A stretch of DNA of 63,997 nucleotides, filler included, from Bonamia ostreae (taxonomy: Eukaryota): NCBI GenBank assembly GCA_040357525.1. It is 11 parts of 11 records of this genome, joined end to end, with 100 filler letters (N's around TTAATTAATTAA, not from the genome) between each part and the next. Parts side by side here need not be neighbours in the genome. Positions count along the whole stretch, not along the records: positions 52,975 to 58,652 come from JBDODL010000170.1; 10 more parts are not named here. One strand, given 5' to 3'. Positions 1 through 63,997 of this stretch are shown here, in pieces. Positions within the stretch are counted from its first letter, which is position 1, and each line of letters begins with the position of its first letter. The position numbers were made by a program, and so were the translations under genes. The notes beneath the pieces were generated by a model that worked only from the letters and a program-made list of their open reading frames with translations, did not search any database and was not told the DNA's origin.

Positions 1-323
1 CTTTTGGATAAATAAAAAATTGAACCAAAATTAAATATCGTAAAAATTAACTATCTAAAATAGAATCAAAACTTCTCTGTTCTTTTATTGCATAAAAAAA
101 GAAAAAGAAATAAAATCTGCTCTGTTCTTTTGATGAATAAAAACAGGCATACACATCGTAATGGTTTCTGTTACTATATACAATGCAAACTAATGTTTTT
201 GATATTTTGTTTATTTGTTTTGATATTTTAAAATCTATTTTTTAACAAAAAAATCGATTTGAAAAATCTTATCTAGAAATGACATAAAATGAAATGTAAA
301 GTTGATAAAAAATTTAGGACAAT

Positions 324-3300
324 TTATTGGTTCCCAGCTATCAATTTTTCGTATTTCATCTTCATCATCGCCACATGAGACACCGGTTGTTTCTTTGTAA
401 TCAGAGACGATTCATCTAGTTTTTCAAAACCTTTAACTTTAGTCTCTTTATGAATTGGCGAAGTAAATTGCAGCCTCTTTGCTTTGATTTTATCATTAAG
501 GTCTTCTCTTGATGTTCTTTGCGCGTCTTTCGATTTGTTCCTCCCCTTTCTCGGCGAAAAAAATCGTCCCAAACCCTCCAAAACAGAACTTCTGAAAGTT
601 TTTTTGACCGAATTGCGTTTTGTGTTCGTCTTTATGAGTTCCGGTTGAGCGCTTTCAACTCTTACAATGTTCAATTCTGCTCTGATACCTCCCTTCTCAA
701 ATCTAGTTTGCAAAGCCAATTTCGTGTTGTGTTTATGAATGGTGACGCGGATGAATGTCTGCAACGTGTCCACTGCTTCTTTTTCACAGTTTTTTTCGAA
801 TTTCTTTAATTTTTCCATGCCCTCTTTTTTGCAGAAAAGTCTGTTTCGTCCGATCAACGCCTTTTTGTTGTAAAGTTTTTAAAGGTTCTTTTGATTTTAT
901 AGCAAGTTTAATGTTCTGTGTAATTTCAAATTTAAACATCAAATCCAATTTTGGACACCAAAAGCTCAACAGCGTCTTTATCCGACTTCTCTTCTTTAAC
1001 TAGAAATCCAAATTTCTTTACAAAGTCTTTTATTTCGTAGTGATGGCAATATCCTTTTCTTCGATTCTCCAGATGATCAAATATTCCCGTGTTTCCAAGC
1101 TGCTTCAATACATATCCGTCTTCAAACTTTTCTGGATGGGACTTCTTATTGCTTTTTATACATTTCACATAACTAATTTTTGTTTTCTGAAGCATTTTTA
1201 TTAGTCTCTCAATACGGTAACGGAATTTCTTGCTGACAGAACTGTTTCTTCTCTATTTTTGGATTAATTTTTGATATCAATTTTTGGAAGTTCTTTTTAA
1301 AACAAAACATTCGATCGAAGGATTTGGTCAGAAACGACTTCCTTTAAAAAAGCCCATTCCGATTCGGCAACAATTGTTTCAAAATTAGCGCTAATTTTGT
1401 TCTTGTTTTTAACTATCATTCCTTCAAAGTTATATTCGACTGGTTCTGTGAAGTGCTCAATGACAATACTATTCATCCTAGATTTCTTTAGACGGAAAAA
1501 TGGCAGTTTTTTGAAGTTTTCTTCGATTTTTATTTGCAGCGAATTGTCGCTCGTTACTCCAAGCGAAATACTCTCTTCAAAAGAATTGAAAAATCCCCGA
1601 GGGCCATCCAAAGCTTCGATTGCTCTCGAGTTGGCATCATTTAAGTTTATTTTGGCTTCTTCCAGAATGCTTTCCTCACACTGAAACTGTTCTTCGTTGT
1701 GCAACATGTCTTTTTTGAAAATAAGGTGCAGTTTTTCGCTGACAAAATTGGCGCAGAGTTGTTCAAAAGAATTTCTAGATAAGTTTTCGAAACCGAAAAA
1801 GTCTAAAAAGTTCACTTGAAGTTCTTCTTTACTACTTTTCAACTTTGGTTCGCGACTTAAGGACTTATTTCTTGTGCCAGAATTCTCATTTAAAGTAGAT
1901 TTCTCGTCGTTCTCATTCATCATGTTACGGTTGCAGCTGTTTATTGAGTTGATATCGTCTTTAATAAAGTCTCGCGAAGTCCGGGGATTGCAGTTTGTTT
2001 GATTTTTTATATGCAAAAAAGAATTGGTTTTGGCGACAATCCATCCGAACAGAGTTTTGTAAAGGAATTGATTAATGAAGTCTCTGTTTTCTTTGGCTTC
2101 TTTGGACGCCAAAGGACTACAAAAACTTTCTCTTTTGGCGACAACGATCGTTTTCTCTGAGAGACAGGTCTGCAGATTTTTTGGATCAATCTTAAGAAAT
2201 TTGGCCAAATTTTGGATTTTAGCCATTTCTTCTTTGCTCTTGGAAAAATTTAAGTTTCCGAGCAAAAGAATGCAAGAAACGAGCTTGAAGACGTTTTCAA
2301 TTTCAGATTGAGTGAATCCGATTGATTCCATCGAATTTAATAAAATGTCGAAATTTAAAGCGTCATCTTCGATGAAACTGTTTTTGAGATCTTTGAGATA
2401 GTTGAAATTATATGGGTTTTTAGCTCCGAAAAGTTTTTCTTTCTGTTTTTTTTAGAATTTTTAAAGTTATAAATACTTTTAAAGAATTTTTGTTGTGGCT
2501 GCAAAAATGTTTTTAGGCAACAAGAATTAAAATCGTGACCACTAAAATGTCTGCTAAAATTTGACTAAAATATTATTAAAAACAATAAAATTAAAAAAAA
2601 AACTAAATTAGAAAGACGCGAAGAAGCCAAAAACTCATAAAACAGGTTAAAATTGCGTTCTTCTTGCGGATTGTCCCTCAAAGTCAAACGATTCGTTTCC
2701 AGAAGATAAACTTCGATTTCAGCCGACGACATTTCTTCATCCGAATCAAGAAATATTTTTGTAAATTTGCCGAAACGACTGGAACTGGCATTTAGCGACG
2801 TTTTGGCGTTTCCAAACGATTCAAAAATTGGAATGTTCTTTTCTATTTGTTTTCCAAGCGAATTCGAATCTTTTGATTTGCTTAAAAAGTATTTCAAGCA
2901 ACAATCGGCCATAAAAGTTTTTCCCGAACCACTTTCTCCACTTTTTATCAAAAATTGTTTTGTTGCTTCGATTCATTTTATAGACAATAAATAATAAAAT
3001 AGTATTTTTATCGAAAAAATTTGTTGCTACAAACAACAGATTGGTTTTTAAACACGGAAACCTAAAAATAATAGATTGATTCTGCCCTTTGCTCAACTTT
3101 TCGTACACATTAAGCGCTAACTTATTAATATGAGCCCTCTTTTCAGTCGAGTAATTTTTCGCATCTGTCTCGTTATCGTAGAATTTGAAGGGGTTTACTG
3201 AAATTAACACAGACGCAAATTCCATCTTTCGAAAAATTATTAAATTATTTTCTTTTCCCACTAAAAAGAGGTTAAAAATATTATCGAAATACTTATAAAA

Positions 3301-5066
3301 ACATATGTTTGTCTTCGCTTAAATTCATCTCTGAGATCTTCGAGAACAGCTATTTTATTTAACTTGTCTATTTCCATCAAATCTTCGCTTTTTTTATTTG
3401 CTTTGTTTTTCTTTCCGAAAACGATTTTTGATTTTTGCTTTTGGTCAATTCTGGCATACTCACTGATATTTTGAGAGTAATCTGACATGAGACTTTGAAC
3501 GACATTTAAGTAATAAAATAAAGTTTGTTTTTCTAACACCGAAAAGGGGAATTCAACTAAGAGAGGAGTGAAAATAGTGCTTAAATTTTTTATGCCCATT
3601 TTGTTGATTTTGCTGTTTTGACTAACGCGGTTCGTCAGGTCTAAAAAGGATTTGAGAACTATTCTTTTTCGTCCCTTTTAATTTTTGGTGACATGTAAAT
3701 ATTAATAAGCTGAATGTTATTGTTATTGATGACAATTTTTTTCAAATTACGAAATAATATTTTTTTAATCTTGCAAAGACAATTCGTACAGTTTGAACAG
3801 ATTTTAAAGAAAAACAGTAACAGATTCGTACAATTTTCGAATTTCGGTTTTATCTTTGGTGTCAATGTCGAAAGGTATAGAATATTGAGGGAAAATTTTT
3901 TGCATTTTCTCGATTTCCGATGAAAAGGATAAATTGCCTAACCAAAATTTTATGCAACTGGCTACTAATTTGCAAGTCAAGTTTCCTGTGTTTTGTACTC
4001 CCATTTGTTCGTAAAAATGTACCAAGTCTTTTAATTGGAATGAATTTGGAGATGTTCGGAAAATTCCAACCTTTTTTAATTAATAAAACGATTGAAATGT
4101 TAAATCGCAAAAATTAAATTTTTTCAAATAAAACTGGATAAACGGTAAAAATCAAGTTTTGGAATTAAAACAAAGTTATTTTAGAACAATTACAAAAAAT
4201 GACATCTAGATTTCGATCAAAACCACAAAACCAAAAAATTACAGAAATACAAAATGCAAAAATGAGACTAAAAATGGAATAAATTTTCTCTAAAATACCT
4301 CGCATTCGCATTTTAACTCGAAAAAAAGGTGTTTTAGTTTTTCAAATTGATCAACATCGATTTGTTCAGAACGGAAAAATTCCAAAATCAAATTTTGTAT
4401 AAATAATGCCACTTTGTTCGCATTCAGTATAAAATCGATTTTGTTTTTAAATGTTTTCAGACATTTTACGAGAGATTTTGATATTTTTCCCGCCATTTTC
4501 TTTACGTTTCTGTTCGGAAAGTTTTTGAGAACTTTGCAGCACATTGACATTAATTTACTTAATATGTCTTTGTTGCTCGTCTAATTTTTTAAATTGTATC
4601 ACTATCTTAGCAAAATTTTTAAACAAATTTAAATTATTGTTGTTCAGCAATTTTTAAACTGTGCTGGATTCAAAAGTTTTGGATATATCCTCTTCAGGGA
4701 GCAGAAAAAATTCTGGAGAGAAGAAGTCAAAACACTTTTGATCTTGTTTCATTAACACAAATTTGGCCATGTTTGCCAAGAAAACAGGATCAATCACGTT
4801 CTCGAAAGTTTCGCCGTCTCTTTGAATTTTCGTATAATAAAATTCCATTTGTCTTGTGTCCATTCTTTCCAAAAATGCTTTTTTCTTTAATTGAAAATTT
4901 TTTATTTTCGTAATCATCACATAAAATATTAAAGTTTCACCACTTCATCTCCATTTAGTTTGACGAATTGCTTTTGGATTAGTGTCAAGATACGTTTTGT
5001 GTTTTCAAATGCGGTAGAATTTTCATTCGAAAACTCTAAATCTTTGGCGAAAGTTTTGTTATCCAT
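324..5066 (-). CDS. Multi-exon RhoGAP-myosin fusion (N-terminal RhoGAP domain, myosin motor, one IQ-like motif, short tail)
   Basis: GT-AG splicing links ORFs 4654-4920, 4290-4550, VGIFRTS (RhoGAP Arg finger, ~4056), 3804-4025 and 3261-3599 (NKMGIKNLSTIFTP followed by EDLMEIDKLNKIAVLEDL). Motor motifs follow: LISVNPFK, GESGSGKT, FGNAKT..NASSSRFGK, DFFGFE, NSFEQLCAN, YVKCIK, IGRNRLF. Confidence 0.85.
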
Positions 5067-5229
5067 CACGCCGATTGGTTTGTACAATATTGTTTTAACG
5101 CTTATTTAGTTTTATTATTTGATTAAGGCGTTTGTATAATATTTTAAGTGTTTTTAATTAAATAACGATAGCGGTATGTTTTACTTAAATAACGAAGCGG
5201 TCAAATTTAACACTTGCGTAAAAAATTAA

Positions 5230-5839
5230 GGTAAAAGTGGATAATATCCCCTAAACCAACCCTTATGGATTTATAAAATTATAAATGGCCATTTTTCATA
5301 AAAATTATAGGAATTTAGAATATAATATGAACAAATTATTGACAATAATTTTATAAAAAATATTTTACAAATATTTACAAATGAGATTAAATTTGGATGA
5401 AATATTGGCCGGATGATGATCTACAAATTTGTCGCAGAAGAATAAAATCTGGTCGATTTTTTATACTTAATAACTTGGCAAAATCCATCAAATGCAAGAA
5501 TTCCAAAGAAAACATGGATTTGTATAAATCAGTTAAAACCATTGATGAGTTTATCTGGAAATGCAAGAAAAAGAGATGTGGAAAACAACAATAAGTATCA
5601 GAATTTTTTATGCAACAAAAGAACAGAGAAGTTTTGATTCTATTTAATTTTGGCTATTTTTTATTTATACAAAAGAAATCTTTTGAAAGAAGCTCCTTGT
5701 GCGATTAAAATTTATTTTTGTTTTTAGATCACTGCTATGGACAAATTTAATCTCATTTGTAAATATTTGTAAAATATTTTTTATAAAAAAATTGCAATAT
5801 AATGATTATTGTCAATAATTTGTTCATATTGTATTCTAA
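5230..5839 (+). mobile_element. Internally deleted Merlin/ISXO2(IS1595)-like DNA transposon with inverted repeats
   Basis: Inverted repeat arms at 5315-5395 and 5742-5839 enclose ORF 5397-5594 (KCKNSKENMDLYK...DEFIWKCKKKRCGK, with TTISIR in the adjacent frame), resembling the N-terminal Zn-ribbon of Merlin transposases. The right end is cut by the contig end. Confidence 0.55.
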
Positions 5840-5939
5840 NNNNNNNNNNNNNNNNNNNNNNNNNNNNNNNNNNNNNNNNNNNNTTAATTAATTAANNNNN
5901 NNNNNNNNNNNNNNNNNNNNNNNNNNNNNNNNNNNNNNN
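5840..5939. other. Artificial contig linker (N-run/TTAATTAATTAA/N-run). The same core starts at 5884, 11807, 17701, 23594, 29474, 35353, 41223, 47081, 52919 and 58697
   Basis: Identical six-frame-stop palindrome flanked by Ns at ~5.8-kb spacing with slowly decreasing contig length. Separate 100-N scaffold gaps lie near 31327, 37153 and 51638. Confidence 0.98.
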
Positions 5940-6043
5940 ATTTTTTGCAAAACGTAAATAGAAAATGGAGTGATTTAATATTTTTGTAAAAATTTCTGTT
6001 TTCGCAATTTTTGGTATTTCCAAATAGCAAATTTTATCAATAT

Positions 6044-7369
6044 TTATACAATCAGTTCTGCAAAAATAAGGTCTGCCAAAGTAGAACATCTTTTCTTATC
6101 TACGCTTTTAAATTTCTTTCCAAGTGCTTCTTCAATTGCTTCAAAAGTCGTTTTTGTCATGTCCTTTACAGTTTTCTTTCTATCGCCAAATCCCCATTCG
6201 TCAATTCGCTTTCCTGTCTTATGAAGAAGGTCACAAAGCGTTTCCCACATGTCCAACATAACAACGACTTTTTTGGCAAAATCGTTTATGTTTTTTTCTA
6301 GATTTGGACAATAATCGTTTCCGCCCAATTTTATCAAATTTTTCTTGTTTTCTTCGCAAATTGCAAATTTTCGTATTGCTATTTTTCCAAACTTTTTTTG
6401 CAGTTGTTGTTATCAAAATTATGAAAAACGACAAATTTACAATGTTTTTTAAAAATTGTGCAAATTGAAAATTTTGAAAATATAACTGATACTTTAGATC
6501 GTTCCATGTCTCTCCACAAAACTCTCACAGTTTCAATTATCGCACCATATTTATCTGAAAAAACTGAATTTGGCATTATTACATTGTGCACTCCAGGTGA
6601 AAAACTGTTTGATTTATTCAGTACAATATTCGCTCCTTTCGCTAAGTTCTATTTTTACACAAAAAACTTTTAAATCGTTCAAATTAGAATTATTGTTAAT
6701 TGCTTCTACAATCTGTTCATTGTTAACAATGTCTAACAAAATGTACTTCAAAATTTTCAGATTTTTTTCTGTGATGTGATTTTTCATCAAATTGACGACT
6801 TTATCGGAAACTTCTTCGCGCACTGTGAAGAAGTGATTTAAAACGGATTGCAGTCGTTCCTGGTCGTTTGAAACTATATATTTTTCGATCATTATAATGC
6901 TATTTGCATATTCCTCTAAAGGGTGTTGGAGTACTTTTGCTTCCGATATTGATATTTTTTTCTATTTCATAAAAATTTTTGCGCTTAAAAATCACAAAAA
7001 AAATAATTTAAAAATATTTTGTGAAGATTTTAAAAGATTTTTTTGACAATTCAATAAAATCAATAACAAAAATTCAATAAAATCGAAATTACAAAATTTT
7101 GTAATAAAAATTTCTGAAAACCGCATCAAAAAGAATTCCAGCTTTTACTGAAAACTTGTACACATTTTTTTCAAACTTTTTTGTATCCTTTTCACCCAAA
7201 ATGCTTTCCAAAATATTCAAAAGAGACTTTAACATGTCATATCCCTCTTTTCCAAGATATTTTTTAATTATCTTTTACTTGACCAAAAAATAACTGCTTT
7301 TCCAGGCTTTGACTTTGCAAATTTGGTTCCGACATTCTTTTTAGCTCTTAATAAAGTCGATTGTTTCAT
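6044..7369 (-). CDS. TNFAIP8/TIPE (DUF758)-like protein with C-terminal extension, paralog A (spliced)
   Basis: N-terminus MKQSTLLRAKKNVGTKFAKSKPGKA|IIKKYLGKEGYDMLKSL...KVYKFSVKAGILFD resembles the TNFAIP8 helical bundle. It is colinear with paralog B. Confidence 0.65.
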
Positions 7370-7835
7370 TAAAAAATTTCTGGCTACTTTTCTAATACGT
7401 TTTCTATTTTATTCCGTCTTTTTTAACATTTTATAATATTTTATAAATGTTTGAAAAGTCTTTGTTCACGGCGCTTTTTTGTTTATTAACGAAATATTTA
7501 TTTTAGTAAAAACAAAAATTAACCGAAAAGAGAAAATAGCTGAAAAATTACCAGAAAATTTTTTACAATGGCAAATGTTATTTTAATTTTTGTCAAACTG
7601 ACAATATGTTGCAATTTAAAAGTTATATAAAAGTTACAATTCTGAAAAATCATTGAATTTGTAGATAAAAGTTATATAAAAGAATAAGTTTAAATATGCA
7701 GAAAAATTGCTCAAATAATTAAAAAGAAAATCGAAACATAAATTAGTGCTATTAAAAAATATTATTTACAGTATTCGAAAGGATAAAATTTGAAGTCGCT
7801 TTGTATAGGATAAATGTATCAGGATTTAATAGCAA

Positions 7836-9263
7836 TCACAACAACTCTTTGACAATCAAATCACCAATTATCTGACACCGTTTGTAGTCAACAGTTTTAA
7901 AATTGAGAGTACTTTTTTGTAAAGTATCCAAAACAGAGATTTCTATTTCTTTCAATATCTTCTCTTTATTATTTTTAAATCCATATTCTACAGACCAATC
8001 GGATATTTTTTCTCCCGTTTTTGCTAAATCTAGACACAAAGTTTCCCAAATGTCAAGCGATTTTATACATTTATCAATAAAATCGAACATTTCCTTCTGT
8101 TGTAGCTGAAAATTGTTACCTTTTGGTAACTTTTCAAGGATTTTAGTGTATTCTGATTTATTTTCCAAAAAATTTTCGCAAATTTTGCTTGATATATTCT
8201 GCTTTTTAACAGAAAACATGATAAATTTTGTATGTATTCAATAATAAGAAAACATTGTTTTTAGCTCTTCTCCAGATATCTTTGACAGCCAAAATAACAG
8301 CACTGTACTTGTCACTGAAGACAGAGTTCGACATTATGACTTTATGCACTCCAGGAGAAAAAGTGTCTGATTGTTCTAATAATCTAATCGTTCCTTTTCG
8401 AAGTACCTTTTTAAAATTTTATTGTTACAGTTTTTGGCTACTAATTATAGAACAATACAAATGCCTCAATGTCATCTTTGTTGCTTTTGGTTTCCAGAAT
8501 TTGTTTAAATTGTGATTTGTCGATTATTCCAGAAATTAATTCGTTCAGAATTTTTAAATTTTTGTCCGTCATATTCCCTTTCATCAAATCTAATATTTTT
8601 TCTGCTATTTCTTGTCTCTTAACAAAAAAATAATCAATGTCTTCAGTGATTATTCTTTCTTCGACGTTTTTATTGACGTGGTTTAATAACACTGCGATTG
8701 TGTTGGTGTATTCCTGTAATGGATGGGACAATGCTTTAATTTTTTCTGGGGATAGTTTTTTCTTTTAGAATATGTAGATTTAGATGATCAATTTTTATAA
8801 AAATTATCGATTTTATTGAATGTGTAGATTGAAATTATCAATTTTTATAGAATATGTATATTTAGATGATCAATTTTTATAAAAATTATCGATTTTATTG
8901 AATGTGTAGATTGAAATTATCAATTTTTATAGAATATGTAGATTTAGATGATCAATTTTTATAAAAATATCATTTTTATTGAATGTGTAGATTGAAATTA
9001 TCAATTTTATAGAATATGTAGATAAAAAATAGTTAAAATACAGCGTCATAAAGCATCGCAGCTTTGATAGAAAATTTGTAAACATTCTTTTTAAAATTTT
9101 TAGCGATCTTTTTGGAAGTCACGCTTTGAATTAATCTACATAAAGATTTAAGCATTTGATATCCTTCGTTTCCGATATATTTTTTAATGATGGTTTCGCC
9201 TGGTTTCGACTTTGCGAATTTTGTCGCAATATTTTTCTTCGCTTTGAAAAGAGATTTGTCCAT
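7836..9263 (-). CDS. TNFAIP8/TIPE (DUF758)-like protein with C-terminal extension, paralog B (spliced)
   Basis: MDKSLFKAKKNIATKFAKSKPG...KNVYKFSIKAAMLYD. Shares HPL.EY, VIM.NSVFSDKY and D.WETLC blocks with paralog A. Confidence 0.65.
8767..9022. repeat. Intronic tandem repeat, ~80-bp unit, ~3 copies
   Basis: Repeated TAGAATATGTAGATTTAGATGATCAATTTTTATAAAAA...TGAATGTGTAGATTGAAATTATCAATTTT inside the first intron of paralog B. Confidence 0.9.
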
Positions 9264-9496
9264 TATTTAAATTGAAAATAATTTGTAACCACAAATTTGT
9301 TAAAAATATTTATTAAAAATATTATTATAAATTGAAAAAATTGTTTGTCAACAATGATTATTAAAAATTCAATAATTCAATACGGGAAAATAAAATTGGT
9401 TCAAAAGGATCTCCATTCGCCCTCGAAAAGTCTTAAAAAAATTTGCTTAAAAAGCAATTTTTATGTTTTAATGAAAAAACTACGAGATTTAATTTA

Positions 9497-9841
9497 TTAG
9501 TCATTCAAAATGTCTATCACGTCAAAATATTCATTAATCGTTTCTCCTAAACTTGTTTCCATCAGAAAATCGTCTTTGTCTCTGTCCCAATTGACTAAAT
9601 TGAGTGACTTCTTTGAAGCCGAAAAATTGTTTTCTTTGACTAAAAAAGTTTTAGTTTTCAAGTTGTCGTTTAATTTGATTATTTTTCCTGTCAATTCTCT
9701 TCCATTATATGTTGTTTCATATTTCCCGTCTTCCTTGATTTGAGCCTCTTCAAAAACTGAGTTTTCGCCTTCCCGAAAATCCCCTTTGCGTTCAATTTTA
9801 AATGGTAATTTATGAACATAATCATCTCCGCTTATTTCCAT
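9497..9841 (-). CDS. RNASEH2C: Ribonuclease H2 subunit C
   Basis: VHKLPFKI..., YETTYNGRELTG (family motif FRGR.L.G) and NWDRD; 114 aa, intronless. Confidence 0.7.
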   Translation of the reverse strand: MEISGDDYVHKLPFKIERKGDFREGENSVFEEAQIKEDGKYETTYNGRELTGKIIKLNDNLKTKTFLVKENNFSASKKSLNLVNWDRDKDDFLMETSLGETINEYFDVIDILND

Positions 9842-9905
9842 TTTTAAAGGTAATTTACGGACTTGGTTAGGTTAAGCATCATATAATATCAACCGAGCTT
9901 AAAAA

Positions 9906-10261
9906 ATGGCGGAGCTTTATTGGTTTTTGATAATATTTATTCCTTTAATGCTTTATTGGTTTGCAGTTCCAAGGCAAAAACCGACATTTCTGAGAAATGT
10001 CCCCAAAAAATTATATTTTTCTCCCGGAACTACGTTCGAAGATCTCGCAAAGTTTCGATTTTTCAAAATAGGAGAAGGTGTGGTCGCGATAAATTGGATT
10101 ACGACAAAAGTGTTTTGGTTCTGAGGCAAATGTATCCAATGTTCAGACCTTCTGGAATCGAGAAAGTTTTGTTAAATTTCGACGGAAATATTGACAAAAC
10201 AATCGAATATCTTAAACAACTCAAATCGAGAGGGAAACCAGATAGTGCAAAAAATAAATAA
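9906..10261 (+). CDS. Membrane-anchored CUE-domain (ubiquitin-binding) protein
   Basis: N-terminal TM helix. A 20-nt intron (10052-10071) joins it to LRQMYPMFRPSGIEKVLLNFDGNIDKTIEYL, a CUE pattern. Confidence 0.65.
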
Positions 10262-10409
10262 TTTACCATTTTTTGAAATTTTTATTTTCTCTTAAAACTG
10301 AAAAAAATTAATCGATAAACTGAAAAACTACAATTTAAATCGAGATTGTAACAATTAAATTATTTGGGACAAAACAACAGAGCTTTTTTAATCGCTTTTT
10401 GCAGTTTTT

Positions 10410-10528
10410 ACAAAAAAACAGTTCAAAAGTTAATAAACTTAAAAACGACAACTTTTTGATATTTTACAAAAAAAAACAGTTTAAAAGTTAATAAACTTAA
10501 AAACGACAACTTTGCAGTTTTTACAAAA
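10410..10528. repeat. Intergenic tandem duplication (~60 bp, 2 copies)
   Basis: ACAGTT.AAAAGTTAATAAACTTAAAAACGACAACTTT occurs twice. Confidence 0.8.
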
Positions 10529-10662
10529 AGAATTTGGATAAAACAATTTCGGCAAAAATTTCCAAATTTTACTAATTTAAGCAATTGGCAAAGACAGAAT
10601 GCGCCATTTTTACAAATTTAGCCAATCCTAATTTCTAAACTATATTGAAACAACAAAACAAA

Positions 10663-11119
10663 ATGATCCAAAATTCGAGAAAATCTGAGCTCGCGATACC
10701 CAAAAGAAAACCTCTCCAAGCAGACGACCGCAAAATAGAACTGTTAAAAGAAGTTGGCAAAACTAATGTCATTACTTCAAGTACTCCTCTTTCGAAAAGA
10801 GGCGGTTTCTATTGCGAAAGTTGCGAATGTTTGCTCAGAGATTCTCACTCTTATTTGGACCATGTCAACGGCAAAAAACGTTCCATAGAAAATTTTTAAG
10901 ATCAGAAACTGCTCGGAATGCACATGCGCGTTCAAAAATCGAGTGTGGACCAAGTGCGAAAAAAATTAAAAGAACTTAAAAATCGAAAAATTGAAAAAAA
11001 AGAAGATGAAAGTTTTATAGAAATTGCGCCATTTTTAAAATTTAGCCGATATAATTCAAAAGATGGAAGCGGCAAGAATCAAAGAAGAGAAGAGAAAAAT
11101 CAAAAAACGGAAACGATGA
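10663..11119 (+). CDS. ZMAT2: U4/U6.U5 tri-snRNP zinc-finger protein Snu23/ZMAT2
   Basis: GGFYCESCECLLRDSHSYLDHVNGKKH|QKLLGMHMRVQKSSVDQV, with a 21-nt intron at 10880-10900 and a second intron near 11011-11046. Confidence 0.9.
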
Positions 11120-11238
11120 TTTTCCGCAATAAAACTCTTTTTTTCAATATATTTGAAATATTAAATTATGCGTAGAATTATTAAGCTCAAACGATTTTTA
11201 ACTATATTGAAATATTATATTTATAATCAGCTCAAAAA

Positions 11239-11762
11239 ATGACTTCTCTTTTCGACGAAAAAGCGTTGAAAAAGGAACAGCCGCAATTAAATGACGACGA
11301 TCCCGCTCGTTTCAAAGTTTAAGCTTTACGGACTTTAAAGTGATATAAAATAAAATGCCGTTATTAAAAAAATAGATTGTTAGTGAAATCGTCTCATCCG
11401 AGAAAAGATATGTCGAACAACTGAACGTTCTCAACTCTCTTTATATTGTTCCCATCGAAGCTTCCTTCGAAACTGAACCGATTTTGACAGAGTTTTGTCA
11501 AAATTTTATAATAAAAGAGATCAATCGGGGGTAATTTTTAATAATCTGACGGTGATCAAGCAACTCAATGGCATTTTCTTTTACAGTTTTTATTTGTGCA
11601 ATTTTAAATTATTTAAGAAATGAAAGAACGACTTGTTTCGTGGAACAAAAATTCACATATTGGAGATATCTTTATCGATTTTGTGCCTTATTTTAAAATG
11701 TATATGAGGTGCAAATAACAGATTAATGAGCAAATTGTCTAAATTTGCAAATCGGAAAATTA
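11239..11762 (+). CDS. Dbl-homology (RhoGEF) protein, 3' truncated by contig end
   Basis: Spliced: ARFK|IVSEIVSSEKRYVEQLNVLNSLYIVPI...IFNNLTVIKQLN...ERLVSW....IGDIFIDFVPYFKMY. Confidence 0.85.
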
Positions 11763-11862
11763 NNNNNNNNNNNNNNNNNNNNNNNNNNNNNNNNNNNNNN
11801 NNNNNNTTAATTAATTAANNNNNNNNNNNNNNNNNNNNNNNNNNNNNNNNNNNNNNNNNNNN

Positions 11863-13068
11863 TTGAAATGTCGCTGAAAATTTTCGTTGTTGTCGGTAAC
11901 TTGAACTGGTGAAAACTGTCTGTCGGAGTTCAGAGGCAGCAAATTTAGTCTGAAGATATTTTGTTCTCTTATTGTCACTAAAACTATTTTTGGAAAAACA
12001 TAAATAGAGAAAAGCGATCCAAAAAATTATAAAAAATATTTTCGCCCCAAAACTGTCGAGATCGCCTATTCCGAGAAATATGTACATTGCAAAATGTATC
12101 AAAGTCGCTTTGTTGCAACAATTACGATTTTTGTTAAATTTATTTTTGAAATTTTCAAGAAAACCAGATAAAACCATTTTCGAATTTGTGTCTTTTCGCC
12201 GAAAACCAGAATTAACGACGAACGAACTGACGCACATTCCGATCGCAGCAGAGGCGCAGACGAGAACGAAAGCGCTTTTCTTCGGAATCGAAACGATATT
12301 AAAAATCGACCCGCTCTTAAATTGAATTTAAATAAGTGAAACGATCAAAATATTCAAAAAGTAAAAAATGAAGAGGACCGAGCTGATCGAAGCCATCGAA
12401 ACCAAAATCTTTTCGTTATAACTTAAAAACCGCTTCAATGTTGTCTCGCTTGAGAAAATGTCGAGTTAGAATCAATTCGACGATATCTAAATTTTAGTTT
12501 TATAACATGAAGCGAAGAAAATCGATATTCCGATCAGATCAACCATTAACAATTTGAAACTGCCTTAAAACTCAAGTTTGAAAACTGGCTAAAAACATAA
12601 TGGCTACAACGAAAATAGCCAAAACCGAGAATTTCATGTCGAATCGTTTTGTCGATTTCCGAATTAAATCGAGCGAAAAGTAGATCAAAGTGAATCTTTA
12701 GAAAAAAGATTAGCAAAATCGCTACTAATTAGCCAAAGATTTAATGAACCTCAACGGCTCCAGAAAAACGGCTGCAGCAATGGAACAGAGAAAATAAAAC
12801 GAGAATAAAAAAGTGGTCAGAAATGTTTGTTGCTTTTAATTACAAATTTTACGTCGATTCTGATATTGCTAAATTTTATTTCGTTGTTCGCCGATGGGGA
12901 AAACCAATAAAAACAAGTCGCTGCCATCGACAAACCAATCGGCGAAATGGCTAAAAAGAGTACTGTCGGAGTGGACAGTACTCCGTAAAGATGGCACAAC
13001 GACGTTAGAAAGATCGATTCCAACACGCAAAATAACAATCGGCCATTTATTGGATATTCTGAAATCAT
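11863..13068 (-). CDS. Multi-pass membrane protein of unknown family, spliced, 3' truncated
   Basis: Hydrophobic ORFs 12817-13068 and 11815-12237, with hydrophobic coding stretches between them. Confidence 0.45.
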
Positions 13069-13193
13069 GGCTAATTTTCTGATTTAGGAAGGTCCTATTG
13101 ATATATAATGCTTTGCTTAATGTTCAATGGCTTTGCATAAATTGGACAAAAATGGTCTGATTTTTGCTTAATATTCAAAATTTGCTAAAAAAT

Positions 13194-13742
13194 TTAATCG
13201 TAAACGAAATCGTCTTTGTAAGCAAAAACGCCGTCTTTGTTAAAGGCGGGTTTGTGTTTGTTGTTTTCCACGACAAAGATGTTTTCCTTTGGGATTCCCA
13301 AATGTTCATTTAGCACAAAGGAAATTTTTTTTTCGTCCCGAAACATTACATAAATTTGCTTTTTGTAAACCGAATTGCATTGCAAATTTTTTCTAAGCAG
13401 TGCCAGAACCGATTTTACAGAAAAGACTAAAAATTTAAGTGGAAAACAAGGCAGTTTGCAGAGATTTGTTATTTGCGTTGCCACTTTTTGATTAAAATTG
13501 ATCCTCTCCAAAAATATTCTGTAGTTTTCTCTAGAGTCCACGCATTTGTTAAGATTGACCGAATATTTGCAGTATTCGAACGGAAGAGTGCAAACTTTGC
13601 AATAAAAGTTTGGCTCAAGCAAATTGCCTTTATCGTCTCTAATTCCTGGAAAATCAGCAAAATTTCGCGCGAAAATTTTGCAAACTCTGTTTTTCGTGTG
13701 ATTATCGTTTAATATTGATTTTTTAAGTAAAAGTTTGATCAT
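13194..13742 (-). CDS. Divergent DENR/Tma22-like (SUI1 domain) protein, intronless paralog
   Basis: FYCKVCTLPFEYCKYS Zn motif followed by a degenerate SUI1-like region. Confidence 0.6.
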   Translation of the reverse strand: MIKLLLKKSILNDNHTKNRVCKIFARNFADFPGIRDDKGNLLEPNFYCKVCTLPFEYCKYSVNLNKCVDSRENYRIFLERINFNQKVATQITNLCKLPCFPLKFLVFSVKSVLALLRKNLQCNSVYKKQIYVMFRDEKKISFVLNEHLGIPKENIFVVENNKHKPAFNKDGVFAYKDDFVYD

Positions 13743-13819
13743 TTTGTGTAAAGTTTTGCTAATTTTAGGATTAAAATTTATGGCGACGATGTTAAAGATG
13801 GCTTAAAATGGAATATTAT

Positions 13820-14312
13820 TTATTCGTCGAAAACATTGACCATTTTGCCCATTTTGCTGAAAACTGGTTTTTTCTTCGATTTGATTCCCGCATAAAATAT
13901 CTTTCTGGCGGGGACCTTTAGTTCGCCAACCAAATATTCAACCAGTTCTCTCTGCTTTACCGCTTGTATTAGCAATTTGCCTTCCGTCACATTAATTCCG
14001 CAATTTAGCAATTTCTTGAGCGATTTGGACAGTTTTGATTTGTCGACACCTTTTTTGTAATAAAGTTGCAACCGGTTTTGATTAAAAGTTGCAACCGGGC
14101 GCCTCCAGCAGTCCGGAAACCAACATCGCTTCTTTGTTGTATTTGCGTCTTGATATTTGTATCAATATTTCGGTTGGAAAGTTTTGGTCCTCCGGTTTTT
14201 TCCATTTTGCTTTTTCGCACTGTTGCGGGTTTTCGCCATTTTTGCAATATTCGACTGGAAGAGTGCATATCCGGCAATATTGGATAGACTTTGGAAACGC
14301 TTCTTCGGACAT
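13820..14312 (-). CDS. DENR: DENR/Tma22-like translation reinitiation factor (SUI1 domain)
   Basis: YCRICTLPVEYCKNG...ISRRKYNK...VSGL|...LSKSLKKLLNCG..V...LLIQ. One intron at ~14050-14095. Confidence 0.7.
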
Positions 14313-14416
14313 TAAATATCGACGATTTTATATAATTTAAAGCTAAAATATGATTTTTCGGATTTTAATTATAATATATGACAAAGCAAGATTAATTCAA
14401 AAATTCTAATATTTAA

Positions 14417-17400
14417 ATGGTTCTTGCTCTTTTTGGTGATTTGGGCGAGAACATAATCTTAAAGAACGAAATGTCGCAAGATCGCAATTTATTGAATAAT
14501 CATATAAAAGAATTAACAAACTGCAATTGCATCGATGGAACTATTTTCAAACAGACATTTAGTCGAATTTCTGCGATATTGAATCATTTTGACGATTTTG
14601 CGCTTAAAGATTTTTATGAACAGACCGTTTTAAATTTGCCGCATCGTTTTTATAAAATGCAATTTTTCAATAAAAAGAAATTTCTTCTTTCCAAACCGAA
14701 GTCAGCCTCAAATCAAAATTTGCAAAATCTGGAAAAAATGACCAAAACAGAGAAAATTTTATAAGAACATTAGTAAATCTCAAAATAATCGATTCGTTTT
14801 TATGTCGATACCTCAAAATTTGCGATTTTTTGGGAAAAGTCGGTTGCAACAGCCATTTCAACTCTCTTTTGACGACAATGCAAACTTTACTGAAAACGGA
14901 AAACAACGACATTTTTAAAGTTTTTACGAGATCAAAATCTTCAATTATAAAGATCGCGATTTCAATAGTTGAACGATTTTTTAAGATGCCGAAAAGCAAA
15001 AAATATTTCTTATTAATCCAAAAAGCTCTCAATAACATCAAAACGAAAACTTTATCTGCGATGATATCAAATTACCCCGAAAACCGAAAATGCGTTGAAA
15101 CGGTTTGGACTTTGTTTGGCAATGAAAATTATTTATTAAGCCACAAAATCAAAAATCTGTACAAAATAGTTATAAACGCACTAACAAATCAAAATTACGG
15201 CCACAAAGAAGATTTGCTAAACTTTGTGTTAAAATTTGATGTTCAAGTTGATATTGAAAAAATGTCTGACGCTTTTACAAATTTCAGCCCATTTCTTATC
15301 TTCACGTTTTTAAAGATCTGTTCAAACCATTTTGACAAAATTTACAAAAGCGAAAATTCGTCTTTCGGCAAAATGATCTTGCGCGTACACAATTTTGTGA
15401 TGACGCAAATTACACAAAACGATTCTGAGAATTACAAAGAAAAGTGCATTTGTCTCCTCATTATCTCAGAATGTCTGTCAAAAAAGTACTTTGATATCGT
15501 TTCGGTAAAAACGAGATTTGGCGATATTATAAGATTGCTTAAAGGTCTCTGCAAAATCGACAAATTGAAGCCTGAAGATTTGGTGTCTATCCTAAAGACG
15601 ACGAAAATTTTGCTTAAAAATAAAAACTGCGAAAAAATAATAAAAATCGTTCAAAAATTTGTCTTTTTTGTGGTTCAGAATTTGGGCACTGCGAACAAAT
15701 TTGATTTGTTTTTCGAAAACGAAAAAATCGTTTTGAACTTGTTCGATTGTCTAATTAAAATTGATGTCGAAAACAAAAACTTCCAAAATTTGATTTTGTT
15801 TTTTGAAAAGTTGCTGAAAAGTTTTGTTTTTAACAAAAGACGAAAAATGTTGCAAATTTGAAAAAATTTTTGAAAAAATGGATTTGGTCTTGGATAAATT
15901 TAATTTGAAAAAAGTGGATCTGAAAAATTTTTATTCCGATAACGCTCAGAAATGCCTTGTTTTGACTGAAATAATGTTTTTTTTAATATTTTGAGAATTG
16001 AGAAAAATATGACAACTTTGTTCAAAACGTCTCAAAATTTGATCGATTTGGCGTTTTTTGATCCGAAATTTATCGAGAACAAAGCATTTCTTCTAATAAA
16101 ATTTTGTAAACTTTGTGATAAAATCAAATCTAAACAACAAATAAATTTATTCTTCGCCATCTTTAAACACACAAAAAACATTGTTTTAATTTGATATTTG
16201 AAAGAAAAATAACGAAGATTATTTGATAAATTTTGCAACAAAAATTTTAAGAACAACAAAAAATCAGCGACTTTTGCACTATTTTGCGCAAAAATTTTCG
16301 ATTGAAAAACTAGATTTTGTTTCGTTCATCGATAAAATATCTGAAAATGTAAAAAATTTGGAAATAATCGCTAAAAGATCGTTCTTAATTTTGCTGAAAA
16401 ACATGGCGAAGAATAATTTGATAGATCAATGTTTCCCGATCATCAAAATTTTTATCTTGTCGATCAAATCCACTCAATTAAAAAATATCTGTTACAGCCA
16501 ATTGTTGTTCCTTTCTTCTTTTTTCGAGTTTTATCGTAACAATAATTGCTTAAAGATGTACAGACACAAAAAACTTGTTGAGCACGTTTGGTGATAAAAT
16601 ATTTATTCTGATATTTTTTGAGTATTATCGAGACGAAGAAAATTTCCACGAGATAACTGGAATTCTGTTTAATCAAAGTTTAAACGAATTTCTAAAGATG
16701 AACCAAAAAAGCATTTTCCCTCAAACGGTAATAAATTGCGATTTGGAAGCGCTCAAATTTGTTTAAATTTTTTTGAAAATTAGCTTTTTAAGCAATTTTA
16801 GAAATTTTGAAAATTCTTTTCAAAATTGAAAAAATTTGCTTAAAATTACGTCATTTTGGTATAATTGTAAATTTTAAGTTGACCGAAAGACTAAAAAACG
16901 ACCAAAAAATTTCCAAAAATTTTTCAAAATCGATCAAATTGGCTCTAAACCTTCAAAATTTTGGAAAATCGATCCAGTTTTTGCAAAATCTTTACAAAGA
17001 AAATTTTGAAGATTTATTGCAAAAATGCGTTCCAAAATATATCTTCAATGTTTATTTTGCAAAATTTTTACAGCTCGCTTGCAATTCGTTCTCTAAAACT
17101 GAATTTTCAGAAAACAGCAAAATTTTGCTAAAGCTTCTGAAAATAGATTTTGGAACAGACGGGGAAACGGCAAAATCTTCAAAATTTTCCAATTTTATCG
17201 AAAAACATTTCTATTGCGTTTTCAATTACAAAAAAATAAAAAAGTTGATCGAAAAATTCGCAAAAGGAATCCAAAAGAATCCCGGGAAAAACCTCAAAAT
17301 TTTGCGAAAAATTTTAAAAATAGTCAATAACGAAATGATTTTCGCTTTCGCGCCTAGAATTTTGACGATATTAATGTCAACGAAAAACAATTCGAATTTC

Positions 17401-17656
17401 AAAAAGCGAATTGAAAAAATTTTGGTCGAAATGATTCCAAAGCTAGACAAAAACATCGATAAATTCATGTTACCGCTAATTGTTGTAGCGGAAAAACATT
17501 TTATTTTTAGCAAGAAAATTGAACAAATATTGTTTAAAAACGAAAAGATCAAAGACAAAAATAGCAGAATTATCGTTTTTTCGATTAAAAATTAAAACAG
17601 ATCCCTTTTGTCCCATCATGCATTGAAGACAAAATATTGAAGACGAAAATCGAAAA
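14417..17656 (+). CDS. Large helical-repeat protein, possibly the ATR/Mec1 N-terminal region (UME-like segment); 3' truncated
   Basis: Chain of Leu/Phe/Lys-rich exons. The segment LKILRKILKIVNNEMIFAFAPRILTILM...IPFVP weakly recalls the ATR UME domain. No kinase domain in the contig. Confidence 0.35.
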
Positions 17657-17756
17657 NNNNNNNNNNNNNNNNNNNNNNNNNNNNNNNNNNNNNNNNNNNN
17701 TTAATTAATTAANNNNNNNNNNNNNNNNNNNNNNNNNNNNNNNNNNNNNNNNNNNN

Positions 17757-18385
17757 CTATTCTTTCTATGTTAGCTATCAGAAATCTGTTTCGCACAACG
17801 CGAAATTCAATTTCATTGCACAAGTGCACCAAATCGTCAAACACTTTTTTGACCGTTTCGACATCGGTTGTTTTAAGAAAAAACGTTTCCTTCTTTGAAC
17901 AAACGGGTCTTAAACTTGCAGTAGCGCCCATAAATTTCTTGCATACGAAATCGGTTTTCTGCCCATATTTATAATTCTGTCTTAATTTGACTTTGGCATT
18001 CTTTGCTACCAGAAAAGGAGCTTCATCATAATTATCGGCTATAAATTCTCTCCATTTCGGTTTACAAGAATCCTTGTTGGCTTTAAATGAAAAAATTATA
18101 ACATTCGCATTTCGTATTATCCAAATCGGTAACAAAATCATTATTGTATTCTGTTTTGTTGCCAGAACAAACGCCTATAACTTCTTTTGTCATGTATGTA
18201 TCGTCAAAGACGATGTATAAATTTTCGTCGAGACATTTTATTTTAAAAGATCCATCATTTTTGTTATCCAATGTCAAGTGGTAATTTGGACCAAAATTTT
18301 TGACATAAGTTCCACATTGAATTTTAGATTCCGCATTCAAAATGTGAACAAATGTCGATATTATTATTATGGCATTGATCGACAT
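17757..18385 (-). CDS. Secreted Cys-rich protein (signal peptide), 3' truncated
   Basis: MSINAIIIISTFVHILNA signal peptide. A 22-nt intron near 18081-18102 joins CE|SNKDSC. Confidence 0.65.
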
Positions 18386-19044
18386 TTTAATTAAATTGTT
18401 TTTTAAATTAATTAAATTATTTTAAATACAATAAATTATAATTCAAAAAACAATTTATTTTATATTAAATACATTCTGGCAAACTATACAAATACTTTTA
18501 TACATTTCATCAACACTCAAATCATTTGAAAACACTTTTGTTAATTTGTATAATTTTTTTGCCTAACAGACGAAATTCAGGGGGTTTACCAATGTAAGAT
18601 TCAATGCATTTATTTTTATCTCAGATGATTTTACGATCTTATCGGCCCTGAAATCCCTCAACGTCTTTAAAGTTAGTTCTTCAATGCGTCTATAGTTGCA
18701 TGAGTTATTTATTAGACGATTGCTTTATTCCTTTAAATAATTTATATTTTTTTATAATTTTTATTTAATTGAATCAAAGAACCAAAAAAAATGAGAAATA
18801 TGATAAGTGGAACGAGCCTCAACAAAAATAGAAAATAAACAACTAAAAAGGAAAGTAAATCTTTTTCGTCGTTTTTAATATTTTCATTTCATTATTATTT
18901 TCGACTTGTTGCATCGATTTGAGTTTTAATCATAAAGCCAAATTTTCGTTTTTATATTTCCATTTTGGAACGCGAGAAAAATACAAAAAATCACGATTCG
19001 TTTTTAATCTGAGCACATATACCCAAAAATCCTAATCGGCTCAA

Positions 19045-21004
19045 ATGTCGCTTTTTAATCTAAAAAACGCAATTGTGATTTTTGTGATTTTTGCACAGAC
19101 AGTCAAAACGGAAACAAAGGCGATAACGATTATCAACGAAAACGTTGAACGCAAAATTTTTATAAACGACAACATAAGTAAATTGATTTAATCAAAGTCA
19201 TCGAAACGCTGAAAATTCGCGCAAAAAACACAAAAAACGAAGCGGTTTCCAAATACAAATTGTCCCTCTACAAAGAATTTCTAGATGACAACAAAATCGC
19301 TTTTGTTGAAGCCAAAAGGGCGGATGAACGCTTGAAAATCGACAAGAAATTCAAAGTTTTGCAAATCCAACAAAAAGAATTCGCGGGATCCGCACGTCGA
19401 CGTCCACATCGAAATACCCGCAAACTCGACGATCGAAATTACGGCCAATTTGCATTACGTCCACTTGCTCAAACCACACCCGGAAGCTCTCCCCATTCAC
19501 TCCGAACCATCCGTCATGATCGAATTGCCGGCCCATTTCGTGACAAGCTACAGAACCCTTTTCCAAACAACCGTTCTGGAAACGACCAAAGCGCTTTTGC
19601 CCAAAATCTACAAAGCGGACGCCCCGCAGCCCTTTTCCGTCCACAGAAGGGGCGCCAGAATCGTCTGCGGGCCTTATCGAGATATTTACCGAGATATCGA
19701 GAACTCGCAAAACGAACCCGGCGAATCGATCAGATTGCGCGCGCAAACCAGATCGAAGCTGCTCGCGGCCCGGAAAGTGAAGCGCTCGATGAAAATAGGG
19801 CTTTGGGGCAAAACTCTCGTTTCCGAGAAAATGACGTTGCACAGCGAAGGGAATCGCCTCGAAGGGGACTATTCCCCCATTTTCGAAGACAGAGACGGCC
19901 GCGCTGTGGAAGAAATAACAGCTTTTCTCCCCAAAAACGCAAAAAGTTTCCGTTTTTGAACAAGTCGAGACATCAAAACCAGAGACGTTTTGGGCTTTCT
20001 CTACGAAATCCGCGTGGAAGAGCTCGGAGAAAACGTCAAGTTGACGATACCGCTTCGGTTCCCGCTAATCGGCGGCTGGAAAACAGCTCTGGAGATATCT
20101 TACCAATTGCCGACGAGCGGGATCTGCGAGTTCGACGCGGCCGGAAAGGTTTACCGGTTGAAGATGGAGTCGGTTTCGATAATACGAAATCTGATGGCCG
20201 ACGAGTACACGCTCGAAATCCTTTTCCCGGAAGGGTCGAGCGACTTTCGGATTCGGAAAAACTTTTTCGAAAAGTTTTTGAGAAATGGCGTGAAAATGGA
20301 GAGAGTGGAAGGTTTCAAAGTCGTCGGCAAAATGACGAGTGGAAAGATATTTAACAAAATGGCGGTCAAGTTCAACGCTGAAAACTTTGTCAGCTCCAAA
20401 AGCGAGCAGATTCTTGTTTTAAATTTTTAGTCTTTTCCGAAAATTGAAAAATCAATGGCAAAAATTGAAAATTCAATGGCAAAAAATGAAAATAAAATGC
20501 CAAAAATTGAAAAATCAATGGCAAAAATTGAAAATTCAATGGCAAAAATTGAAAATTCAATGTCAAAAATTGAAAATTCAATGGCAAAAATTGAAAATTT
20601 GTAAAAAAGATGGAATACAAATTGGCAGCGATTTATCTGTTTCTGAAACCTCTCTTGTTCGCAGTTTACATTTTCTTGGGGATATTTTGCTGTTACTCGA
20701 TTTCGAATATTCTGAGAAGAAGCAAAATTGTCAAAAAGAGAAAAACTGCGATTGAAGGTTTTGACGGTTCGAAGGACAAAATCAAAGAAGATTTTGCAAA
20801 ATTTAAAAAGGGTTTGGACAAAATGTCCAGAAACGAAATCATTCAAAAGTGCGATCATTTTGGATCTCTGTTAAACAATGTTTTTCGATTTTATGTTTTT
20901 AGGTCTTCGAAGACAAAAAGAGAGCGGGAATGCTTTTGAATTTGAAGGGGCTTCGAAAAAGATTTGCAGTTGTAAAAGCCCTTCAGAAAATAAACATTGA
21001 TTAA
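19045..21004 (+). CDS. RPN1: Ribophorin I (oligosaccharyltransferase subunit OST1)
   Basis: Signal peptide, LKPHPEALP, CGPYRDI, KVKRSMKIGLWG, LPKNAKNIKTRDVLG, LRFPLIGGWKT, LFPEGS and a C-terminal TM. Introns at 19178-19197, ~19357-19378, 19946-19969, 20417-20609 and ~20880-20902. Confidence 0.9.
20440..20600. repeat. Intronic 21-bp minisatellite (AAAAATTGAAAATTCAATGGC)n
   Basis: About 7-8 imperfect copies inside ribophorin intron 4; these generate the spurious QWQKLKI/FSIFAIE ORFs. Confidence 0.95.
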
Positions 21005-21302
21005 ATACACAAAAATAACATGGACGGCCCAAATTTTATTAGTCGAAACAATAACTTTTTTCAGATTTGATCAACTTTCAACTGTCTTAAATTTGTCGTC
21101 GTTAAATTACTAGTTGATAAACTTCAAATTGGCAGTCTAAAATATTTAAAATCGGCAAAAATAAATTTAAAATAAATGGCAAAAAATGTATTTAAATATA
21201 TTTATCGAAAAATGGCAAAAAATGTATTTAAAATATCTATAAAACTCGTTTTCTCGTCAAAACGCTAATAATTTTATCACCAAAAACAAAATTACAGTTA
21301 AA

Positions 21303-22429
21303 ATGGTGCTAAATTGCTTATTACTTCTTATTCAAGTTTGCTCAGTTTTCGCAGATTTGGAATCGAATAGCCAAAAATGTCTTTCAATTGACAGAAAAGA
21401 AATTGAAATTAAAGTAAAAATCTTCGTTCCTTTCGGAATTGAAAAATCTTTTGAAAACGTCGATAGCAGAATCGATTCAATGATCAAAACTGCCAATTAC
21501 GTTTTTAAGAAACAAGTTGGGATTTATTTCAATCCAGAAATCTTTAAAGTTCCTAAAAACGTTTTTGCTCATAAACGAAAATACTAATTTTATAAACGTC
21601 AAATTAATTTAAATTCATTGCAAAAATATCGTTTCATTAAAAAGGTCAAAAACTTGTTTAATAGAGAAGAAGTGTGCCAAAAAAATACTCCGTTTTCCGA
21701 ATACAAAGATTCATTTGAAAAATTTTTGAATATTCCAACTGACGATGCAATTATTATCTTGTTGTCTTTGTGTTCTTTTGCTAAAAACGGGAAGATGTAC
21801 TACGAAAATGTTCTCATGGATAGTCCTGTTTATAAAATGGCTATCGTTCAATTTGGAGAAGATGAAGAAAAGAAGTTCACTGTCACTGTTTTATTGAATA
21901 TTTACAAAACTACAAAATGACATTTTGGCTTAAATAAAGTCAAAATCGCCAACATTGATCATTTTCGAGTATTTAAAAATATTTTTATAAAATTAATTCA
22001 AGTTGGGAAATATTCTTGGCGGCAAACAAGACGATTATCCTGATAGTCTTTTCAATTCGAAGATCCCCGAGGTCGTCAAAGATGCGAAAATATATCAAAA
22101 AAATATCGATTTGATATGCACAAGTGCAAAAGAAATGATCGAACATAAAAATAGCGCTCCAACCATAAAAGATGAAGGTTTTTTGTTATAAACAAGTACT
22201 AACATTCTTTGAATTATCATCTTCATTTTTAATCTTTCTAAAATTTTGTCAATTTACAAAAGAAGTTTTGGACGACTCAAGATTTAACAACTTCAAACAT
22301 AAAATCAATGTTGTTAGTTCTATTTGTATCATCATCTATATCGTTGCTATATGTTGTTTGGCTTATTGTTTCTATAAATGGTGCAAAAAATCGAGAAACA
22401 ACAAAAATCGAAAAAAATATTTGTATTAA
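21303..22429 (+). CDS. Type-I membrane protein with a degenerate reprolysin (M12B)-like domain
   Basis: Signal peptide, IDSMIKTANYVFKKQVGI, FTVT|LGNILGGKQD in place of HExxHxxGxxHD, and a C-terminal TM followed by a basic tail. Confidence 0.45.
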
Positions 22430-22782
22430 ATCAATAAAGTCTTAATATTTGTTTAACAAATTTATCTTTTTTTTTACATTTTGCAAAAACAAGAACTTCA
22501 TCCTTATTTTCTTTTTCATTTTGCCTCTTATCGACCAAAAACAAGCACGTTTTGCCATTAAAGCAATAAGCAGACAACCGACCAAATTTTTTGGGACAAC
22601 TCAAAATCCAACAAAATTATAAATTCCGTTTGTTTTATCTTCTTTGGGATCTGTTTTAACAAAATTATTACGAACTCTGCAAAAGATCGAATGAAGAACA
22701 ATATTTTTATAAAATAAAAAAAGGTCTTTTTTACAAATTTTTACAAATTTTGAAAAGCAAAATTTAGCAAAATTTGGTCTAT

Positions 22783-23200
22783 TTATTTTAGCCCATTCTT
22801 CTTTTCCCAATCCAAACGCCATTTTCTAATACGATAATGATCTTTGCAGTGATAATCGAAAACAGTGCAGTTTCGAATCGATCTTTTTTATTTATTTTTT
22901 CTTGCCAACTTTTAACTTTCTGACAAGTTCGGCTTGGCTTGGCGCAATGTCCCCGATTCGTCTTGTGATCGGGGGATGGATAGGTTGATTTATGGCTGTC
23001 AACACAATTGAAACAGGAATGATCACATAAGCCAACAAACAGTGAAAATAAATCATTTTCGATTGATCTTTTACGTTTCGTTGCATTGGAATCGGTCTGT
23101 CGCTAATATACAAAAATCGCTTCGTTTTAATGTACAAAGGACTTACGCCTAAATCGGTTTTTGGTATTTTTAAGCTCCCTAACTTTCTAATTTTAAGCAT
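22783..23200 (-). CDS. Small single-TM, probably mitochondrial protein; possibly COX6A-like
   Basis: Basic N-terminus and one TM helix. Intron 22883-22916 gives LVRK|SIRNCTVFDYHCK. Confidence 0.3.
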
Positions 23201-23699
23201 TTGTATATATTAATAAACTTTTTATTAACGTTTTTACAGAATAGGTTAAGCTTGAAAGGTTAAGGGTTTTACATATAGTTTATCAAGAATTATTGAAATC
23301 AGTTGATTTTCGTTTTGGACTAAAAATTGTAAAATTTTGTGGTTTTATTGAAATAGATGAATTAGATTTTGTTGTTTGGGACAAAAATTAAATTTATTCA
23401 AAGTCAGCGGATATCCAAAAAACAAAAAGATAGAAAACTGATATAACGTATTTTAGATAAAATCGATTTTTGAAATTCTTTAAATTTAGTCTTTATCCAA
23501 AAATAGCAAAAACAATTTTTATCAATTTTATAAAACAAAAAATTGTCGANNNNNNNNNNNNNNNNNNNNNNNNNNNNNNNNNNNNNNNNNNNNTTAATTA
23601 ATTAANNNNNNNNNNNNNNNNNNNNNNNNNNNNNNNNNNNNNNNNNNNNTAAATGAAGTTCAGGATTAGCATTATATTCTATATTTTTAAAATACTCTT

Positions 23700-24330
23700 C
23701 AAGTATTGTTATCTTATGTAATTAATAGTTTATTGTTATTTTTTTTGAAGTTATTTTGTTGTATATATTTTCATTTGTTACATGTTATTATATTTTATAA
23801 ATATGTTTAAAAGTTAATGTTTGTAGATACTTTATGTTTTTTTGAAATTGTTGTAAATTGGGTGTAGTTTTGTAGTAATATTGTGTATCTTAGTTTTAAT
23901 TTAATAATAATTTGAAAAAAATATTTCAGGTAGATTTCTGAATAAATTTAATTAAAAATTTGCTATTGATTTTTTAGTTTGTATTCCGATGATAATAAAA
24001 TGTACATTCTTCGAATATTCTCCATTGATTTATAACTTGACGTTTTCTTTTTTGCACAAAAATTTTTTAAACCATTTTAAAATATTTCCCTCAATCAATA
24101 ATTTTTAAAAATTTTGATTATTTTATAGTTATCGACCTACCGAATTATAAGTTTTGCAAAAGTTATGCACATTTCAAGATTTATTTGATCATTTTAAAAA
24201 TCAGTTATTTTAATGAAAGAGAAAATAATTAAAAATCAGTTGAAGAGAGAATTGTAGAAACGACCAAAAAATTAAGATTTGATGTTAACTTAATTGATTG
24301 GTACATTAATCGTACGTTCATCTATTGAAT
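23700..24330 (-). mobile_element. Decayed non-LTR retrotransposon reverse-transcriptase fragment
   Basis: Frame-broken motifs in the expected RT order: GR(F)ST, FAKTYNSV (cf. F.KAFDSV), IEGNILKWFKKFL, INGEYS, RNLPE (cf. INDLP). Many stops. Confidence 0.5.
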
Positions 24331-24411
24331 TTTTGGTATTGGTTCAGATAAGATGTCCAAACTTTTTATATTAAAAAAGAGTAAATAACTTGTGTAAATT
24401 ATAATAACAAA

Positions 24412-24805
24412 ATGGGCATTATTAAAATTCATCGGTTGGAGGGCAAAATCTACGAATGTAAAAATTGTGAATTGGAGATAACAACGGAAAGACATATTTG
24501 TTGTCGAAACGTTTTCAGTAAATTAAAAATTCAAAGTTTAAAGGAAAACACGGCGTGGCTTTTCTTTTCAACAGGGCCTTCAATCTTATGCAGGACAGCG
24601 AAGTAAAGCGTGTTTTTATTAGCGGAGAAAACAACGTGTGCGACGTCCATTGCTTAAATTGCGGTCAGACCCTCGGCTGGTATTACAGCAAATGCTCGGA
24701 TAGCGCTCATTTTTACAAAGTTTTTAATTTGATTAATAGCTCGGAAAATTCTGCCTCGAAATGAAATTGCTCAAATTAAGAGACAAAATTGCGTATTTAA
24801 ACTAA
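24412..24805 (+). CDS. Yippee-like (YPEL) zinc-binding protein
   Basis: YECKNC...|FKGKHGVAFLFN...CDVHCLNCGQTLGWYY...YK|LGKFCLE, with introns at 24511-24536 and 24720-24739. Confidence 0.9.
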
Positions 24806-25316
24806 TTCTTATTTTTTGTGTTTACACAATTTTGATTTACATTTCACTCAATTCGATATTTTTAACATTCGATCATTTCACTTTTGTCCACTGATTGTTC
24901 ACTTGCTTCTTCACTTTTGTCCACTAAAATATCAAGTACTAGATATTTAGCAAAAAGCCAACAATCTCATTGTTAAGACAGCTCATCGATTTTCTTATTA
25001 TATTGAAAAATTTAAACGATTTAATTATTATTAAATCGGTTTTGAGTTTTGACGTTTAGACATCAAAAACTGGTTTAGAAAATATTGTCGTTTTTAGAAC
25101 ATTCCCCACCGACATTCCAGTTTTTCAGTTATTTTTGATTATAAATCATTATCTTGCACCAAAATGTCTCTTCCGTGCGAAAATAATCCCGCGCGTGCAC
25201 ATCTTCGGTTAATAAATATAAACGGTGAGTTTCTGAATTTAAGTTTAAAACTGTAAACCCAAATCAAAACCAAAAAATATTCGGTTTGCAATATAGTATC
25301 CTAACTCCTTCTCGAA

Positions 25317-25683
25317 ATGGTTTTTTGTTTTGATGTCTTAGGAAGTTTGCACGATATTGAGCGTCTTGAGTGCTGGCAAAGCAAAATCACCGCCAGAACG
25401 AAGGAGGAAAAAAAGCCGGCAAATGTTCCATGTTATTGAAACAGGTGTCCAGAATTCTCCGAGCATTCCCGATGAGCACAGTGAAATGGTTTTCTTTCCG
25501 AAAGAGCGGCCGGTGTTCAGCACAGTTCCATCAAAGGATTTTTACGCTTTGGCGAGCGGTCTGGCCAAACAGAGCAAAGCGGTTGGAAAGTCTTCCGAAG
25601 TTCGGGCGAAAACGAACTTATTCAAGTTCAACAAAAACGCGAAGGAATTTATTCCGCGAGACCGCCGTTTCGCTAGCAAATAA
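25317..25683 (+). CDS. Small low-complexity protein with C-terminal PAM2 (PABP-interacting) motif
   Basis: ATG, then a 22-nt intron (25320-25341), then an ORF ending KFNKNAKEFIPR (PAM2 consensus LNPNAKEFVP). Confidence 0.6.
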
Positions 25684-25889
25684 TGTACTATTAAATTGCA
25701 TTGCCTTCTTCAAACATGTTCGTGTTCTGACCGCAAACTTATTATCTAAACATTGTAACAAACTTTTAAAAATTTCATGTTTTACTGAAAAATCGTTTTA
25801 TTTACTAAAATTGGGCCAATTTAAAATATCCGATTAAACCAAATTTAAAGTTTTTTAGCGGCACTTTTTATTAAAAAAATCCCGTTTTA

Positions 25890-28358
25890 ATGATAAAATC
25901 ACCGACATTAAATTCATCTTTTTCCAGCAACTATTTCAAGAGAAACCGACAGATTTTTCTTGAATTTAAAAATATCAATGTTTTGTTGTGCAATTTAATG
26001 TTTACAAAGGTATCTACTAGTAACAACAAAAGGAAGATTTTAAAAGATATTTCTGGGAAAGCTATTCCGGGACGTCTTTTAGCTATCATGGGAGAATGTT
26101 TTTGAATAAAATTTATAGCTGGGGCTGGCAAGTCCACGTTATTGAAGGTTTTGGCTAAAAGGACTAAAAGAAATTTAAAAATCGATGGTCGAATAAATAT
26201 TAATTGTGCAGAAAATTTGGACGCTAATACTCTCAGAAAGATTATTTCTTTTATTCCACAAGATGATTTGCTATTTAGTACATTGACTGTAAGGTAATCA
26301 TATAGCTATTTTAGTTGTGTTGTAACAAATATAAAAGTGTTCTCTGTTAGATTAATATTTTAATAAACAAAAAGAGAAACTTTGCAATTATCGGCGAGTT
26401 TAAACGAAAAATCGGGGGTGGACAATGAGGAAAGGGTTGTCGAAATAATAAATAAAATGGAATTGGAAAAATGTGCAGATTCTTTAGTCGGTGGACAAAT
26501 GATCAAAAGCATTTCTGGTGGCGAGAAAAAGAGAGTTTCTATTGGAAAAGGGTTGGTCAACAATCCACCTCTCTTGTTTTTAGATGGTTTTCATTTGTAA
26601 TTATTTAAAAAGATAAAAATTTAAATTTCCCATTTTTTGTAATAAAAAGAACCAACATCTGGATTAGATTGTCATATGGCAAGAAAAATAATCGAAATAC
26701 TAAAAAGATTTGCTGAAGACGGAAAAACAATAATTATAACGATACATCAACCGACATCAGAAATGTTCCGAATGTTCGATGATCTGTTGCTCCTATCAAA
26801 CAAAAGACTGCTTTATCACGGAGAAGCCATAAAAGCAATTTTATTTTTTAAAGAAATTGGCAAAAATGTCCCTGATTATCATAATCCCGGTTCGTATTGA
26901 TTTAATTATTTTTTTATGTGCTCATTTTTTACTAATTGTAAAAATTAAAAGCTGATTATTATGTGAAAATAGCAGTTAATTTGAGAAAAAGAGAGTCGAA
27001 AAAATTTGCCTGTAAATTTGGTCATATTCGTAAAAAATATTTGTGTCCAGATCATATTAGCAAGTTAAAAATAGTGGAAATATCTTTGGAAAGAAAAAAT
27101 ATTTTTATTCAAACTTGGATTTTGACGTATAAAAGAACCTTTACTAATTATATAAGAAATCCATCGACTTTGAAATTGCGAGCAATTTCATTCAGTTTTT
27201 TAAATTTTGTCTTATCTTTCTGTCCCATTTTTGTATTATAATTTAAAATAGTTCTATTTTCGCTACTTTGCGGATTGCTGTTTCTGAGAATAGGTAGTTC
27301 GCCGAGTGAATTGGCTGCACGTCGAAATGTGCTTTTCTTTCTCATGTTCAACATTACTTTCAATACGATGTTCAGTGTCATTTTAAATTGTTTACATTTT
27401 TATTTTAAAGTTGCAAGTGAACGCAAAATTGTTAAAAACGAAGTTAAGAATGGCGATTACTCTCCACTCGCTTTTATCTTTTCGAAAATTATCGTTGAAG
27501 TTCCTTTGCAGGTTTGATGTTTATGTCTAAGTTTAAATTGAGGCGAATTTTAAATAAAAGCTGAAAGTGATGTCTATATTTGAAAAAATTTAAAAATTAA
27601 GATTATTTTCGTGCTGATCTACACAACAATATGTTATCCAATGGTTGGTTTGGGCCCAACAGCAAAACAGTTTTTCTGGTGTTTAGGAATACTTTGTTTT
27701 TGCGCTGAAATGTCCTACGCCATTTCGCTACTCTTTTCAATTATTTTTTCTACTGTTCAGGCTAGTATGTGCTCGGGACTTCTCTTTTTTATGTTTTATT
27801 GTTACACAAACATTAATTTGTTTGCATTACTACATATGCAAACAAATTGACAGTTTTTATTGTATTTTCGTGAACTTTTTTATTGTTACATTTACATATT
27901 TAAGACCATCTGTTTTGTTTTCCGGTTTCTTTGTAAATCCACATTATCTGCCTCCTTGGATTAAATGGCTTTCATACACAAATTATCTCAGATATGCGAC
28001 AGATCTTTTAACGATTAATGAATTTTTCAACGTTTATTTTTTGACCATTGACGAATATTATTTTTCAACAATCGCCATTTTTTTTTAAATGTTTTAAGCG
28101 ATTTTTGTAAATATCGAACATCTTAAAACTTGCGATTTCCATAACTTATCAACATCTTAAATCTTATTAACGCCATTTAATATTTTTGAATTATATTTTG
28201 CGAAAGAAAAATTTTCAAATTAAAAGTTCCGTGAAGTTTTGGAAAAGTACCGATTAACAGGAATATCTTTAATTACTTGGACACTGATACCAGTTACACA
28301 AATCTTTGTTGTTTTTGTACTTATACTCTTCGCAATGTTAACGATAACAATAAATTGA
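25890..28358 (+). CDS. ABCG (White-family) half transporter
   Basis: GE|SGAGKST, FIPQDD, ISGGEKKRV, FLD|EPTSGLD and TIHQP, followed by a TM domain (SGFFVNP..LPPWIKWLSY). Many GT-AG introns. Confidence 0.95.
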
Positions 28359-28360
28359 AT

Positions 28361-28957
28361 TTATTGGTAATATGGCAAAATCTCAGCCACTGTAGCAACA
28401 ACAACTCCGTTTCCCTCCATTATTGTAGCTCTCCCAAACAAATCCGTTTTAAACAGCGAATCCTTTTTCGGCAGTTTGATATAAATTCTTTCTCTGTAGC
28501 CATATTTGAATCCGTGATCCTTTAAAATTGTTCCGAAGGGGGCCGTTTCTCCGACGACTTGATGTCTAACATTTTCCGAACCAAGATTGTTGAGCAAAAT
28601 CTTAATGAAGCCCAGCGCGAGGCATTCTTTGCCGTTATTCAATTTGACCGATCTTTTTAAAATGTCATTTTCTTCCGTTTTTTTAATTTTTTCGATATTG
28701 ATTTTGCTGTTGTAGAATAGAGATAGCGTCGAGGTCATGTAATCTTTGTTCACCAAAAGTTTAGATAGCTCTGTCGGAATCTCTTCTTTGCTGATAATCT
28801 GCACGGGTTCTATTGATTTATTTATCTCCGACGCACCATTTTCCAAAAAAGATTCCATGTTTTTGAAAAAATCGGAATTCCAAATAAGATCGGCCGTTTG
28901 TACTAGATTTGGATCTTCCAAAGACGGTAGATTTATATTTTCCTTCGCATAGCTCAT
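28361..28957 (-). CDS. Chorismate-lyase (UbiC/UTRA)-fold protein, bacterial-like, intronless
   Basis: LLVNKDYMTSTL...LKRSVKL...ETAPFGTILKDHG...LFGR...VAEILP resembles UbiC/DUF98-type proteins. Confidence 0.55.
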   Translation of the reverse strand: MSYAKENINLPSLEDPNLVQTADLIWNSDFFKNMESFLENGASEINKSIEPVQIISKEEIPTELSKLLVNKDYMTSTLSLFYNSKINIEKIKKTEENDILKRSVKLNNGKECLALGFIKILLNNLGSENVRHQVVGETAPFGTILKDHGFKYGYRERIYIKLPKKDSLFKTDLFGRATIMEGNGVVVATVAEILPYYQ

Positions 28958-29529
28958 TTTTATTTAGACTGTTTAAACACTACGGGATGACAAACCAGTT
29001 TCAATTCTGAAAATGGATTTTCTGTCCCAACGTTTGGAAGAGAGGTTCATCAGTTTTACATTGAAAAATTGAAAAATAATTTTTTCAATTTGGATTAGTG
29101 TTGTTACAAAAATGAATAAAATTTTATTACAAAATTTCCCAATTCAAAAATTGATTCAAATGCTAATCCTGATTTAAAAGTTCTTCAAATCCAGACAAAT
29201 TCCCTCCAAAAAAGAAAATTTGCTTTTATAATCAAAAAATCTTAGATAGAAGAACTTTAAATCAACACATTCATGGAGGTTTCCTCTTTGATAAATAAAT
29301 ATTATAAATTAATATATTGTAAAACATCATATAACAAATTAGTCAAAATCCCACTAAATAAATTTATTAATTTTGAATTATTTATATATGAGTAATGTTT
29401 TATAAGTGGACTGCTGCCTTCGGGTGGCGNNNNNNNNNNNNNNNNNNNNNNNNNNNNNNNNNNNNNNNNNNNNTTAATTAATTAANNNNNNNNNNNNNNN
29501 NNNNNNNNNNNNNNNNNNNNNNNNNNNNN

Positions 29530-30848
29530 GTATTTTGAAAATTTTTGTTAGTTTAAAATTTTCAAAATTTGGCCATTTTTGTTTTTAGTGATAAAAAGGA
29601 TTAAATTTTTCTCGAAAAATTTTCCAAAACCTTGTCGTGTAAGCGGATTCTGGTCGTGCCATGTGAATCCGTCCCCTCGAGATGATCTCCTATTTTTAGT
29701 GTTTCTTTTGACGGCGTAAGTTTCGACCATTCTCCCCCTTTTTGTTATTTGACAAAACGAGATCCATTGAATCTCTGGTTGCTCGGCTTCGGCGTTGGTG
29801 TCTCCGCAGAGAATGTTCGGTTGGTTCGCCGGAATGGCTTTCTTAAATAACTCTTTAATCTGCTTCATCCGCAACTTGTTTCTCGTCCCCGTATTCAAGT
29901 GAATGTTCGTCACGCCCAGACGGATCTGGTCGACTATCACGTCGACCGACAGATATCCTTTCACAATGAAAAATCTTTCCACGAAGCCAAATAGCTTCCA
30001 AACACTCTTCGCCGCTTGGTTGCTGAACACTTCGGCATATGCGCTGCCCTCCACATATCGAACATTGACTCCGTCTCTGTTTTTGCCGTTCCGCACCAGA
30101 ATCATCAGGCCGAGAATGTCGCCGCTGATGAATCCGTGTTGCGGCAGTTTGCAGCATCTCCAGATCCACGCCAAAAACGATCCGCCGAAAACGGAGATGA
30201 TGACAGAGAGGAAAATGACGACGTTGAATAACAAAAGTGTTAGCAGAGTTGGCTTGAACCGGCCGTTTAAGAAATAGACCAGAACCAACGCGATGCAAAT
30301 CGATATTGCCAACAACGGCAGCAGCATTTCTTTAGAATTGTTGTAATTTAAAATTTTTGAACATGTTAGTTAAAATATTTAAAATCTTTTGTTAATTTGT
30401 TAAAGAACCGCAGACTCTTTGGCAAAAGCCACCTCGTCCTAGCAAAAGAGTCGGGTGTTCTTCGCTGTTAAAATTTGAATTGCAGGTTATGATGTCATAT
30501 TGTTTGGCCATGAACTCTTTATACAAGTCAATCACTTTTCGGTCCCAGGCCTTGATTGAACGAATTGCAAAATTAACGAATTGCAACATTTTAGACTACA
30601 ACAAGTCTGTTGTAAATAAAATTTTGAACTGATTTTTTGCGGAAATAAAGAACAATTAAATTTTTTTTTACCGTTTTAATAACAAAAATAGTAAATAAAG
30701 AACAATTAAAAATTCAAACTTCTTGCAAACAGATTACATCGCAGTCCAATTTTATTATTTCTTGAATTTGGGAAATAATTCGATTTTCGTCAGCTTTTAT
30801 TTTACCGGTGAAAATGTTGTAGGTCAACGCCCTGATTTGTTTGGGCAT
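29530..30848 (-). CDS. Endonuclease/exonuclease/phosphatase (sphingomyelinase-like) family protein with an internal TM hairpin; 3' truncated
   Basis: RALTYNIF...DVICLQE at the N-terminus, then NIHLN, ILCGDTN and GFTWHDQNP; two hydrophobic helices at ~30150-30327. Confidence 0.8.
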
Positions 30849-30973
30849 TATTATTAAATACGTTATATTATTTTGTTTGATATCGGGTAAAAAAAAAGAG
30901 GTTTATTTTGTTGTTTTTTATAAAATTTGTCTAAGCAAAAATAATGTCAAATATTTGAAAATTTATTGGCCAT

Positions 30974-32249
30974 TTAATTTACATTTCGTTTTGCAATTTC
31001 AAGAACAACTTCTACGTCTAAGTGAAAATCTGAAATTTCAGGTTTGTAGAGAATCGTCAGTTCTTCGAACAGTTCGAAGTTTTGTTCTTCAAACGATTTT
31101 ATCGCTTTTGCAAAAATATAAGTAAAAACCTAAAAAACAAAAGTTTATCAACGGATTATCAACCAGTTTGTTCAAACTGATCAACATTTTAATTAAAAAT
31201 TTTGAAGATTCGTTTATTTTATTTTTCGCTAAATAACTTTTTTTTATTAAATAATTTTTCGAAAAAACAAAAATTTCGAAAGACAAAAATTTGTTGACAA
31301 AACAGTAAATATCGAAAAAACAAAAANNNNNNNNNNNNNNNNNNNNNNNNNNNNNNNNNNNNNNNNNNNNNNNNNNNNNNNNNNNNNNNNNNNNNNNNNN
31401 NNNNNNNNNNNNNNNNNNNNNNNNNNTTTCGAAAGACAAAAATTTGGTGACAAAACAGTAAATATCGAAAAAACAAAAATTTCGAAAGACAAAAATTTGG
31501 TGACAAAACAGTAAATATCGAAAAAACAAAAATTCTGTGACAAAAATTTCGAGAAACAAAAATTTGGTGACAAAACAGTAAATATCGAAAAAACAAAAAT
31601 TTGGTGACAAAACAGTAAATAAATATAGAAATTTTTTTGTAAAAACTCAAGCACTATTTTTGTAACAAGAACATCAACTTCATCAACAGAACACAGAGAC
31701 CACATAACAACCATTTTGGCGTGTTCTGAAATGTCACCACTTTCCAAAAAATGTCTGTGCGCGTTGTTGTAATCTCGCACTTGGAAACAATAAAATTTGG
31801 CAATCGTCGAATGCATTTTAGTTATTAAAGTTAACGGAAATCGTTTTTGCTCCATCAATTTTAAAGCTTTTTCCAGATAAAAAGCTTTTTGGAATGGTTG
31901 CAAAAAGTCGGAATACAAAGCGGCTATTTTGCAAAGAATATCAAAATCGTCTAAAATTTTTGATGTTTCATTTTGCTCGGATTTCGAGTAAGCTTCAATA
32001 TATAAAAGAGCGATTTCATCGGCCAAATTTGGCTGTTTTTGATTTGTAATTTAAAACATGGTTGGAATTGAAGAGGATGGAAACAAAATTATTCATAAAA
32101 TTTAGTAGCTCGGCTAAATTTGATATTTTAGAAAAGCTAATTTTAAGCGATTTTAACAAAGTGGCCGTTTCGTAATATTTCTCGTCGGCCAAATATTGTC
32201 TTGCTAATTTGAGTTTTTTGACGAATCTTTTATTAGTTATTTTAGACAT
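30974..32249 (-). CDS. GET4: GET4 (Golgi-to-ER traffic protein 4)
   Basis: KYYETATLLKSL, AHRHFLES, DVLVTKIVLEFL, PLINFC and LFEELTILYKP; the 3' end is approximate. Confidence 0.75.
31261..31620. repeat. Intronic tandem repeat (~53-bp unit) spanning a scaffold gap
   Basis: Repeated GAAAAAACAAAAATTTCGAAAGACAAAAATTTGGTGACAAAACAGTAAATATC. Confidence 0.9.
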
Positions 32250-32746
32250 GACGCGCTTTGGATAAATTTTAGACAAATCTTAAATTTTCCGATTTAACAT
32301 TTTGTCGTTTTAGAAGTTAGACCGTTTTTCTAGATTTTTGGATTCAATTTTGTGCTCAAAATCGAATTTATATGTGCGTTCTTTATTTATTTTGGATCAG
32401 GAAATTAACGAGGCGTTCTTTATTTAGAACGAATTTAAATATTTCCGGGTTAAAACGAACGATATGTGCGCAATTACAAAATCAAATCCATCTCAATAAA
32501 ATTAAATCTACAAATTACAATTCTTAAAATTAAGTCAAATAAATTCGCAAAAGTTAACGCGCGAAATATTAATCAAAAAGTCTTTGTAGATTTAAATTTG
32601 CTAAAAATGCAAAAATAAATCTTATTTGTTTACAGAGGATGGCTATCAGAGAGGATGGATTCCACCTGGTATACAAAACGAAAAATCAACTAATTTGTAA
32701 AAACAAATTTTAATGAAAAATATCGCGAAAGAAAAATTTTACGAAT

Positions 32747-33274
32747 TTAATTTTCTATGCAATCTTCGGCAATTTGACTTAAGATGGTCTCAAATGACAA
32801 ATTGCTCTCAATTTTGTAATTTGACATTTTCGCCAAATCTTCTTCAATTTCGCGATTTTTATCTGGTTTTATTTTAAGCTCTGTAAAGTTTTCCGGTGAA
32901 TCCAATTTGTCAATTTTTTCTTTAGCAATTGTTATTTTTTCTACAATGGTTTCAAAAATGTCTTTAACAATTTTGTCTTTTCCAGCTTTTTCTAAAGGAT
33001 AGACAAATTCCACGTCAGAAAAGTCAGATTTGGAGCTTTCATTTTCATATCGGCTTTTCTTTACATTGGCAATTTTTATTTTTTCTTTGGAAGTTTTTGG
33101 TTTTTTGGTTTGCTGCAAATTTTTAAAATTTTTCTTATTCGTTATATCCGACAGTCCTCGCCGTTTCCTCACTTCTTTGTTTTCCTTCAAGTTTTTTATT
33201 TGTTTTAAATTCTCCGTTTCCTCAAGTTTTAAATTCTCTGTTGATTTAAACTTTTTCCGCATTTTTGGTTCCAT
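32747..33274 (-). CDS. Disordered APC/C-substrate-like protein, candidate securin
   Basis: KEN box (LKENKE), D-box (RRGLSDITN) and DVEFVYP; basic N-terminal half, acidic C-terminal half; 175 aa. Confidence 0.45.
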   Translation of the reverse strand: MEPKMRKKFKSTENLKLEETENLKQIKNLKENKEVRKRRGLSDITNKKNFKNLQQTKKPKTSKEKIKIANVKKSRYENESSKSDFSDVEFVYPLEKAGKDKIVKDIFETIVEKITIAKEKIDKLDSPENFTELKIKPDKNREIEEDLAKMSNYKIESNLSFETILSQIAEDCIEN

Positions 33275-33332
33275 TTAAGCTTTAATACAAAAATATATCA
33301 GTTTTAGTTATTAATCTCAAATAAAAAATTTG

Positions 33333-33915
33333 ATGGCAGAAAAATTTAACAGCAAACAAGAAAAAAATTTCATCAAATCTCTTTTTAGCTCAAATTATGA
33401 TTATCTCGATAAAAGACATGTGACAAAACCCGAAACCAGCTTTTCGGACAAATTACTGAAAACAAAATCTATTTTCAACAACATTAAAGAAGGAGAGCCC
33501 ATCCCTCCTTTGGTAAAGCAGAAAAACAAAAAGAAAATCGGAGATTCCGGCAAAGACTGGTTCAATATGAAATCCCACAAAATGACCGAAGAAGCTAAAA
33601 ACGAATTCAGGTCCTCATTGCTATCTAAATTAAAGAATACTTCGACTTCGCAACTACATCGAACCCGGTCGTTTCTATAAAAGAGCGCCGAAGAAATTGG
33701 AACTGCCCGATTTCTTCCAAATCGGAAGCGACAAAATTCACGCTTCACAGCACTTTTCGAACAGGAACAACGCGAAAAAGAACTTTGGAGAAAAAATTCG
33801 AGAAGACGACGAAACCAAAAAAAGCATTCGAGAGAGGTCCAAAGCAATCAGAGACAAATTGAAGAAAAAGAAGTTTTACAAAAAGAAGAACTTTAAAAAG
33901 AAGAAAAAATTTTGA
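33333..33915 (+). CDS. FCF2: rRNA-processing protein Fcf2
   Basis: DSGKDWFNMK...EF|ILRLRNYIEPGRFYK...LPDFFQIG. Confidence 0.85.
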
Positions 33916-33917
33916 GT

Positions 33918-34531
33918 TTAACCAAAAATGTTTGAAAAAATGTTTTCGATTGTTTCAGACGATTTTTCAGTGCTCTTTTTAATCTTCGACCGCTCCCTTT
34001 TCCGCTTTTTGAGTTCCAAGTTTTTCGCTTTTGACTTTTTTCCGTCGAGTTCCTTTAGAATGTTTTGCATTTTCGGTTTAAAGCTTTCGGACAAAAAATA
34101 TATGCGCGAGCAAATGGCGAGACTGGTAATCGCCACAGGAAGAAAAAACGTTCTTTCAATCAAACTTATCAAATTGATCGTCGCATTTTTAACTGAAACC
34201 GAGAGCTTTTATTTTTATATTAGAATCATTTTATATATTACTTTAAAAATGGTCGCTTCTGTTACATTCCACATTTTTCGAATTTTCTCCAGTTCATCGA
34301 CGCTCTCACATTTACAAATAGTCATCAAAATCTCATAAACCAGACATTTTGTTTGTAAGCTCAGTTTTAAAACCTGAAATGCTAAATTTAAACATGCTGC
34401 AATTTTCTATAATAAATTGCTCGTCGATGTTGATTTTTAGTTTTGTACAACAGCCTCTTAAGAATTGCAGCTTCCAATGAGAAAAAGTCTGCACCAGTCT
34501 TCATTCCGGCTATTTTTGTTGTTAAACCCAT
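33918..34531 (-). CDS. RMP1/NEPRO (DUF4477)-like RNase MRP-associated protein
   Basis: EAAILKRLLYKTKNQHRRAIYYRKLQH...TFFLPVAITSLAICSRI; spliced, start approximate. Confidence 0.65.
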
Positions 34532-34655
34532 GTCATATAATGTTCTTATTTAGACAACCACCTTTTGATTCATCAAGTGCAAATTAAATATATAAACAAT
34601 TCATATAAAACGTTATTATATTTAAAGCTTTAAGCTTACAAGAAAAAAAATCAAA

Positions 34656-35157
34656 ATGCAACCAAATCGTATTTTCGTCGACAAAAAGAAAGATGAGAAG
34701 ATCGAACACAATATCACAGATATTAAGAAATCTGTTTTCGTGGGCCAATGCGAAGGCTCTCAACTCGACTTCACTGGAAAATTCAATTCTCTCAGTGCTG
34801 GTTCCATCGATTTAATTTGCAATTTAAACGTTTTGGTCTAAAATGACGTCAAAAGACAAATGCGAAAACGTGAAAATTACAGTCGAATCTTTGATAAGTT
34901 CGCTGGAACTGATGAACTCGAAAAATGTCAAAGTTGGTGTCACGGACAGCGTGAAGCACTTCCAGGTAGACAAATGCTCCGATGTGACATTGAACGTTAA
35001 AAATCACGAAGGCGTTATGATTACGCACACCGGCTGCAAAAACTTTAATTTGGAGATGAACGGGAAGTCGCTCAAACTTCCTTCGTCGTTTGTTTCCACG
35101 TTTTCAAAAGGAAAATTTGATCACGTTATTGCCACTAACGACAAATGTTGTGCATGA
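34656..35157 (+). CDS. Stand-alone cyclase-associated protein C-terminal (C-CAP/CARP) domain protein
   Basis: SVFVGQCEGS...GKFNSLSA|DKCENVKITVESLISSLELMNS...FQVDKCSDV beta-helix pattern; one intron. Confidence 0.8.
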
Positions 35158-35408
35158 GAGAATAAATGTAATCTTGACATCCACAAATTTTGTTTTGACA
35201 TGCGATAATAAATTTCTTTTGACATCCGATAAATGTACCTCATTTCAATAATCTTTCACTATTTTCGCCATAAAAATTTTCCCAAATCAAAAATAAAAAA
35301 TTGAGGCCNNNNNNNNNNNNNNNNNNNNNNNNNNNNNNNNNNNNNNNNNNNNTTAATTAATTAANNNNNNNNNNNNNNNNNNNNNNNNNNNNNNNNNNNN
35401 NNNNNNNN

Positions 35409-36120
35409 TGTCTGAAAATTTTATAACGAAATCTGGTATAATTGGGCTTAATGCGGAAAAAGGATGTCCCGCGCTACAAGAAAAGGATCGAGAAGAGCGA
35501 AAAACAGACCAAGATGAACCTGGAACGAACAGACGCGCTCAAAAAATCGATCGACCCCAACACAAAAACGGCTTTGAACTATGTCGAACCATTCGACAAA
35601 ACCGAAACAGACGAGTTCTGGCGATTGTATGTCTACAAAAATGAGGAAAAACTCAGTTTTCGTGTTCCTAAAATCTTTAGACGTTTTGCATCTGCACAGA
35701 AAGACCATGTTCGTTTTCGGCCGCGACAAGCGCGTCGCGGATGTCGTATTGGAAAATCCTTCCTGTTCGGCGCAACATGCCATTTTGCAATATCGCAACA
35801 AAACCGTTTCGGAGAATGAAGAAGAGTTTGCTGCGAAGCCGACGTTTAAATTTTTTGTGAGAACTGAACTGTCGCCATTTTGTAAAATTTTTGTAAAACC
35901 TAAATTTTTGTAAGAACTGAACTGTCGCCATTTTGTAAAATTTTTAGTAAAGTATGAAAAAACTAAAAGACCTTATTTGATTGATCTTGGTTCAACAAAT
36001 GGAACAAAACTTAATGGTCAAAAATTGGAAGAAAAGAGATATTATGAATTGTATGAATCTGATGTCTTGGAATTCGGTTTGAGTCAAAGAAAGTATGTTT
36101 TTCTACAAGCCTCAAAATAA
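35409..36120 (+). CDS. SNIP1: FHA-domain splicing factor SNIP1/Pml1, 5' truncated
   Basis: LNYVEP...WRLYVYK...FVFGRDKRVADVVLENPSCSAQHAILQYR...PYLIDLGSTNGTKLNG...RYYEL.ESDVLEFGLS. Confidence 0.9.
35861..35945. repeat. Intronic duplication (2 copies)
   Basis: GAACTGAACTGTCGCCATTTTGTAAAATTTTT occurs twice. Confidence 0.85.
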
Positions 36121-36226
36121 ATTTTTCTTAATTTTTCAAATTTTCATAAAATCAGATTTTCTTAATTTTCCGTTTTCCAAAGTTTATTTCAGAAAACGAC
36201 TAAAAACTAATCAAAAAATCAAAAAT

Positions 36227-39200
36227 TTAATCGGTTTCTTCATATTCAGATTCATATTCCTCCACGATATCATATTCCGAGTTGATCTCTTCCCCTTCTT
36301 CAATCTCCACTTCTTCGTATTCTGAAGTGTATTCATATTCTGAACCGCTCTCGTCGATTAAGTTCCTTCGACCGGCCATTGCCATTTTCAGCGTCGCCGT
36401 TTTCAGCGCTTTGACTTGTACAATTAAAACGTTTCAATCCGACTGGTGGCAGAGGGGTGGACTGTTTAGCAACGTCACTGTCTGTTATCGAATGCTTTTC
36501 TCTCAGTTTTTCGCTGATGGTTTCGGAATAAAAATTTTTTAATTGAACAAAATAAAAATTTAACATCAAATTATCGCGGCGAAAATCGAGATTTTTAAGC
36601 TTTGTTGTGGCTTTTTCGATAGTGATGTTACAAGTTGATATGATGGAAGAGGCATTTGGGACAGAGTCAAATTGAAGTTTGGTCACTTCGCGTTTTGAAG
36701 TGTTTTCTAGTAAAGCAATTTTTTCGGCTCGTTGCAATTTCAACAATTCGTTCATCTCTTGTTTATCCGCTTCCTTTGATTTGTTAAATAAGCAAATGTG
36801 CGGCGAAAAGCAAATTTTGGTAAAACATCGAATCGATCAGAATATCGCTTGAAAAAATAGATTCCTTTTTTGGCTTCAGACTCTTCGAAACCAGTCATTT
36901 GAAATCGCTCGAAATCGTTTGTCGCGGCGCTCAAAGTTTTTTCCAGTTCTTTCAGTTTTGATTCTGTTTCTACATTTTTTTCTTGCAAATTTTTCAATTC
37001 GATTATTTCCGTTTTTACTTTTTTACAATTTAGTCGATTGATTTTTACAAAAATTTATTTTGATTTTTTATAGTTAAATTTTGATTTTTGCGATTTTTTT
37101 GCGTTTTTGTAATTAAATTTACAAAATTGGGAATGTTTTAATAAAATTGCTANNNNNNNNNNNNNNNNNNNNNNNNNNNNNNNNNNNNNNNNNNNNNNNN
37201 NNNNNNNNNNNNNNNNNNNNNNNNNNNNNNNNNNNNNNNNNNNNNNNNNNNNAAATAATATCAATTTTTGTGCGCTTTTTTGTAATTAAATTTTCAAAAT
37301 TGGGAATATTTTAATAAAATTGCTAAAATAATATCAATTTTTGTGCGCTTTTTTGTAATTAAATTTTCAAAATTGGGAATGTTTTTTGGTGCGCTTATCG
37401 CGATTTTAGTAAAAAACATCCAAAAATGACAGACAGTTTTTTGAGTCTAAATTCAGCACTTCTTTCTGCTTCTTTGAGTTTTAGTTCATATTCTTCTTTA
37501 ATTGTTTTTACGCGTTCATTCGCGTCTTTTTGCATTTGTTCAAGTTTTTCTTTTGCAAAACGTTCGTTTCTCGCTTTTTCAACTTTTTAGAGAACTTTAA
37601 AAAATGAACATATTTTTTTGCGTTTTTCTTCTTCCAACTGACGTTCTAGTTTTTCTGATTGTCTTTATATTTCAATTTTGTTTCATTGTTTAAAAAATTG
37701 TTTTTTCGTTGTTAAAAAATTTTTGTTTTTCCGTTTATAAAAAATTGTTTTTTCGTTGTTAAAAAATTTTTGTTTTTCCGTTTATAAAAATTTTTTTTCG
37801 TTGTTAAAAAATTTTTGTTTTTCCGTTTATAAAAATTTTTGTATTTCGTTGTTAGAAAATTTTTGTTTTTTTAAAAACTTTGCTTTTGAATCTGCGTCTC
37901 TAAGAGCGTTTTCAATTCTTTGTTCGGCCTCGGCTTTAATTTTTGCCAAACTTTCTTTTTGCAGTTTTTCTTTTTCTTCCTCTTTTTGTCAGAAAAAATT
38001 TAACCAAGTTTTTTATATTCCTCGTCAAGAATCTTCTTCTGTTTTTCCGTTTCCTCCTCTCTGCGATTTTTTTATATTACCTGGCTTTGTCCTGCGCAGC
38101 TCGAATGGCAGCTTTGAGTTTTTGATCGTGCTCTTCCTTCAAGAAGTTCATTTTCCTCGTGTCTGATCTCGCTTTTGCTAGTTCTTGGGCTGTTATTTAT
38201 TAAAAGTTGACCATTTTCTTCGTAAAAATTTGATCAGAAATTCGCTAAAAAATGGCTAAAACATGTTTTGAAACGATTTTCTTTGGATTTTTCCTCCATT
38301 TCTTTTCTAATTCTCTCTTCAATTTCGCTAAAAATAAAATTTCGAAAACGCGATTTTCGCGTCCGATTCCGCTTTTGTTCGTCTTAAACGATTTTCCGCT
38401 TCTTTCTCGATTTCTTTTATTCTTTCTTCGTTTTTTCTTTTTTCTTCTAAAATAAATTTTTGTTTAAATGACCTTCGTTTTGTTTTAAAATTCGTTCCTT
38501 TTCTTCTTCCAGCGATTTTTGAATGGCGGTCATTCTATTCTTTTGAGAATGGACCATTTCTCTAGCTATTTCACTCTCTTCTTTGAGTCGTTTGCTTTTG
38601 AGTCTCTGTTCTTCCAGCAATTTCTCCATTCTCTCCGTCTCTCTTTTAATTGGAATTTTAAACTGTTTGCGTTCCCTTCGTTGCTCTTCGGTTTCTTCTT
38701 CAACATCTTTTTTGTGATGTTTCAATTGGCGTTCCAAATTTTCTGTTTTTCTAAAAATTTTTTAGTTAAACTTGATTTGCTGCGCCAGTTTGATTTTTGC
38801 CCCGCGTTTGTCTATTTGAAATTTGAATTAACAGAACTGTTGTCGAATTGAAAAAAATTATTTAAAATTTCCAAAAAAGAAATTGAATAGAAATACAAAA
38901 TTAATTGCAAAATAAAAATAAAAATTTCCAAAAAAAATAACAAAAACGCAAAATTAATTGCAAAAAATTTCAAAAAAATAACAAAAATTCAAAACTAATT
39001 GCAAAAAATTTCAAAAAAATAACAGAAATGCAAAATTAATTGCAAAAAAATTATTAAAAATATCGTTAATGACGTTCTTTTAAATCCTTCTCTTTTCTCT
39101 TTTCTTCTCGAAGACGCGTTTTAATTTTTAATTTGCGGCGATTTTTCTTTTTCGGCTTTGGTGATTTTTCATCTTTCGTTTTTACTTCTTCGTCCGATAA

Positions 39201-39989
39201 GTCTTGCAGAAATTCGAACAATCCAATGCCAAAATTTTTGTCTTTATCGCTTCTCGATTTTTCTTCTCCAGAAGAGAGCGCTGTAGCTTCAAAAAATGTC
39301 AATTTTCTCTGGTTTGTTGAGGAACTTTTTTCGACGGTGGATTTGGTTTTCTCTTGACTGGAGCTGCTGGAATCCAGAAACATCGAATATTTTAAATAGT
39401 CGAAACTCGAAACGGTCGTTTTATCGGTTTTCTTTTTTTGTAAATTTTGTTCTTTTTCGTTCAATGCGTTTTCTGTTCGCTTTTGTTTTCCGATTTTTGT
39501 CTGCGATAAATTTTCGTTTTCTGTTTTTGTGTGTTTGTTTTTTGGTATTTTCCGTCTTTTCTTTTTTCGTACTTTCTTCTTTTTGTGTTTTTTTAGTTTC
39601 TGTTTTTCTTCTTCGAGATGTTCTTTTTTGTTTTCTGTTGTTTCTAGAATTTCAATTTTTATAACTTGGAATTTCAATTTTTTCTTTTTGTTCTTCATTT
39701 TTTTCTATTTGTTCTTCAACTTTTTCTTTTTGTTGGTCAATTATTGTTGTTAATCTTTTGCGTCTAATTTTGCGCACTTTTTTCTTTTTGCGCTAAAAAT
39801 GGCGTTAAGAACTTTTTTAGGTTCTTCAATTTTAAGAAGTTTGATGATCATTTTCCGATCAAGTTTTTCTGGTACAATCTTCGCTAGTTCAGAATGGCCT
39901 ATTTTGCGAATGGATTCCATATCGTACGACCCTGTTAATCGCAACACTACAGATTTGTCGAATCCATGCGCCAGAAGCAAATTTTCCAT
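36227..39989 (-). CDS. Large Lys/Glu-rich coiled-coil protein with an N-terminal SAM-like domain and acidic Glu/Tyr tail (multi-exon)
   Basis: Exons 39750-39989 (SAM-like helices), 39066-39698, 38447-38737, 36752-36997 and 36333-36755; tail EYEEVEIEEGEEINSEYDIVEEYESEYEETD. Exact exon joins are uncertain. Confidence 0.45.
37088..37385. repeat. Intronic tandem repeat (~70 bp) spanning a gap; further intronic repeats at 37689-37870 and 38895-39050
   Basis: Repeated GTAATTAAATTTTCAAAATTGGGAAT..., TTTCGTTGTTAAAAAATTTTTGTTTTTCCGTTTATAA and CAAAATTAATTGCAAAAAA units. Confidence 0.85.
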
Positions 39990-41315
39990 TTACAAAGGCT
40001 ATTATAGTAAAAACTATTAACATCAAAGCAATAGAAATGTACACTTAAATTTTATTTGTGAATAGCGCGTCTTTTCCCAGAATAAATAAAAATGTCCTCT
40101 AAAATAAACTTTATTCGTAAAAATTAAATTTTTGTAATTTTTTATTGCGTAGAAAATCGAACTTCAATTTTTTCTTAAAAAATATCAAAATCGAAATTCT
40201 ATTCGATTTGTTCGGCGATGATATTGTAATCAAAAATACAAGTCTAACCGATAAAGAATTTTCAGACTACGCTAATCAATCTTTTAAAATAGACGTAAAA
40301 ATTTTAAAAGTATTAAAATAAAATGTCTGATAGCCAAAAAAATAATTTTGCACAAAAATTAACTGAACAAATTGACAAATTAATACGACAAGATATTAAA
40401 TGTTCTTATGATGCTATTATACAAATTAAAGTTAAAGCAGTTTTGAATGCAAGAAACTATAACCAACCGCTTTCTTCTTTCTAGAAGAAAAGGCTGATTA
40501 CTCGCATAAAATACAAGAAACAATAACTTGAAAATTGCATCTTTCAACATTACTTATATAAGAAACTTGATTCAAACTATTAAATGGATTACATCCAAAA
40601 TCTCGGATATCGAAATTCAAGGCGTTAAAGTAAAAACATAGATTCCTCCATGGAGTAATTGTAATGATGTTAACCTCATTGACGATCTTGAAACCAAAAT
40701 CGCAAAACAATGAAACACCAATAAACACGCTCACAAATACTTTAGGCGCTTCGTTGATATTAACATATAAATAACAAAAAAATAACTGCTCAATGTATGA
40801 GACCAATTTCGTTGCTATCAAATTTCGGAAAAATTTGAACGGATTATTTTAACTAAACTTACTTTAATCCGAAAAACCAATTTGGTTTTGTCAGAGAATT
40901 ATCAACAAGAGAACCTCTACAAATTTTAAAATCTGGTATTCCCAGCAATTTTCATAAAAAATCAACTTTGCAGTCTTCGTGGATTTTGGAGAAGAAGCAA
41001 GTTCTCAAGAATAATAGCATACGATCAACAAAAATTAATCAAATTTTTGAAATTCGGAAGCACAATGAAATATTTTAGCCTTAATAAACCATTTCCTTGG
41101 CAAAACTGTTAATTTTTTTTCGTTTTGTTACCAGAGAATCCATCCTCTAGGTTGATCCCTCTCGCGAGGGTAGAATAANNNNNNNNNNNNNNNNNNNNNN
41201 NNNNNNNNNNNNNNNNNNNNNNTTAATTAATTAANNNNNNNNNNNNNNNNNNNNNNNNNNNNNNNNNNNNNNNNNNNNCAATAACCGCTCGCCAGAAAGA
41301 GATGATAATTATCAA

Positions 41316-42195
41316 ATGACGGATAGCGACTCAACGGCAAATTTGAAAAACGAAAATTCGACTTTGCCAACAAAAAATATTGAAAGATTGAACAGACAAA
41401 ATATTTTGAGGACCGAAGAAGACAGAGAAGAAAAAGAAATGATTGAACATTGCGAACGCCAAATGGTGCAAATAAAAGGCAATTTGGTTGTTTTGAGGAG
41501 AAAAATGGAAGAAAAGATCCGGTTGCGTCGATTAATGAACGAAAATCACGCAACATTGCAGCTTCTGATTAAGTACCAAAAGGAGTTGAATGAGCCCCTC
41601 GGCAAGAACATTCGCTCCCGAGTCGAGGATGGCGGATTGAAGTTCTCGGGCGGAGTGGTCGTGCCGGTTCCAGTCCATTTTATCGAGGCGCAGACTTTGC
41701 TTTTACAAGAACAAGTTGCCGTTCAGTCTGCGAATTTGTCCAAATCGCAGCGGATTCTTAGAAACCAGGTTCTCAGAAATTTTCTTTTTGAACAAATTTC
41801 TTTTTTTTTGTTGAAAATTTTTTGACAAATTTTTTCTTTTATTGTTCAAAATTTTTTTGACAACTTTTCTTTTTTTTTTAATTTTTGACCAAATTTTTTT
41901 CAATTTTTAAAGTTTTAACAAAATTCAATTTAATATTAAAAACATGCAATTTTCTAAATCCATCCATTCGCAAACTATAAAAACGACGATATTTACAAAA
42001 TTAATCATTTGGCAAATTTATTATTTTGTTTTATCAAAGTGATAAATATTGTTTTCAAAATTTGCAAATTCAAAATATGAAAATATCACTGTTTATAATT
42101 TGCCGAATGGACAAACTTACAAAATTAAAAAAAAAGATGGAACTTTTTCGCCAATTTCAATTGTTGCAGCAACAAAAACTTTGAGCAAGTTGTAA
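41316..42195 (+). CDS. Coiled-coil protein, weakly like the DP/E2F dimerisation region
   Basis: ORF 41316-41825 (KMEEKIRLRRLMNENHATLQLLIKYQKEL...VPVPVHFIE), with a probable last exon ending at 42195. Confidence 0.3.
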
Positions 42196-42204
42196 ATCAA
42201 AATT

Positions 42205-43334
42205 TTAAAAATTTTTATCGTTCTCAAAATCGTCAATTTTTCCTTCGTCAAGTCTCAAATCAATTTTATATTCATCTTCAAATTTTTCTCTTTTCACTTT
42301 TTGCTTTTGACCAAAATTGGACCAAAAATCGGACAAAAATTTAAATTTGTCCAAATTTGGCTTTTCCTGTTTTTCCATTTTTACAATATTTTCAATATTT
42401 TCGCGTTCTTTCAAAAGTTGTGATTTCGACATTTCTTCTCCGAAAAGATTTTTTGTCGATTCCGAATATTCTTTTTTGCGCTTCTTTTCATATTCGACAT
42501 TTCCAGAATTCTCTACGATATCTGTTAAGGCTGCCACCAAATCACTCTTTTCGTTCAAAATTCGCGATTTGCTCAGCGACCTATTTTGCGATTTTTCCTT
42601 TTCAGTCAAAAGCGGTTCAGTCAAAATCTGCGCAGCTTCGTTTATTTTGACATTTTCTCGATTTGCAAAATCATATTTTTTCGGTTTGTTTTTGTCTCGG
42701 TTCTTCATCACATGTTCGGCAAAATCTTTTGTCGACATGTCTAAGGCCTCGTAGATTTTGTGTGGGACGAAATGGAAGTAAATTCTGCTGATTAGACTTC
42801 CGAGCACAATAGTTATCGATGATTCTCGCATGACCGCGTACTCTTTTTCGGATATTCTGGAATCGTCGAATTGCGTCGGAGGGCGTTTTCTGAACTTCCA
42901 AACGTGTCTATGTCGGAAGCCTTGCGTTCTGTCGCAGACCCACGGATACGCGGTTTCGAGTGTTTTCTAGTTGATTACAAAAATTTTCAAACGCGTCGCT
43001 TTTCGAAATCCCTGATCGTTTTGACTTGTAAGCAAAGATTTAAGTCTGATCTGGTTCTAGAGCACGGCAAAAGCCGACTATCGTTATAACGTTCTCTCTG
43101 TGACGCCAAAGTGCTGTAAATTGCGCAGAAAAGATGGACTTTGAAGGCGTCGGAACAAGAGATGTTGTTAGGGTCGTTCGATGGGTTCCAAAGTGGATAA
43201 TGAAATGAGTCGTTGGTTTTCTGAAATATGTCTTTTTTGGGCCAAATTTTTTTGTCGACAATTTCGTCGTCGTCGTCGTCGTTTGACAACAGAAACTCGG
43301 TCTTGTTTGGGTTGTTTTCAGATTTAATCGACAT
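42205..43334 (-). CDS. EMI1/C22orf39 (DUF3128)-like Cys-motif protein with C-terminal extension
   Basis: SCSDAFKVHLFC...SQRERY....PCSRTRSDLNLCLQVK...|HVWKFRKRPP, in frame with ORF 42205-42831. Confidence 0.6.
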
Positions 43335-43588
43335 TGTAAGCTTTTTCTGCTTTTGTTTTTGACTATTCTAAAATATATGAGTGCTAATATATGGGATTGT
43401 CTTAAATTTTTTGAAAATGGTTATTTGATGTTAGTGCATTTTGAGCAATATTTAGAAAAGATAAGGATAGTCAACAAATTTTTGTACTAAATCGTTCAAC
43501 AAATTTTTGTACTAAATCGTTAAGATGTAACTTGCTAAATTCAATAACTTGGCAAAAGACAATTTTAGCCATTTTTATAAAACATAAA

Positions 43589-44294
43589 ATGTTCAAGTTT
43601 TCGACAAAACTGATTCCATTTTATTCTTGTAAAAATATTGTTAATCCAAATAAACACCATTTTGCTAAAAGGACGATAAAAGTAGTGTGCGTTGAAGACA
43701 TCCCCAATTTTGGTAACAAAGGATTAGTGCGCACCTGCAAACCAGGGTTTAATAGACAAAAAATAGAGCATTGAGAAACTGGTTACGTCCTCAAAAATTG
43801 GCTGCTATCGCGACCAAAGAAAATATCGACACATATTACGACCCGAAAGCCGTTTTTGATATTCCCAAATTTCAACTTTTTTTGAAAAATAGCAAAAATA
43901 ATAACTAAAATTTTTCTAAAATAAAAATTTTCACGTCTAAAAAATTGTAGGAAAAAATAAATAGCTTGAAAAAAGAGAAAAAAGCAGAACAAAAAAGAGT
44001 TAAAAGAATGAGCAAAACAGTCCTCAAAATTTATCGACCGCATTCAAACCGAATTTTGGACCAAAAAATCACAGAAGGAGACATTTCCGCTCTAATGTTT
44101 AAACATTTTAGCGTTATTTTGGATCCGGAGAAAATCGAAATCAAAGACCACGAAATTATCGAAAAAGTTTTAATTGTCAATTTTAGCTCGGAAATTACGA
44201 TTTTTATGCTGATCACGAAGGAAATCGCGTAAAAATGCACATCTTGATCGAACCGATAAAGATTATCGAGAAAGAAAAATTTGAAATTGATTAA
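43589..44294 (+). CDS. MRPL9: Mitochondrial ribosomal protein bL9m
   Basis: Transit-like N-terminus, then IKVVCVEDIPNFGNKGLVRTCKPG|ALRNWLRPQKLA and IIEK|LGNY; 20-nt intron at 43747-43766. Confidence 0.85.
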
Positions 44295-44306
44295 ATTTTT
44301 AAAATT

Positions 44307-47036
44307 TTACATATTTATTAATAACGATTTTGGAATTTCGGATAAATATCGACTTGAAATTTAGCAAAAAACCTTGGTACCATTTGTAAACCATTTTGAT
44401 CATTGAGAACAGACGTTATTATTAAATGCTTTGCCGCTCTCGACATCGCCTTTTTTTATTTAAGTTTGAATAATTTGGACGTAATTTTGTGTTAAAACCA
44501 CATAAACGACTTTTCGTTCTTCTTCTAAAATGTCATCGCCATTGTTTTCGTCATTGTAGCCACAGATATTGCCTTCCAAAGCATTTACATTTATGTATCC
44601 CGTCATTGGGAAATATCCTTCATTGAACGTCTTCAAAAACACAACATCCCATTGCAATCCTTTTGCTATTTTCCAATATTGTCAAATTTTGTTTTTAAAA
44701 AAAAGTTAAAAATTTTTATTCTAAAATTAATAAAATAAGCCTTGATGTACAGTTGAAAGAGTAACAGCAGAATCAGAATTCGAAATTCCTTTGATGTCAT
44801 TATTTACAAAAGAAATAAAATCGAAGATTTGGTTTTTCAAAAGTTGGTTCGATTTTATTATCTTTTTGTTAAATTTTTAAACTTGTGATTCGACCAGTTT
44901 ATTCGCAAAATTTATAAAATAACCCATTTCAGAAATGTTTTTGTACCTTTAATTCGAAAGTTATAAAACTTTGTATCTTCGATAACAACTTTCACAACTT
45001 CTTCAATAGTTTTCAGTTTTTTGAGTTTTGTTTCCAATCGTTTTACTGTCACCACAAAATTCAATAATTTATTTTGGGATCTGTTAATAGATTTTTTAAG
45101 TACTTTTTTTGAATCAAGTGGCGCCTGGAGGCACAACAATCTCTTGCTGCCGAAAACAAAGAAATTTTTTTGTACTTTGAATATTGTTTTATATTTTCAA
45201 ATGATGCCTTTGCAGTTTTTATGAATTGTGACAATAAAACGGAATAAATAGAAATCAAAAATACTCAAATCTGTGACAATAAATAGAATGAAAATTTGCA
45301 AATTAAAGAAATCAACCTTTCCAATTCTCAAAAAAGATTTATTGCATATTTTAGAGAAAGCTTCGTCGTTGTCACTGTCTAAAATAATTTCTAAAAAGGA
45401 AATAATTAAATTTGCCTCTTTTTTCTTATTCGCAAAGAAACTTATTTTTGAAAAATTGTCTGTCTTTGTCGCCGGAACAGATTCTTTCTTCAAAACTAAA
45501 AACAATTCGTTTAAAGCGCTTTTTGTTCGTGACAAAACTGCCATTTTGTGATATCTTTTTTATTCAATTATCAGTTTTATATCTTTTTATTGTTTCATTC
45601 AAAAAACGGAATTGTTTTATTCAAAATTTTGATTCTGTCACAAATTTTTTTTGCTTCGGCCAAATAATTTTTGCAAATAAAATATTCTAATTTCTCCTTT
45701 AAATAATTTTAAAAACTCCATTTTCTTTTTTAGTCCACGTTTTTTTGTTCGCAAAACGATTTTTGTTGAAGGATATCAGAGCTGAGTAAGCGTCTACAAT
45801 GTTTTTTCTTTTAAAATTCTTTATCATTTTTAAACTTTGAACGGTAACTTTGTTCAAGTAACAATATTTTGCAATTAAAATGTTGACGAAATTTTTCAAA
45901 GCATTCAAAATTTCCTCCTCTCCAACCATAAATCTTTACAACAATTTTTTAATGTTACCGATTGGTCTTCATCTCCACAGACAAAAATGTTTTTGTGCAC
46001 TTTTGTGAGTTCTAACAGCAATTCGAATTGGTTTTTTGAAATATCTTGGAATTCTGTTTTTAGTGAAAATTTGTATCAAAAATTTTAAATTTGATATAAA
46101 ATTAACCGTCGCATAAAACGTATTTGAATAGTGCGCAATATTTTTTGTTTATTATCGGATTTCTTTTTGATGTTTTATTTTAAAATGAACGATTTTATAA
46201 GATTTACAGCCATTGGTACCATGTCTTTTTCATTTCGTAATAATTTATCGATTTTGTAATAAAAAGTGGAGAATTTTAATAAAATCGGCAAATTTCAAAA
46301 ACCATTAAAATCGATAAAATTGTTTTGTAAAAGTGCTTTTTCATAAGATTCAAAAATTTGTTTGAATTGAGATTTATCTCCAGTATCGACTGTTTTAAGA
46401 TGAGAACGGTCATGTTTAATTAATCGAATCACAGACAAAATTCTATTTAAGGTCTTCATTTTGTAGCCGAAAAAATAATTCGATGTTGTAAAGTCACTCG
46501 CTTTTAATTGTCGTCATTTTTTATAATTTTTTTATTGTTATCATTTTTAAACTTTTTATAAAATTTTTTTGTTATTGTCGCCATTATAAATTAAAAATAC
46601 TTTATAAAAATAAACCAAAATCAAAAGGTTTCATACTTTCAAACAAAAATTCTTCGTCTTCTGAATTGGAATGAACAAAATCTACAAAAAAATTTCTAAA
46701 AACCTTTTTTCGGAAGTTGTAAAACTGTTTCTTTTTTAATGCCCATTTTTTGCAAAATTTCTGAAATTATTTTCCTTTGCGCGTTTGGATCCAAAACTTT
46801 GAACTTTTTAAAATAACTATTTTAAACTTCTTTTTCGTAATTTAATAATTTAAAATTTTCCCGCAAAATTGTCAACGCCAACTTTTTTTAATGTAAAATT
46901 TATGTTATCATTTTTTGTAATAATTTTATTAACAAAAAACTTGATGAAAATTGCAAACAGTCAATTGTTTGGAAACATTGAAACCAATTGTTTCTTTAAC
47001 TCTTTTTTTGATTTCTTAATTGTTATAATATTGCAA
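44307..47036 (-). CDS. UvrD/Rep/Srs2-family SF1 DNA helicase, 5' truncated
   Basis: VLCDE|FQD, VCGDEDQS|IYGWRG, LEQSYRS, VTLSTVHQ|AKGLQWDVVF, EEERKVVYV|AMSRA and PS|RYLSEIP. Confidence 0.9.
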
Positions 47037-47172
47037 NNNNNNNNNNNNNNNNNNNNNNNNNNNNNNNNNNNNNNNNNNNNTTAATTAATTAANNNNNNNN
47101 NNNNNNNNNNNNNNNNNNNNNNNNNNNNNNNNNNNNTTTTTACATTGTAAATTTTTTTATTGCCAAATTATT

Positions 47173-48450
47173 TTATTCATTTACAAAATTTATAATTCGT
47201 TCGATTTTGTTGTGAGTGTGATCTCTAATGGTTTCCCGAGTCGATATGGCCAGATCCAGATTTCGATTGTTCTTGATTTCTTCTAAAAACTGCCTTTTTT
47301 CTTGTTTAAAATATTCTTCTGTCGTCAATTTCTCGACTTCCTCTTTCATTCTATCATCTTCCAATTTTAGCTAAAATTGCAATTTGAAACAATCAACAGA
47401 TCGTGGGCCGTGTTCAAACAAGTCCGCATCCCGTCTACCAAAGCGAGCACACTTTCTTCGCTTAACAGATCGCGCGCTTCTTCCAGCGTAAAATTTCCTT
47501 TCGACAGTTCTTTGATTTCTCTGAAGACTTTTTCTTTGGTCTCCGCGTACTCGCTCCCGTCCCCGGAACCGCTTCCTTTCACGTCGAAGGGAAGCGGGTC
47601 CGACTCGATAGCGGTTTTGTCGCTCTTCCGTTGTTGCCCAGACAACTCTTTCTCGGTTTCGGTGACAGCTCCGGTCGTCAGCTCGTCGGAAGAAAAGTCT
47701 ATTTTCAAGCAAAACCATTTGTACAAAGCGGATTGGACCGAGGCGCGCTCGATGGCGCTCTCGTCTTTAGAAAGTTCACGTTTGATTTGTTCCGCTTCGT
47801 GCGCCAATCTTTTGGAATGCTCGTCGAATTTGCCGATCAAAAGTTTGTTTCGCGTTACCATTTCTTCGTTCAAAGCGGTTCGCGTCGCTTCGTCTCGGAA
47901 GACGGCAGCGGACGCGGCTCTGTTCATCCGGAAGACGTAGTCGTGTTCGCTTTGTTTAGTCCAATGGAAACTCTTCGGCGTCCAAGAACGGCAGCAGAGT
48001 TCTGATTTGGCGCATCGTTTTGTCTGGAATCGCGTTCGCGCTCATCCCTTTCAGTTCTTTGGCCATTCTGAAAGTCTTTTTGTCGCCGAATTGGTCTTCG
48101 CCGAAAGTGCTTTTTCGGTCGAAATGGGTTTCGCTGTTTTCTTTCTTGAGCGAAATCTGTTCCATTCCGCGCATCGTGGCGTCTTCTATTTTGCGCAAAT
48201 AGGATCTTCTGAATTGGTCGTCGCTTTCTTGGCGAATTCTTTTTCTTATCTGGAAATATTCGGAGAAATTGGGCCTGATCCAATCTGTCTTGTCGTCTGG
48301 TTCTGGGACTCGAACTTTCGCTCCATCGCTCGGATGGGCTTTAAGTGCGAAAGTCCGGATAAAATAAAAGCAGCTCGAAAATGGCGGAATTAAAGAGCGC
48401 TTGCAGAGATCGTTGAAGAGCGATTTGTGAGTTCGTTGAGCTCGGAGCAT
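47173..48450 (-). CDS. Hypothetical protein (possible mitochondrial transit peptide), spliced
   Basis: ORF 47956-48450 joins 47367-47927 via a 22-nt intron (47950-47971), then 47173-47364. Confidence 0.55.
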
Positions 48451-48710
48451 TGATTTGATTTTTGGCCAAGTTAGCGATGGAAACTAGATATTTTCGTATA
48501 TTTATAAGTGCTAATTTTATAATTTATTCAAAATGGTTGTAAGAATTTTAAAAATTTTCAAACTGTAAGATTTCTGTAATTTTAAAAATTTCCCGACTTA
48601 AAATGGGTGAACAATGAGAATCTTTTTATAAAAATCTATCCCGAGAAATCTTAATAGAAACATCCCGATTAATTTTTTTAATCAGAAACAATTAAAAGCA
48701 TCAGATATTA

Positions 48711-51029
48711 ATGTCCGCTGCAAATCTTGTGTTTGTACTTTTCGCAAATACGGTCTTGTCATACGCCATAAAAAATTGCGTTTTAGGAAAGAAGAATGGT
48801 CATTTTAGCGCAAGAAATATCGTTGTTCAACAAGACAAATTCGTAACGACAAAGTGTTTCTATTCGAACAAAAACATCACTTTGTATTGCAATCCGTCTT
48901 CTCGTCCTTATTTCTCTTCAAACGAAACTTGTCCCGTGAAAAAATGTAGCAATGACTTAAACTACACTTGTGCTTACGGCGCATGTTTCGCAAGACAAAC
49001 CACAAATGTCCTCGTTAACGGCAAAATAGTTTCGACATTTGAAGAGGAATTTTATTGCCACAGATTAAGATACCTGTTGCGATTCAGAAGGCAAAACATT
49101 ACTAACCGAAACAACAAAAGCATCAATATACAATTTAAATACGATCAAAAAAGACCGTTGAAGAATCTAATTCAAACCCCTTTCTGCAAACACACGATCA
49201 ATTCTGGTTGCGAGATTAAAGCGAGAGAAGGCATGTCTCTTTTTGTCGAACCACATGTACTTTCCCCGTTGAGCACTGTTAATGTAGAGGATGACAAAGT
49301 GATTGAAGTCAAGCAAAAGGGTTTGTCTGCATAAAACTTTAGAATGCTTTGTTGACCCAAACGTTTTAATGTCGATTGATGCTTTGTGCAATTTAAAAAA
49401 CAACAGATTCCTTGAAAAGTGCACATTTAAGTGCAAAGACGGACTTTTTGAAAACAACAGTGATACGATAACTTTGCATTGTATCGAGAATTTTGAAGCA
49501 CCGCTCTGCGCGGTAGAGCTACAATCCGACAATGCAACGATTGCGGTAGAGCTACAATCCGTGGATACCGAAGCGAGTAGTAAATGTTCCATGGAATTTG
49601 CGAAGGACGGATATAACTTCTGTGATATTGTTAGTCGCGAATGCAAAAATGTTTGCATTGAAAATGACATATTTACAATCTACGAAAATTGTACGGTTGG
49701 CGTCAAAGGAAATTACGAGTTTATAGATGGGACGGTTCGCAAAGATTTGGTCTGTCAAAACATTGAAGACATTGATTATTTTGAACTTCAACTAAAAAAA
49801 TATTGTTTTTTAACTTATTCAAGATTGCGAGACAACAGTAGAAGGAAACAAAAACCTCACAGTTGCATCTAATGGGAGTCCATGTACCTTTGACGGCAAA
49901 ATTTTAAGATATAACGAAGAATGCGTTATATCTGCCAACAACGGGGAATTCAGACGAACTGTTAAGTGTATAAACAGAAAGCCATCAAAAAACAGGTTGA
50001 ATGTTCCACGTCCAAGTCTTTTTTCCGTTTATTAAAGCTTGCAGAGTTGGAAAAAACAGAAATCTCAAAAATCATTGCGAGTTTAAAGAAAAAAGATTTA
50101 GTGGGAAATGTAAAGCTTCCTGTACAAAAAATTTTGTTCATGAGAAAATCGGAATAAGCGACTTTGTATCTACTTGCCACAATGGGATCAAAGACCTTAA
50201 CTTTATTTGTGTTAAAAAAACGAAATGTTTTAATAATAACTTTTGCAGTACAATGCCACAAGCCGATATTTAACGGTCGGATAGACAAAGTGCGCACGAA
50301 ATGCGCAACAACGAAATGCAGCGCCGCCACGTATCCGAACTTTTACTTAATGAAGAACAAGAGTATCTTCACCAATCTATCGGTTACTTGCCAAAACAAC
50401 AGTTTAATAGAAATCGCTCCATACTGCGAAAAACCTCTTTTCGTATACCAAACTTCAAACAAAACGAAAGATTACTACAAAAAGTGCCGCTTCGGAACCT
50501 TTAACGGAAAACGAAAAATGCTAAATCGGTGTACTTTTGATGCAGATAGCGGTGAAGCCTTTTCTGTTAACGGAAAATTAGTCTCTTCTATCGATATCAA
50601 ATGCGGCGAGAATGGTAAAAGCGATTTCACTTTGGTCAAAATTTACAAAACACGTTTTAAACTTTATAGAAAGATTGTCCGTTGCCAAATTTGCCAAACG
50701 GATATTTTGACGCGGAATGCGGGACGATCACAGCTGGGGAATTTTGTCATTTTGGTTGTATAAGAAACTTTGAAACTAAAAATAAAAATACAAAACAACG
50801 CATCAAATGCCAATTTAACGAAAAGGGAAAAACGCTTTTCATTGGGCACATATATTGCTACGAGAAGAAAAACAACACGATTATAATAATTCTTTGTGTT
50901 CTCGGGGCAATTGTGATGGCAGCAGCTATTTTTCTTGCGTATCGATGTGTCATTAAACGTCAAGGAAATGATGATCCAGGACACCTGAGCATTAGTGAGT
51001 ACACAGAAGAATATTTCATTATCGATTAG
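48711..51029 (+). CDS. Cys-rich type-I membrane surface protein with repeated sushi/CCP-like modules
   Basis: Signal peptide; modules such as CTFKCKDG and AECGTITAGEFCHFGC; TM IIIILCVLGAIVMAAAIFLAY. Introns at 49321-49342, 49805-49823 and three more. Confidence 0.75.
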
Positions 51030-51099
51030 TACCATTGGATATGTATTAAAAACTGTTATCTTATTTGTTTCTTGATCTCTGTACAATTATTTTCCGTTG

Positions 51100-51920
51100 T
51101 TTCAATAATATTACATCTAGATCTTCGTATAGTTTCTTTTAGTTTGCTGTAAATCCTTTATACAGAACATGTTTTAGCTTCCAGATTTGTTTCAGTTCTT
51201 TTTGATATCTTGTTGAGTTTTCTATCAGAAAGATATTTTTTTATATCTTTTTTAGAGTTTGTCTTATTTCATCTAATTTTGGTTTTGTGCTTCTACAATT
51301 AAATGACATAAGTTTTAAATTGTTAAAATCCTTAACGCATTCATACCCATTTACTTAAGCTCCTGATTATTCTTTCGCCGCATCAGTTCTCCCCTCCTTC
51401 AAAATTTTGTCGATTCGACTGAGTCTGTATTCTCTTTTTTCTTAACTGGAAGTCTCCATTTTTAACGAAGACTTCCGTCATTGCTCTTCTTAATATTCCT
51501 CCTTATCATTTTGCTTCTTTATTTTTGGGAGTAGCTTTATTGCGTCTGTATTCCCTTTTATCTAGACTCAATAATTTTCTGTTTCAGTGGTGTTTTAATT
51601 GTCTCTCCTTCATAGTAGTTCTTTAAAATTTGTTGTTNNNNNNNNNNNNNNNNNNNNNNNNNNNNNNNNNNNNNNNNNNNNNNNNNNNNNNNNNNNNNNN
51701 NNNNNNNNNNNNNNNNNNNNNNNNNNNNNNNNNNNNNTTCAGTGGTGTTTTAATTGTCTCTCCTTCATAGTAGTTCTTTAAAATTTGTTGTTCAATAAAC
51801 CCCTTAAAATAAGTTGCGACTTTTATATTCAAAATAAAGTTTCTGCAATTTGTTTGATTAACCTCGTGTATTGGAACCAATAGAGGAAACGGCGAAAGGT
51901 AAATAACCAACGCTTTCAAC
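51100..51920 (-). mobile_element. Decayed non-LTR retrotransposon fragment (start of APE endonuclease)
   Basis: NLKLMSFNCRSTKPKLDEIRQTL at ~51255-51325 matches the LINE ORF2 start (LKI.SWN.RS...K..EL). Surrounded by stops and a duplicated segment across a gap. Confidence 0.45.
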
Positions 51921-52131
51921 GACGATAGGATTTTTACCTCTTAAAACGGAATATTCTAAATTTGTAACCTGAATATTCTAAAATTGTTCAGCATCGATTG
52001 ATTATACTAAAAGGGGAATTTGATAAAAAAAATTGCTAAACAACAATGTTAATTAAAATAAAATTTATAATTTGAAAAAGTAATTTTATAATTTAAAAAA
52101 ATAAATTTAGAATAAATTCTAAAAATAACAA

Positions 52132-52874
52132 ATGTCGTTTATTTCCAGAAAATTTACAATAATTATCTTCTTCTCGGCAGTTTTTCCATATCAGTTAGAT
52201 AACACTAATGGAATATATAAATACTTTGGTCGGTCGAAAATTAATTTAGATGATGGATTTTATAATATGAAATGCCAATATTCAAAAGAAACCAAAATTG
52301 TTGTAATTAGTAAAAACAAAATTAATATAACAAACAAATGCCCTTCTTTACGCTGCTATAAAAACGAAAATATAAAATTAACGTGTAAAGGAGATAAATG
52401 TAAAATGGATGTTAAAGGAAATTACAAGTTGGTGCTATATGGCGGAAATTATAATAATCTACCATGTTCATTAAAATACGGAATTAAAGCAAATATCAAA
52501 AAGACAAAACCTGTTGCAATAAAAACGATATTGGTTTTTTATGAAATAAAACGAGAGAAACCAAATATGGATCTTTTTTCAACAAATTGTCAAATTATCG
52601 AAGAAGTTGTTAAGATAAACAAATACTGCTATTTGAAAACGAGCAAAAATTATTTGTTTTCCTTTGATGACAAAAAATTAAACACTATCAATTTTAACGA
52701 TGTTGAGGATGAATCTTCTGTAAGTATAGTTTCGAAGTTAGAGTGTGTGTTCGCCAAAATCGAATTGAAAGCAAACAACATCAAAAGTGTCTGCAATAAA
52801 ATAAACGGAAAATTCAGAGGAGAATGTTTAATCGGTTGTCAAAAAGGGTTTGAAATCGGATCAAAAGATTCTAC
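52132..52874 (+). CDS. Secreted Cys-rich protein, paralog of 48711-51029; 3' truncated
   Basis: Signal peptide. KCQYSKE...KCPSLRC...LTCKGDKC and LECVF...SVCNKINGKFRGECLIGCQKG align by eye with the 48711 gene. Confidence 0.7.
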
Positions 52875-53096
52875 NNNNNNNNNNNNNNNNNNNNNNNNNN
52901 NNNNNNNNNNNNNNNNNNTTAATTAATTAANNNNNNNNNNNNNNNNNNNNNNNNNNNNNNNNNNNNNNNNNNNNAACTGAGTAAACGCTCATAACGGAAT
53001 TTGACTTTATCACAAAATTTTACTTTTGAGAAAATTTGAAATGACTTTTTTGTGATAAAATTTTTTTGTGAAACCGGTTTTAATAATTCGCTAAAA

Positions 53097-53170
53097 CACT
53101 CTTGCCGGGATTTGAACCCGGAATCTACTCCTTAGGAAGGAATCGCCTTAACCAATTGGGCCACAAGAGC
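53097..53170 (-). tRNA. tRNA-Arg(CCT)
   Basis: GCTCTTG/CAAGAGT acceptor stem, D-arm TGGCCCAATTGGTTAAGGCG, anticodon loop TTCCTAA, T-arm CCGGG-TTCAAAT-CCCGG. Confidence 0.95.
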
Positions 53171-53267
53171 ATTATAATTTATTCTATTTTTGAGTTTATA
53201 AAGTTTATGACAAATCTATTTTTTAAATGGCCACGTCATCAAAACTGGAATTTTAGTGTACAAAGAT

Positions 53268-54535
53268 TTACAATTCTTTGACTAGAAATCTCACATCACA
53301 ACTTAATCTTAAGTTGCGAGACGTGTTGATCGACGCGCCATGAACAGTCTTAATGTTGAAAACGATAATATCGCCACCTTCCATTTCAGGAGCGATTTCC
53401 CAAACAGAATTTTTGTCGAATCCAGTCGGAACTTGTTTTCCGAATTGTGGCAAATCAAAGTTTGCCAAATTTTGGGATTTTGGGCTGATTCCGAGAATGC
53501 TGTTTGACGGTTTATATTTTTCGCCCAAACAAATCCAACAAGTGTAAGCGCCAAAAAACGAAGATGCACATTCTTTGCAATGGAATTCGCCTTCGTTGGC
53601 AAAATCTTGTGATATTTGCATTTTTGAAATTTTTGGGTTCGCAAATATAACCAAAAACGTTTTTTTGACAACGAGTTTTTTCTCTCGCCGTCTAAACAAT
53701 CCAAATGCGAAAGTTTCGCGCATAGCGCGCATTTTCTGAATTCAGTTTCTTTCGTGCTCTTTCTGCAAACAAAGCAATTTTCTTTGCCAAACCCGAAATT
53801 TCCGATTCTTTCTTTTTTGATTTCCTTCGCGAAAATGTTGAAGACCGACTCGTTTTTAAAATAGTAATAATCCTTTGAAATTTATTTTTTGTTTGATTTA
53901 AATTTTTTCAAAACGGCGTGTTCTTGTGTTGCGCCATTTCTGCCAATTAATCTCAGCCAACTTTGATCAGAAAGCATTTTGATGTTTCCAAAAACAGATT
54001 TTAGTAAACCATTTAGTGAAAGTCCGTCATAGATTTTTTTAAGCTCTTTGCTTTGACATAAATCTTTCCATTTTTCGGTATCGAAATTAGGCTTTTCTTT
54101 AGTTTCTTTGCCGGAAATCATTTGAACGGTAAAGCCTTCTTTATTTTCATCGTTCAAAACGGCGATGTTCTTCCCGAAATTGAGTTTTTTGGCCAAATTG
54201 GAATTTGCCAAAAAAACAAAAATTTTTTTTCGAGCGGTTTCGATAGTTTTTTTGTCAAAAAAGTTTTTCAAATAAAAATAGCCATCTCTGTCGATTTTTT
54301 CTTTTATATTCTTATAATCCTCGTTTTTGAGAAAATCGTTGCTAAATTTTTGAATAAATTTAGAAAGATTAAAATTTGCTTGGAACCTATTTTTTAGAGG
54401 AAACAAATTTTTTCCTGGAGCTAAGAGGTAGTTTCCGATTTGAATTTTGGTTTTGTTAAATAAATTTTTGTTTTTTTTCAAAATTAATTTTGAGTTTGTT
54501 TTAATTTTTGATTTTTCGATTTTATTTAATGGCAT
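53268..54535 (-). CDS. PhyH-family 2-oxoglutarate/Fe(II) dioxygenase with an inserted PHD finger
   Basis: IDRDGYFYLKNFFD, WLRLIG..ATQEHA|DYYYF, C4HC3 insert, YTCWICLG and GDIIVFNIKTVHGASIN....RLSCDVRF; two GT-AG introns. Confidence 0.85.
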
Positions 54536-55100
54536 TTTTCTGATTTATTTTTGGCTAAATTAAACTGAAAACAAAATTTTAAATTAATGCGCTAAATATT
54601 TAAATTATTTTAGTTGTTTTAAGAAATCTCAAAAAATTGCAAAAAAATCTTTTGTGTAAAAATAAAAATTATCGTGTACAAATTATAAATCTTCGGAAAC
54701 GATAAGGAATGACGGAAATGAGGCAATTTCAGACATTGAAAAAGAGAGTCGAAAAAATCAGAAAATAAAATTTGCAAAATGAGAAAAATGGCCAAACTAA
54801 AAAAAAAGATGAAAAAAACGTTTAGAAAGTCTAAAATAAATTTGAGTAAATTTTATGTTTTGCTATTCTGACAAATTTAATTTGAATTTTTTTGAAATAC
54901 AAATTTACATTAAATGTTTTAACGAAAAATGTTTTTATGATTACAAAAGTTTTTATTTGACGGAAAATAGAAAAAGGTTCAAAAAATATTTTGTTGGTAT
55001 TAAAATCTTTACAATATTTTTGAAATAAAAATTAATCCTTCGGAACTATTATCACATTCAATACAAATTTCTATTAAATAAATGCAAAAAACAATATTCA

Positions 55101-58128
<3,028 letters not shown>

Positions 58129-58256
58129 TTCTGAAATTTGAGGTGATTTTAATATCAATTTTACCAAATATTTTATTACAATTTCAGGTTAAAACAACAA
58201 TTTTATAAAACAATTTGAATATTTTATATTTGAAAAAAAAGATAAAATTTACTTTA

Positions 58257-58652
58257 TCACTTGTTTTTGCTTTTTTTGTAGCGAGGTTTTATGATATTTT
58301 TCGCGTTGTTTTCATCGCTATAACTGTCGTAACTTTCACTTCTTCGACTTCGACTTCTTTTTCGACTTTTGTTATTATGTTCCAATTTAAGTTCTACTCT
58401 CATTTGCACTTGTCTGGCGCAATAAGCACGCCATGACTCTTCATTGAAGCCGTAATTAAAGTAATCGCTCAAGTCAGATCCACTTTTCCGCCACGGCTTT
58501 TCCGAAAGAGAGTCGATGTCCAAGTCGTAAATGCTCGGATACAACTTTTTGTTTTCGGCAGATGCCATTCCTTTCGTCGCAACTTCAAAATTTGTTTCTC
58601 CGCTGGTTTTGTTACTTTCAACGTTTTGGTCTTTGAACTGATCTTCTTCTTC
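58257..58652 (-). CDS. FIP1: Pre-mRNA 3'-processing factor FIP1, 5' truncated
   Basis: DLDIDSLSEKPWRKSGSDLSDYFNYGFNEESWRAYCARQ. Confidence 0.92.
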   Translation of the reverse strand, partial: EEEDQFKDQNVESNKTSGETNFEVATKGMASAENKKLYPSIYDLDIDSLSEKPWRKSGSDLSDYFNYGFNEESWRAYCARQVQMRVELKLEHNNKSRKRSRSRRSESYDSYSDENNAKNIIKPRYKKSKNK

Positions 58653-58752
58653 NNNNNNNNNNNNNNNNNNNNNNNNNNNNNNNNNNNNNNNNNNNNTTAA
58701 TTAATTAANNNNNNNNNNNNNNNNNNNNNNNNNNNNNNNNNNNNNNNNNNNN

Positions 58753-61700
58753 CAATTTTGGACAAAGACTGGAAAAGTGAACAGCGATCGAAAATAAAGT
58801 CGCAAAATCAAAATTTCCGAATCAAGTTTTGTAAACGACTTTTTTTCGATGAAACTTTTTATGTTTTCGCTATCGATTTGTTTCAAAAAGTTTTCGACTG
58901 ATTTTTTGTTCATCGAAACTAAATTTTCTGATAACAAATTTAGCAATTCGTAAAAATTCTGAACCAAATTTTCTTTTTTTTTTGCAATTTTGGCTAATTT
59001 TTATAAAACAAAATGTTCAAGAATTTGCCAAATTTTAAAACAATTTGCAATTTTTTGTAATTTTGGAAATTTTTATAATTTCATTTTACATAATTTTTAA
59101 ACTTTCAAATTGAGATAAAACGATTGATCGCAAATCTTTATGAAGAATCTGAAACACGTCAATAAAAACTGTCCATGAAAGAATAAACTTTCAAATAATT
59201 AAAACATTAAAATTTAGTCAAATTTTATAAATCCTAAAATATCTTCAAAATTTAGCAAAATTTCTAAAAACTTCAATAATTTCGTTTTCATTTTCAGAAA
59301 AAACTAATTTTCCATTAAATTTTAGCTTTTTGAGTAGTTTTCGCGTTAATATTTTTCCTAAAATCGCAGTTTCTGTAATTTCGCCTTTTTCATCGTAATT
59401 CGCTTTTTGTGATTTTTTTATGATTTTTGCCGATTTTTAAAATTATTTTTAGCCCATAAAATTTAGCCAAACAAAAAACAAAATAACAAATCAATCATTT
59501 CAGTTTTGGCAATTTCGTCTTCATTTCGCAATTTATCGCCGAAAATGTAAAACTTTTTTTGGAAATTTTTGGCTTTTCGAAGATTGCAATTAGATAAAAG
59601 CTCATAAAAATCGATTTGATTTTTTTTGTTTTTAAAAAGAATGTTCCAAAATTGCGATAAAAGAGATTTTCAATGTCTTCTTCGTGTTCATATAATATAT
59701 CGAACTGCGAAAGACCGTGAAAAAAATCCGAATCATTGTTTATCGAGTTTTTGGTAATTTGAATTAATAAGTTTTTGTTGTCAACACACAGTTTTCCCGC
59801 TGTTGACAATAATTTGGCTAAATTGTAATCAAAATTTTATAAATTTTTTTTGAAACAAAATTAAAAATTTACAAGAAAACCGTTTTCGTTTTGTTTAAAA
59901 TCATCAAAACCACACAAAAACTTTAAAAGGCCAAAACAATATCTCAAAAACTCAAAATTCTCTTCAAACCACAAAAAATCTGCGATTTTCAATTTTTGCA
60001 AATATTCAAATTCAACTTCAACCCAATCTTTCAGCATTTCTTTTATGCCATTTTCATTCATTATACTAACAAACAAAGTCCGATTTTTAGCTAAAATGTC
60101 GGAAAGTTCTAAACAAGCCAAGGCTCTTCTTTTTTGTGGAAAACTGAAAATTTTAAAGCTTTTCGAGACAATATAATTTTCGCGCGAAAAAATGAATTTT
60201 TGGTCGTTGAAATTTATTTTCAGCAAATTAGCCAAAACAATCAATTTTTCCGCCATTAAATCGATATCGAAAACAGATTTTAATTGTTTGAAAATCGTTT
60301 CAAACAATTTTTCAGTTACTAATTCGATATCTTTGTTACCGCTTTCAACATATTCGATATCTTTGTTAGCGCCGTCAATAGTACAAAAACACGCATTGAC
60401 GACGTTAACAAGTATTTTCAACCGATTCGTGTCGTTTTGAAGATCGCCCAAAATTTTTGGAGCGCTGTTTTCGACCTCAACAAAACGACGAGATATCAAC
60501 AAGATGTCGCTACGACATTTTTCGACCAAATTTTGCCGAATTTTGGACTGAGCCAAATTTGCAAAATTTTTAAAAACAGCGAAAAAAATTGGTTTGCCCA
60601 AATTTTGGTGAAAAATTTTAAAATGGTCGTCAAAACGCAAAAAGGTTTTGGCGACGACAATATCAGAAATAATCCGATTTTGTTCCAAAATTCGGGTTAA
60701 AGTTCTCAAATTAAAGTGTTTTTCTTTTTGAGCATTTGTGTTCTGCGAAAAAATGGATTGGTGGCAATGCAGAAATGCAAAAACAACGGAAATGTCAAAG
60801 TTATCAAAATTTAGCAAATTTTGAAGTAAAATGGAATTTTCGTTTGACCAAATGAGCAAATTTGTCAAATTTGAAATATAATTTTTTGATTTGTTGGCTA
60901 AATTGCGTTGGCTAAATTTTTGGTTTTCGTCGAAACAATTGTTTTGATAATCGATAAAATATGACTGACAGTCTGAAAAACAAGATTTTAAGCTTAATTT
61001 CAAAGTTTTTAATTGCTTTTTGTGATCGGAAAAATGGATTGATTGAGCAAAATCATCGAATTCGATCAATTTTTGCTTATTTAGCAAATTCTCGGCAAAA
61101 ACGGTTCCGTAAAATTTTGCTTTTTCTTCAATAAATTTGAAAATTGATTTGTTTTTGTCAATTTTTTGAACCAAAGTTTTGAAAATGGCCCTCGAAGTTT
61201 TTGAAATTTGGGCCAAATTGCATTTTTGCAAATCGAAAACGTTTTTAATGACTAATTTTGGAATTTCTGTGTCATCAAAGAAGTCTAAATTTAGAACAAA
61301 ATTTAGCATTTGAGTCGATAAAATTATTTTTCTTTCATTAACGTCAATTTCACTTTTTATTTTATTTTATAGAACCCGAAACTGAGAATAGAAAAGATAC
61401 GTTCTGACATAAATTCGATCAAATTTTTATTTTCCGAACACTTTTCCAAAAACAGAAAAACATCTTCATTTGCTTCTCCGTTTTTAAATAGCAAATCGAT
61501 CTTTTGTTATTTAGTTTTTTTATAATAAACGAAAAAATTGTTAAATTTTGCTATTTTTGATATCAACAAAAAACGAAAAAATTGTTAAATTTTGCTATTT
61601 TTGATATCAACAAAAAACGAAAAAATTTGTTAATATTTATTTTTTCGATATTAACAAAAAACGAAAAATAAAATTTTAAATAAAATTAACAACATTAGTT

Positions 61701-63997
61701 TTAATATTTTCCTCCAAATCTTTTCCAATCCCATTCCTCGCCAAAAAGTTATAAAAACAATGCCATTTCACAACTTTTTCCTTTTCACTAAAAACAATCA
61801 ACCCAAATTTAGCCATTTTTTTAAAATCCGAGAAAAAATCAATAATATTGCAAATTTTGAGATCGGTTTTTCTGTTTACTTTTTGGTCTATAAAGATTTT
61901 TAACAATTTTTCAATGTTTTTATTGATGTCAATCACATTTTTATCTTCATTTTTAATATTAATTTCTTCGCCATTTTTGATATAATTTTTGCTACCGAAA
62001 CAATCGTTGTAACAATAAATCAATTCATCGATTGCAGAAATGACAAAATCATTTTTCGTAAAATTTAGCCAATTTCCCAAAATTCCAAAAATACTTTTTC
62101 CAAAATCGATTTTTGACGTTTTTATCCAATTTTTGTTCGATTTAACGTCGATTAAAAACGATTTCAGAACTTTCGCCAACAAAACACAATTTTTAAGTTT
62201 TATTTTTAATACATCGATTTTTTCGATGTTTTTGATTTCCGAAAAGGATTTTAATTTTGACAAAACTGAATCAAAATAGTCTTTTTTTATGTAATTTTCG
62301 GAAGACATAAAAGATAAGAAAGGCTTTAAATTTTCGGAGTTTAAAGATTCTAATAATATTGCTTTGTCTAAAAATGAGTTTGAATAATAAATTGCTTTCT
62401 TTTCGTTGTCAAAAGCAGTTTCGTTGAAATTCTTTGTTCGATGAGAATTGGTTTCAATGAGAATTTTAAGACATTCGAAAAAAGTTTTTGAGACGGTTTG
62501 AAGTTGATTTATTTTAATATTTTTAGTATTTAAAATGGCATCAAAAAAATCTTTTTCAAAATTTTTTGTTTCGGTTATTTGTCCCAAAATAACTTTTAGA
62601 ATTGGCGCCAACAAAGAAAATGTTTTAAAATCGCTTTTCGACAATGTTGTCAAAATGTTTTTTCTTAATTTTTCAAATCCCTTTAAATTTATAATTATTT
62701 TCGAAACATTAAAATTGCTAAAAACATTTTTGTTGTTAAAAAAATTATCAAATTTGGCTAAATAGAAAATTGCGAAATTCCAAGAAAATATTTTCGTTTT
62801 AGGATTTTTGTCTAAAAGTAAATTCGGAATTAGATTTTCAAAATAATCTTTTTGTTCTCGAAAATATTGTTCCGCAGTTTTTATTGTTAAGAGTTTCTTT
62901 TAAAATTAGTTTTAAATTTTGGTTTCCAATTACTAATTTTTAGTCCTTATCTAATTTTTGATATTCATTTTTTATCAAAATAGATTTTTGTTTATAATTT
63001 TTATTAAATCGTAAAAAAAACGTTTAAAAGATCAAAAGTTGGAATTTTTGTTAATTCATTTTTAAATAACGACTTCCAAAAATTTGTTCGACAAAATAAT
63101 TTTTTGAATTCGTCAATTATTAAAAAACTTTCGTCCATTATTAAAAATTTGTTAATTGCGCAAATAAGTTGAGCTTTAAAGTTTTCAAATCGTATTTTCT
63201 TTTTAATGGCAGCAAAATCCAATCCGGTAACCGCCGAATTAAAAAGAAAATCGATCTCGTCTCGATTTTTGTTGTCAGAACAAATTATTATTCCGACGTT
63301 TTTAATGAAAAATCGTTTAAAGTACGTCAAATCATTATTTTTGAAAATTTGCTTTTCTTTCGATTTTGGTTGATAACAAAATCTGAATAATTTTTTAGCT
63401 TTTTTTCTAACTGATTCGTCGATATCGAAAGTCGCTGCCAATAAAAACGAAAAGTTATTCTTGGCGAAAAAATTGGCAGCGCAGTTTTTTGTGACTTTTT
63501 GGAGTCTCATTTTTTGAGAAAGGAGATCGAAGCAAATGTCTAAAACTGCTTCGCGAAAAGAAGGAATTTCGGATAAGGTGAAGACGGGAAAAAATAGCGA
63601 CCAAGTTTTAAGGCACAAATTCAACTCGTCGTTTGAAAGAGTTTTAAGTTGCGTTCTTTTCTTTTCGACATTTTTCTTAAATTCGATAATAAAAACTATG
63701 GACGAACTCTCTTTTTTAAGAAAGTCCGATAGTTCTTTTCGCAGTTTTTCGTCATAAAGTTTCTATTTTTGTTTGTTAAAACGTTGCGAGATGAAGCTAT
63801 TTCTTTACCCGCGTATCCTCCGAATTCAAGATGGCCAGACATTTTGTTTTTCTAAATTATTATATTTAGCTTAATTGCGATTTTATAGAAATCTTAATTT
63901 TAATTGATTATTATAGAAATCTTAATTGATTATTTAATCTTTTTGCTGAAAATTTTAATTTCCTTTAAAAAATTAGAGCGACTTCTGGTAAATCTTG
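58753..63997 (-). CDS. LTN1: Listerin/LTN1 E3 ligase-like HEAT-repeat protein (both ends outside contig/window)
   Basis: N-terminal FGGY, D.KLRKEL..FLKK, CLKTWSLFFP..., FD.DESVRKKA pattern followed by long helical exons. The RING domain is not present. Confidence 0.55.
61528..61668. repeat. Intronic ~44-bp tandem repeat (~3 copies)
   Basis: Repeated AACGAAAAAATTGTTAAATTTTGCTATTTTTGATATCAACAAAA. Confidence 0.9.

Follow-up and report, generated by a model that had tools for sequence, protein, structure and literature searches.

A RhoGAP-myosin gene of Bonamia ostreae with the GAP ahead of the head: a candidate motorised Rho off-switch

Introduction

Class IX myosins (Myo9a and Myo9b) are defined by an N-terminal RA domain and a tail with C1 and RhoGAP domains (PMC3942036), and in Myo9b the local inhibition of Rho requires the motor and the GAP together (PMC7949024). 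According to the myosin classification paper, RhoGAP-bearing class IX is confined to animals and filastereans and has its GAP in the tail. Myosins with an N-terminal signalling enzyme are known from class III, where a kinase precedes the motor, and an actin-binding motif in the Myo3a tail is required for tip localisation (PMC7947357). In OCRL1 and p85, a RhoGAP-derived domain is short of catalytic or binding residues (PMC8305018). Orphan myosins of unusual domain make-up are frequent, and 287 of them have been recorded from 69 species (PMC5583752).

Here, we describe a gene of Bonamia ostreae, a parasite described as living within oyster haemocytes (PMC6104086), whose product combines, as in class IX, a motor and an arginine-finger RhoGAP in one chain; the two likely follow a common logic of local Rho inhibition (PMC7949024). 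Whereas the class IX GAP follows the IQs and C1 in the tail, the GAP of Bonamia belongs to an N-terminal tandem lying 20 residues from the head. The protein further differs from class IX in having neither an RA domain nor a loop-2 insertion, in the clade of its GAP and in its non-holozoan host; searches with PF00788 (RA) and PF00130 (C1) gave no match at E<=10. With class III (Myo3a) it shares the succession of N-terminal signalling enzyme, motor, short neck and tail, but a RhoGAP pair with no kinase match occupies the place of the kinase and the motor does not group with class III. Its front domain resembles those of OCRL1 and p85, from which it is set apart by standing in tandem with an intact RhoGAP copy and on a motor. 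The orphan myosins with a Rap-GAP of Amphimedon and Capsaspora also join an orphan motor to a small-GTPase GAP (PMC5583752), although that GAP is of another family and C-terminal, in contrast to the N-terminal GAP of the Bonamia protein.

Gene structure and transcript

The gene occupies positions 324-5066, on the minus strand, of the window, that is, of the whole 63,997-nucleotide stretch of DNA that was analysed (filler included). Its ten exons (4941-5066, 4660-4884, 4299-4580, 3816-4070, 3303-3674, 3062-3225, 2604-2940, 1309-2442, 938-1252 and 324-860) were delimited by the joints of a single RNA-type contig of 3,598 nt, which lacks every one of the nine GT-AG introns and carries all nine spliced joints, its pieces totalling exactly 3,598 nt. 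This contig supports a single spliced product that holds both the GAP and the motor. It spans 445 to about 5038, includes neither the start codon, at 5066, nor the final 121 nt, and agrees with the genomic sequence save for 6 single bases. Full-length support came from one RNA run, a second run backing the last intron only. The spliced frame is stop-free, encodes 1,248 aa and is identical to the B. ostreae protein P0121, whose sole annotation is 'motor activity'. An annotated isoform, P0001, starts within intron 1 and differs from the form seen in the RNA-type contig. The assembly is fragmented (7,503 contigs) and the gene has repeats on its flanks.

The encoded order is a degenerate RhoGAP copy (domain 1), a RhoGAP (domain 2), a 20-residue linker, a divergent myosin motor, one weak IQ and a basic tail. 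The initial annotation had stated that the RhoGAP runs into the myosin head within one exon, and the frame is indeed uninterrupted; the RNA-type contig sets the true limits of this exon, the fifth, at 3303-3674, where it contains the RhoGAP end, the basic linker (3446-3387) and the motor start. Scanned alone, the reading frame 3261-3677 matched Pfam RhoGAP with 29.9 bits against a curated cut-off of 24.5 (E 5.8e-7), and the RhoGAP passes into the first myosin head residues with no intron between.

An intact RhoGAP preceded by a degenerate copy

Domain 2 (aa 186-372, exons 3-5; 3447-4376, minus strand) was matched in the whole-protein scan by Pfam RhoGAP at aa 209-336 (E 1.5e-13; 51.3 bits, cut-off 24.5), ahead of the Myosin_head match from aa 393, which bears out the reversed domain order proposed from the sequence. 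The arginine finger was found where it had been reported (GIFR; R216, Arg codon 4058-4056), and the conserved lysine, K252, is kept. Two of the four binding determinants (p50 numbering) are also retained, N391 as N326 and P398 as P333, and the R323 and V394 equivalents are replaced by G256 and T329. The catalytic Arg/Lys pair and the Asn and Pro determinants are those named in PMC8305018. A fold search with the structural model returned RhoGAP-fold chains at ranks 1-21 (Z 12.9, 155 aligned residues, rmsd 3.5), the next non-RhoGAP chain scoring 6.6; Foldseek gave nothing at E<=0.001, yet all its listed rows were RhoGAP. Judged from these residues, domain 2 is probably active as a GAP.

The approximately 185 residues ahead of it, overlooked in the first reading, probably hold a dead RhoGAP copy (domain 1, aa ~19-185, exons 1-3; 4377-5012, minus strand). 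Intron a1 (4885-4940, phase 0) shares its alignment column with intron a2 (4071-4298) of domain 2 and with intron 1 of a stand-alone Bonamia RhoGAP, P0241, and intron b1 (4581-4659, phase 0) does so with intron b2 (3675-3815) and intron 2 of P0241. Both columns were identical in 4/4 MAFFT modes and were jointly reproduced by 0 of 240 shuffles, which indicates common descent of the two domains. Sequence similarity is weak. In profile comparison, equally high scores were reached by 7-10 of about 2000 shuffles, the hhalign probability was 1.7%, and in four pairwise tests 0, 12, 31 and 81 of 500 shuffles scored as high. No Pfam match was obtained at E<=10 with the whole protein or with the exons. 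The predicted helix spacing fits domain 2 in a model whose pLDDT is mostly <50 in domain 1, and the fold search of this model matched domain 2 only. An atlas search with residues 1-190 returned an unnamed viral cluster on top (0.87) and RhoGAP clusters at 0.85 and 0.84, which are leads only; residues 1-480 gave no usable match. On balance, domain 1 is very likely a RhoGAP duplicate. Leu47 (codon 4872-4870) occupies the column of the R216 finger, and K83, the conserved Lys, is the only one of six listed catalytic and binding residues that persists, placing domain 1 nearer p85 than OCRL; it probably binds no GTPase.

Motor, neck and tail

The motor (aa 393-1090; 801-3386, minus strand) matched Pfam Myosin_head with 367.9 bits (cut-off 33.3; E 1.3e-109). 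The motifs quoted in the initial annotation were all located on the minus strand, namely the intact P-loop GESGSGKT (2939-2916), switch I NASSSRFGK (2792-2766), switch II DFFGFE (1803-1786) and ERNFNLFY. The residues kept include K482 and T483 of the P-loop, N525, S528, S529 and R530 of switch I, and D801, G804 and E806 of switch II, which we take to be essential for hydrolysis, the switch I Arg/switch II Glu pair among them. The changes comprise N to S527 in switch I (the N235 equivalent is Ser), which is presumably tolerated, though a literature search for the switch I mutants returned nothing; I to F802 in switch II; A818, S822 and H826 in the relay, where an N-to-S change lies at 1740-1738; and R to K995. 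'Slightly deviant', the description first given of switch I, switch II and ERNFNLFY, understates the degeneration of the motor, since 75 of 97 near-invariant positions are kept, compared with 82/87 and 62/69 in the paralogues C208 and C793. Measured against 27 references, 77 of 98 columns are kept, while 25 of these references keep 91-99% and two keep 81-83%. The SH1 region is changed and the converter is short. Loop 2 retains basic residues and is shorter than in any other of the 12 rows displayed, the long insert being that of P0136. The first reading had also missed an insertion of ~52 residues before switch II (1828-2001): the segment measures 72 residues, whereas its median length in 145 other myosins is 20 and its maximum 24. 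On balance, the retained residues suggest a motor that would cycle on actin.

The IQ-like motif reported after the head is present, as LQTFIRVTIHK (aa 1103-1113; 732-764), which aligns with IQ1 of solved myosins; it is single and degenerate, and gave no Pfam IQ match at E<=10. The tail that follows (132 aa; 327-722) has no Pfam domain and is basic, with a pI of 10.5 and 32 K+R versus 14 D+E.

Relatives of the motor and of the GAP

Neither a quick 30-row motor tree nor a 16-row tree placed the protein, which had the longest branch in both (3.81 and 1.79) and grouped with neither class IX nor class III. In the 16-row tree, with this long branch, a class IX grouping went unrejected (AU p=0.215), and sister positions to C208 (p=0.242) or C793 (p=0.509) were neither supported nor rejected; the proteins fetched for the comparison held no labelled rhizarian myosins. 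Identity of the motor was 29-30% to class IX, 27-31% to other classes and 31% to C208. The places of two introns in the motor correspond to positions in the C208 myosin, whose gene model has no RNA support; as such positions may be ancient, they were left uncounted as evidence.

Database searches returned no second protein with a RhoGAP before a Myosin_head. Residues 1-420 found one match, the protein itself, among 5,849 candidates from a set of 5.8 billion. HMMER with residues 1-474 against 1.84 billion representatives gave 11 matches, none of them another GAP-before-motor protein: the query itself, 6 RhoGAP-only proteins, 3 myosin-head fragments and 1 repeat protein. The motor region gave 185 matches among 8,000 scored, the best non-self match among the 120 listed being a plant class VIII myosin (29% identity), and the largest exon gave 257 among 4,748, the 120 listed belonging mostly to classes III and IX. 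With exon 5, 592 pattern matches were collected from metagenome contigs and 0 were confirmed. These negative results, drawn from thinly sampled and fast-evolving lineages, are not proof of absence, and the lineage-specific myosin class suggested by the initial annotation is as yet unsupported; with no orthologue found, the protein is so far a single-species orphan.

The GAP tree was more informative. Domain 2 formed a small clade with P0239, P0240 and P0241 (support 100/99), a divergent subfamily of stand-alone RhoGAPs of which P0241 is from B. ostreae, and with 16 rows its grouping with myosin IX GAPs was rejected (AU p=0.00123). Members of this subfamily have one GAP and no motor, whereas the RhoGAP-myosin has both; the R323 equivalent is lost in the subfamily as in domain 2. 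P0240 almost fills its 994-nt contig and may extend beyond it. Besides the two introns, P0241 and the RhoGAP-myosin have similar C-terminal motifs, VAMMKMKYEKL (342-374) matching the last 11 residues of P0241. A match this good occurred in 1 of 5000 shuffles and in 0 of 249 other proteins, the window having been picked after the match was seen. The GAP clade and the rejected grouping indicate that the pairing of motor and GAP is convergent with class IX, apparently assembled independently from the parasite's own genes. The convergence proposed at the outset thus holds on the GAP side, where the introns are shared with a local RhoGAP, while the motor tree leaves room for class IX kinship. Introns and trees suggest a possible course of events, in which the GAP exons of a local P0241-type gene would have undergone tandem duplication and become fused with a myosin motor, which may have been inserted between the GAP and the gene's C-terminal motif, the arginine finger being subsequently lost from the front copy.

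Proposed function and alternative explanations

Most probably, the protein is a motor with one head by which a RhoGAP is stationed on actin. The basic tail, in which an actin-binding role of the motif is a guess by analogy, would hold the head to actin or membrane, and the head would use ATP to gather at dynamic cortical actin. There, domain 2 would speed GTP hydrolysis on one of the Rho/Rac GTPases of the parasite itself, as animal myosin IXb does, with domain 1 as a non-catalytic structural or regulatory partner. Two genes that are of Rho type by their GTPase motifs lie in this genome, on C3892 and C452. An orphan Bonamia-lineage myosin working as a motorised Rho off-switch is the reading to which we incline, with some reserve.

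That the chain merges two adjacent genes through assembly or annotation is highly improbable. The fragmented assembly and the flanking repeats leave some scope for it, and an RNA contig that crosses two genes does not have to represent a single transcript; however, the junction lies within a single open-frame exon, the pieces of the contig add up exactly over nine joints, and the contig differs from the genome at six bases only, so that the fusion is almost certainly real. A rearranged class IX myosin, inherited, acquired from an animal host or carried on a contaminating contig, has in its favour that class IX is the sole described class with both domains (PMC3942036), that its members appear among the motor matches and that the motor tree does not reject it. 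The GAP tree largely refutes this origin on the GAP side, and the missing RA, C1 and loop-2 features, a motor identity no higher to class IX than to other classes or C208, and the introns common to a Bonamia RhoGAP argue against it; it is very unlikely.

The remaining alternatives concern what the two halves do. The head may be a slow or uncoupled pseudo-motor that binds actin and nucleotide and moves little, which would make the protein an actin-anchored rather than a travelling RhoGAP. The loss of near-invariant positions relative to C208 and C793, the long branches, the changes in the relay and SH1 region, the short converter and the single weak IQ are consistent with such a head, but the residues taken as essential for hydrolysis are all kept, the Arg/Glu pair included, and loop 2 retains basic residues; this explanation is rather unlikely, though to be taken seriously. 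Less probable still is a Rho-effector myosin, whose GAP-like domains would detect Rho-GTP and accordingly switch or position the motor, with little GAP activity. The N-terminal position recalls class III, whose kinase domain alters motor properties (PMC7947357), OCRL1 still binds RAC1-GTP without a finger (PMC8305018), and domain 2 misses two binding determinants. However, both the finger and the Lys persist in domain 2, and the probable inability of domain 1, with K83 alone, to bind a GTPase does not favour a sensor. Returning to the motorised off-switch, a bolder version of it is conceivable but tentative: the protein would found a haplosporidian myosin type not described before, its active motor having been placed inside a RhoGAP gene that had duplicated in tandem, and a dead and a live GAP against the head would directly couple motor state and Rho inactivation.

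Significance

The RhoGAP-myosin is known from one species, by its sequence. As a separate version, in a rhizarian parasite that has few myosins, it suggests that a Rho off-switch on actin arose more than once, and it raises the question of whether the GAP has to be carried by the tail or can work beside the head. The shared introns are an unusually clear record of domain gain by a myosin, and the protein is a candidate controller of the parasite's cortical actin. If the bolder version is true, RhoGAPs would have been motorised a second time and independently, here outside Holozoa and with the order reversed, through steps of assembly that can be read in intron positions.

Gene structure and transcript support

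The RhoGAP myosin gene of Bonamia ostreae (324–5066, minus strand) lies entirely inside one contig, G000:C160, which corresponds to positions 1–5839. Because the window is a chain of separate contigs strung together by N-linkers (5840–5939, 11763–11862 and onward), of which only 1–5839 belongs to the gene, genes past 5939 are not its true neighbours. All the motifs quoted in the initial annotation were recovered from the minus strand at the positions it gave. Taken on its own, the frame 3261–3677 produced a Pfam RhoGAP match above the cut-off (29.9 bits vs 24.5), and Myosin_head matches were found in three frames downstream. Three sequence runs were compared with the gene contig: one (X1) contained a contig of 3,598 nt whose nine joints were all GT–AG on the minus strand, another (X2) supported the last joint alone, and in the remaining one (X3) nothing matched on this contig. 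Six of the ten X1 pieces were read directly and four were deduced from the joint table; because the ten sum exactly to 3,598 nt, there are no hidden letters in the six joints with unstated between-sequence. The X1 contig behaves as a cDNA from which the nine introns are absent, its RNA origin being a guess, and these data may be the source of the annotation, in which case their support is not independent of it. It spans 445 to about 5038 and includes neither the start codon nor the final 121 nt. The joined exons encode 1,248 residues with no internal stops, identical to protein P0121 (MES1918942.1, labelled 'motor activity' by NCBI, Bonamia ostreae). With the junction placed within exon 5, the nine-joint contig and the stop-free frame confirmed the proposal that RhoGAP and motor are fused in a single exon. 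Six single-base differences between RNA-type contig and genome lie in exons (1475, 1513, 3630, 3846, 3852 and 4521), and are probably alleles or strains.

The surroundings of the gene display features of their own. Just upstream of the start codon, 5315–5839 is occupied by a repeat that also matches 12 other contigs and ends in inverted arms (of 53 nt, 96% complementary, and of 35 nt, 97%); this dispersed element resembles a small non-autonomous DNA transposon. Downstream, at 1–173, a fragment belonging to that family lies in opposite orientation, so that one copy flanks the gene on either side. A high-depth RNA-type contig (1–437, plus strand), with a GT–AG intron at 195–317, extends from the downstream copy into the final 114 coding bases of the myosin; it is possibly an antisense transcript, the contigs being unstranded and the strand being deduced from the intron ends. 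On other contigs of the window, 5940–8800 (G000:C161) holds a tandem pair of short genes that resemble one another (40% identical where they match) and for which Pfam gave nothing convincing, and a minus-strand frame at 13197–13802 matches the DENR N-terminus (E 1.5e-8). For the other 15 of the 16 long frames, the Pfam scan returned nothing at E ≤ 0.001.

A RhoGAP and a probable second copy before the motor

Pfam placed a RhoGAP domain at residues 209–336 and the motor from residue 393, with a basic linker of 20 residues between this GAP region (domain 2, 186–372) and the head; a single degenerate IQ motif and a 132-residue tail of pI 10.5 follow the motor. In a structure model of residues 1–474 (7 aligned sequences, mean pLDDT 53.6), the part from about 183 to 375 matched RhoGAP chains, ranks 1–21 of the fold search all being RhoGAP-fold (best Z 12.9; next unrelated chain 6.6). 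Domain 2 retains the arginine finger R216, K252 and the Asn and Pro determinants, and has Gly at the R323 position and Thr at the V394 position; these determinants and the last two positions are named in the available text of PMC8305018.

The residues before domain 2, on which the initial annotation was silent, are most likely a second, dead RhoGAP (domain 1), and the strong basis for this is gene structure. In alignments made blind to intron positions, and in four of four MAFFT modes, the residues that directly follow introns 1 and 2 share columns with the residues that directly follow introns 3 and 4. They also share them with the residues that directly follow the first and second introns of P0241, a stand-alone Bonamia RhoGAP. 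All six introns are phase 0. Of 240 trials with a shuffled domain 1, none gave both column matches exactly and 2 gave them to within two columns. Model helices at 52–64, 75–89, 106–114 and 120–136, where model confidence is low, have the spacing of those of domain 2 (221–234, 242–256, 285–293 and 298–314). Sequence comparison gave fainter signals: no Pfam match, an hhalign E of 0.029 (probability 1.7%), scores against three RhoGAP profiles that were reached by 8, 10 and 7 of about 2,000 shuffles (above chance, weak), and pairwise scores against four GAP domains reached in 0, 12, 31 and 81 of 500. An atlas search with residues 1–190 returned RhoGAP clusters (0.85 and 0.84) below an unnamed viral cluster (0.87), all of them mere leads. 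Since Leu47 occupies the finger column and K83 is the sole survivor of six listed residues, domain 1 most likely has no catalytic activity and binds no GTPase.

Origin of the GAP

Among 1.84 billion representatives, the best relatives of the front part were P0239 and P0240, both unnamed, and P0241, all of them RhoGAPs without a motor. In a 16-row GAP tree, with long branches flagged and two Bonamia rows that are rough composites, these three and the query formed a clade (support 100/99). Grouping the query with five myosin IX GAPs was rejected (p-AU 0.00123), which bore out, on the GAP side, the proposed convergence with class IX. The last 11 residues of P0241, whose last exon is taken from annotation, match myosin residues 1233–1243, a score reached by 1 of 5,000 shuffles and 0 of 249 other proteins, for a window picked post hoc (windows of 13 and 15 residues gave 16 and 126 of 5,000). 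This shared end suggests that a P0241-type gene has the motor within it, with the GAP on one side and the C-terminal motif on the other. It is also possible that P0241 is a former fusion that dropped its motor.

A divergent motor

The motor retains the P-loop and the residues of switch I (N525, S528, S529, R530) and switch II (D801, G804, E806), which we take to be those needed for binding and hydrolysis. The N235 position, Ser in this myosin, tolerates change; the literature search returned no publication supporting this tolerance. The initial reading of the catalytic motifs stood, but 'slightly deviant' understated the divergence: 77 of 98 near-invariant columns are conserved, against 91–99% in 25 of 27 references (three fetched references without the standard P-loop string being left out). 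In a second alignment the query kept 75 of 97, and its Bonamia paralogues on C208 and C793 82 of 87 and 62 of 69, indicating that the decay is peculiar to this gene. Changes are concentrated in the relay helix and close to the actin-binding and SH1 regions; loop 2 is very short, and the pre-switch II segment has 72 residues vs at most 24 in the other 145 myosins measured. Identity to each class tried was 27–31%, and motor trees left the query unplaced, its union with class IX, C208 or C793 being unrejected. The C208 myosin (L026, G000:C208, 1871–4090) has the P-loop GDSGSGKT and, in its own gene model, introns mostly of 19–25 nt (9 of 11) vs 56–228 nt in the RhoGAP myosin.

Novelty and proposed function

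A motor motif and a RhoGAP match occurred together in 49 of 252 fetched proteins, a set skewed to what the searches returned, and the GAP came first solely in the gene's own two isoforms. In the available text of PMC3942036, RhoGAP is mentioned once, for class IX, confined to metazoans and filastereans, and two of its supplement files had no RhoGAP match; in that of PMC2375034 it occurs in a legend only. The available text of PMC5583752 notes Rap-GAP orphans and leaves RhoGAP unmentioned, and the main text seen of PMC11069148 is without myosin, the supplement mentions being GO rows (two of ten rows). A literature search, with subscription papers and CyMoBase outside its scope, found no publication dealing with Bonamia myosins or with an N-terminal RhoGAP in any myosin. 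Other survey supplements, such as the domain drawings of PMC5583752, could contain such an orphan.

In the genome, seven contigs have RhoGAP matches and six have myosin matches, with no RhoGAP match on any other myosin contig, several of these being short. The genes on contigs C3892 and C452 are, judging by their motifs, presumably Rho-type GTPases. The likeliest job of the protein would be to keep an active RhoGAP on the actin of the cell cortex or to carry it along there. The analogy is with Myo9b, which its motor takes to lamellipodia induced by Rac, a site where GAP activity is required locally (available text of PMC7949024). That the head, with its altered relay and actin-binding regions and its intact catalytic residues, is uncoupled and serves as an anchor is possible, at roughly one chance in four, and signalling from Rho to the motor is less probable still. 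For holding or carrying the GAP, a single head with one weak IQ would need a second anchor, which may be the basic tail or its C-terminal motif. The latter resembles, we assume, the V-x-x-L-x-x-x-F-E motifs of actin-binding proteins. The THDII motif serves as such an anchor in Myo3a (available text of PMC7947357).

In conclusion, the RhoGAP myosin is a real, expressed orphan, known from one species, with the apparently undescribed order dead RhoGAP, RhoGAP, motor, IQ and basic tail. On the GAP evidence it is convergent with class IX; by analogy it most likely works as that class does, yet it is not a member.

Follow-up and report, generated by a model that had tools for sequence, protein, structure and literature searches.

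A minus-strand gene in a joined stretch of Bonamia ostreae DNA (the window, 63,997 nt in all) almost certainly encodes a PhyH oxygenase with a nested PHD-type finger. The best explanation of the gene product, which we favour by a modest measure, is that it is an oxygenase, predicted to be active, that uses Fe(II) and 2-oxoglutarate, has the PhyH (phytanoyl-CoA dioxygenase) fold, and would dock a protein tail on its finger. All coordinates given here are positions along the whole joined stretch. The coding region runs from an ATG at 54535 to a stop codon at 53270-53268, and the spliced protein of 375 residues (P0002) is identical, letter for letter, to the public Bonamia ostreae model MHBO_000860. 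Its exons and introns are arranged as follows.

53268..54535, minus strand: coding region, four exons and three introns, 375 amino acids (splice translation and spliced contig)
54387..54535, minus strand: exon 1, residues 1-50, with the last codon split (spliced translation)
54342..54386, minus strand: intron 1, 45 nt, GTTCCA..ATTTAG (the spliced contig skips 45)
53915..54341, minus strand: exon 2, residues 50-192, the N-terminal half of the PhyH fold up to H191-A192
53873..53914, minus strand: intron 2, 42 nt, GTTTTG..TCAAAG, phase 0 (the spliced contig skips 42)
53659..53872, minus strand: exon 3, residues 193-264 (present in the spliced contig)
53606..53658, minus strand: intron 3, 53 nt, GT..AG, phase 1, within the finger (the spliced contig skips 53)
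53268..53605, minus strand: exon 4, residues 264-375 and the stop codon (PhyH 23.9 bits alone)

Exon 1 contains a Lys-rich tail and the beginning of a conserved N-terminal motif; once intron 1 is removed, this motif is restored as it is aligned in relatives. Intron 2 lies between A192 and D193, splitting the HxD motif (H-A/D). Exon 3, which by itself scores 20.2 bits against the PHD model, contains D193, helices 194-214, and a linker, along with the finger ligands C225, C228, C240, C243, H248, and C251, while exon 4 holds the final CxxC of the finger together with the C-terminal half of the PhyH fold. A previous, sequence-only reading of the region had proposed two GT-AG introns. Both are real (53914-53873 and 53658-53606), but a third (54386-54342) had been missed; the peptide segments quoted in that reading are all present in the sequence at the places it assigned to them.

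The splicing is seen in a 1103-nt contig from an independent run (X1), from which exactly the three introns, the 42-nt and 53-nt ones included, are absent (each reads CT..AC on the plus strand). Word depth is high across this contig, whose four exons are joined without a frame break; it retains the Cys-rich exon rather than skipping it, and it differs from the gene at three bases, two of them synonymous. Because all three introns are absent, the contig is taken as cDNA (the run type is not on record as RNA). Nothing of the gene was recovered from a second run (X2), and a tblastn search of the 63,997-nt window with P0002 found the gene itself as the sole match. The gene model and its splicing are shown. 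(A ciliate-type reassignment of stop codons, which would allow the 42-nt in-frame intron to be read through, was considered and rejected, since it would wreck the HxD motif and is contradicted by the spliced contig.)

Assignment of the catalytic domain rests on both profile and structural comparisons. Pfam PhyH (PF05721) scores P0002 at 29.6 bits against a curated cut-off of 22, and because the insert splits the domain, the model aligns in the C-terminal half alone (positions 128-211 of 213). The AlphaFold2 model of P0002 has a mean pLDDT of 89.6 and a pTM of 0.88, with a low-confidence tail at residues 1-30 (pLDDT 40-64). Using this fold, Foldseek returns PtlH as the best match (E 6e-12), followed by SnoN, SptF, AndA, FtmOx1, and EctD; VIA-align likewise superimposes PtlH with Z 18.6 and rmsd 2.9 over 228 aligned residues, gives Z 15.4 for PHYHD1 and Z 15.3 for human PHYH, and has barrel enzymes throughout among the 50 matches listed. 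A search of the ESM Atlas gave weak PhyH leads alone, the best at 0.83 (below the 0.9 level). Identification as a JmjC enzyme was also tried and rejected: P0002 has no JmjC match in Pfam even at E up to 1, and the JmjC-type structures JMJD7, FIH, and JMJD5 have VIA-align Z of 11.2-11.7, placing them under more than 30 PhyH-clan and prolyl-hydroxylase rows (Z 11-12 for JmjC versus 15-19 for PhyH-type structures). The residues expected of the active site, and the strand by which the chain re-enters the barrel, map as follows.

53918..53920, minus strand: H191, first iron ligand (HxD), invariant among relatives
53870..53872, minus strand: D193, second iron ligand (HxD), invariant among relatives
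53340..53342, minus strand: H352, distal iron ligand, aligned to the corresponding His-containing motif of PtlH
53307..53309, minus strand: R363, predicted partner of the 2-oxoglutarate C5-carboxylate, aligned to the R-x-S-x-D-T-R motif of PtlH
53529..53549, minus strand: residues 283-289 (AYTCWIC), the core beta strand by which the chain returns to the barrel (AlphaFold2 strand)

R363 lies 11 residues past H352, the same spacing as in human PHYH. H191, D193, H352, and R363 are invariant, both in the 45 relatives aligned (45/45) and in every relative that covers these sites (104/104). The protein has the PhyH fold, with neither the H191-D193-H352 triad nor R363 disrupted, and two claims made from the DNA alone, that the enzyme is a PhyH-type 2OG-Fe(II) oxygenase and that its HxD...H triad and distal Arg are intact, hold up.

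The feature that sets this domain apart is inserted between the HxD strand and the following core strand of the PhyH barrel.

53568..53776, minus strand: PHD-type finger, C225-C276, C4HC3, interrupted by intron 3 (ligand mapping and PHD profile)

The eight ligands (C225, C228, C240, C243, H248, C251, C273, and C276) are all there, and their spacing, C-x2-C-x11-C-x2-C-x4-H-x2-C-x21-C-x2-C, is canonical for a PHD finger; both the exact C4HC3 pattern and the extent of the insert are as they had been described earlier. In the AlphaFold2 model, which contains no metal, the finger has a pLDDT of 83-94 and forms two short strands and a C-terminal helix, as expected of a PHD. Strand 283-289 begins seven residues after the last zinc ligand. 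The possibility that the cysteines of this strand (YTCWICLG / YTCWIC) are extra, ninth and tenth, zinc ligands was rejected: the segment is the conserved core strand after the insert, and among 69 full-finger rows T285 is kept in 94%, W287 in 99%, and C286 in 68%, with C289 in only 9%.

The PHD model (PF00628) aligns over its whole length on P0002 (positions 1-47 of 47) and is the best of the zinc-finger models compared (18.8 bits, versus 10.1 for RING and 11.5 for C1), but its score falls below the cut-off of 24. Using P0002 as the query, phmmer finds the PHD of PHF21A with E 0.014. The Bonamia finger also departs from the family consensus at R238 (Leu in the consensus), A241 (Asp), S247 (Phe/Tyr), G254 (Pro), and F271 (Trp). 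Ligand pattern and profile scores identify the insert as a PHD-type finger, not a RING, and the Bonamia version is classed as a divergent PHD-type finger within a family that carries a PHD finger as its insert.

The case for the family comes from its other members. A family search at E up to 0.001 recovers 310 cluster representatives, of which 121 reach E 1e-10 or better, and in 49 of 153 relatives the finger clears the PHD cut-off, with scores of up to 50.1 bits. The family profile matches dozens of solved PHD fingers with E from 1e-12 to 1e-7 at profile positions of about 220-277; these include the fingers of Cph2, CHD4, MLL3, DPF3, ATXR5, PHF12, UHRF1, WSTF, BAZ2A, KDM5, PHF21A (E 1.8e-9), and KAT6A. 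Since the finger pattern is kept across hundreds of clusters and matches PHD profiles, it is more than chance. Conservation extends beyond the ligands to an acidic stretch, L-L-C-D-L-C, and P-x-G-E-W-x-C. Relatives that have no insert span only 14-43 residues from the HxD Asp to the next conserved Trp, versus 93 in P0002. Orthologues share the layout, one of them (P0011) in the rhizarian Cercozoa sp. M6MM, where the finger is also under the PHD cut-off, and several relatives have basic N-terminal tails.

Among the 113 relatives that span the zinc sites, at least the second site is kept in 107 and all eight ligands are present in 65. In 42 of the 113, site 1 lacks one or more ligands, and no relative retains it where site 2 is lost. 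Ligand pairs 1 and 3 are incomplete together in 29 of the 113, and pair 3 alone is lost in just one, a pattern that indirectly suggests that ligand loss follows the cross-brace rule (pairs 1+3 and 2+4 binding two zinc ions). On the family tree, site 1 has been lost at least four times; this repeated loss argues that the family can do without a full reader finger. Scans with one short peptide pattern, which give weak evidence of absence, found 10 pattern matches in viral contigs and 39 in prokaryote genome contigs, with no relatives in either set. The nested layout is conserved in a large, apparently eukaryotic family that is widespread among protists. The earlier proposal that the architecture had been assembled independently remains reasonable, but as a trait of the family and not as an invention of Bonamia.

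How such an enzyme might work is suggested by where the finger is inserted. A complete PHD-type finger sits in the loop just after the iron-binding HxD strand. Its last ligand is seven residues before a core strand, and the whole protein is modelled with confidence as a single body, so that the finger is probably fixed in a rigid position next to the entrance of the active site; this placement relative to the iron site is read from chain connectivity and the pTM of the model. The finger could then act as a docking site, built into the enzyme, for a protein tail, which would most likely be the N-terminal tail of histone H3, as is the case with the most similar solved PHD fingers. With the tail docked, a side chain nearby would reach the ferryl centre and be hydroxylated there, and the outcome would be either a stable hydroxylation or, if the target were an N-methyl group, a demethylation.

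Evidence that points toward chromatin comes from the domain composition of the family and from the basic N-terminal tails of several relatives. Two predicted relatives have a SET domain (P0052 and P0070), one has a JmjC domain (P0136), and one has an HMG box (P0102); these make up only 4 of 153 relatives, and all are predicted proteins. Searches of PDB sequences with P0070 and P0136 gave no match, and the search with P0052 gave PHD fingers only. As some relatives carry SET, JmjC, or HMG-box domains, chromatin targeting is plausible, and the Bonamia protein is a candidate chromatin- or nuclear-protein-directed oxygenase, a view toward which the evidence leans slightly. That the reaction is specifically methyl-lysine demethylation is a good deal more doubtful. 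Several observations weaken the chromatin reading: the finger's own PHD score is below the cut-off, it departs from consensus, site 1 has been lost repeatedly in the family, and the close structural relatives all act on small molecules.

Three of these observations also feed an alternative in which the protein is a metabolic PhyH enzyme for a small molecule, a lipid-CoA, or a free amino acid, and the zinc module is simply a lid or stabiliser of the post-HxD loop with no role as a reader. The top structural matches are all enzymes of small molecules or free amino acids (PtlH, SnoN/K, AsqJ, KanJ, EctD, proline hydroxylase, and PHYH), and the sub-threshold PHD score of the Bonamia finger is in keeping with a module that does not read histones. 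So is the pattern of zinc-site retention, in which the site that adjoins the re-entry strand, site 2, is the one kept in 107 of 113 relatives and site 1 is the one found incomplete and repeatedly lost. A mere staple, however, would not need the canonical surface consensus that is kept beyond the ligands. The PHD cut-off is passed by the 49 of 153 relatives noted above, the family profile matches histone-reading PHD fingers with E down to 1e-12, and the fusions to SET, JmjC, and HMG domains exist within the family. We consider a purely metabolic enzyme possible, though rather unlikely. If the finger were a structural staple only, it would mean that a reader domain can be reused as the lid of an enzyme.

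In another alternative, the enzyme would be recruited to chromatin but would act on a DNA or RNA base, as TET/JBP or AlkB enzymes do, with the finger used for recruitment only. DNA-acting 2OG oxygenases with reader modules are known (PMC3417536), one relative has an HMG box, which is a DNA-binding domain, and NgTET1 appears in the fold search with Z 11.7. That score, however, is far under those of the PhyH clan, and at such a level it reflects mainly the shared barrel; furthermore, Pfam found no nucleic-acid-binding feature in P0002, and the SET and JmjC partners indicate methylation of protein, not DNA. A nucleic-acid substrate is improbable. Finally, a reading in which the gene is decaying or is an artefact of annotation or assembly, so that the finger exon lies outside the functional product, is near refuted: there is a public model (P0001) whose retained intron 3 shifts the frame and removes H352 and R363, and the source contig is just 5678 bp of a fragmented assembly, but the contig from the independent run has the four exons in frame with three base differences (two synonymous), the catalytic and zinc ligands are all intact, and orthologues, including that of Cercozoa sp. 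M6MM, have the same layout.

A 2012 synthesis (PMC3417536) places all histone demethylases, LSD1-type amine oxidases aside, in the Jumonji-related superfamily. A PhyH-type enzyme that has its own PHD finger, and relatives bearing SET, JmjC, or HMG domains, is a concrete candidate, open to test, for a chromatin oxygenase that does not belong to the Jumonji-related enzymes. The nested PHD/PhyH family, which may modify chromatin, appears unstudied: the open-access literature searched yielded no report of a PhyH domain with a PHD finger inside it. Because the family is large and almost all of its members are unnamed, one biochemical characterisation would annotate many protist genes. Bonamia ostreae itself is an oyster parasite with a reduced gene set of 5253 gene models (PMC11069148), and that this gene persists in such a set, with none of its catalytic or zinc ligands lost, suggests a need for it. 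A bolder and clearly tentative extension is that the family forms a third line of histone-tail oxygenases, derived from PhyH and acting as demethylases or hydroxylases, apart from the JmjC and TET/AlkB lines, in which a finger welded into the barrel would act as a fixed ruler: with the H3 N-terminus docked, it would set which downstream residue reaches the iron. If this were so, the SET- and JmjC-fused members would be single-chain write/erase units.

The solved PhyH enzymes PtlH, human PHYH, PHYHD1, SnoN/SnoK, EctD, and AsqJ resemble the Bonamia protein in fold, in the HxD...H triad, in an Arg 11 residues past the distal His, and in membership of PF05721. Their top-ranked, low-rmsd alignments cover about 184-233 of the 375 residues, in spans that bracket the insert; given this coverage, none of them appears to match the insert itself. 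They also differ in substrate: those known are small molecules, acyl-CoAs, or free amino acids. The fingers of PHF21A (BHC80), CHD4, DPF3, UHRF1, BAZ2A, ATXR5, and KAT6A, on the other hand, are similar to the insert in sequence and in C4HC3 spacing, and PHF21A-like fingers share with it an aromatic residue at the second position ahead of the seventh ligand. PHD fingers of this type mostly read the unmodified N-terminus of H3. Unlike the insert, they are free-standing or in tandem and are not nested, and the Bonamia finger lacks several of the consensus residues.

TET/JBP enzymes offer a parallel as 2OG oxygenases that act on chromatin, a role for which the Bonamia protein is a candidate, and they too have a Cys-rich metal-binding insertion in the catalytic fold (PMC2938197). 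They nevertheless belong to another family among the classical 2OG oxygenases, carry an insert other than a PHD, and act on DNA bases, and the fold match to NgTET1 is distant (Z only 11.7).

An architectural parallel is found in the KDM5/JARID1 (Jumonji/SMCX) demethylases, which likewise have a PHD finger within the sequence of a double-stranded beta-helix 2OG oxygenase; the extended catalytic fold of these proteins contains inserted ARID and PHD domains (PMC2938197). The PHD fingers of KDM5A, KDM5B, and KDM5D are also matched by the profile of the present family. KDM5 proteins differ in belonging to the JmjC superfamily, whereas the Bonamia protein belongs to the PhyH family, and in the point of insertion, which lies ahead of the core barrel in KDM5 but right after the HxD strand in the Bonamia protein. 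In KDM5A, PHD1 binds unmodified H3K4 and stimulates catalysis.

Bonamia ostreae is a haplosporidian (Rhizaria) that is parasitic in flat oysters. Its assembly is described as 12.24 Mb in size at 33.3% G+C, mRNAs as having 2 introns on average, and its annotation as made with funannotate and published transcriptome reads (PMC11069148). Used as query in a word-index protein search, the first open frame of the oxygenase gene retrieved two public products, P0001 (379 aa) and P0002 (375 aa), both titled hypothetical protein MHBO_000860 [Bonamia ostreae]; UniRef labels P0002 'Phytanoyl-CoA dioxygenase'. The gene and its surroundings contain the following features.

54535..53268 (-): oxygenase coding region, ATG at 54535 to stop at 53270-53268 (open frames and spliced translation)
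54386-54342 (-): intron, 45 nt, GT..AG, overlooked by the sequence-only reading (spliced contig of run X1)
53914-53873 (-): intron, 42 nt, GT..AG, between A192 and D193 (spliced contig of X1)
53658-53606 (-): intron, 53 nt, GT..AG, phase 1, within the zinc finger (spliced contig of X1)
53776..53568 (-): nested finger, C225..C276 (residue mapping)
53096-53171 (-): tRNA-Arg (anticodon CCT), ~100 bp downstream of the oxygenase stop codon, same strand
55101-57493 (-): upstream neighbour, cGMP/cAMP-dependent protein kinase-like, cut up by short introns (Pfam)
58257-58652 (-): ORF with a Fip1 motif, 85 bits (polyadenylation-factor subunit), truncated by the contig end (Pfam)

The two GT-AG introns proposed by the sequence-only reading (53914-53873 and 53658-53606) are both correct; a third, 54386-54342, had been missed. 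All three start with GT, end with AG and have 14-28% G+C, and with all of them removed the translation is exactly P0002. The alternative model, P0001, keeps the 53-nt intron and is thereby frameshifted, so that the last CxxC, H352 and R363 are gone; it is probably an unspliced form taken up by the transcript-based annotation. When contigs from two coded public sequencing runs were compared with the locus, X1, a run whose kind is only guessed as RNA, gave one contig of 1103 nt that covers 53251-54493 and jumps exactly 53606-53658, 53872/3-53913/4 and 54342-54386 (CT..AC ends on the + strand). This contig is best explained as cDNA because it lacks all three introns. It and the window disagree at three positions in the last exon (53448, 53521 and 53568; two synonymous, one E292G), presumably through strain variation. 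Since the contig is spliced and covers the finger exon, the Cys-rich exon is present in spliced transcripts.

The window (63,997 bases) is a chain of ~5.7-5.9 kb contigs with 11 N44-TTAATTAATTAA-N44 linkers, which span 5840-58752 in steps of ~5.8 kb (for example 52875-52974); three other 100-N gaps lie at 31327, 37153 and 51638. Because these are joined contigs rather than continuous genome, gene neighbourhood across a linker is meaningless. The oxygenase gene belongs to the piece at 52975..58652 (5678 bp, ~29% G+C). In its upstream neighbour on this piece, Pfam recognises two cyclic-nucleotide-binding domains (42 and 48 bits) and the beginning of a protein kinase domain (41 bits), and from these matches the neighbour looks like a cGMP/cAMP-dependent protein kinase; its C-terminal ORF, 55101-55511, has zero Pfam matches at E <= 0.001. 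The preceding contig carries a 265-aa open frame (52129-52874, +), rich in Cys, Lys and Asn, that continues into the linker.

The assignment of P0002 to the PhyH-type 2OG-Fe(II) dioxygenases is borne out. Pfam PhyH passes its cut-off (29.6 bits vs 22); as the insert interrupts the domain, the match is limited to the model's C-terminal half. The AlphaFold2 prediction, for which 45 relatives were used, reaches a mean pLDDT of 89.6 and a pTM of 0.88, with low confidence only at residues 1-30 and 201-220. A Foldseek search of the PDB with this prediction matched at least 353 structures at E <= 0.001, with PtlH first (6e-12), followed by SnoN, SptF, AndA, FtmOx1, EctD, EasH, AsqJ and PrhA. VIA-align, using 48,161 representative chains, likewise placed PtlH (Z 18.6, rmsd 2.9, 228 aligned), PHYHD1 (Z 15.4) and human PHYH (Z 15.3) nearest; NgTET1 scored 11.7. 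A JmjC enzyme is ruled out, since the JmjC-type structures JMJD7, FIH and JMJD5 reach only Z 11.2-11.7 vs 15.3-18.6 for the PhyH types. The HxD...H triad and distal Arg are intact as had been claimed: none of H191, D193, H352 and R363 varies in the alignment of 45 sequences, and 104/104 relatives that cover these residues keep them. As judged from sequence and predicted structure, P0002 is an intact PhyH-type Fe(II)/2OG oxygenase.

The insert follows the HxD strand and precedes the next core strand, with its last ligand 7 residues before the re-entry strand; C225..C276 map to the interval originally proposed for it, 53568-53776. The spacing is C-x2-C-x11-C-x2-C-x4-H-x2-C-x21-C-x2-C, with a Phe two residues ahead of the seventh ligand. 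The finger is modelled at pLDDT 83-94, with short strands at 237-239 and 246-248 and a short helix past the last CxxC. Its identification as a PHD finger stands on the C4HC3 pattern, an end-to-end Pfam PHD alignment and a score above those of rival finger models (RING 10.1, C1 11.5 bits), yet that score, 18.8 bits, is below the cut-off of 24. P0002 departs from the family consensus at R238, A241, S247, G254 and F271; P0011 (Cercozoa sp. M6MM) has all eight ligands, yet is also under the cut-off. The motif 'YTCWIC' was rejected as part of the finger, being the next core strand (E283-289), with conserved T285 and W287 and with C289 in only 9% of full-finger relatives. A phmmer search of PDB sequences with P0002 found the PHF21A PHD finger (E 0.014). 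The 45-sequence alignment profile found 135 PDB sequences at E <= 0.01, PhyH enzymes included (PtlH 3.3e-15, PHYH 2.6e-11), and its positions ~220-277 match the PHD fingers of Cph2 (1.6e-12), CHD4 (2.1e-12) and PHF21A (1.8e-9), as well as those of MLL3, DPF3, ATXR5, PHF12, UHRF1, WSTF, BAZ2A, KDM5A/B/D and KAT6A.

Searched exhaustively with phmmer, 1.84 billion cluster representatives gave 310 matches at E <= 0.001 (121 at <= 1e-10, 23 at <= 1e-30). The best 150 of these, together with five from word-index searches, were aligned to a family HMM (154 rows, P0001 excluded), and 49/153 relatives pass the Pfam PHD cut-off (maximum 50.1 bits). Beyond the ligands, the consensus keeps an acidic run, (T/L)-L-(I/L)-C-D-L-C, (F/Y)-H-x2-C-L-x-P-P-L and P-x-G-E-W-H-C-x2-C-A. 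A His equivalent to H272, just before the seventh ligand (W-H-C), is present in 77% of 69 full-finger relatives; it is not counted among the zinc ligands, is not known as a usual PHD feature, and could face the active site.

Both insert flanks are spanned by 113/154 rows, and 65 of these have all eight ligands. Zinc site 2 (C240/C243 and C273/C276) is kept without a complete site 1 (C225/C228, pair 1, and H248/C251, pair 3) in 42 rows, site 1 alone is kept in none, and site 2 is absent from six, three of which (P0051, P0080, P0088) have spans of 14-43 residues vs 93 in P0002. Of those 42 rows, 29 have pairs 1 and 3 both incomplete, 12 retain pair 3 but have an incomplete pair 1, and 1 has lost only pair 3; this pattern fits a cross-braced finger, in which these two pairs bind the same zinc. 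The 29 'half PHD' rows of the 113 include P0004, P0008, P0016, P0021 and P0152-P0154.

In a quick maximum-likelihood tree of non-insert columns (79 rows, SH-aLRT support only, midpoint root; 75/154 rows filling < 60% of columns omitted), P0002 belongs to a 10-member group (support 92) whose other members are P0011, three proteins with a full finger and five site-2-only proteins that form a clade. By parsimony, the loss of pair 3 takes 8 changes, at least 4 of them forced by well-supported branches; therefore, as read from these sequences, loss of site 1 is recurrent and site 2, next to the re-entry strand, is retained. This repeated loss speaks for the main rival explanation, in which P0002 acts in metabolism and its zinc module serves only as a lid, as does the use of small-molecule substrates by all close structural relatives.

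Other observations bear on the proposed chromatin role. In a Pfam domain survey of 153 relatives, the predicted proteins P0052 and P0070 have a SET domain on the C-terminal side of the oxygenase, predicted protein P0136 a JmjC domain and predicted protein P0102 an HMG box; P0083, a relative without the insert, has a MYND finger, and P0106 a sub-threshold ubiquitin match. Several relatives have Arg/Lys-rich N-terminal tails, which by their composition may be nuclear localisation signals. The PDB fingers nearest to the insert, in the main ones that recognise the unmodified N-terminus of H3, provide a lead rather than a test. The family appears to be eukaryotic: scans by one short pattern found no relatives in IMG/VR viral contigs or in prokaryotes (one genome per species, 185,579 species).

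Taken together, the sequence and model evidence for the identity of the protein is solid, and that for its function, chromatin role included, is circumstantial. In the mechanism considered most likely, the finger would lie rigidly beside the substrate entrance and dock a protein tail, probably that of histone H3, and so present a nearby side chain to the ferryl intermediate for hydroxylation; the product would be a stable hydroxyl, or demethylation where the target is an N-methyl group. A search of open-access full texts turned up no publication on a PHD finger nested in a PhyH domain, although the precomputed Pfam annotation of the relative P0155 (PF05721 + PF00628) already makes the architecture visible. 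The protein is a PhyH-based case, for which no characterisation was found, among the known kind of 2OG oxygenases with built-in chromatin-reader modules. The nearest functional analogy is KDM5, described as having an ARID and a PHD inserted within an extended JmjC fold (PMC2938197); unlike KDM5, P0002 falls outside the JmjC family.
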